Assembly (NCBI GenBank): GCA_944358945.1
Contig: CALVSH010000002.1
Location: forward strand, 1 to 53,108
DNA from: an uncultured Bacilli bacterium
GTDB lineage: Bacteria > Bacillota_I > Bacilli_A > RF39 > UBA660
DNA: 53,108 bases
Reading direction: 5' to 3'
The notes under the pieces are model-generated. The model was not told where the DNA came from, did not search any database, and worked only from the letters and a program-made list of their open reading frames with translations. Positions 1 to 53,108 of this stretch are shown here, piece by piece. Positions within the stretch are counted from its first letter, which is position 1. Each line of letters begins with the position of its first letter. The position numbers and the translations under genes are program-made.

Positions 1-10
1 TCCTACCTCC

Positions 11-3057
<3,047 letters not shown>

Positions 3058-3180
3058 TCAGACTTAAAAAAAAGACCCATATAATCACCTATCCCCTATT
3101 TCAGTATTCCTATACATACATCAATATTATACCATAAAAACAGCTAATAACATAGGAAAAAGTGATATTATGAGTACTTT

Positions 3181-3630
3181 TTATAAATTTGATTTTCTTT
3201 TTCTCATCAAAAAATCTAACCTAGATGCTCTAGAAATTTGATTTTCTAAAGTTCGATAAGAAACAGGAACAATAATCTCTGTATTATTATCAAAAATAAC
3301 TCTAGTATTTGTAAGATCAATTTTTTCAAATGCCTTTACCCTCTTCAAAGAAATCCAAATACAGTCTTCAGATCTAGGAGAAGTTGTCGGAAACACAATC
3401 AAATTATCTGTATCCTCTACAATAACTGGAACTTTATATTCAGCTCCCAAAATAGCTTTTGCACTATCTTTCCTTCCCTCATAAGTACTACCGAAATACT
3501 TACAACTCTCTTCCATTATCTGAAATGGCGTTTGATGAATTAAGAATCTTTCATCATCTTCATAAACTAGACTATCAGCCACTTCATTAGGAAGAATGGC
3601 CAATGTCCCTTTGTTAATTTCATATTCCAT
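3181..3630 (-). CDS. comK: ComK-family competence transcription factor
   Basis: Aligns by eye with B. subtilis ComK over its whole length (YEINKGTLAILP; CKYFGSTYEGRK; KVPVIV; LIVFPTTSPRSEDCIWISL; IIVPVSYRTLENQISRASRL). I start at the internal ATG at 3630, preceded by GGAGGGGG, rather than the ORF-track start at 3651. Confidence 0.7.
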   Translation of the reverse strand: MEYEINKGTLAILPNEVADSLVYEDDERFLIHQTPFQIMEESCKYFGSTYEGRKDSAKAILGAEYKVPVIVEDTDNLIVFPTTSPRSEDCIWISLKRVKAFEKIDLTNTRVIFDNNTEIIVPVSYRTLENQISRASRLDFLMRKRKSNL

Positions 3631-3751
3631 ATAATTCCCCCTCCTCAACATGAAATTACGCTTAGACTAACAAATTTTAATGTTGGAATTTGTCGTTCTT
3701 TGAAAGAAATGATTCTTTCACTTATATTATTATGAAAAAAGAAAAAATTCC

Positions 3752-3778
3752 CAAAAAAAAATCCAAAAATTGGATTTT
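3752..3778 (-). terminator. Rho-independent terminator after dnaN
   Basis: AAATCCA/TGGATTT stem with a 5-nt loop, followed on the minus strand by a T-run (A8 on the plus strand at 3753-3760). Confidence 0.5.
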
Positions 3779-3782
3779 AATT

Positions 3783-4910
3783 CTAATATGTACGAATTGG
3801 TAAAACTAATTGAGTTAAAGTTTCATCTTCACTAGATTTAATTAAAATTGGTTTAATTTCTCCAACAAAATGAATATCAACAGTTTCAGTGGAAAAACTC
3901 TTTAACGCTTCCATCATATATTTAGCACTGAAAGAAATTTTTATATCTTCACTATTATTTTTAGCAATTGGCATTTTTTCTTCTACTCTACCAATTTCAA
4001 CAGAAGAACTCTTTAACACCAACATATCCCCTTTAGTTTCCAATGTAACGATATTTTTCTCTTTATCACTAGTTAATATACTAACACGATCAATTACGTC
4101 GTAGAAAGCATTTAAATTAGTGCTAACGACTAAATAAGATTCATCTGGAAGTAAATTAGAAGTATTTGGATAAGTTCCATTAATTAAACGAGACTCAAAT
4201 TTTAAATTTCCAGTCTTAAACAAAATCTTATTATTAAAGATATGCAATTCAATATCATCATCTTCATCATCAATTATTCTAGAAAACTCTATAATGTTAT
4301 GACTAGGAATAACTATATTATAATTTTCTTCACTAGCACCAGATAATTTAACAATTTTTCTAGCTAATCGATAAGAATCTGTAGAATTACACTCTAAAAC
4401 ATCCCCTACTATATTAAAATTAATACCAGTAAGAACAGGTTTACTCTCTTCATTTGAAGAAGCAAAAGCTGTTTGATTAACAATATCCTTAAATACAGAT
4501 GAATTAATATGTACTTTTTTCTTACTTTCTTCCAAACCTATATTAGGATATTCACTTTCACTAATTCCATTTAAATTAAATTCACTATTTTCTGTGTAAA
4601 TCAATATTTTTAACTCATCAACTACCTCTATATTGATATATTTATCAGGTAATTTACGAACAATATCTGAAATATATTTACCCTGTATAATAATACTACC
4701 TTCACTTTCAATTTTAAAATCATCATCATTAGTAGCATCTATCATAGTTTGAATAGTAATATCATTATCACTAGCAGTTAATATTAATTTTTTCTTTTTT
4801 AACTCAAATTTTATTCCAGCAAGAACAGGAATAAGATTTTTTGTTGAAATAGCTTTTGACACTTTATTTAATGCATTCAATAATAAATCTTTTTTAATTG
4901 TTAATTTCAT
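3783..4910 (-). CDS. dnaN: DNA polymerase III beta sliding clamp
   Basis: 375 aa, typical three-domain clamp length. N-terminus MKLTIKKDLLLNALNKVSKAIS and C-terminus LVLPIRTY. Immediately downstream of dnaA. Confidence 0.95.
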   Translation of the reverse strand: MKLTIKKDLLLNALNKVSKAISTKNLIPVLAGIKFELKKKKLILTASDNDITIQTMIDATNDDDFKIESEGSIIIQGKYISDIVRKLPDKYINIEVVDELKILIYTENSEFNLNGISESEYPNIGLEESKKKVHINSSVFKDIVNQTAFASSNEESKPVLTGINFNIVGDVLECNSTDSYRLARKIVKLSGASEENYNIVIPSHNIIEFSRIIDDEDDDIELHIFNNKILFKTGNLKFESRLINGTYPNTSNLLPDESYLVVSTNLNAFYDVIDRVSILTSDKEKNIVTLETKGDMLVLKSSSVEIGRVEEKMPIAKNNSEDIKISFSAKYMMEALKSFSTETVDIHFVGEIKPILIKSSEDETLTQLVLPIRTY

Positions 4911-4938
4911 TTTTTTATCCTTCTTTCTTTCTTATTAG

Positions 4939-5029
4939 TTTATTATTTTTATTATTACTGTGGAAAAAGTGAAAAACTCAAATATAACCAAGTCCCATAA
5001 TGATTTTATCATATTTTTAATTGTGGAAA
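4939..5029 (-). promoter_or_regulatory. oriC segment between dnaA and dnaN: two DnaA boxes plus a DnaA-trio-like TAA run
   Basis: TGTGGAAAA (reverse complement TTTTCCACA) at 4958-4966 and 5021-5029. On the gene strand the 4958 box is followed by G then TAA TAA TAA AAA TAA TAA (4939-4956) and an AT-rich tract. Confidence 0.6.
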
Positions 5030-5044
5030 AAGAAAAGTTTCTCA

Positions 5045-6439
5045 TCATTTTTGCACAATCCCTATATCTTTTTTCAACTTTTCAATAATATTAGCAAGAT
5101 CCTTATTCATCTTTATCTCTTTTTCTATTTTTTCAACAGAGTGCATAACCGTAGTATGATCTTTTCCACCAAATTCTGTTCCTATCTTTGGAAAAGATTC
5201 ATTTGTCATAGTTCTACAGAGGTACATAGCAATCTGTCGTGGAAAAGAAATATTAGAACTCCTCTTCTTACTGCGTATATCTTCAACAGAAATCTGAAAA
5301 TATTCGGATACAATTTTTTGTATACGGTGAATATCATTTTTTTCACTCATGCCTTTACTAATAAAATCTTTCAGTGCTTCAATTGCTAAATCCAAAGTAA
5401 TTTCAGCACCTCCCATAATAGTCGAATAAGCAATAAGTCTGGTAATTGACCCTTCTAATTGCCTAACATCAGTTCCAATATTAGAAGCAATATACTCTAC
5501 TACATCATCTGGAATTTCTTTTTCAAAATTACCAGCAATAATTTTCTTTTTTAATATCTCCGTTCGCAAGGCAAAGTCAGGAGGGAAAATATTAACAGTT
5601 AATCCCCAACAAAACCGTGTCCTTAAACGGTCTTCTAATAGTTTCAAGTCATCTGGAGACCGATCTGATGAAATAATAATTTGTTTACTATCATTATACA
5701 ATGTATTAAAAGTATGAAAAAATTCTTGTTGTGTTTGAGTGGCACCACCCAAAAATTGTATGTCGTCAATAATTAAAACATCAATATTTCTATATTTGTT
5801 TTTAAAGAAATCAACATAATTAAAATTAGTCCCCTTCTCGTCTTTTTTATTGATTCCAATAAAATCTTGAATAAATTGATCAGACGTAACATATAAAACA
5901 CGTCGGTTACTATTATTTGTAATATAATTTCCTATGGCATGCATTAAATGTGTTTTCCCTAACCCACTATTTCCATAGATAAATAAAGGATTATACATGT
6001 TACCAGGATTTTCCGCGACAGAAAGTGCCGCAGCATGAGCAAACTTATTACTATTGCCAACTATAAAATTATCAAAAGTGTATTTACTTTTTAAATTTGA
6101 TTGTGCTTGTTCATGAGGAACACCAACCGACTCCATAGATTGATGAATAATTTCCTCTTCTAAAGGAGCATCCTCTTCTACTTCTTCTTCAATTTCTTCT
6201 CTCAATAAGAAAACTAGTTCAAAATTAGTACCAGTAATATGATTTAGATGATTTAAAATCAAATCCGAATAATTATCAGCCAAATGTTTTTTATGAATCG
6301 GCATAGGAACAATAATATAAGCTTTTCCATTATTTAACTTATATAATTCAGTATCTTTAAACCAAGTATCAAAAGAAAGAGATGTCAAATCGTCTTTTAC
6401 TTCGTCTAAAAATTTAGACCATAGTATATCTACATTCAT
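5045..6439 (-). CDS. dnaA: Chromosomal replication initiator DnaA
   Basis: 464 aa. AAA+ Walker A GNSGLGKTHL, Walker B VLIIDDIQF, C-terminal DnaA-box binding domain (FGGKDHTTVMHSVEKIE). Confidence 0.97.
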   Translation of the reverse strand: MNVDILWSKFLDEVKDDLTSLSFDTWFKDTELYKLNNGKAYIIVPMPIHKKHLADNYSDLILNHLNHITGTNFELVFLLREEIEEEVEEDAPLEEEIIHQSMESVGVPHEQAQSNLKSKYTFDNFIVGNSNKFAHAAALSVAENPGNMYNPLFIYGNSGLGKTHLMHAIGNYITNNSNRRVLYVTSDQFIQDFIGINKKDEKGTNFNYVDFFKNKYRNIDVLIIDDIQFLGGATQTQQEFFHTFNTLYNDSKQIIISSDRSPDDLKLLEDRLRTRFCWGLTVNIFPPDFALRTEILKKKIIAGNFEKEIPDDVVEYIASNIGTDVRQLEGSITRLIAYSTIMGGAEITLDLAIEALKDFISKGMSEKNDIHRIQKIVSEYFQISVEDIRSKKRSSNISFPRQIAMYLCRTMTNESFPKIGTEFGGKDHTTVMHSVEKIEKEIKMNKDLANIIEKLKKDIGIVQK

Positions 6440-6534
6440 ATGACCATCTCCCCCACAAGAAAAATTCTACCAATAGTTTAGCTCAAAATGTGAAAAAAAG
6501 AAATAGAAAAATTGAAAAAAAAGGAAATCACAGC

Positions 6535-6665
6535 TTTTCCACAAAATAAATCACAATCAAATCTGTGATAAAATAAAGCAAATAAATATATTTCCACATT
6601 TTCCACAATTTTTTAAACACACCAGTGAATAATTAAATTCACAGGCCTGTGGAAAATGTGGAAAC
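6535..6665. promoter_or_regulatory. oriC DnaA-box cluster upstream of dnaA
   Basis: TTTTCCACA at 6535-6543, ATTTCCACA at 6590-6598, TTTTCCACA at 6599-6607. Inverted TGTGGAAAA at 6648-6656 and TGTGGAAAC at 6657-6665. Confidence 0.75.
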
Positions 6666-6756
6666 CGAAAAAAGACTGAAAAACTTAACTTTTGATTGAC
6701 AAAAAGCCAATAATATTATTATAATAATGTAGATTTATGTCTGGAGGTGGAAGAAG

Positions 6757-6879
6757 ATGAAAAGAACATATCAACCAAATAATCGTAAAAAATCAAAAAA
6801 ATTAGGATTTTTCGCACGTAAGAAAACAAACATTTTAAATCGTCGTCGTCGCAAAGGACGTAAACGCCTTTGTAAATAA
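6757..6879 (+). CDS. rpmH: 50S ribosomal protein L34
   Basis: 40-aa ORF absent from the track (too short): MKRTYQPNNRKKSKKLGFFARKKTNILNRRRRKGRKRLCK. GGAGGTGG RBS upstream. Canonical position before rnpA. Confidence 0.9.
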   Translation: MKRTYQPNNRKKSKKLGFFARKKTNILNRRRRKGRKRLCK

Positions 6880-6926
6880 TTTACCGCTGCCAAAACAGTG
6901 GTTTTTTACTTATAAAGAGGTGAAAT

Positions 6927-7262
6927 ATGAAAAAGAAATATATAGTAAAACATCAATATGACTTTGATAGAATCATCAAAAAAAGAAAAAGGAAACAAAA
7001 TAGTAGCTTCGTAATTTATTCAGAAAACAACAATTTACCATATGCTAGATATGGAATATCAGTTGGGAAAAAATTAGGAAATGCTGTATTTAGAAATCGA
7101 AAAAAAAGACAGATACGTTCTATCATAGATAATTTAGAAAAAAGCTACTTAAAAAACCAAGACTATATTATAATATTAAGAGAGAAAGGGAAGTATTTAG
7201 ATTATCAACAACTAAAGAAGGAATTACAGTCCCTTATAATAAAAGGAAAGGACCAAGCATGA
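6927..7262 (+). CDS. rnpA: Ribonuclease P protein component
   Basis: 111-aa basic protein directly after rpmH. Its stop overlaps the yidC start (ATGA). Confidence 0.9.
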   Translation: MKKKYIVKHQYDFDRIIKKRKRKQNSSFVIYSENNNLPYARYGISVGKKLGNAVFRNRKKRQIRSIIDNLEKSYLKNQDYIIILREKGKYLDYQQLKKELQSLIIKGKDQA

Positions 7263-8197
7263 AAAAGAAAAACAAGAACAAAATAAAAATAATAATTGTA
7301 TTGTTATTGCTATTAATTACAACTGGTTGTACAACAACACTAGTCGATGATGATAAAAAACCAGTCACCAATGAGCAAACAGGACAAAACTTAACAGAAA
7401 ATATTCTTTGTCAACCAACCAATAAAGAAAATATTAAATTGTATGAAAAAAATGGTGTTAAAATTGACAAATTACCAACTTGTGATGAATTTAAGGTAAC
7501 ATCAGGAAAATATGAAGGACTATGGACATCAATTTTCATTAAACCATTAGCGTTTGTCTTATTATGGTTAGGAAGAATTGTAGGGAATTATGCCGTTTCT
7601 CTAATTTTAATTAGTGTTATTATTCGATTGATTACATTCCCATTAACTAAAAAAACAGCCTTACAATCTGAAAGTATGAAAAAGGCACAACCTGAAATAG
7701 ATAGAATTACTAAAAAATATAAAGATAAACAAGATCAAGAATCAATGATGAAACAAAGTCAAGAAATGATGATGGTGTATAAAAAATATAATATTAGTCC
7801 AATGTCAGGTTGTTTGTTTGCTATGTTACAGTTACCATTATTTATAGCCTTTTTTGAAGCAGTTCAAAGAACACCAGCTATTTTTGAAGGACAATTCTTA
7901 GGTTTACATTTAGGTACAACACCAGTAGTTGGAATAACTTCAGGAACATTTATTGCTTATATTATTTTAATGTTATTGATTGCCGGTACGACTTTCTATT
8001 CATTTAAAATGAATTTATCCGGATCAGAGCTAGATCCAAGTATGAAGATGATGCCAATTATGATGAGTTCTATCATCATTATCACAGCATTATTCATGCC
8101 ATCAGCTTTAGGAATTTACTGGGTAACATCAAATCTATTAATAATTATCCAGAATATAGTTGTAAAAAGGAGTAAAGAAGTACATGGAAAAGCATAA
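7259..8197 (+). CDS. yidC: Membrane protein insertase YidC/SpoIIIJ (lipoprotein type)
   Basis: 312 aa. Lipobox LLLITTGC, multi-TM Oxa1/YidC core, basic C-terminus. Syntenic after rnpA. Confidence 0.9.
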   Translation: MKKKNKNKIKIIIVLLLLLITTGCTTTLVDDDKKPVTNEQTGQNLTENILCQPTNKENIKLYEKNGVKIDKLPTCDEFKVTSGKYEGLWTSIFIKPLAFVLLWLGRIVGNYAVSLILISVIIRLITFPLTKKTALQSESMKKAQPEIDRITKKYKDKQDQESMMKQSQEMMMVYKKYNISPMSGCLFAMLQLPLFIAFFEAVQRTPAIFEGQFLGLHLGTTPVVGITSGTFIAYIILMLLIAGTTFYSFKMNLSGSELDPSMKMMPIMMSSIIIITALFMPSALGIYWVTSNLLIIIQNIVVKRSKEVHGKA

Positions 8198-8801
8198 GTT
8201 TATAGGAAAAACAAAAGAAGAAGCCATAAAAAATGCTAAAATTGGACTACAAGAGTTAGAAGAAAATTTGATTATCAAAGAACACGAAGTCCAAAAAGGT
8301 GGTTTATTCAAGAGTAAAAAAATTGAAATAGAAGTAATAGAAAAAAGAGAAGTTGCTCAAGAAATCAAGCATTACTTATCAAAATTATTAAAGGACCTAG
8401 GATTTAATGCTAATATCGAACTGAAAATGAAAGAACAAATTCCAACATATACAATTTATTCTGATAATGATGCTTTATTAATAGGAAAGAATGGAAAAAA
8501 TCTACATGCACTATCTATTATAGTAGGTCAATATATCAAAAAAGAAATAGGAGAGAATTATAAATTCCTAATCGATATAAATGACTACAAAGAAAAAAGA
8601 GAAAGAACATTAGCTAGATTAGCAAAAAAGACTGCTAGAGAAGTTGCAAATACAAAAATAGAAGCTAAAATGGATTCTATGAATTCCTATGAAAGAAGAA
8701 TTATTCATAATACACTAACAAACAACAAAAGAGTTTACACAGAAAGTGAAGGAGAAGAACCAAATCGTTATGTAGTAATAAAGCCAAGGGAAGAAAAGTA
8801 A
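8184..8801 (+). CDS. jag: Jag/KhpB RNA-binding protein (Jag_N-KH-R3H)
   Basis: 205 aa. KH-like GKNGKNLHALSIIVGQ and R3H YERRIIHNTL. Overlaps the yidC stop. Confidence 0.85.
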   Translation: MEKHKFIGKTKEEAIKNAKIGLQELEENLIIKEHEVQKGGLFKSKKIEIEVIEKREVAQEIKHYLSKLLKDLGFNANIELKMKEQIPTYTIYSDNDALLIGKNGKNLHALSIIVGQYIKKEIGENYKFLIDINDYKEKRERTLARLAKKTAREVANTKIEAKMDSMNSYERRIIHNTLTNNKRVYTESEGEEPNRYVVIKPREEK

Positions 8802-8889
8802 CTCTTCCTTTTTTCATGGAATATTGAAATAAACATAGATATATCTAATCTGATAAAAAAATGATACAATAAATAAAAAGAGGTGTCAC

Positions 8890-10713
8890 ATGCATATAGG
8901 AATCTTAAAAATTAAAAACAAAAAAATTTATATTGATATAGAAAATAACAAAATAATTTCATACTATTATAAGAACAAACAAAGAAGAGACATCTCACTA
9001 GAAGCATTAAACTATATTGTAACAAAGTTATTCTTTAATCAATCCCAGGAAAAATTTTTATATGAAGAAAATGGATACCAAGTCTACAAAAATATAGAAA
9101 CTGGATATAAACATTATTATAAAAATAATAAACAAGACTACATCAAGTTCTACCTAGAAAATGGAAAAAATGCTATTTTAAATAAAGAAATATCAACATT
9201 ACTAACAAAGAAACTATCAAAAGCAAAACAAAAAGTAACCATTCCTAAGTTTATTAAATTTGGGCAGGCACTACTCATTGGTTCTAGCTTATATTTTGGA
9301 ACCTTAGAGGTAACAGAAAAAGTAACAATGCGACAAATTGAAATAGAAAAAGAAGTTTCTGAAATATTAAAAGACATTGAAGAATTAATTGACCAAGAAA
9401 ATCCTTTATCAGAAAAAATGGAGTATACAACAATACTAGAATATATCAATGGTTCTGAAAATCTAACAGAAGAACAAAAAATGTTACTATCTAATAAAAA
9501 CTTAATCATAGATATTAGTAACACACCAATGACAGAAGACAGAATAGTAGACTTAGAAAAATCATTAACTGATATACAAATAGTACTATTCACACAAGAT
9601 GATATAGAAGAAAATAATTACAGAGAAGAAAATGATCTACCAAAGCAAACAGGTTATTATAATTTACTTGAACCAAATATCCTTCATATAGCAGATTTAA
9701 CTGATATCAATACAATATGCCATGAATATATTCACTTACTACAAGATAATAATGAATACCATTATCTAAGAGAAGCCTGTGCAGAAATAATAGCCAGCGA
9801 ATATTTTTATAATAAAATAAATAGTTATTATTCTCCAATTATAAGAACGAGAGTGTTGATGGAAATAATTGGAACAGATCCAATCTGGGAATTGAATTTT
9901 AGTGGAAAAACAGATAGATTAGAAGAAATCTTAGACACGTATTTATCATCCGAAGAATCAGAAGAATTAAAAGAATTATTTATGATAAGTCCATCGCAAT
10001 ACAATGCAGCCGATTTAGAAGAGATAAATCAAGAAATAGACCAATATCTATCAAAATTGTATACAAGTATTTATAATGAGCCTATAGAAAATAATGAAAT
10101 CATAAATTATTTATATAATAACTCAGCTATCTATTACACGACATCAGAAACTCCCAGACACTATTTTTCAGATTCAGAAAATATAGAAGGTCGATTACAA
10201 GAAGTCACAAGGGAAATATCAGTATCAGATGCCATCACAGCAGAAATGATAAAGTGCTATAAAACAACAGAAGAAGAAATATCAAAAACAGAATATGAAC
10301 AAGGCATATCATCAGGAAAAAAAGTATATTTTAGTATCAAACCATCATCAGAAGAGGTTTCAATAGAAGCTATTTCACCACCAGAAACAGATGTTTCTTA
10401 TTACTTAGTAAATAACCAAATCAAAGTTTTAACAGAACAAGATTTAGTCAATCAAGGTTATGCAGTTCCTGATAAATATTACCAAATAAAAGAAGATCTT
10501 ATTACAACAAATCAAGAGTTAGTCTCTGCTTATGAAGAAGAAGAGAAAGGAAAGTGCCTAGTTTCATACATCGCACAAGGCAATTATAAAACAGGAAAGG
10601 TTTTCACACAAATAAATGATGATAAAGAAACAATTATGATAGAAATAACACAACAAGTAAACTGGGAACCAGTTAAAGCAAATATTCCAGAAAATACCAC
10701 CCAAAAAAAATAA
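8890..10713 (+). CDS. Hypothetical single-pass membrane protein with an HExxH zinc-peptidase-like motif
   Basis: 607-aa ORF with an AGAGGTG RBS. One hydrophobic segment (FIKFGQALLIGSSLYFGTL, about aa 121-139). HEYIH at nt 9721-9735 with Glu candidates 13-17 residues downstream (REACAE). No family recognised. Confidence 0.75.
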   Translation: MHIGILKIKNKKIYIDIENNKIISYYYKNKQRRDISLEALNYIVTKLFFNQSQEKFLYEENGYQVYKNIETGYKHYYKNNKQDYIKFYLENGKNAILNKEISTLLTKKLSKAKQKVTIPKFIKFGQALLIGSSLYFGTLEVTEKVTMRQIEIEKEVSEILKDIEELIDQENPLSEKMEYTTILEYINGSENLTEEQKMLLSNKNLIIDISNTPMTEDRIVDLEKSLTDIQIVLFTQDDIEENNYREENDLPKQTGYYNLLEPNILHIADLTDINTICHEYIHLLQDNNEYHYLREACAEIIASEYFYNKINSYYSPIIRTRVLMEIIGTDPIWELNFSGKTDRLEEILDTYLSSEESEELKELFMISPSQYNAADLEEINQEIDQYLSKLYTSIYNEPIENNEIINYLYNNSAIYYTTSETPRHYFSDSENIEGRLQEVTREISVSDAITAEMIKCYKTTEEEISKTEYEQGISSGKKVYFSIKPSSEEVSIEAISPPETDVSYYLVNNQIKVLTEQDLVNQGYAVPDKYYQIKEDLITTNQELVSAYEEEEKGKCLVSYIAQGNYKTGKVFTQINDDKETIMIEITQQVNWEPVKANIPENTTQKK

Positions 10714-10751
10714 AAAGTGTTATAATATAACAACGAAAGGAGACGGATACT

Positions 10752-12107
10752 ATGAATGATACCATAGCAGCAATATCGACAGCTCTAGGAGTAGGAGCAA
10801 TATCTATTGTAAGATTAAGTGGAAAAGAAGCCATAGAAATCGTAAATAATTGTTTTAAAGGAAAAGATTTAACGAAAGTAGAAAGTCATACTATTAATTA
10901 CGGATACATTGTAGATAAGGATGAAACAATAGATGAAGTTTTAGTATCTGTTATGAGAGCTCCAAGAACGTATACAACAGAAGATGTAGTAGAAATTAAC
11001 TGTCACGGTGGAATCATCTCTACAAAACGAATCTTAGAGACAATGTTAATACATGGCGCTAGATTAGCAGAACCTGGTGAATTCACAAAAAAGGCATTTT
11101 TAAATGGAAGAATAGATTTGGTAAAAAGTGAAGCAGTTATGGATATTATAGATAGTAAAAGTGAAGAAGCAAATAAACTAGCGTTATCTCAACTTAGCGG
11201 AACAACGTCAAATATGATAAAAGATTTCAGAGAAAAATTAAAACAACTACTAGCTAGCATTGAGGTAAATATTGATTATCCAGAATATTACGATATAGAA
11301 GTAGTTACAAAAGAGAAAATAGATAAAGAAGTAAAAAAGATGAAGGAAGACCTACAAAAAGTAATTCAAGAATCAAAAAATTCAAATTTAATCAAAGAGG
11401 GAATCAAAACAGTAATTATAGGTCGTCCTAACGTGGGAAAAAGTAGTATCCTAAATAAATTACTAGACCAAGATAAAGCAATTGTTACAGATATAGCAGG
11501 AACAACTCGCGATATCGTAGAAGGTGAAATATATCTAGATGGAATTCTTCTAAATATCATAGATACTGCAGGAATTCGTAAAGCAGATGATGTAGTAGAG
11601 AAAATAGGAGTAGAAAAAAGTTTATCAATGATTACTGATGCAGATTTAGTAATCGTTGTCTTAAATAATAATGAAGAGCTAGTTCCAGAAGATATAGAAA
11701 TATTAGAAAAAACAAAAGATAAACAAAGAATAATTGTAATTAATAAAAATGATTTAACTAAAAAACTTAACCTAGATTCTATAAAGTTAGAAAATGTAGT
11801 AGAAACTAACACAAACACGACAGAAGGAATAGAATCTTTAAAACAAAAAATTATAGAGCTTTTTCAATTAGAAACTATAAAATCTAAAGATTATACATAC
11901 TTAACAAATGCTAGACAAATCTCTCTAGCAAAAAAAGCGTATCAAAGTTTAAAAGATGCAGAAGAAAGCTTACATAATGATTTGCCAATAGATATGGTGG
12001 AAATGGATTTAAAAGAAACCTTTGACCTATTAGGTGAGATTATTGGAGAAACCTATAGTGAAGAAATTCTAGACCATTTATTCGCAAACTTCTGCGTAGG
12101 GAAATAA
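10752..12107 (+). CDS. mnmE: tRNA modification GTPase MnmE
   Basis: 451 aa. G-domain GRPNVGKSS, DTAGIR, NKNDL. C-terminal CVGK motif. Confidence 0.95.
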   Translation: MNDTIAAISTALGVGAISIVRLSGKEAIEIVNNCFKGKDLTKVESHTINYGYIVDKDETIDEVLVSVMRAPRTYTTEDVVEINCHGGIISTKRILETMLIHGARLAEPGEFTKKAFLNGRIDLVKSEAVMDIIDSKSEEANKLALSQLSGTTSNMIKDFREKLKQLLASIEVNIDYPEYYDIEVVTKEKIDKEVKKMKEDLQKVIQESKNSNLIKEGIKTVIIGRPNVGKSSILNKLLDQDKAIVTDIAGTTRDIVEGEIYLDGILLNIIDTAGIRKADDVVEKIGVEKSLSMITDADLVIVVLNNNEELVPEDIEILEKTKDKQRIIVINKNDLTKKLNLDSIKLENVVETNTNTTEGIESLKQKIIELFQLETIKSKDYTYLTNARQISLAKKAYQSLKDAEESLHNDLPIDMVEMDLKETFDLLGEIIGETYSEEILDHLFANFCVGK

Positions 12108-12116
12108 GGTGAAAAT

Positions 12117-13970
12117 ATGAAATATGAAATAATTGTTGTAGGTGGAGGTCATGCTGGTTGTGAAGCAGCTCTAGCATCCGCAAGACTAGGCCATAAAACA
12201 CTATTGATAACATCAAATATAAATAATATTGCAGATATGCCATGTAATCCATCTATAGGAGGACCAGCTAAAGGAATTGTGGTAAGAGAAATAGATGCCT
12301 TAGGTGGAGAAATGGGAAAAAATGCCGATAAAGCAGCCCTTCAAACAAAAATGCTAAATACAAAAAAAGGGCCTGCCGTACAAGCACTACGTTTCCAAGC
12401 TGATAAAGTGACTTATCCAAAAGAAATGATAAAAACACTAAACTCTACAGAAAACCTAGAAATCAAAGAAGCAATGGTAGAAAACCTATTAGTAAAAGAT
12501 AAAAAAATAGAAGGAGTAGAGTTAGAAAATGGTGAAAAAATACTAGCCAGTTCTGTTATTTTAACAACAGGAACTTACTTAAAAGCTGTTGTTCTAGCAG
12601 GTTCTACTCGTAAATCAAGTGGTCCTCATGGAGAAAAAGAATCAAAATTTTTAAGTGATAGCTTAAAAAATCTAGGTTTTACCATCAAACGTTTAAAGAC
12701 AGGAACACCTCAAAGAATAGATAAAAACACTATTGATTATAGTAAAACACAAGAAGAAAAGGGAGATGACATAGCTCGTACCTTTTCCTTTGATAACATT
12801 GTTTACAGAGAGCCAAAAGATCAAATATCTTGCCATTTAATTTATACAACAACAAAAACACATGAAATTATAAAAGAACATTTAAATGAATCTAGTATGT
12901 ACGGTGGCTACGTAGAAGGGGTTGGTCCAAGATACTGTCCTTCCATAGAAGATAAAGTAGTAAGGTTTAGTGATAAAGAACGTCACCAACTATTCTTAGA
13001 GCCAGAAAGCCTTTATTATGATGATATCTATATTCAAGGTTTTTCCACTAGTATGCCAAATGAAATTCAAGATTTAATGGTACATAGTCTTCCAGGATTA
13101 GAAAATGCCAAAATATTAAAATATGGTTATGCAATAGAGTATGATGCCATCGATTCCATGCAATTAAAAAGATCTTTAGAAACAAAGCTAGTAGAAAATC
13201 TATATACAGCAGGACAAATTAATGGAACCAGTGGATATGAAGAAGCTGCAGGACAAGGATTAATAGCTGGTATAAATGCTTCCTTAAAGTTAGAAGGAAA
13301 AGAGCCATTAATATTAAAAAGAAATGAATCATATATCGGTGTATTAATTGATGACTTAGTAACAAAAGGAGTAAAAGATCCATATAGACTTCTCACATCT
13401 CGTGCAGAATATAGATTGTTGTTAAGAAATGATAATGCGGATTTAAGATTAAGAGATTATGGTTACCAAGTAGGACTAATAAAAGAAGAAAAATATCAAA
13501 AATTTTGTAAGAAAAAAGAAAATATAAAAGAATTAGAAACATTACTAAAATCTACAAGAATAACACCTAAAAAAGAGATAAATGATTATATAGAAACAAT
13601 TCCATCAACACCTCTAAAAGATGGGATATCACTATATGATTTTCTAAAAAGACCAGAGGTAACACTAGAAAATATAAAACATTTTATTGAGTTAAACTAT
13701 TCAGAAGAAGAATTAGAACAAGTTAAAATTAATACTAAATATGAAGGATACATAAAAAAGGCTAATAAAGAAGCCGAAAAAATGTTATCGTTAGAAGAAA
13801 AACAGATTCCAGAAAATATTGATTATGATAAAGTTCCTAATCTAGCAAGCGAAGCAAGACAAAAACTATCAGAAGTAAGACCAACGACTATAGGACAAGC
13901 ATCAAGGATAAGTGGAGTAAATCCAGCAGACATATCAATATTGATGGTATATTTAAGAAGGAATGGTTAA
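12117..13970 (+). CDS. mnmG: tRNA uridine 5-carboxymethylaminomethyl modification enzyme MnmG
   Basis: 617 aa. FAD-binding N-terminus VVGGGHAGCEAA. Conserved GidA core. Confidence 0.97.
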   Translation: MKYEIIVVGGGHAGCEAALASARLGHKTLLITSNINNIADMPCNPSIGGPAKGIVVREIDALGGEMGKNADKAALQTKMLNTKKGPAVQALRFQADKVTYPKEMIKTLNSTENLEIKEAMVENLLVKDKKIEGVELENGEKILASSVILTTGTYLKAVVLAGSTRKSSGPHGEKESKFLSDSLKNLGFTIKRLKTGTPQRIDKNTIDYSKTQEEKGDDIARTFSFDNIVYREPKDQISCHLIYTTTKTHEIIKEHLNESSMYGGYVEGVGPRYCPSIEDKVVRFSDKERHQLFLEPESLYYDDIYIQGFSTSMPNEIQDLMVHSLPGLENAKILKYGYAIEYDAIDSMQLKRSLETKLVENLYTAGQINGTSGYEEAAGQGLIAGINASLKLEGKEPLILKRNESYIGVLIDDLVTKGVKDPYRLLTSRAEYRLLLRNDNADLRLRDYGYQVGLIKEEKYQKFCKKKENIKELETLLKSTRITPKKEINDYIETIPSTPLKDGISLYDFLKRPEVTLENIKHFIELNYSEEELEQVKINTKYEGYIKKANKEAEKMLSLEEKQIPENIDYDKVPNLASEARQKLSEVRPTTIGQASRISGVNPADISILMVYLRRNG

Positions 13971-14609
13971 ATGACAGAACAAGAATTTATAGATGCAATC
14001 AAACAACTAGGACTAACACCAACAACACAACAGTTACAACAACTAGAAAAATTTTATCAACTACTGATAGATTGGAATAAAAAAATTAATCTAACAAGAA
14101 TAACAGATAAAGAAGACGTTTACTTAAAACACTTCTATGATAGTTTAACAATAATAAAAGAAATAGACCTTTCTAAAGTAAATACATTATGTGATGTTGG
14201 CACTGGTGCCGGTTTTCCAGGTGTTGTATTAAAAATATTTTATCCTAACATAAAAATAACTATGGTTGACTCACTATTAAAAAGAGTAAATTATCTTAAT
14301 GAAATAATAAAAGAATTAGAATTAAAAGATATAAAAGCAATTCATACAAGAGGAGAAGATTATCATGAAACTTTTGATATTGTAACAGCTCGTGCCGTTG
14401 CTAATATCGAAAAACTTTTAAAATATACAATGCATTTAGTAAATAAAAATGGAAAACTTATTGCTATGAAAGGTAATATTGAAGAAGAACTAACAAAAGA
14501 TGTAAAAAATAGAATCAATAAAAAATATAAAATTACCAAAATAAACAAATTTCTTTTACCAAGAGAAAAAAGTAATAGAAGTTTAGTAATAATAGAAAAC
14601 AAGGGCTAA
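13971..14609 (+). CDS. rsmG: 16S rRNA (guanine527-N7)-methyltransferase
   Basis: 212 aa. SAM-binding DVGTGAGFPG. Follows mnmG. Confidence 0.93.
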   Translation: MTEQEFIDAIKQLGLTPTTQQLQQLEKFYQLLIDWNKKINLTRITDKEDVYLKHFYDSLTIIKEIDLSKVNTLCDVGTGAGFPGVVLKIFYPNIKITMVDSLLKRVNYLNEIIKELELKDIKAIHTRGEDYHETFDIVTARAVANIEKLLKYTMHLVNKNGKLIAMKGNIEEELTKDVKNRINKKYKITKINKFLLPREKSNRSLVIIENKG

Positions 14610-14637
14610 GTTCCCTTTTTTTATTTTGAAGTTATTC

Positions 14638-14666
14638 TTGAAAGGCAAAAGAAAATAGTCTATAAT
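14638..14666 (+). promoter_or_regulatory. Sigma-A-type promoter for the noc-like gene
   Basis: TTGAAA (14638-14643), 17-nt spacer, TATAAT (14661-14666). Confidence 0.5.
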
Positions 14667-14710
14667 GATAACATAGGATTACTATAAAGAGAATAAAGAG
14701 AGGGATAGCT

Positions 14711-16192
14711 ATGCAAGAGCAAAACAAGGATGAAGTTGTTTATCTATATTTAGATGATATTATACCAAATAGATTTCAACCCCGCGAAGTATTTGATGAG
14801 AGAGCACTAAAAGAACTTGCTATCTCTATCAAAGAACATGGTGTAATACAACCAATTATTGTTCGTAATGTAAATGGAAAATATGAAATTATTGCCGGAG
14901 AACGTCGTTACAAAGCTTCTGCCATGGCAGGTTTAACCAAGATTCCAGCAATTATAAGAGATTTAGATGATAAAGAAAGTTCAAAAGTAGCCTTACTTGA
15001 AAACTTACAAAGAAGAAATTTGAATCCGATAGAAGAAGCTAGAACTTATCAAAAAATATTAGAACTTGATCAAATGACTCAGGAAGAACTAGCAAAAACA
15101 ATGGGAAAAAGTCAATCAGCCGTTGCTAATAAAATAAGATTATTAGGTCTTTCAGATGAAGTACAAGACGCTTTATTAAAAGAAAAAATATCAGAACGTC
15201 ATGCCAGAACATTGTTAAATATTCCTGATAAAAGGAAACAAAAAGAAATGGTAAAAAAAGTCATTAATGAAAGAATGACGGTTCGCCAATTAGAAGAAGA
15301 AATCAAAAAGTTGTATCCAAAACAAGAGAAAGGAGAGCCTATGAATAATCCAGCTGCTAATATATCTTCAACGCCAATAACTGCCACGAACTTTGTAAAT
15401 AGTAAACCATTAATGCCAACAGCAGAAATGCCAGAAGATCACTCTAATTATGGAAAAATAACAATAGCCCCTCCAACTGATTCAGGAAACGAAACATCAG
15501 AAGCTCATCAACCTCGTTTTATTAATTATGGAGAAATCAAAGATGATGATGAAGATGATGATCCAGTAGTAGGAGGAATAAATCCAAATAGCACACAAAC
15601 ATCTCTAGATATTTCAGATATCAAAGCTAATGCAGTAGATATCAATACACCACAGACAACTCCAAAAGCCGATTTAGATAGTCTGTTAAACTTAACAGCC
15701 GCAGCTCCAGTACAATCTAACCCTACTCAGGAAGAACATTATAGATTTATTACGCCAGCAGAAGAAATAGTAAAAACAGATGCCAATAAAGCACCAAAAG
15801 AAACGACAGAAGATTATTTTAAAACTCCTGATTTAATTCCAGTAGATTTGCCAAGTGAGGTACAAACAAAAAATACTAATACAGTATCACTAGATGAAAT
15901 AGAAGAAAAAAGCAAACTAAAAATTCCACCAGCAATTGAAAAACCAAAGGATGCTGCAGAAACAGCGCCAATACTAAATAATAAAAATATAAAAACAAAT
16001 CTTTTTGGAGATATCGTAAGACCAGAACCAAACTCTAAGAAGAATGAACAATTTACTGTACAAAAGTCTATTGATATGATAAGAAATCTTGTAAAAGAAT
16101 TAAATAAACACGGAGTAAATGCTGATATAGATGAAATGAACTTCTCTAAATCATATCAAATAATTATAAAATTAGATAAAACAGCCGAGTAA
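14711..16192 (+). CDS. noc: Nucleoid occlusion protein (ParB-family Noc) with a long low-complexity insert
   Basis: The N-terminal ~200 aa and the last ~48 aa align with B. subtilis Noc (IPNRFQPR, GERRYKAS, ISERHARTLL, C-terminal DIDEMNFSKSYQIIIKLDK). About 240 aa of P/T/N/E/D-rich sequence lie in between. Confidence 0.8.
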   Translation: MQEQNKDEVVYLYLDDIIPNRFQPREVFDERALKELAISIKEHGVIQPIIVRNVNGKYEIIAGERRYKASAMAGLTKIPAIIRDLDDKESSKVALLENLQRRNLNPIEEARTYQKILELDQMTQEELAKTMGKSQSAVANKIRLLGLSDEVQDALLKEKISERHARTLLNIPDKRKQKEMVKKVINERMTVRQLEEEIKKLYPKQEKGEPMNNPAANISSTPITATNFVNSKPLMPTAEMPEDHSNYGKITIAPPTDSGNETSEAHQPRFINYGEIKDDDEDDDPVVGGINPNSTQTSLDISDIKANAVDINTPQTTPKADLDSLLNLTAAAPVQSNPTQEEHYRFITPAEEIVKTDANKAPKETTEDYFKTPDLIPVDLPSEVQTKNTNTVSLDEIEEKSKLKIPPAIEKPKDAAETAPILNNKNIKTNLFGDIVRPEPNSKKNEQFTVQKSIDMIRNLVKELNKHGVNADIDEMNFSKSYQIIIKLDKTAE

Positions 16193-16193
16193 C

Positions 16194-16222
16194 AAAGTAG
16201 AGACAAAAATCTACTTTTTTTT
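16194..16222 (+). terminator. Rho-independent terminator after noc
   Basis: AAGTAGA/TCTACTT stem with a 7-nt loop, then T8. Confidence 0.6.
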
Positions 16223-16291
16223 CGAAAAGCATTTAAAAAAGACTATTTCTTTGATACAATATATTAGTAAAAATGGAAACAGGTGATAAAC

Positions 16292-17077
16292 ATGGGAAAG
16301 GTGATAGCTTTAGTAAATCAAAAGGGTGGAGTAGGAAAAACAACGACTAGTATCAATCTTTCTGCATCATTAGCAGTACTAGGAAAAAAAGTTTTATTAA
16401 TAGATTTAGACCCTCAAGGAAACACCACAACAGGAGTAGGAATTAATAAAGGTGATATAGAAAAAAGTGTCTATGATGTTTTAATTGGTGAGTGTAAAAT
16501 ATCTGAAGCAATGATAAAAACCAAATATAAAAATTTGTATGTTTTACCAGCAACAATTAATTTAGCTGGATTAGATATTGAATTAGTAGAAAAAAGTAAA
16601 CAAGAATCTGGCTTTTTAAAAGGAGAACAACTAAAAATCCACTTAATGGATATTAAAGACAGTTTTGATTATATTATTATAGATTGTCCTCCATCACTAG
16701 GTGTAATTACAACAAACGCTTTAACAGCTTCTAATTCTGTTATTATTCCGGTACAATGTGAATTCTTTGCCCTAGAAGGAATTACTCAATTATTAAAAAC
16801 CATTATGTTAGCACAAAAAAGCCTAAATCCAACACTAGATATTGAAGGCGTATTGTTAACCATGTTAGATTCTAGAACGAATTTAGGTTTTGAAGTAGTA
16901 GAAGATATTAGAAAATTCTTTAAAGAAAAAGTTTATAATACTATTATTCCGAGGTTAGTTCGTCTGACAGAGGCACCATCTCATGGCGAACCAATTATTG
17001 CATACGATCCAAAAAGTCGTGGAAGTGAAGCTTACTTAAATCTAGCAAAGGAAGTGATTGAGAGAAATGGAGAATAA
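16292..17077 (+). CDS. soj: Chromosome partitioning ATPase ParA/Soj
   Basis: Deviant Walker A NQKGGVGKTTT. ParA core. ATG at 16292 follows an AGGTGA RBS (the track starts at an upstream GTG). Confidence 0.93.
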   Translation: MGKVIALVNQKGGVGKTTTSINLSASLAVLGKKVLLIDLDPQGNTTTGVGINKGDIEKSVYDVLIGECKISEAMIKTKYKNLYVLPATINLAGLDIELVEKSKQESGFLKGEQLKIHLMDIKDSFDYIIIDCPPSLGVITTNALTASNSVIIPVQCEFFALEGITQLLKTIMLAQKSLNPTLDIEGVLLTMLDSRTNLGFEVVEDIRKFFKEKVYNTIIPRLVRLTEAPSHGEPIIAYDPKSRGSEAYLNLAKEVIERNGE

Positions 17078-17960
17078 TAATAAACGTAGAGCCTTAGGTC
17101 GAGGATTAGAAGAATTATTTTATAATGAACCAATTGCTTATGACAAAGTAGAGGAAAAAATCTTAACAGAAACTCCAAAAGAAGAAATTGTCAATGTAAA
17201 AATATCTGAGTTAAGAAGCAATCCATATCAGCCAAGACAAGTATTTGATGAAGAAGCTCTAAAAGAATTATCAGCATCTATCAAGGAACATGGTGTATTT
17301 CAACCAATTATTATTAAAAAGAGCATAAAAGGATACGAAATTATCGCTGGAGAGCGTCGTGTAAAAGCATCACAGATGGCCGGTCTAGAAGAAATACCAG
17401 CAATTATAAGAGATTTTACTGAAGAAGAAATGATGGAAATAGCTCTTTTAGAAAACCTACAAAGAGAAAATTTAAACCCAATCGAAGAATCACGTGCTTA
17501 TAAAAAATTAATAGATACTCTACATATAACGCAAGAAGAACTAGCAAAAAGATTAGGAAAAAGTAGAAGTTACATTACTAATATGATAGGATTACAAACC
17601 TTACCAGACAGCATTCAAAATATGCTTTCTGATAAAAAAATGAGTATGGGGCATGCTAGAGTATTAAGCAAATTAGAAAATGCTATTCAACAACAAGAAT
17701 TAGCTGAAAAAGTAATAACAGAAGGCATTAGTGTTAGAGAGTTAGAAAACTTGACCAAGTCTCCAGAAAAATTCGAAAGAACACATAAAATCCAAAGACA
17801 TACACCAAGAACTAATGAATATCAATATTTAGAAGATGAATTATGTGACAAATTAGGAACCAAGGTAAAGATAAAATCAAATAAAATTGAAATTAGTTTT
17901 GTTAATGGTAATGATTTAAATCGATTATTAGAGATAATGAATTTAGAGGCAAGGAGGTAA
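17067..17960 (+). CDS. spo0J: Chromosome partitioning protein ParB/Spo0J
   Basis: RALGRGLEELF N-terminus, NPYQPRQ, GERRVKAS box, HTH, C-terminal dimerisation segment. The start could also be 17058. Confidence 0.93.
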   Translation: MENNNKRRALGRGLEELFYNEPIAYDKVEEKILTETPKEEIVNVKISELRSNPYQPRQVFDEEALKELSASIKEHGVFQPIIIKKSIKGYEIIAGERRVKASQMAGLEEIPAIIRDFTEEEMMEIALLENLQRENLNPIEESRAYKKLIDTLHITQEELAKRLGKSRSYITNMIGLQTLPDSIQNMLSDKKMSMGHARVLSKLENAIQQQELAEKVITEGISVRELENLTKSPEKFERTHKIQRHTPRTNEYQYLEDELCDKLGTKVKIKSNKIEISFVNGNDLNRLLEIMNLEARR

Positions 17961-17966
17961 TCCAAA

Positions 17967-18782
17967 TTGCGAATATTTAACAGTATAACAATTGAAATAG
18001 AACAAATAATTTTTCCAATAGTCTATATCGCTATTGGCTTTGTTGTCTATAAATTATTAAAAAGATTGGTAAATAAAGTAATGAAAAAAACACCAAAGAT
18101 GAAGAAACAACATCAACAAAGAGCAAATACAATAAGAATAGTTATTTTAAATGTAATTAAATATGTAATAGTATTTGTTGTATTACTTGCTATATTAGCC
18201 AATTTCGGAATCAATGTAAAATCAATTGTTGCAGGACTAGGTATCACAACAGCAATCATAGGACTAGCTTTTCAAGATCTAGCCAAGGATTTTATTGCTG
18301 GTGTATCTATTATTACAGAAAACCAATTCGAAGTTGGGGATACAATAGAATACGATGGCTTTATGGGAGAAGTTGTTTTCTTAGGGTTAAAAACAACAAG
18401 AATTAAAGATTATAGAGGAGCAGTAAAAATTATTGCTAATCATAAACTAGATACAGTAATTAATTATAGTTTAAATAATTATTTAGCAATCATTGATTTA
18501 GGCGTATCATATGATGAAAATCCAGATCAAGTTGCAACAGCCTTAGAAGAAATTAGAAAAGAACTAAATGGAAAAGTTCCAAATGCAACAGGTGATATTG
18601 AAATATGGGGATTAGATGACTTTGAAGATTCTAATATGAGATATCGCGTGGTAGTAGAAACAAAAGCTATGCAACATTATGAAGCACAGCGTTTTCTACG
18701 TACAGAGTTCAAAAAACGTCTAGACGAAAGAAACATCAAAGTGACTTGTCAACAGATTGAGGTGACAAATGGAAACGAATAA
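17967..18782 (+). CDS. Small-conductance mechanosensitive channel (MscS family)
   Basis: 271 aa. TM helices then the MscS beta-domain (GDTIEYDGFMGEVVFLGLKTTRIKDYRG). TTG start 8 nt after GGAGG. Confidence 0.85.
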   Translation: MRIFNSITIEIEQIIFPIVYIAIGFVVYKLLKRLVNKVMKKTPKMKKQHQQRANTIRIVILNVIKYVIVFVVLLAILANFGINVKSIVAGLGITTAIIGLAFQDLAKDFIAGVSIITENQFEVGDTIEYDGFMGEVVFLGLKTTRIKDYRGAVKIIANHKLDTVINYSLNNYLAIIDLGVSYDENPDQVATALEEIRKELNGKVPNATGDIEIWGLDDFEDSNMRYRVVVETKAMQHYEAQRFLRTEFKKRLDERNIKVTCQQIEVTNGNE

Positions 18783-18963
18783 TTATAAAATCGGTACTAA
18801 AGTAATGATGAAAAAACCTCATCCATGTGGAACAAATGAATGGGAAATAACTCGTTTAGGTGCCGATATCAAAATAAAATGTTTAAATTGTGGTAGAACA
18901 GTATTAATACCAAGAATAGAATTTAATAAGAAATTAAAAAAAATAATTTCTCAGGAAGGATAA
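18769..18963 (+). CDS. DUF951-family small protein (YyzM-like)
   Basis: 64 aa. KKPHPCGTNEWEITRLGADIKIKCLNCGR zinc-ribbon-like pattern. Usual position downstream of parB in Bacillota. Confidence 0.7.
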   Translation: METNNYKIGTKVMMKKPHPCGTNEWEITRLGADIKIKCLNCGRTVLIPRIEFNKKLKKIISQEG

Positions 18964-18967
18964 AAAT

Positions 18968-20566
18968 ATGAGAGAAAAAAGAAAATTAAAACTTAAAAAA
19001 TTTTATTTTCATCCAATTACAGTATTTCTATTTTTAACTTTTGCAACTATTATACTAAGTGGTATTTTATCAGCATTTGAAATGCAAGCAACCTATAATG
19101 TTATAAATCCAAATACCAATGAATTAGAACCAACTTTAGTTGCAGTAGAAAACTTACTAAGTTTTGATGGAATGAAATTTTTAATAGGAGATGCAACAAC
19201 TAATTTTATTAGTTTTGCTCCTTTAGGTACATTATTACTTGCTTTAATTGGAATTACGATTGCCGAGTCAACAGGATTGATTGAGACTTTATCAAAAAGA
19301 TTCTTTTCCAAAATGCCTAAAGAAGTATTTACTTTTATTATTATCTTTGTCGCAACCATCTCATCACTAATTAATGAGGTAGGATATGCTATATTAATTC
19401 CATTAACAGCTCTAATTTATTTTATCAATGGCAGAAATCCAATATTAGGAATCATAACAGCTTTCTGTGGTGTTGCTTTTGGATATGGTGTAACTATATT
19501 CGTAGGTTCTATGGAAGTAGCATTAATGGACTATACAAGAACAGCAGCTTGGCTAATTGATGATAATATGCATATTTCTCTAACATCAAATTTATACTTC
19601 ATCATTGCAACATCTATTTTAATATCAATTATTGGAACAGTTATAATAGAAAAGATAATTGCTCCAAGAGTTGGTAAATATAAAAAAGAAGAAGTATCAG
19701 CTAAAACTGAACAATATAGAGTAATTAATTTGGAAGAAGAAGAGCAAAAAAGAATTGAACGTGAAAAATATGAAAAAAGAGGTCTACGCTTTGCCTTAAT
19801 TACAGGTATTATCGTCCTACTTTTATTTGCTTATATGTTAATACCAGGATTACCATACTCTGGAATGCTTCTAGATATGAATGAAGAAACCTACCTAAAT
19901 CAATTATTTGGAGAAACATCATATTTCCAATCAGGATTTACTTACTTAGTAACATTATTACTAGTACTAATGGGACTTGCTTATGGATTAGGAGCAAAAT
20001 CTATAAAAAGTGATAAAGCTTTGATAGAAGAAGTAGGAAAGAAATTTAGTAAAACTAGTTATATATTTGTATTAATCTTTGTAGTATCTCAATTTATTTC
20101 AGTTTTTAGACAAACAAATATTGGACTAGTAATAACGGCGTGGTTAGCAAATTTACTAGAACATCTAGAATTCAGTGGTATTCCATTAATCGTAGTAACT
20201 TTAATAATCATAGCTTTAGCTAACTTAGTATTAACCAGTCCAACCACAAAATGGATGATATTTTCTCCAATCGTAGTACCAATGTTCATGCAAGCAAATA
20301 TATCTCCACAATTTGCTCAAATAGTAATGCGAATAGGAAACTCAATGACTAATGGATTTACTCCTATATTAGCATCCTTCGTAATTTACTTAGGATATCT
20401 CAATGTTTATAATTTAAACAAAAAGCGACCAATTACAATAAAAAAATCTTTAAAAATGATTGCACCATACTTTTTAATTATTTCAGCAGCATGGATTTTA
20501 ATTGTAGTAGGATGGTATATTACAGGTCTACCAATAGGACCAAGTGGAGTATACCCAACTTTATAA
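18968..20566 (+). CDS. AbgT-family transporter
   Basis: 532-aa polytopic membrane protein with an AbgT-like N-terminus and length. Confidence 0.8.
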   Translation: MREKRKLKLKKFYFHPITVFLFLTFATIILSGILSAFEMQATYNVINPNTNELEPTLVAVENLLSFDGMKFLIGDATTNFISFAPLGTLLLALIGITIAESTGLIETLSKRFFSKMPKEVFTFIIIFVATISSLINEVGYAILIPLTALIYFINGRNPILGIITAFCGVAFGYGVTIFVGSMEVALMDYTRTAAWLIDDNMHISLTSNLYFIIATSILISIIGTVIIEKIIAPRVGKYKKEEVSAKTEQYRVINLEEEEQKRIEREKYEKRGLRFALITGIIVLLLFAYMLIPGLPYSGMLLDMNEETYLNQLFGETSYFQSGFTYLVTLLLVLMGLAYGLGAKSIKSDKALIEEVGKKFSKTSYIFVLIFVVSQFISVFRQTNIGLVITAWLANLLEHLEFSGIPLIVVTLIIIALANLVLTSPTTKWMIFSPIVVPMFMQANISPQFAQIVMRIGNSMTNGFTPILASFVIYLGYLNVYNLNKKRPITIKKSLKMIAPYFLIISAAWILIVVGWYITGLPIGPSGVYPTL

Positions 20567-20587
20567 ACACCAAGCGGTGTTTTTTTC
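20567..20587 (+). terminator. Rho-independent terminator after the abgT-family gene
   Basis: ACACC/GGTGT stem with a 4-nt loop, then T7. Confidence 0.45.
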
Positions 20588-20634
20588 TTGCAAAAATAAA
20601 GAATTTATATATAATAAGAAAAGGTGATAAAAGG

Positions 20635-21119
20635 AATGCAAATAATATAATAATAAGATCAATCGAAGACAAAGACAAAATAAATTATTTAATGAAGAAA
20701 CATTTGGATGTATAGGAACGAATGAAACTCAAAAACCATCAATATATGAAGAAGAAAAAATAGATGTCTGGGAATATCATATTGGAGAATTTGTTATAGA
20801 ACAAAGTCAGATAAATCAAGGATATGGTAGCTACTTATTAGAAACAATTAAATCTTATGCAGACAGTGAAGGATGTAATATATCTTTAGAATGTCCATCA
20901 TCTTCTCAATCATTCTTTTTGAATCATGGATTTAAAAAATCAGAAATCAACTTTAAATACGAAACTCCAAATTATAAAGAACAAACAACACAATCTCCTA
21001 TATTTCTAGATTATGAACAAATAAAAAAAGAAAATGAAGCAGAAGCTCAAAAAAGAATAAAAGAATATAAAAAATTCTTATCATCACAATTAGCCAAAGA
21101 CATATTCAATATGTTATAA
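20635..21119 (+). pseudogene. Frameshifted GNAT N-acetyltransferase
   Basis: GNAT N-terminus (NIIIRSIEDKDKINYLMKKHL) is in one frame and ends at TAG 20713. The rest, including motif A (INQGYGSYLLETIKSYA) and FFLNHGFKK, is in the next frame, open from 20646. The only nearby ATG (20636) is in the third frame and stops after 4 codons. Confidence 0.5.
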
Positions 21120-21143
21120 TAATAAAAGAAAAGAGGTATGAAT

Positions 21144-22244
21144 ATGAGTTTAACAGCAGGAATTGTAGGACTACCTAACGTAGGTAAGTCAACACTTTTT
21201 AATGCAATTACAAATCAAAAAATATTAGCAGAAAACTATCCATTCGCAACTATTGAACCTAATGTAGGAGTAGTAACCGTACCAGATAGTAGAATGGACA
21301 AATTAAAAGAAATGTACGAACCTAATAAATTTATTCCAACTGCCTATGAATTCACTGATATTGCTGGACTAGTAAAAGGAGCATCACAAGGAGAAGGTCT
21401 TGGAAATAAATTTTTATCTCATATCAGAGAAGTAGATGCTATTGTAGAAGTAGTTCGTTGTTTTGATGATGGAAAAATAATTCATGTAGATGGTAACATT
21501 GATCCAATCAGAGACATAGAAACGATTAATCTAGAACTAGCAATTGCCGACTTAGATGTAATAAATAATAGACTAGATAGAGTCTCAAAAAAAGCAAGAA
21601 CTACCAAGAATAAAGATGACCTAGTAGAAGTAGAAGCCTTAGAAAAAGCCAAAGCTGCTCTAGAAGAAAACAAAGCATTAAGACAAGTTGAGTTTACAGA
21701 AGATGAAAAAAAATTATTAAAATCATACAGTTTCTTAACTTTAAAACCTATCATCTATCTAGCAAATATCAAAGAAAGTGAATTAGGAAACCCAGATAAT
21801 GAATATGTAAAACAAGTAAAAGAATATGCATTAAAAGAAAATGCCGAAGTAGTAAGTCTATGTGCTAAGGTAGAAGAAGACCTAAGTGAATTAACCAAGG
21901 AAGAAAAACAAGAAATGTTAGAAGCCTTAGGACTAGAAGAATCTGGATTAGATAAACTAATACAAGCAACTTATGATATTTTAGGATTAGCCACTTATTT
22001 CACAGTAGGAAAAGACGAAGTAAGAGCATGGACATTTAAAAAAGGAATGAATGCTAAACAGTGTGCAGGTATCATCCATAGTGACTTTGAAAAGGGATTT
22101 ATTCGTGCAGAGGTAATATCTTACGATGATTTAATAGAATATGGAAATGAATTAAAAGTAAAAGAAGCAGGCAGAGCTAGACTAGAAGGAAAAGATTATA
22201 TTATGCAAGACGGAGATATTTGCCATTTTAGATTCAATGTATAA
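21144..22244 (+). CDS. ychF: Ribosome-binding ATPase YchF
   Basis: GIVGLPNVGKSTLFNA P-loop, TGS-like C-terminus. The start may be 21138. Confidence 0.95.
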   Translation: MSLTAGIVGLPNVGKSTLFNAITNQKILAENYPFATIEPNVGVVTVPDSRMDKLKEMYEPNKFIPTAYEFTDIAGLVKGASQGEGLGNKFLSHIREVDAIVEVVRCFDDGKIIHVDGNIDPIRDIETINLELAIADLDVINNRLDRVSKKARTTKNKDDLVEVEALEKAKAALEENKALRQVEFTEDEKKLLKSYSFLTLKPIIYLANIKESELGNPDNEYVKQVKEYALKENAEVVSLCAKVEEDLSELTKEEKQEMLEALGLEESGLDKLIQATYDILGLATYFTVGKDEVRAWTFKKGMNAKQCAGIIHSDFEKGFIRAEVISYDDLIEYGNELKVKEAGRARLEGKDYIMQDGDICHFRFNV

Positions 22245-22346
22245 TTTAGAAAATAGAAACTAATATAACACCAAGAGAATATTAGGATATACTTCCTAAA
22301 AAAATGAAATATTAAATAGAAAACCAAGTAACAAAGAAAAAAAGGA

Positions 22347-23150
22347 ATGAATCAAATGACAAAGTATAAACTTCAAATATTTGAAACAAATAGACTAGAT
22401 GGATGTATGTCTCAAGCTAAAAAGTTTTATCCATCAAACTATACAGAGCAAGAAATCAAAGACAAATTACAAGAAGTAAAAGAAAAAATTGGAAAAAAAT
22501 ATCATTTTAATGGCAATCATATTTTACAACCACAACAAAAAGAAATAGAAAAAACATTGGATTATCCAGATGGAAAATATATCAGGATAACAAAAGAAAA
22601 ACTAACTCAAGAAGATTACTGGTACCTAAAATTTCCTTGTGATATTCTTCTAATAGGTAAAGATTTACCAAACGTAGTAATAGGTCATAGAATGGCTGAT
22701 TGTCCAGTAATAATAGCCGAAGATATAAAACATCAAGTTGTCGCAGTATCTCACTGTGGAGCAGTACAAATCAATAGAGAAGTACCTAGATATACAATAG
22801 AAGCTCTAATAAAAGAGATAAAAAGCAATCCTCAAGACATACATGTATATATTGGTAGCTGCATAAAAAAAGAAAGTTATCAATATGACAGATATCCTCA
22901 CTGGGCCACCAACCATAATATTTGGAAAGATTGCATAACTAAAAAAGAAAATACCTATTATATAGATCTAGTAAAAGCAATCAAAAAACAACTTCAAGAA
23001 AAACAAATACCAGCACAAAATATTACAGAAAGTCCATACGATACCTATACCTCAAAAGATTATTATTCTCATACCGAAGAAGTAAAAAAACCTAACTGTA
23101 ATATAGGTCAAAACTTTGTAGGGTGTTTTTACAAAGCACTAGAAGAGTAG
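22347..23150 (+). CDS. YfiH/PgeF-like (DUF152, Cu-oxidase_4) family protein
   Basis: 267 aa. MADCPVIIAED followed by AVSHCGAV matches the ADC.P ... HaGW.G core pattern of this family. Motif level only. Confidence 0.5.
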   Translation: MNQMTKYKLQIFETNRLDGCMSQAKKFYPSNYTEQEIKDKLQEVKEKIGKKYHFNGNHILQPQQKEIEKTLDYPDGKYIRITKEKLTQEDYWYLKFPCDILLIGKDLPNVVIGHRMADCPVIIAEDIKHQVVAVSHCGAVQINREVPRYTIEALIKEIKSNPQDIHVYIGSCIKKESYQYDRYPHWATNHNIWKDCITKKENTYYIDLVKAIKKQLQEKQIPAQNITESPYDTYTSKDYYSHTEEVKKPNCNIGQNFVGCFYKALEE

Positions 23151-23166
23151 AAATACTCTTTTTTTT
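23144..23166 (+). terminator. Rho-independent terminator
   Basis: AGAGTA/TACTCT stem with GAAA loop, then T8. Overlaps the stop codon. Confidence 0.6.
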
Positions 23167-23290
23167 CATAAATTTTACACAAAAAGTTCACCATATTAAC
23201 AAATTATTTTCATACTATTATAAATAGGAGTAACCACAGATAGAAATTATTAGCAGTTTAATAAATAACAGAAAGGAATCAATCTATAAA

Positions 23291-23449
23291 ATGGTTGCTA
23301 AAGAAATGAAAAGAATAGCTTATTTTGACAATGTAAAAGGAATTTTAATTTTATTTATTATTCTAGCACATGTACTTAGTTTATGTTCCTCTTATTACAA
23401 TTACAGTGATGACTTTTCACTCTACAAAACTTATAAATATAGAAAGTAA
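23291..23449 (+). pseudogene. N-terminal stub of an acyltransferase-3 (OatA-like) gene
   Basis: 52-aa ORF MVAKEMKRIAYFDNVKGILILFIILAHVLS... matches the first TM and His motif of acyltransferase family 3, then stops. Full-length members have more than 300 aa. Confidence 0.45.
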
Positions 23450-23467
23450 TATTACAAAAAAATCCTC

Positions 23468-23496
23468 TAGACAAAAAAAAGAATACTTGCTATAAT
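23468..23496 (+). promoter_or_regulatory. Sigma-A-type promoter of the rpsF-ssb-rpsR operon
   Basis: TAGACA, 17-nt spacer, extended -10 TGCTATAAT (TATAAT at 23491-23496). Confidence 0.55.
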
Positions 23497-23563
23497 ACTA
23501 ACGAGTATTTTAAATACTCCTTGCTACATAGGTAGCCATTAGTCCAAAAGGAGGTGTAAAAAA

Positions 23564-23851
23564 ATGAGAAAGTACGAAATTATGTTTATCGTAAGACCTG
23601 ATATGGAAGAAGCAGAAATCGAAAAAACTGCAGAAAACCTTAAAAAAGTCCTAACAGATGAAAAAGCAAAAATGCTAGAAGAAAAGAAGATGGGACAAAG
23701 AGAATTAGCTTACGAAATTAGAAAATTTAAAACAGGATATTATTACTTATTCGTAGTAGAAGCAACTCCAGAAGCAGTTGCTGAATTCGACCGTGTTGTT
23801 AGAATTAATGAAAACTTATTACGTCATTTAATCGTAAAAGTAGAAGACTAA
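23564..23851 (+). CDS. rpsF: 30S ribosomal protein S6
   Basis: MRKYEIMFIVRPD..., 95 aa, canonical S6. Confidence 0.95.
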   Translation: MRKYEIMFIVRPDMEEAEIEKTAENLKKVLTDEKAKMLEEKKMGQRELAYEIRKFKTGYYYLFVVEATPEAVAEFDRVVRINENLLRHLIVKVED

Positions 23852-23865
23852 AAAAGAGGTAGAAT

Positions 23866-24360
23866 ATGAATAAAGTATTTTTAATTGGAAGATTAACAAG
23901 AGACCCTGAATTAAGATATACAGGTTCAAATACAGCTGTTGCTTCATTCTCTTTAGCAGTAAATAGAAATTTTACAAATGCCAGTGGAGAAAGAGAAGCA
24001 GATTTTATTAATATTGTTGTTTGGAGAAAACAAGCCGAAAATGTTAAAAACTATTTATCTCAAGGTAGTCAAGTAGCAATAGACGGTCGTATTCAAACAA
24101 GAAGTTATGACGATCAAAATGGTCAAAGACGTTATGTAACAGAAGTTGTAGCTGATAATGTAGAATTCCTAGGTTCAAGAGGGTCATCAAATAATACAAA
24201 TGTAAATGCTAACAGTGCAGCACCACAACAACATGATGCCGCACCTACACCATATGACTTTGGTTCAGCACCTGAACCTAAAGGTACGGATGTAGATAGC
24301 AATCCTTTCGCAGACTTTGGATCAAGTATCGAAATAAGCGATGATGAATTACCATTCTAA
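23866..24360 (+). CDS. ssb: Single-stranded DNA-binding protein
   Basis: OB-fold N-terminus MNKVFLIGRLTRDPELRYT. Acidic tail DDELPF. Confidence 0.95.
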   Translation: MNKVFLIGRLTRDPELRYTGSNTAVASFSLAVNRNFTNASGEREADFINIVVWRKQAENVKNYLSQGSQVAIDGRIQTRSYDDQNGQRRYVTEVVADNVEFLGSRGSSNNTNVNANSAAPQQHDAAPTPYDFGSAPEPKGTDVDSNPFADFGSSIEISDDELPF

Positions 24361-24377
24361 GAAAAGGAGGAATTTAA

Positions 24378-24593
24378 ATGGCAGAATTCGGACGTAGAAA
24401 GAAAAAAGTATGTATGATGTGTACTGGCGCAACAGTTGACTATAAAAATCCTGAAACTTTAAAAAGATATGTAAATGAAAAAGGAAAAATAGTTTCAAGA
24501 AGAGTTACTGGAAACTGTGCTCGTCATCAAAGATACATTTCAACACAAATTAAAAGAGCAAGAGCAATCGCTTTAATGCCTTATACAAGATAA
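24378..24593 (+). CDS. rpsR: 30S ribosomal protein S18
   Basis: 71 aa. [10 protein letters not shown] ... [21 protein letters not shown]. Confidence 0.95.
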
Positions 24594-24598
24594 AAATT

Positions 24599-24621
24599 GA
24601 GTTCTTTATGAACTCTTTTTT
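24599..24621 (+). terminator. Rho-independent terminator after rpsR
   Basis: GAGTTC/GAACTC stem with a 5-nt loop, then T6. Confidence 0.65.
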
Positions 24622-24679
24622 CATTTTACAAACATAGGAAAGTATTATATAATAAGTAAGAGGAATACAGGAGGCGAAA

Positions 24680-25669
24680 ATGAAGATAATAGAACAAAGA
24701 AGAGCATTAAATAAACAAATAAAAAAAGCCAAGACTATCTTCTTAATGGCTCACAAAGATCTAGATTTGGATGCCTTAGGAAGTTGTATAGGGTTAAGTT
24801 TAATATTAAAACAACGAAAAAAGGACTATTATATTATCATAGATGATAAACAACATGAATTAGGTGTTGAAAAAATCTTAAGAGAACTAGAAGGATGTAT
24901 TCCAATTATTAAAGGAGAAGATTTAGATAAACATCTATATCCAAATAACAAAAAAAATCTTTTAATTGTCCTAGATACTAATAAAACAGAATTAGTTCAA
25001 AATAAAGAAGTATTAAAAAAGATAGATAATAAAATAATAATCGATCATCACGATTTAGGGAAAACAACCATAAAAAACGCCTTAATTATCAATGATGATG
25101 AAGTATCAAGTACCTGTGAAATGATTACAGAATTAACAGAATTTTACGATGTAGAATTAGATCCATACTATGCCACTGTATTATTATCAGGAATTGTCCT
25201 AGATACTAATAACTTTACTTTAAAAACAACTGCAGAAACATATTATGCAGCATATTACTTAGCTAATCTAGGAGCAAGCGCTAAAAAAGTTCAATATCTA
25301 CTAAAACAAGATGTAGAAGAATATACTGAAAGACAAAAGTTACTAACGGATATAGAAACAATTAATAAAAAGATTGCTTTCACGAAGGCAAGTCCATACA
25401 CAATATATAGAAGAGAAGATCTAGCAAAAGTTGCGGATACCCTACTATTCTTTAACAATATAGAAGCTTCTTTTGTAATTGGAAAAGTAGGAAAAGATAC
25501 AGTAGGAATCAGTGCTAGAAGCCTAGGAAATTATAATATTACGAAAATACTAGAAAAACTAGGCGGTGGCGGAAATGATTATAATGGGGCTGCTAGAATA
25601 GAAAAAACTACGATTAGTAAAGTAGAACAAGAGTTAAAAAAAGCAATCGCTAAAGAAGAGGGTGAATAA
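24680..25669 (+). CDS. Stand-alone DHH/DHHA1 phosphoesterase in the GdpP (yybT) position
   Basis: 329 aa. HKDLDLDALGS, IIIDHHD and LDTNNF motifs, with DHHA1 region LGGGGNDYNGAA. No TM, PAS or GGDEF module. Confidence 0.8.
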   Translation: MKIIEQRRALNKQIKKAKTIFLMAHKDLDLDALGSCIGLSLILKQRKKDYYIIIDDKQHELGVEKILRELEGCIPIIKGEDLDKHLYPNNKKNLLIVLDTNKTELVQNKEVLKKIDNKIIIDHHDLGKTTIKNALIINDDEVSSTCEMITELTEFYDVELDPYYATVLLSGIVLDTNNFTLKTTAETYYAAYYLANLGASAKKVQYLLKQDVEEYTERQKLLTDIETINKKIAFTKASPYTIYRREDLAKVADTLLFFNNIEASFVIGKVGKDTVGISARSLGNYNITKILEKLGGGGNDYNGAARIEKTTISKVEQELKKAIAKEEGE

Positions 25670-25670
25670 C

Positions 25671-26111
25671 ATGGAAGTAATCTTTATCAAAGATTTAAAA
25701 AACCAAGCTAAAAAAGGTGACATAAAAAAAGTAAAAGATGGCTATGCTGAAAACTTTTTAATAAAAAATGGCTATGCTGTTATCAAAAATAAAGAAAATC
25801 TAGCAAAACTAGAAAAAGAAAAACAAACAAAAGCAAATCTTGATGCTGAAAATAAAAAGAAAGCAGAAGAGATGAAAAAGGAACTAGATAAATTAGTTCT
25901 AGAATTCAAAGTAAAAACAGGAGAAGGAGACAGAGTCTTTGGAAGTGTAAGTATTAAACAAGTAAAAGATGCACTTTCGAAAGCAGGATATAAGATTGAA
26001 AAAAGCCAGATAAATCTAACAACATCCATGGCAAGTTTAGGTTTTCATCGCGTTGAAATAAATTTATATCCAGGAATAGTCGCAACTGTTAAAGCACACA
26101 TCATAAAATAG
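25671..26111 (+). CDS. rplI: 50S ribosomal protein L9
   Basis: MEVIFIKDLKNQAKKGDIKKVKDGYAENFL. The ATG follows a GAGGGTGA RBS. Confidence 0.93.
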   Translation: MEVIFIKDLKNQAKKGDIKKVKDGYAENFLIKNGYAVIKNKENLAKLEKEKQTKANLDAENKKKAEEMKKELDKLVLEFKVKTGEGDRVFGSVSIKQVKDALSKAGYKIEKSQINLTTSMASLGFHRVEINLYPGIVATVKAHIIK

Positions 26112-26121
26112 GAGTGAGGAT

Positions 26122-27474
26122 ATGCCAATAAGAACATTACCAAACAACATAGAAGCAGAAGAATCTGTTTTAGGAGCATGTTTTTTATCAAAGTATGCTT
26201 TACAAAAAGCCTGTGAAAATTTAACACCAGACTCTTTTTATGATGAAAAAAATGGTAAAATATTTGCGGCAATGAAAACTTTAATTAAAGAAAAAAAACC
26301 AAATGATATCACAACAGTAACCGGATATTTAAAAAAACAAAATCAACTAACAGAAGTTGGAGGAGTAGAATATTTAACAGAAGTATTAAACTTTGTACCA
26401 ACGGCAAGTAATGTAGACTATTATATAAAAAACGTTGAAGATGCATCTATTCTAAGAAAATTAATAGAAACCGCTACTGAAATAGCATCAGAAGGTTATA
26501 GAACAGATGAAACAGTTAACGAAATTCTAGACAATTCAGAGAAAAAAATATTGAACATTGTAAAAAATAGAAAGTCTAGCGAATTTCGTTCTATAAAAGA
26601 AATATTACAAAAAACACAAGCAGATCTAGAAAGACTATCTGAACACAAAGGAGAAGTAACGGGAATAGGTACTGGATGGTATGATCTAGATAAACTAACA
26701 ACTGGATTGCATCCCAATGAATTAATCATTATCGCGGCACGTCCAGCTATGGGAAAAACCGTTTTTGCTCTAAATCTTGCGACTCATGTCGCTATGACCC
26801 AGGATAAGTCAGTGGCTCTTTTTAATCTAGAAATGAGTGCAGAGCAACTAGCAATCAGAATTATTTCATCACTAGGTCAAATCGATGGATTCAAACTACG
26901 TACTGGTAATTTAATGAACACAGATTGGAAAAGAATAAATGAAGCATCATCCCAACTAGCTAATACAAATCTAGTGATGGATGATACTCCAGGTATTACA
27001 ATTGGAGAAATACGTGCCAAGTGTAGAAGACTTGCTAGTAGTGAAAAAGGTCTAGGCTTAATAATTATTGATTATCTTCAGTTAATCTCTGGAGGTAAAA
27101 ATTATGGAGCTAATCGACAACAAGAGGTATCAGATATTTCTAGAAGTCTAAAAACCCTAGCTATGGAGCTACAAGTTCCCGTAATAGCCTTATCACAATT
27201 ATCACGTAGTGTAGAATCTCGTGAAGATAAAAGACCAATCATGAGTGACTTACGTGAATCAGGATCAATCGAACAAGATGCTGATATCGTAGGATTTCTA
27301 TATAGAGATGACTACTACAAAAAAGAAGCTAGAAATGAAGATAACACCAGTATTGTAGAAGTTATTATTGGAAAACATCGTAATGGACCAACCGCAACCA
27401 TCGAATTACTGTTTAAAAAAGACACATCAACGATGTTAAACCTTAGTAAAGGAAATAGAGGTGAAGAAGCGTAA
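26122..27474 (+). CDS. dnaB: Replicative DNA helicase (DnaB family; DnaC in Bacillus nomenclature)
   Basis: 450 aa. PNNIEAEESVLGA N-terminus, Walker A ARPAMGKT, IIDYLQL, RNGPT. Confidence 0.95.
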   Translation: MPIRTLPNNIEAEESVLGACFLSKYALQKACENLTPDSFYDEKNGKIFAAMKTLIKEKKPNDITTVTGYLKKQNQLTEVGGVEYLTEVLNFVPTASNVDYYIKNVEDASILRKLIETATEIASEGYRTDETVNEILDNSEKKILNIVKNRKSSEFRSIKEILQKTQADLERLSEHKGEVTGIGTGWYDLDKLTTGLHPNELIIIAARPAMGKTVFALNLATHVAMTQDKSVALFNLEMSAEQLAIRIISSLGQIDGFKLRTGNLMNTDWKRINEASSQLANTNLVMDDTPGITIGEIRAKCRRLASSEKGLGLIIIDYLQLISGGKNYGANRQQEVSDISRSLKTLAMELQVPVIALSQLSRSVESREDKRPIMSDLRESGSIEQDADIVGFLYRDDYYKKEARNEDNTSIVEVIIGKHRNGPTATIELLFKKDTSTMLNLSKGNRGEEA

Positions 27475-27475
27475 G

Positions 27476-28960
27476 ATGAAACATAAAATAAATAAAATTT
27501 TATTAATACTAATATTAGGGATAACTCTTCCATTTTTAACTGCCTATTCATCTGCCACCCCTAAAACTTTATATCGTGTTTATTTAAAAGGGGAATCTAT
27601 AGGATTAATAGAATCAAGGACAGAACTAGAGGAGTATATTGATAAAAAACAAAACCAAATAAAAGAAAAATTTGGAGTAGACAAAGTATATCTACCAGAA
27701 GATTTGGACATAGAAAAAGAAGTGACTTTTGATAATGATATATTAAGTGTAAAAGAAATTTACAACAAAATTAAAGATATTTCACCATTTACAATCAATG
27801 GTTATGCAATCACCATTGGTGCAGTTGACTCACAAGCAGTTGATGGTACAGAAGTAAAAGGTAAAAAGCAAACAATATATGTTCTAGATAAACAAGTATT
27901 TGAAGACGCAGTAGATAATGTAGTACATTCATTCATTTCTGAAAAAGACTATGAAAATTATGCCAATGATACTCAAGAAGAGATTGAAGATACAGGAACA
28001 ATAATTGAAAGAATATATATAGAAAATAAAATTACTATTAGTAAAAGAAATATCCCAGTAGATGAAACAATCTATCAAGATACAGATACCTTGAGTCAAT
28101 ATTTAATGTTTGGTACAACAGAGCCACAACAAACTTATACAGTACAAGCTGGTGATACAATTGAACAAATCTCTTTCAACAACAAGATTTCAACAGAGGA
28201 ATTTTTAATTGCTAACCCAGACTTTACAAGTGCAAATACACTGTTGTATGCAGGACAAGTTGTAACATTAGGTATATTGAAACCACAGTTTAGAGTTGTA
28301 GAAGAGGATCATGTAGTGTTAGATGAAGAAACAAATTATCAAACAGAAACACAATATGACAACAACAAAGAAGTAGGTTATAGTGAAGTAAAACAAGCTG
28401 GTGTAAAAGGAGTAACCAGGGTAACTCAAAAAGTTCAAAAAGTAAATGGAGAAACTGTATCTGTTGCCAGAGTATCATCTGAAGTTCTAAAAGAACCTGT
28501 AAATGAAATCATCGTAAAAGGTGGTAAAAAATCAAGTTACTCAGGTTATGGAGAAGCAGTTACTACAGCTGGAGAATGGGGATGGCCTGCAACGTGTTCA
28601 TCTGTATCAAGTCCATTTGGATATAGATGGGGAACTTTACATGACGCTATCGATATTGCTGGATGTGGATACGGCTCAAATATCTTTGCCGCAAAAGATG
28701 GTATTGTAGTACAATCATCATATAAATATGACAATGGAGAATTTGTAACTATAGATCATGGAAATGGATATTATTCACTATATGCACATATGGTATCAGG
28801 TTCAAGAAGAGTTAAAGTTGGAGACTATGTTGTAAAAGGACAAGTTATAGGAAGTATGGGTAGAACAGGAGCCGCAACAGGAGTACATTTACACTATGCT
28901 ATCTGGAGAGGTTTCCCATATCGTGGTGGAAGACCATTGAACCCATTAGCGTTCTATTAA
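27476..28960 (+). CDS. Secreted LysM-G5-M23 peptidoglycan endopeptidase
   Basis: Signal or anchor segment, LysM (YTVQAGDTIEQISFNNKIS), G5-like segment, M23 motifs HDAIDIAG and TGVHLHY. Confidence 0.8.
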   Translation: MKHKINKILLILILGITLPFLTAYSSATPKTLYRVYLKGESIGLIESRTELEEYIDKKQNQIKEKFGVDKVYLPEDLDIEKEVTFDNDILSVKEIYNKIKDISPFTINGYAITIGAVDSQAVDGTEVKGKKQTIYVLDKQVFEDAVDNVVHSFISEKDYENYANDTQEEIEDTGTIIERIYIENKITISKRNIPVDETIYQDTDTLSQYLMFGTTEPQQTYTVQAGDTIEQISFNNKISTEEFLIANPDFTSANTLLYAGQVVTLGILKPQFRVVEEDHVVLDEETNYQTETQYDNNKEVGYSEVKQAGVKGVTRVTQKVQKVNGETVSVARVSSEVLKEPVNEIIVKGGKKSSYSGYGEAVTTAGEWGWPATCSSVSSPFGYRWGTLHDAIDIAGCGYGSNIFAAKDGIVVQSSYKYDNGEFVTIDHGNGYYSLYAHMVSGSRRVKVGDYVVKGQVIGSMGRTGAATGVHLHYAIWRGFPYRGGRPLNPLAFY

Positions 28961-28961
28961 A

Positions 28962-29717
28962 ATGAAAGTTAAAACAATAGCCAGTGGTTCAAAAGGAAAT
29001 TGTTCAATAGTATTATGTGAAAATACAAATATAATTATAGATATGGGAATTTCCTACTTAACTCTAAAGAGGAGTTTAGAAGAAAATTCCCTTTCTTTTG
29101 AACAATTTGCTGGAATTTTAATTACACATAGTCATAAAGATCATATTAATGGATTAAAATCATTGATAAAACATACCAACTTAAAAGTTTATATACCAGA
29201 GAAAATGTATGAAGACCTAGAAGAAATTGTACCAAGATATCGTTGTGAATTTATTGAAGACAAATTTAATATTCAAGAAGTAGATATAGAATTAATCCAT
29301 ACTTCTCATGACACATCATGTTCAGTAGGATTTATTATCTATTACCAAGATAAATCACTCGTATATGTAACAGATACAGGATATATCAATAGAAAATATT
29401 TAGCCAAGATGACCGAAAAAGATATCTATGTTATAGAAGCCAATCATGATGAAATTATGTTAATGGATGGACCATATCCAAGATTCTTAAAAGAAAGAGT
29501 TATTAGTGATAAAGGTCATTTATCAAATAAAACAACAGCCAAATATTTAAAAAAAGTAATTGGTAAAAATACAAAATATATAGTATTAGCACATTTGAGT
29601 GAAAAAAATAACACAGAAGAAAAAGCTTTAGAAGCAATCAAAGATGAACTAGGAGAAACTAATATTAATGTTTTGATAGCCAGACAAAAAGAAGAAAGTC
29701 CAATGCTTGAGGTGTAG
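28962..29717 (+). CDS. MBL-fold metallo-hydrolase (YycJ/WalJ-like)
   Basis: 251 aa. ITHSHKDH (HxHxDH). Lies upstream of rlmH as in Bacillus. Confidence 0.8.
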   Translation: MKVKTIASGSKGNCSIVLCENTNIIIDMGISYLTLKRSLEENSLSFEQFAGILITHSHKDHINGLKSLIKHTNLKVYIPEKMYEDLEEIVPRYRCEFIEDKFNIQEVDIELIHTSHDTSCSVGFIIYYQDKSLVYVTDTGYINRKYLAKMTEKDIYVIEANHDEIMLMDGPYPRFLKERVISDKGHLSNKTTAKYLKKVIGKNTKYIVLAHLSEKNNTEEKALEAIKDELGETNINVLIARQKEESPMLEV

Positions 29718-29718
29718 T

Positions 29719-30174
29719 ATGATAAAAATAATTACAGTAGGTAGTATAAAAGAAAAATATTTAAAAGATGCCATAGAAGAATATAAAAAAAGACTAAGTA
29801 AATATACAAAATTAGAAATAATAGAAGTAAAAGATGAAGGTTTATGTCCACCACAACAAGCCATGCAAAAGGAATCAGAAAAGATAAATAAATACTTATC
29901 TGAAAAAGATTACATAATCACTCTAGAAATAGAAGGTAAAGAACTAACATCAGAGGAATTTTCTAAAAAACTAGATGAGATTATGATAAGAAATAGTAAT
30001 ATAACATTTATAATTGGTGGAAGTTATGGAATTGATAAATCAATTAAAGACAAGGCAAAATACCATCTATCTTTTTCTAAAATGACATTTCCTCATCAAT
30101 TATTTAGAGTTCTACTACTAGAACAAATATATAGAGCATTTAAAATCATGAATAACGAAAGTTATCATAAATAG
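29719..30174 (+). CDS. rlmH: 23S rRNA (pseudouridine1915-N3)-methyltransferase
   Basis: SPOUT-fold RlmH (MIKIITVGSIKEKYL ... IGGSYG ... MTFPHQLFRVLLLEQIYRA). ATG at 29719 follows GAGGTG. Confidence 0.93.
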   Translation: MIKIITVGSIKEKYLKDAIEEYKKRLSKYTKLEIIEVKDEGLCPPQQAMQKESEKINKYLSEKDYIITLEIEGKELTSEEFSKKLDEIMIRNSNITFIIGGSYGIDKSIKDKAKYHLSFSKMTFPHQLFRVLLLEQIYRAFKIMNNESYHK

Positions 30175-30184
30175 AGGTAGAAAT

Positions 30185-30553
30185 ATGAAATATCTTAAAG
30201 TGATGGATAATATTAAATCAAATGCTAATCCAAATATAGTTTATAAAATCAATGAAGTAAATGTTGCGCAACATTGAAACAAAAATGCTGAAACTCCAGA
30301 GGAAATGGCAGGATTTAACTTTTCTACAGAAGATAAAATACTAAGATGAAACGCCATTTACGAGGTGATAATTCCAGAAGGAACCGAAGTAAATGAATGT
30401 GAATCACCTTCTACTCCACATGGAGTATTTAGAACTAATAAAATAATAATAAAAAATCCAATAGAAGTAACCGATGAAGTAGCCCTAGACTTGTATAAAA
30501 AATCTGACTTGCCATGGAAGTCATATATTCAAATATTATCTAGCGGCATTTAA
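30185..30553 (+). pseudogene. 122-codon ORF interrupted by two in-frame TGA codons (pseudogene or recoded gene)
   Basis: AGAGGTAG RBS plus ATG at 30185. Single frame through to TAA at 30551-30553, apart from TGA at 30275-30277 and 30347-30349. The track only shows the last 62 codons (30365..30553). Confidence 0.5.
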
Positions 30554-30625
30554 TTATAAAAATACATCATATAAAATTCTAGAAGAAAAAAATAAAAAGT
30601 TTGCAATATGAGAAAGAGGGATAAA

Positions 30626-31288
30626 ATGATAGGTAATAGCTGGGACGAATTATTAAAACAAGAATATCAAAAGGAATACTTTAAAAACTTAATGGATTTT
30701 ATCAAAGAAGAATATAAAACCAAAACAGTTTATCCAAAACAAAGTGAAGTATTTAATGCTTTTCGATATACAGATTTTGACAATGTAAAAGTGGTAATTT
30801 TAGGACAAGATCCCTATCATGGACCAAATCAAGCAGAGGGTTTATCTTTTTCAGTAAGTAATGAAGTATTAAAACCACCGTCATTAAAAAACATTTTTAA
30901 GGAATTAGAAAGTGACTTAGGAATACCATTTCCAAAACATAACTCACTTAAACCCTGGGCCAAAGAAGGTGTTCTACTATTAAATGCAGTTCTAACAGTA
31001 GAAGCACATACACCAACATCGCACAAAAATCATGGCTGGGAACAATTTACAGACCAAGTAATTGAAATTATCAATAAAAAACAAACACCTGTTGTATTTA
31101 TTTTATGGGGAAGCTATGCAAGAGCAAAAAAGAAATTAATTACGAATCCTATACACTATGTTATTGAATCAGCACATCCATCTCCATTTTCTGCATATAA
31201 TGGTTTCTTTGGTAGTAAACCGTTTTCTAAAACAAATGAGTTTTTAAAAAGTAAAGGACTAAAACCAATTGATTGGCGAGTAGAATAA
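30626..31288 (+). CDS. ung: Uracil-DNA glycosylase (family 1)
   Basis: VVILGQDPYHGPNQAEGLSFSV and HPSPFS motifs. ATG at 30626 follows an AGAGGGA RBS. Confidence 0.95.
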   Translation: MIGNSWDELLKQEYQKEYFKNLMDFIKEEYKTKTVYPKQSEVFNAFRYTDFDNVKVVILGQDPYHGPNQAEGLSFSVSNEVLKPPSLKNIFKELESDLGIPFPKHNSLKPWAKEGVLLLNAVLTVEAHTPTSHKNHGWEQFTDQVIEIINKKQTPVVFILWGSYARAKKKLITNPIHYVIESAHPSPFSAYNGFFGSKPFSKTNEFLKSKGLKPIDWRVE

Positions 31289-31295
31289 TTACATA

Positions 31296-31342
31296 AGAAA
31301 AACACTATAAGTCTTTATTTTATAGGAATTATAGTGTTTTTT
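31296..31342. terminator. Bidirectional rho-independent terminator after ung
   Basis: 10-bp stem AACACTATAA (31301-31310) / TTATAGTGTT (31329-31338), flanked by A5 upstream and T6 downstream. Confidence 0.7.
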
Positions 31343-31438
31343 CTTATACTATCTCTTTTTATTAAATTCACTTAAATTTCTCAGCTTTTTGCTAAATTGT
31401 TTAGAAGATTCATGGTAAAAGGTAGTTTCCACATCTTT

Positions 31439-31573
31439 TTAATCTTCTCCATCCCAATCTTTAGGACCAACAAAATAACTTAATCCATAATCAATGGATT
31501 GCTTAGAGTCGTTTACAGTAGAACAAACCGGTAAAATTAATTTTCCTTTTTTACCAATTTTAATATTACCCAT
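31439..31573 (-). CDS. Speculative 44-codon small ORF
   Basis: ATG at 31573 preceded by AGGA. MGNIKIGKKGKLILPVCSTVNDSKQSIDYGLSYFVGPKDWDGED. The frame stays open for 25 more codons beyond its TAA. No family recognised. Confidence 0.2.
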   Translation of the reverse strand: MGNIKIGKKGKLILPVCSTVNDSKQSIDYGLSYFVGPKDWDGED

Positions 31574-41452: not shown

Positions 41453-42270
41453 CAGTAGAAAATCTTCTGTTTTTTGCTAAAAGTCATCTTCATTCAGACC
41501 ATGCCAAAATATTAATTGCAGAACTAATTCATTGTAATCCTTTAGAACTTTTAAATCACTTGGAAGAAGAAGTACCAAGTGAAAAAGTAGAACTATTAAA
41601 AAAAGAAATAGAAGCCCTAGAACAAAATAAACCATTACAATATGTATTAGGTCATATTAACTTTTATGGTCAAGACTTCTATATAGATGAAAGAGTACTA
41701 ATACCAAGGTTTGAAACAGAAGAACTAGTAGAAAACACTGTAAAATATATAAAAGAATTATTCACAGAACCTGTGGATATTATTGATTTAGGTACTGGTA
41801 GTGGGGTAATTGGTCTTACTCTAGAAAAAAAAGTTTCCACAAAATCTGTGGATTTAGTAGATATTAGTCAAAAAGCTCTAGAAGTTACCCACATAAATTG
41901 TGAAAAACTACATTCAAAAGCAAATATAATAGAAAGTGACATGTTTTCTAATGTGGATAGAAAATATGATGTAATAATCAGTAATCCACCATATATAAAA
42001 ACCGAAGAAGAAATTGAAGATATTGTAAGAGAAAATGAACCAAGCCTAGCTTTATACGCTGGAAAAGATGGATTGGATTGTTATAAAAAAATACTAGAAA
42101 ATATTTCTAATCATATGAAAGATAAATGTCTAATAGCCTTTGAAATAGGTTCAACTCAGGCAGAAGATATAAAAAAACTTGTAGAAAAAAATTTACCTAA
42201 TGCCAAGGTAGAAGTAAAAAAAGATCTATCTGAAAGAGACAGAATGTTCTTTATTTTCTATAATTTGTAA
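41449..42270 (+). CDS. prmC: Release factor glutamine methyltransferase
   Basis: DLGTGSG SAM motif and NPPY. Start overlaps the prfA stop (ATGA). Confidence 0.93.
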   Translation: MTVENLLFFAKSHLHSDHAKILIAELIHCNPLELLNHLEEEVPSEKVELLKKEIEALEQNKPLQYVLGHINFYGQDFYIDERVLIPRFETEELVENTVKYIKELFTEPVDIIDLGTGSGVIGLTLEKKVSTKSVDLVDISQKALEVTHINCEKLHSKANIIESDMFSNVDRKYDVIISNPPYIKTEEEIEDIVRENEPSLALYAGKDGLDCYKKILENISNHMKDKCLIAFEIGSTQAEDIKKLVEKNLPNAKVEVKKDLSERDRMFFIFYNL

Positions 42271-42336
42271 AAAAATTAAATTTCTTGAATAAATAAAAAA
42301 AGTTTCTCTCACTATAAAGTTGAAAGGAAGAGAGAA

Positions 42337-42855
42337 ATGAAAAAAATAGTAATCATTCTAGCAATATTTGTTACCATCTTATCCCTAAATAAAGAAGAAA
42401 AAGTTATTATTCCAAAAGAAGCAATTCGTTTTAGAGTCATTGCTAATAGTAATAATTCCGATGATCAAACGTTAAAAAAGAAAGTAGTAAATAACTTAAA
42501 TGGAGAAATCAGAAAATTAACAGTATTAGACACTTCCCTAGAAAAATCAAGAAATAATATCAAAACAAAAATTCCAGAGTTCTCAGAAATTGTATTAGAT
42601 ACCTTAGAAAAAAATCAAAGTGATCAAACTTTCACAATAGATTATGGAATGAATTACTTTCCAGAAAAAGAATATAAAGGAGTAGTATACGAAGAAGGAG
42701 AATATGAATCATTAGTAATAACATTAGGTAATGGAATGGGAGAAAACTTCTGGTGTGTGTTATTTCCACCACTATGTCTATTAGATGAGGAACAACAATC
42801 ACAAGATGTTGAATATACATCTTTTGTAAAAGAAATGATTGATAAGTATTTTTAA
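42337..42855 (+). CDS. spoIIR: Stage II sporulation protein R
   Basis: Signal segment, IRFRVIANSNNSDDQTLKKKV and NFWCVLFPPLCL signatures of SpoIIR. Confidence 0.8.
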   Translation: MKKIVIILAIFVTILSLNKEEKVIIPKEAIRFRVIANSNNSDDQTLKKKVVNNLNGEIRKLTVLDTSLEKSRNNIKTKIPEFSEIVLDTLEKNQSDQTFTIDYGMNYFPEKEYKGVVYEEGEYESLVITLGNGMGENFWCVLFPPLCLLDEEQQSQDVEYTSFVKEMIDKYF

Positions 42856-42889
42856 TGACTAAAAGAAATAGAATATATAAGGTGATACA

Positions 42890-43423
42890 ATGAATAACAT
42901 CCTTATATATTTTTTTATGGCCATAGGATTAAGTATGGACGCTTTTTCTCTAGCTTTAGCATATGGTACCACACAAATCTCTATGAAAAAAAAGATATTA
43001 CTAAGTATAACAGTTGGCCTATTTCATTTTTTTATGCCACAGTTAGGTTCTCTATTAGGAAGTGAATTACTACTAAACTATATAGTAAAAGCCAATTATC
43101 TAGTAGGTATCATTTTTCTAATCCTTGGAACAGAAATGTTTATTTCCAGAAACGATAAAGAAGCAGGTGCCATCACTAATATCTTATCAATTACAATTTT
43201 TTCTTTTACCGTAAGTATTGATAGTTTTTCAGTAGGAATTGCCCTATCTCTAACAACAAAAAATGTAATAACACCTAGTCTAATATTTGCCATTACTAGT
43301 CTAATTTTTACATTTCTAGGAATTCATCTAGGTAATAAAATAGCCGAAAAGTTAGAAAACAAAGCTACATACATTGGTATTATCATTTTAATGCTTTTAG
43401 GTATTAAATATTTATTTAGTTAG
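42890..43423 (+). CDS. mntP: Manganese efflux pump MntP (DUF204)
   Basis: 177 aa, 6 TM segments, duplicated DAFS/DSFSVG motifs. Confidence 0.85.
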   Translation: MNNILIYFFMAIGLSMDAFSLALAYGTTQISMKKKILLSITVGLFHFFMPQLGSLLGSELLLNYIVKANYLVGIIFLILGTEMFISRNDKEAGAITNILSITIFSFTVSIDSFSVGIALSLTTKNVITPSLIFAITSLIFTFLGIHLGNKIAEKLENKATYIGIIILMLLGIKYLFS

Positions 43424-43516
43424 AATGGTAACAATCTATCAATAATAACGAAACTATTATCCACAAAATAAAGTTTATAAACGCAACCTTATCAAAAAAT
43501 GAAAGAATTGAAAATT

Positions 43517-43540
43517 AGAAAGACTAAATCTTTCTTTTTC
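43517..43540 (+). terminator. Rho-independent terminator upstream of fba
   Basis: AGAAAGA/TCTTTCT stem with a 5-nt loop, then a T-run. Confidence 0.5.
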
Positions 43541-43541
43541 T

Positions 43542-43570
43542 TTGACAAACACAGTAATATTGCTTATGAT
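43542..43570 (+). promoter_or_regulatory. Sigma-A-type promoter of fba
   Basis: TTGACA, 17-nt spacer, TATGAT. Confidence 0.55.
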
Positions 43571-43592
43571 ATATATGGAAGGGTGGCCTAAT

Positions 43593-44438
43593 ATGTTAGT
43601 AAATTTTATAGAAATGTTACAAGAAGCAAAACAAGAAAAATATGCGGTTCCGCATCTTAATATAAACGATTTAGAATGGACAAAATATATTTTAGAAAAA
43701 TGCAATCAATTACAGATACCTGTCATCTTAGGAGTAAGTGAAGGGGCTGCAAAATACATGGGAGGATTCCATGCAATAACAGGAATGGTAAAAGGACTAA
43801 TGAAGGATTTAAATATCACAATCCCTGTTTGCCTACATGTAGATCACGGAAGTTGTAAGGAAAATTGTCTAAAAGCAATTGATGCAGGCTTTACTTCAGT
43901 TATGATAGATGCTTCTCGCTATGAGTTAGAAGAAAATATAAGAATTACTAAAGAAGTAGTAGAGTATGCTCATGAAAGAGGAGTAAGTGTAGAAGCAGAA
44001 GTAGGACATATCGGTGGAGCAGAAGATAATATCGTATCCACTATAAGTAATGCAACTTTAGAGGATTGCCTAACTTTATATAATAATACAGGAATCGATT
44101 CTATCGCTCCCGCACTAGGTAGTGTTCATGGATTTTATAAAGGAGAACCTAACTTAGATTTTGAAACTATGAAAGAAATTAGTGATAATTTACCAATTCC
44201 TCTAGTATTACATGGTGGAACAGGTATTCCAGACGATAAAATAAAAAAAGCTATTAGCTGTGGAATATGTAAAATAAATATTAATACTGAACTACAATCC
44301 GTATGGAGTAAAGCAGTTAGAGAGTATTTAGAAGAAAATAAAAATGTTTATGACCCAAGAAAAATAATTGGTAGTGGAGAACAAGCCATAAAAACAAGAA
44401 TTGAGGAAATTGTCACTCTATTTGGTACAAAACGATAA
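43593..44438 (+). CDS. fba: Class II fructose-1,6-bisphosphate aldolase
   Basis: MLVNFIEMLQEAKQEKYAVPHLNINDLEW, CLHVDHGS, VLHGGTGIP. ATG at 43593 follows GAAGGGTGG. Confidence 0.93.
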   Translation: MLVNFIEMLQEAKQEKYAVPHLNINDLEWTKYILEKCNQLQIPVILGVSEGAAKYMGGFHAITGMVKGLMKDLNITIPVCLHVDHGSCKENCLKAIDAGFTSVMIDASRYELEENIRITKEVVEYAHERGVSVEAEVGHIGGAEDNIVSTISNATLEDCLTLYNNTGIDSIAPALGSVHGFYKGEPNLDFETMKEISDNLPIPLVLHGGTGIPDDKIKKAISCGICKININTELQSVWSKAVREYLEENKNVYDPRKIIGSGEQAIKTRIEEIVTLFGTKR

Positions 44439-44467
44439 AATATAGTAGAGCCTCAGGAGGTAAAAAA

Positions 44468-45721
44468 ATGAAGATAATGGAAATAGAAGGTAACCATGAG
44501 TTAAGTGGAACAATAAGAATAAGTGGTGCAAAGAATGCAACAGTCGCATTAATACCAGCAGCAATTTTAACTGACGAAGAAGCAACTATATGTAATGTTC
44601 CTGAAATCACAGATATAGATGCTTTATGTGGTATTTTAGATGAATTAAAAGTAGATGTAAAAAGAGCTAGTGAAAGTATTATTATTAATCCTAAGAACAT
44701 GCAAAATATAGAAATTGCTGAAAAATATTCAAAAAAACTAAGAGCATCTTACTATTTTATGGGAGCTTTACTAGGAAAATATAAGAAAGCTATTATGTAT
44801 TTCCCAGGAGGATGCTCTATAGGTGCTAGGCCAATTGACTTACATTTAAAAGGTTTTGAAGCTTTAGGAGCAACAGTTACTAATGAAAAAAATAAATATA
44901 TTGTAGAAGCAGAAGAATTAAAAGGAGCAAATATCTACTTAGACATCGCATCAGTAGGAGCAACAATTAATATCATGTTAGCAGCTGTAAAAGCAAAAGG
45001 TGTAACTATAATTGATAACGCAGCTAAGGAACCAGAAATAGTAAATGTCGCTACCTTCTTAAATAATATGGGAGCTAAAATAACAGGAGCTGGAACTTCT
45101 ACTATTAGAATAGAAGGTGTAGAACATTTACATAAGTGTTTTCACGAAGTAATACCAGATAGAATTGAAGCAGGTACTTATATTATAATTGGTGCTCTAT
45201 GTGGAAAAAATTTAAAAATAGATAATATTATTCCAGAACATATTGATTCTTTACTATCTAAATTAGAAGAGATGGGTACAGACTTGCAAATAGGAACAGA
45301 TTATGTCTTGATATCAAAGGCAAATAAATATAAATCTACAAATATAAAAACACTGGTATACCCTGGTTTCCCAACAGACCTACAACAACCATTTACAGTT
45401 TTATTAACTCAATGTTGTGGAAAATCAAAAGTTACAGAAACTATCTGGGAAAATAGATTTATGCACATTTCATATCTAAATTCTCTAGGTGCAGACATTA
45501 CAATAAAAAACCAAACTGCTACCATCATGGGTCCAACTAAATTAACAGGAACTTCTGTAGTTGCTACAGATTTACGAGCTGGTGCAGCTATGGTCGCAGC
45601 AGGCCTAGTAGCTGAAGGAACAACAACAATTACTAATGTAGAACACATCTTAAGAGGGTATGAACAAATTGTAGAAAAACTAACGAGTGTAGGTGCTAAA
45701 ATAACCATTAAAGAAATATAA
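44468..45721 (+). CDS. murA: UDP-N-acetylglucosamine 1-carboxyvinyltransferase
   Basis: 417 aa. ISGAKNA. Active-site loop PGGCSIGARPIDLH. Confidence 0.95.
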   Translation: MKIMEIEGNHELSGTIRISGAKNATVALIPAAILTDEEATICNVPEITDIDALCGILDELKVDVKRASESIIINPKNMQNIEIAEKYSKKLRASYYFMGALLGKYKKAIMYFPGGCSIGARPIDLHLKGFEALGATVTNEKNKYIVEAEELKGANIYLDIASVGATINIMLAAVKAKGVTIIDNAAKEPEIVNVATFLNNMGAKITGAGTSTIRIEGVEHLHKCFHEVIPDRIEAGTYIIIGALCGKNLKIDNIIPEHIDSLLSKLEEMGTDLQIGTDYVLISKANKYKSTNIKTLVYPGFPTDLQQPFTVLLTQCCGKSKVTETIWENRFMHISYLNSLGADITIKNQTATIMGPTKLTGTSVVATDLRAGAAMVAAGLVAEGTTTITNVEHILRGYEQIVEKLTSVGAKITIKEI

Positions 45722-45722
45722 T

Positions 45723-45747
45723 GAAATAGTTATATTTCTTTTTTTTT
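45723..45747 (+). terminator. Rho-independent terminator after murA
   Basis: GAAATA/TATTTC stem with GTTA loop, then T9. Confidence 0.65.
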
Positions 45748-45757
45748 GGGAGGACCT

Positions 45758-46477
45758 ATGATAAAAAAACATTACAAACTAATTATATTTCTATTAATAG
45801 TTTTAACGATTTTCCTAATTTATAAAGATAACCATAAAAATTACTTCAACTATACTTCTCTAGGAGATGGTTATGCTTTAGGGATTAACTCATATGGTCA
45901 AGTCGATTATGGTTACAGTGATTTTATTAAAGATGCACTAAAACAAGAAGATAAATTAAATATATATACCAAGAATTTCTCAGAAAAAGGCCAATCGATA
46001 GAACATCTATATGATAGTATTGTCACCAATGAAAAAATAACCATTAACAAAGTAGAGAAAAATCTAAAACAAACATTAAGAGAATCAGACTTAATAACAA
46101 TGACAATAGGATTAAATGACCTAATTTACCATATTGCAATTACACCCAATATGAATAGTTATCAATTAAATAATATTACAGAAGAGATAAATCAAAATTT
46201 AAACAATCTAATAACAGAAATAAAAAAATACTATCCTAAGAAAATAATAATAATAGGCTATCCTAATATACCAGTAGAAGACCATTACATAAAAGAAGGA
46301 ATTACAAAGTTAAATGAAATGTTTCAAAATATAGACAATGTAATTTATATTTCAACAACAGATATTATCACTAATCAAGACTTTTTAAATCCTAATAACA
46401 TTTACCCTAGTAAAGTCGCCTATCAAAAAATAGCAACAGAAGTTACAAAAAAACTTGCCAATAACGAAAATACCTGA
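45758..46477 (+). CDS. SGNH/GDSL-fold protein with a substituted catalytic triad
   Basis: N-terminal TM segment. Block I reads SLGDGYALG (Gly where the Ser nucleophile sits), block III is IGLNDL, block V reads NNIYPS (Asn and Tyr where Asp and His sit). Confidence 0.65.
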   Translation: MIKKHYKLIIFLLIVLTIFLIYKDNHKNYFNYTSLGDGYALGINSYGQVDYGYSDFIKDALKQEDKLNIYTKNFSEKGQSIEHLYDSIVTNEKITINKVEKNLKQTLRESDLITMTIGLNDLIYHIAITPNMNSYQLNNITEEINQNLNNLITEIKKYYPKKIIIIGYPNIPVEDHYIKEGITKLNEMFQNIDNVIYISTTDIITNQDFLNPNNIYPSKVAYQKIATEVTKKLANNENT

Positions 46478-46540
46478 TATACTAATAACGCTGAGAAATT
46501 ACTATGACTTTAATGAAGTCATGGCGGAAGGAGAGATAGA

Positions 46541-46759
46541 ATGAAAAAAGGAATTCATCCAGAAGTAAAAGATTGTACAGTAACTTGTGCATGTGGAGAA
46601 ACTTTTACTTGTAAATCAACAAAAGACAGTATTAGCGTAGAAGTATGTTCAAAATGTCATCCATTCTATACTGGAAAACAAAGTAGAGCATCACGTGCTG
46701 GACGTGTTGATAAATTTAACAAAAAATATGGATTTGATAAACAAGAAACTGCTAACTAA
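46541..46759 (+). CDS. rpmE: 50S ribosomal protein L31 (Zn-ribbon type)
   Basis: MKKGIHPE..., CxC ... [10 protein letters not shown]. Confidence 0.95.
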
Positions 46760-46814
46760 TCTTTAAAAGAAAGCAGTTTTTCTTTTTTTTGAAAAAAGCA
46801 AAAGGAGACGTAAA

Positions 46815-47405
46815 ATGGTATTTGCTAGTAATAACAAATCAAAATTACAAGAAATAAAAGAAATATTTAATGACTATAAAATAGAATCTTTAAAAGATAA
46901 AAATGTTACATTAGATGTTGAAGAAGATAAAACAACGTTTTATGAAAATGCCTTAAAAAAAGCAATAAGCTATTACAATGAAATAAAAGAACCAGTAATT
47001 GCAGATGATTCAGGTCTTATTGTATCTGAATTAAATTGGCCAGGTGTTTATACAAATCGTTTTCTGGGGAATAATAAAACAGATAGAGAAAAGAATTTAG
47101 CAATCATAAATAGAGTAGATAAAGAGTGCCAAACAAGAAATGCCGAAGTAGTTTGTGTGTTAGTATACTATGATGGAAAAAATATAATTTCTGCAACCGG
47201 AAAATTAAAAGGTAAAATTCCATCTCATCCAAGAGGAGAAAATGGTTTTGGCTTTGACGAAATATTTGAATATAAAAACAAAACACTAGCAGAGCTTTCC
47301 CCATCAGAAAAAAATAATCTTTCTGCCAGAAAATTAGCAGCAGAAGAACTAAAGAAAAAACTTTTATCCACAACTTCTGTGGATAAAACAAAATACATGG
47401 TATAA
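46815..47405 (+). CDS. rdgB: Non-canonical purine NTP pyrophosphatase (HAM1/RdgB)
   Basis: FASNNKSKLQEIKEIF, ADDSGL, GENGFGFDEIF. Confidence 0.85.
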   Translation: MVFASNNKSKLQEIKEIFNDYKIESLKDKNVTLDVEEDKTTFYENALKKAISYYNEIKEPVIADDSGLIVSELNWPGVYTNRFLGNNKTDREKNLAIINRVDKECQTRNAEVVCVLVYYDGKNIISATGKLKGKIPSHPRGENGFGFDEIFEYKNKTLAELSPSEKNNLSARKLAAEELKKKLLSTTSVDKTKYMV

Positions 47406-47439
47406 TAAAGTAGTAAAAATAAAAGAAAGAAGGATAAAG

Positions 47440-47880
47440 ATGATAAAAATAGGAATCACAAGTGATCATAGAGGTTATACATTAAAAGAACAAATTATAG
47501 ATAAATTAATAAATAAGTATGACATTACAGATTGTGGAACAACATCATCCGAATCAGTAGACTACCCAGATTTTGCCTTCAAACTAGGAAATTTAGTAGC
47601 TGACAAAGATATAGACTTTGGAATTGCAATCTGTGGCTCAGGAATAGGTATAAGCATTGCTTGTAATAAGGTAAAAAAAGTACGTTGTGCTAAGGTATCG
47701 AATAAAGAAGAAGCAAAAATAACAAGAAACGATAATGACGCTAATATTGTTGCCTTTAGTGCAAATACATCATTAAAAGATGCCCTAGAGATAATTGACA
47801 ATTTTATTAACACACCATTTTCAAATGAAACTCGTCATCAAAAAAGAATTGATAAAATAACAGAATATGAGGAACAATAA
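47440..47880 (+). CDS. rpiB: Ribose-5-phosphate isomerase B
   Basis: IGITSDHRGYTLKEQI, CGSGIGISIACNKV. Confidence 0.9.
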   Translation: MIKIGITSDHRGYTLKEQIIDKLINKYDITDCGTTSSESVDYPDFAFKLGNLVADKDIDFGIAICGSGIGISIACNKVKKVRCAKVSNKEEAKITRNDNDANIVAFSANTSLKDALEIIDNFINTPFSNETRHQKRIDKITEYEEQ

Positions 47881-48077
47881 TGGCAGGAAAACTAGTATTA
47901 TATGTATTTGTAACTATTATCGTTATCTGGGCAATGGACTCTGTCAATATCAATCAAATATTTAAAAAAAACAGAGTAGTACAAGCAAGAGTATTCTATT
48001 TTTTACTAGGAATTTCACTAATTTATTTAGTAACCAATTTTCTAATGGATTTATTTACTTGTTCAAAAATTTTTTAA
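47880..48077 (+). CDS. DUF1146 (YwzB-like) small membrane protein
   Basis: 65 aa, two TM segments with a central NQIFKKNRVVQARVFYFLLGI pattern. Confidence 0.5.
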   Translation: MAGKLVLYVFVTIIVIWAMDSVNINQIFKKNRVVQARVFYFLLGISLIYLVTNFLMDLFTCSKIF

Positions 48078-48129
48078 AACAAGTATAAATCCTTTTTTCT
48101 TGGTACAAACTTATAATGAGGTGAAAAAA

Positions 48130-48771
48130 ATGAAAAGAAGAAAATTAAAACCATACGTATTACCGACATTAATGATTTTAGCAATTACAAGTATAATCTT
48201 TGGTACTGCAATGATAAGTAACACATTAAAAGAGGATAAGCCAGAAGAAACTCCATCAAGTTATGTAACAAATACTATCTTAGAGGAAGAAGAACCAGTA
48301 ATTAACGAAACTAAAACAATGATTAATCCTTATACGGATACTAGTGTAACAATTGGAAAGAGTTACTATGATTATAAAGCAGATGCTGCAACTCAGGAAA
48401 AGTCAATTATATATCATGATAACACCTACATGCAAAACTCTGGTACAGATTTTATAAGTGAAAATGTTTTTGATGTAGTAGCCGTATTAGATGGTAGCGT
48501 AACCGATGTAAAAGAAGATGAAACTTTAGGAAAAGTAGTTGAAATCAAACACGACAATGGTTATATTAGTATCTATCAAAGTTTATCTGAAGTAACTGTT
48601 AAAAAAGGTGATATGATAACACAAGGTCAAGTAATTGGAAAAAGTGGAACCAATGAATTAGATAAAGATATGGGAAATCATTTACACTTTGAATTATATG
48701 TAAATGGACAAGTTGTCGACCCAACACTTTACTTGAACAAAGAGGTACAAACTTCCGAAAACAAAGAGTAA
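48130..48771 (+). CDS. spoIIQ: Stage II sporulation protein Q (degenerate LytM/M23 domain)
   Basis: Aligns by eye with B. subtilis SpoIIQ (YQSLSEVTVKKGDMITQGQVIGKSGTNELDKDMGNHLHFELYVNG versus YQSLSEVSVEQGDKVKQNQVIGKSGKNLYSEDSGNHVHFEIRKDG). N-terminal TM segment. Confidence 0.75.
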   Translation: MKRRKLKPYVLPTLMILAITSIIFGTAMISNTLKEDKPEETPSSYVTNTILEEEEPVINETKTMINPYTDTSVTIGKSYYDYKADAATQEKSIIYHDNTYMQNSGTDFISENVFDVVAVLDGSVTDVKEDETLGKVVEIKHDNGYISIYQSLSEVTVKKGDMITQGQVIGKSGTNELDKDMGNHLHFELYVNGQVVDPTLYLNKEVQTSENKE

Positions 48772-48871
48772 TACACTCTTTTTTTCATAAAAGCAAAAAA
48801 TATGAATATATTCTATTATAAAAGTACAAATTTATGATAAAATATTAATGACAGAAAAGGAAGTGACAGAT

Positions 48872-49867
48872 ATGTGGACAAAAGATATAGGAATAGACTT
48901 AGGAACAGCCAATGTTTTAATATATGTGAAAGGTCAAGGAATTGTATTAAATGAGCCAAGTATTGTAGCGATAGATACAGATACTAAAAGTGTCATTGCT
49001 GTAGGAACAGAAGCAAACGAAATGTTAGGAAGAACTCCAGGAAAAGTAAAAGCAATTAAGCCAATGAAAGATGGAGTTATCGCTGACTTTGAAATTACAG
49101 AAATTATGTTAAATTCCTTTATAAAAAAAATAAAAGCTAAAAAATTATTTTCTAGACCTAGAATTTTAATTTGCTGTCCAACCAATATTACTCCTGTAGA
49201 AAAAAATGCCATTAAAGAAGCAGCAGAAAGAACTGGAGCAAGAAAAGTTTATATTGAAGAAGAACCTAAAGTTGCCGCTATTGGAGCAGGAATGGATATC
49301 TCAAAACCAACGGCAAACATGGTAATAGATATTGGAGGAGGAACAACAGATATTGCTATACTTTCTCTAAATGATATTGTATCATCTGCATCTGTTCGTA
49401 TTGCAGGTAATGTTTTTGATCAAGATATTATTAAATATATAAAAGAAAAATACAAATTATTAATTGGGGAAAGAACTGCCGAAGAAATCAAAATAAACTT
49501 TTCAAACATCTTTGATCCAAGTAAAAAAGAAAAACTAGAAGTAAGAGGAAGAAACTTAATTACTGGTCTACCTGATACTATCGAAATCAATCAAGAGGAA
49601 ACAAAAGAAGCATTAGAAGAAAGTCTACAAAAAATAATAAAAGCAACTACTAATGTCTTAGAACAAACACCTCCAGAATTATCAGGAGATATTGTAGAAA
49701 AAGGAATTATTCTAACAGGTGGAGGAGCCATGTTAAAAGGATTGCCAGAGTTGCTAGAAAAAGAACTACAAGTACCAATATTAATAGCTGAATCTCCACT
49801 AACTTGTGTTGCAGAAGGTACAGGTACACTATTAAATAATATAGCTTTACTAGAAGAAGACCAATAA
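48872..49867 (+). CDS. mbl: Rod-shape determining actin homolog MreB/Mbl
   Basis: DIGIDLGTANVLIY, DIGGGTTDIA, LTGGGAMLKGL. Confidence 0.93.
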   Translation: MWTKDIGIDLGTANVLIYVKGQGIVLNEPSIVAIDTDTKSVIAVGTEANEMLGRTPGKVKAIKPMKDGVIADFEITEIMLNSFIKKIKAKKLFSRPRILICCPTNITPVEKNAIKEAAERTGARKVYIEEEPKVAAIGAGMDISKPTANMVIDIGGGTTDIAILSLNDIVSSASVRIAGNVFDQDIIKYIKEKYKLLIGERTAEEIKINFSNIFDPSKKEKLEVRGRNLITGLPDTIEINQEETKEALEESLQKIIKATTNVLEQTPPELSGDIVEKGIILTGGGAMLKGLPELLEKELQVPILIAESPLTCVAEGTGTLLNNIALLEEDQ

Positions 49868-49927
49868 ATTTGGTTTTTTTCTTTTCTAAAAAAAAGAATT
49901 TTGGTATAATTTTAATAGGAAGTGACG

Positions 49928-51028
49928 ATGATGAGAGAACAAATCCTAGATGCAAGTAAAATTGTCTTAGTAACATTTTTATTTACTGCTATGATTATAC
50001 CTTTAATAAAAAGAATTGCTATACACGTTGGAGCAATTGATATACCACGTGCTGATGAAGGACACAGACATATTCATAAAAAAGCGACTCCTATGTTGGG
50101 AGGAGTTGGAATATTCTTAGGTTTCTTGTTTGGATATATGTTATTTGGAGAACAGAGTATTAGAATGAATTCTATATTAATTGGTAGTTTTATTATAATA
50201 CTAACAGGAATAATAGATGATATTAAACCAATAAGAGCCTATCAGAAATTAATAGGACATATAGTAGTAGCCTGTATTATTGTTTTTTATGGACAAATAA
50301 CATTAGATAATATTACTGCTTTTGGATTCTCTCTAAATTTTGGAGCATTTGCACCGTGGATTACAATTTTATTTATTGTCGCCTGTACTAATATTATTAA
50401 TTTAATAGATGGAGCCGATGGCCTAAGTGGAGGAATAAGTTCAATATTTTATTTAACGATAGGAATTATTGGTTTTTATCAGGGAAGAGGAAATAGTTTA
50501 GTAATGGTTTTAACCTTTATTATGTTAGGATCTACACTAGGATTTCTACTACATAACTTTTATCCCGCTAAGATATTTGCTGGAGATTGCGCAACATTTA
50601 TGGGATTTATTATATCAATAATTACATTATTGGAATTTAAAGGACCAGCATTAACATCGTTCTTTGTTCCAATTATGATTTTAGGAATACCAATATTGGA
50701 TACATTATTTGCTATAATAAGACGTTTATTGAAAGGACAACCACCTTTCCAAGCAGATAAACAACACCTACATCACCAATTATTAGGTATGAATTTCTCA
50801 CAGAGAACAACAGTTTTAATTATATATGGTATAAATCTACTATTTGCAGCAGCATCTATTCTTTATACAATTAAAGATCCAGTTTTAGGAAAAATAGTAT
50901 ATATTATTATATTTATAATTGTATTATGGTTTGTATTACATACTACAATTATTTCTGATAAAACACCAACCAGAACAAAAAAGATAGAAGAAAAGATATC
51001 AATATTCAGAAGAAGAAAAAAATCCTAA
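49928..51028 (+). CDS. tagO: Glycosyltransferase family 4 undecaprenyl-phosphate GlcNAc-1-P transferase (TagO/WecA type)
   Basis: Polytopic. NIINLIDGADGLSGG and FAGDCATFMG motifs of the MraY/WecA family. Confidence 0.85.
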   Translation: MMREQILDASKIVLVTFLFTAMIIPLIKRIAIHVGAIDIPRADEGHRHIHKKATPMLGGVGIFLGFLFGYMLFGEQSIRMNSILIGSFIIILTGIIDDIKPIRAYQKLIGHIVVACIIVFYGQITLDNITAFGFSLNFGAFAPWITILFIVACTNIINLIDGADGLSGGISSIFYLTIGIIGFYQGRGNSLVMVLTFIMLGSTLGFLLHNFYPAKIFAGDCATFMGFIISIITLLEFKGPALTSFFVPIMILGIPILDTLFAIIRRLLKGQPPFQADKQHLHHQLLGMNFSQRTTVLIIYGINLLFAAASILYTIKDPVLGKIVYIIIFIIVLWFVLHTTIISDKTPTRTKKIEEKISIFRRRKKS

Positions 51029-51036
51029 AACATCAG

Positions 51037-51058
51037 ACTGCTAGCAATAGCAGTTTTT
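51037..51058 (+). terminator. Rho-independent terminator after tagO
   Basis: ACTGCT/AGCAGT stem with a 6-nt loop, then T5. Confidence 0.6.
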
Positions 51059-51110
51059 CTTTATTAATTAATTGGAAAATTTTGGAATTACAAGTGGGAG
51101 GGAGATGGAT

Positions 51111-53108: not shown

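Follow-up and report, generated by a model that had tools for sequence, protein, structure and literature searches.

Under genetic code 4, which is used in the Mycoplasmatales and the Entomoplasmatales, the UGA codon specifies tryptophan. Natural low-level readthrough of UGA as tryptophan has reportedly been encountered in Bacillus subtilis. A further situation involves a tRNA-Trp(CCA) whose anticodon stem is limited to four base pairs and which was found capable of reading UGA when tested in E. coli (PMC13092985). Such tRNAs are associated with a lower use of UGA as a stop codon, and the 4-bp form is the only tRNA-Trp of about 6.5% of the standard-code bacteria (PMC13092985). A strict 'Blastocrithidia-like' subclass was defined as lacking A9C and G24A (PMC13092985). 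Ordinary bacterial pseudogenes arise by nonsense mutations together with small deletions, the decay of reduced genomes being deletion-biased.

The locus described here lies in a 53,108-nt stretch of DNA (the window) from an uncultured Bacilli bacterium, where a 122-codon frame located directly downstream of rlmH is interrupted by two TGA codons. A preliminary description of this DNA considered a young pseudogene, a gene acquired from a code-4 donor, or a UGA readthrough used to throttle expression. With ordinary pseudogenes the locus shares the existence of intact orthologs at the same position, several independent lesions, deletions at short direct repeats (a TTATC tandem and runs of A), a stop codon made by a GC to AT transition, further decay within the species and outright loss in sister species. 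Nothing essential differs, the only oddities being the AAC that follows both stops and the presence of TGA at one of the two tryptophan positions (W55) in two other species. With the code-4 organisms, the host shares a low GC content, a small genome, membership of the class Bacilli and TGA at tryptophan positions in one frame; it differs from them by an RF2 with its frameshift site, by the TGA stop of about 10% of its long ORFs, by the failure to find a tRNA-Trp(UCA) and by the TGG present at other conserved tryptophan sites. Compared with natural UGA readthrough, the locus has no functional downstream product and the genome no general use of TGA at tryptophan sites. With these readthrough cases it shares UGA stops at tryptophan positions and a host tRNA-Trp(CCA) in which the 27:43 top pair is unpaired and position 24 is A, but this A24 places the tRNA outside the strict 'Blastocrithidia-like' class (PMC13092985).

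It is highly probable, from the alignments presented below, that positions 30185-30624 correspond to a recently inactivated, multi-lesion pseudogene of an accessory gene of about 185 residues situated between rlmH and ung, an ordinary example of an already known kind. The two TGA codons are a product of ordinary gene decay and not of recoding.

A coding remnant between rlmH and ung

The features of the locus are collected in Table 1. The ribosome-binding site, ATG 30185, TGA 30275, TGA 30347, TGG 30515 and TAA 30551 announced in the preliminary description were all found again in the sequence, and the TGA-AAC context reported for both stops was confirmed. An in-frame scan between ATG 30185 and TAA 30551 detected neither TAA nor TAG; the chance that 122 codons of 30% GC DNA escape these two stops is about 5e-4, as roughly estimated from base composition. 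When TGA is read as tryptophan, the resulting protein of 122 residues (P0001) matches 379 database proteins (best E value 2.6e-74), so the frame 30185-30553 is considered to be a real coding remnant and not a chance opening. These 379 proteins have a typical length of 182-198 residues.

Table 1. Features of the rlmH-ung locus of the window, with the standard-code marker prfA
Feature	Position	Strand	Remarks
rlmH, upstream neighbor, intact, 151 aa	29719..30174	+	PF02590
Shine-Dalgarno-like AGAGGTAG	30173..30180	+	Kept from the dead gene; overlaps the rlmH stop TAG 30172-30174
Whole pseudogene, ancestral ATG to ancestral TAA	30185..30624	+	DNA alignment with intact L005/P0003
Start codon ATG of the P0001 frame	30185..30187	+	
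Lesion 1, TGA at W31	30275..30277	+	TGG AAC in relatives; G to A transition (codon table, alignments); followed by AAC
Lesion 2, 12-nt deletion with TGA at its junction	30347..30349	+	GGTTACTAAGAG missing after 30347; followed by AAC
TGG of the P0001 frame	30515..30517	+	
Lesion 3, 5-nt deletion of one tandem TTATC copy	between 30535..30536	+	Frameshift; DNA alignment
Out-of-frame remnant encoding LAAFNYKNTSYKILEEK	30537..30586	+	Frame 1; ancestral residues ~122-138, compare YLAASNYKNTSYKILEEK of P0003
Premature TAA	30551..30553	+	Not the family stop; premature because the 5-nt deletion of lesion 3 shifts the frame, and reached only in this way
Lesion 4, 101-nt deletion	between 30586..30587	+	Within A-rich repeats; DNA alignment
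Ancestral 3' end remnant, LQYEKEG + TAA	30601..30624	+	Frame 2; identical in relatives; ancestral TAA still readable at 30622-30624
ung (uracil-DNA glycosylase), intact, 220 aa	30626..31288	+	PF03167
prfA (RF1)	40382..41452	+	Ends in TGA; standard-code background

The relatives that possess the intact gene display a nearly identical Shine-Dalgarno sequence (AGAGGTGA in contig L005). Downstream, the ORF mechanically attributed to ung takes as its start ATG 30608, which lies within what is left of the dead gene; the relatives start at the equivalent of 30626. The true start of ung is therefore probably ATG 30626, which gives a protein of 220 residues as in these relatives.

The homologs bear tryptophan at the positions of both stops. 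W31 and W55 are invariant in an alignment of 13 sequences, and in an alignment of 90 sequences W31 is again invariant while W55 is retained in at least 90%, which bears out the qualification of the two positions as tryptophan-like. The AAC common to both stops is a coincidence, an asparagine codon being next in both cases: directly after the tryptophan at 31 (WN), and after the arginine and glycine removed by a deletion at the second position (RG|N).

Four lesions in the window copy

The reference used to define the lesions is contig L005, which encodes the 185-residue protein P0003 in a frame that is open under table 11, in the gene order MBL-rlmH-gene-ung. DNA alignment with this intact copy reveals four disabling lesions in the window copy. 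At the second lesion, the AGA TGG TTA CTA AGA GGA AAT of the relatives has become AGA T|GA AAC, and the second TGA would most simply have been created by the junction of the 12-nt deletion itself. Two-step origins are possible, either by a TGG to TGA substitution followed by a codon-exact deletion, or by slippage between CTAAGA repeats followed by a G to T change. This deletion takes out the conserved residues L56-L57-R58-G59, among which R58 and G59 are invariant, at the end of a helix spanning residues 49-58 in an AF2 model. In the protein alignment, the WLLRGNT of the relatives thus faces W----NA in the window, and the divergence is complete beyond residue ~118. About 65 C-terminal residues are lost or out of frame. 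A search of the genome with P0003 recovers residues 1-124 and 123-144 in two frames with two TGA codons, and it found no second copy of the gene.

The ORF had been presented as otherwise intact and devoid of frameshifts, and its appearance as different from generalized decay. Both statements proved wrong: compared with the homologs, the copy carries a 5-nt frameshift and deletions of 12 and 101 nt, and this accumulation of a frameshift and two further deletions is generalized decay. The option of a young pseudogene born from two TGG to TGA transitions was essentially right as far as the pseudogene is concerned; a plain TGG to TGA substitution accounts for the first TGA alone, the second standing at a deletion junction. 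A peptide of at most 30 N-terminal residues would be produced from such a gene. The ancestral 3' remnant contains GAGGG, the ribosome-binding site of ung, ahead of ATG 30626, and the last 25 nt of the dead gene may have been kept because this motif serves ung.

Reality and age of the lesions

All four lesions are common to two contigs from other samples, L003 (ERZ28614464) and L004 (ERZ17292903). Because these two further metagenome assemblies carry identical lesions, an assembly error can be dismissed on sequence grounds. Over 2.8 kb, the identity of L004 to the window amounts to 98-100%, and this contig is for this reason assigned to the same species. The broken allele, carried by three independent assemblies, is thus regarded as common or fixed within the species. 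The decay is still under way, L004 having lost a further 46 nt by deletion.

An artefact of sequencing or assembly, behind which the real genome would possess TGG codons and an intact gene, would agree with the fragmented state of this metagenome-assembled genome (102 contigs, 69% complete). It could also call upon L109, a contig of 553 nt in which a window-like rlmH end (97.3%) is joined to an intact gene resembling that of the related genome G003 (99.7%). L109 may, however, stem from another strain, from recombination or from a chimeric assembly, and the same TGA codons and deletions were obtained in three assemblies from different samples and with different assemblers, which makes an artefact most unlikely.

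About 19 substitutions, 7-8 nonsynonymous and 11-12 synonymous (dN/dS 0.13-0.17), separate the surviving frame of the pseudogene from the intact copies of G003 and L005. Since this ratio is still low, relaxed selection being not yet visible in the substitutions, it indicates that the inactivation is recent and that most of the divergence was built up under selection. The ribosome-binding site and the start codon of the pseudogene are intact, a point that counts against a reading as decay.

The identity between the window and the G003 and L005 sequences reaches 92-97% over positions 30100-30900 and falls to 75-90% in the flanking rlmH, MBL and distal ung regions. The corresponding dS values are 0.17-0.19 in this patch and 0.7-1.2 in the flanks. 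This contrast suggests a recent recombination between species at the rlmH-ung locus. Elsewhere in the window, a stop-to-stop frame of 157 codons (20646-21119) with GNAT-like motifs (QGYGSYLLETIKSYA) lies without a proper start in a 570-nt gap between long ORFs and may represent a second gene undergoing decay.

Genetic code of the host

The source genome is a metagenome-assembled genome of 1.30 Mb with a GC content of 29.8%. It contains prfB, whose product (RF2) possesses the SPF motif and whose reading frame includes the programmed +1 frameshift site GGAGG TCA CTT TGA C (L002:2085-2160, minus strand); the search for prfB advised in the preliminary description was thus positive, and the gene is present in 21/21 genomes of the genus. 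TGA is the stop codon of 86 of the 850 long ORFs genome-wide. The statement that the rest of the window is plainly standard code was substantiated by its 48 ORFs, four of which end in TGA and in which all 62 tryptophan codons are TGG.

Conserved tryptophan sites were surveyed by comparison of the source genome with a relative, of which 400 kb (G011:C2) were used, over 93,060 aligned codons and considering only the interior positions of non-overlapping ORFs. TGG occupies 516 of the 575 conserved sites in the source genome, and a genuine in-gene TGA occupies none of the 575, the remaining TGA matches being located in leaders or low-complexity frames. Frames split by TGA are not enriched either (21, versus 73 for TAA and 55 for TAG). 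Only tRNA-Trp(CCA) was found, without a UCA form, among the 23 tRNAs recovered in this 69%-complete genome, and no tRNA-Sec was found in the same set. The standard code is used by this host, and TGA is a stop codon. A code-4 host was rejected on the basis of prfB, of the usage of TGA as stop and of the survey of tryptophan sites. Selenocysteine recoding of UGA was discarded as well, the homologs having tryptophan, and not cysteine or selenocysteine, at both positions.

The same data bear on the proposal of a gene received from a Mollicutes-like donor using code 4, in which the two TGAs would be original tryptophan codons. Both do align with an invariant tryptophan, and for the short contigs L003 and L004 the gene callers adopted TGA as tryptophan, the only reading under which these contigs yield their database proteins. 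The closest copies nevertheless belong to the same genus and to the same rlmH-ung locus, with up to 96% amino acid identity to P0003 and 94% nucleotide identity to the window. These nearest relatives (92-96% identical) are open under table 11 and carry TGG at both positions, as established by the comparison of codons that the preliminary description had recommended, and 80/80 family copies from other species likewise have TGG at both positions and read tryptophan there under table 11. Moreover, the second TGA stands on a deletion junction and prfB is present in all 21 genomes of the genus. A code-4 origin, whether of the host or of a donor, is refuted by prfB, by the use of TGA as stop, by the tryptophan survey and by the TGG codons of the 80 copies; any residual chance of such a donor is negligible.

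Repeated loss of the gene in related species

The distribution of the gene was surveyed in 20 other species of the genus (21 genomes with the source genome, G000). An intact copy is located between rlmH and ung in five of these 20 species. In a sixth species without in-frame stops (G020), the copy is joined to a P-loop NTPase domain. At the same locus, the G007 copy (L016) combines a TGG to TGA change at W55 with three small indels, namely deletions of 1 nt and 4 nt and an insertion of 1 nt. The sole lesion of the divergent, 185-codon copy of G014 (L014:1480-2037, minus strand) is a TGG to TGA change at W55; when this allele was sought in other samples, the nearest full-length proteins were only 90% identical. 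No detectable copy is present in 11/20 species.

Outside the genus, 75 of 80 loci have neither rlmH nor ung nearby. Broken copies also occur there, in L098 (TGC to TGA, TCA to TAA and TAC to TAA) and in L077 (frameshift). The three in-frame stops of L098 (2501-3070, UMGS1672) are all due to C to A changes, in a sequence where just 15 nt differ from an intact relative, L040. Because it is patchy, missing or variously broken across relatives, the gene appears to be a dispensable, often-lost accessory gene of uncharacterized function. In the window, it would be disappearing through the GC to AT, deletion-biased decay of a small gut Bacilli genome (~1.3-1.9 Mb).

According to the strength of the transition and GC to AT bias that is assumed, a single nonsense hit has a 1-7% chance of being W55 to TGA. 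The recurrence of this change in G007, in G014 and possibly in the ancestor of the G000 copy exceeds expectation and is suggestive, as a post hoc observation on two to three events. In G007 and G014, it could be due to coincidence, to a mutational hotspot or to a tolerated leakiness of UGA.

The tRNA-Trp of the host and the readthrough of UGA

In the tRNA-Trp(CCA) of the source genome (C52:7762-7835, L116:1501-1574), an A27·C43 mismatch tops the anticodon stem, above the pairs T-A, G-C, G-C and T-A, which leaves a 4-bp stem and a 7-nt loop with the anticodon CCA. Position 24 is an A in our own numbering (D stem GTTA/TAAT), as is position 9. At least 15 genomes of the genus share this tRNA with 100% identity. 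Beyond the genus, the 27:43 mismatch is also retained in sister genera and in parts of the family, and in one sister genus it has survived a compensatory change at 28:42. A normal 27:43 pair is present in most of the other class members sampled. Partial copies of the tRNA-Trp (positions 1-37, 1-57 and 30-74) lie close to the full gene in G003:C10, G003:C47, G006:C10, G008:C41, G012:C5, G016 and G018:C18, and look like attachment-site remnants of integrated elements.

Such a tRNA lends some substance to the proposal that low-level UGA to tryptophan readthrough by tRNA-Trp(CCA) maintains a functioning but throttled gene. The only tRNA-Trp found combines A27·C43 with A24 and is conserved in the genus, and tRNAs of this kind were reported to read UGA in the E. 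coli test (PMC13092985). TGA also recurs at W55 in G007 and in the otherwise open G014 copy, and a trace of a 122-residue product is possible. The window copy, however, lacks LLRG, changes frame at codon ~118 and misses a further 101 nt, so that no family-like protein could result. With two UGA codons in series the loss would also be compounded, the host possesses an RF2 autoregulated through a UGA-dependent frameshift site, none of the 575 conserved tryptophan sites of other genes is TGA, and the 4-bp tRNA represents a common background in about 6.5% of the standard-code bacteria (PMC13092985). The throttling readthrough put forward in the preliminary description cannot rescue the window copy because the downstream reading frame is destroyed, and in no other gene does TGA occupy a conserved tryptophan site; this explanation is judged very unlikely.

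Some leakiness of UGA is nevertheless plausible in this host. A broader consequence can be imagined, in which leaky reading of UGA by the 4-bp-stem, A24-containing tRNA-Trp, the only one of this bacterial family, would make TGG to TGA changes hypomorphic instead of null, and TGA-at-tryptophan alleles of weakly selected genes would drift or tune expression down. This extension is improbable on the present analysis. If it were true, the three species with TGA at W55 (G000, G007, G014) would be accounted for, and the copy of G014, open elsewhere, would retain a low level of expression.

The protein family

The pseudogene and its intact homologs have no family match in Pfam, NCBIfam, PHROGs or PADLOC. 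A sequence profile search of the PDB yielded nothing below an E value of 0.03, and Foldseek returned no match in the PDB (best E value 0.19, TM 0.24). The AF2 model of P0003 (md3583ca41d99) has a pLDDT of 94.4 and displays a beta-rich N-terminal domain of ~100 residues followed by a helical C-terminal domain. W55 and the deleted LLRG belong to the helix 49-58, and the lost C-terminal part of the window copy comprises most of the helical domain. The model resembles predicted proteins of giant viruses (Mimiviridae) designated as 'ankyrin repeat', DUF4116 or L26 (Foldseek E ~1e-8, TM up to 0.65); these matches to predicted structures are uninformative on function.

Fusion of the family domain, on its C-terminal side, to a P-loop NTPase or kinase-like domain with the motif GESGSGKS was observed in many species (L015:910-1992, minus strand; L028, L051, L052, L054, L082 and others). 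The fused domain gives weak AAA_18, AAA_22 and zeta-toxin matches, those to AAA_18 and AAA_22 being below the Pfam cut-offs. Such fusions hint at a role that depends on nucleotides. Other members of the family carry PF10020. Several metagenome-assembled genomes hold at least two family copies, often close to contig ends.

Implications

A frame that is intact except for two TGA codons at tryptophan-like positions can pass for recoding. Gene callers did translate short contigs of the broken allele with code 4. Alignment with intact orthologs exposes plain decay where a single frame hints at recoding. Beyond this caution, the locus gives access to a large uncharacterized protein family of gut Bacilli, endowed with a confident predicted fold but without a match among solved structures. 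The lineage itself, a group of gut Bacilli in which the 4-bp-stem tRNA-Trp is the only one detected, may constitute a natural test case for the leakiness of UGA.
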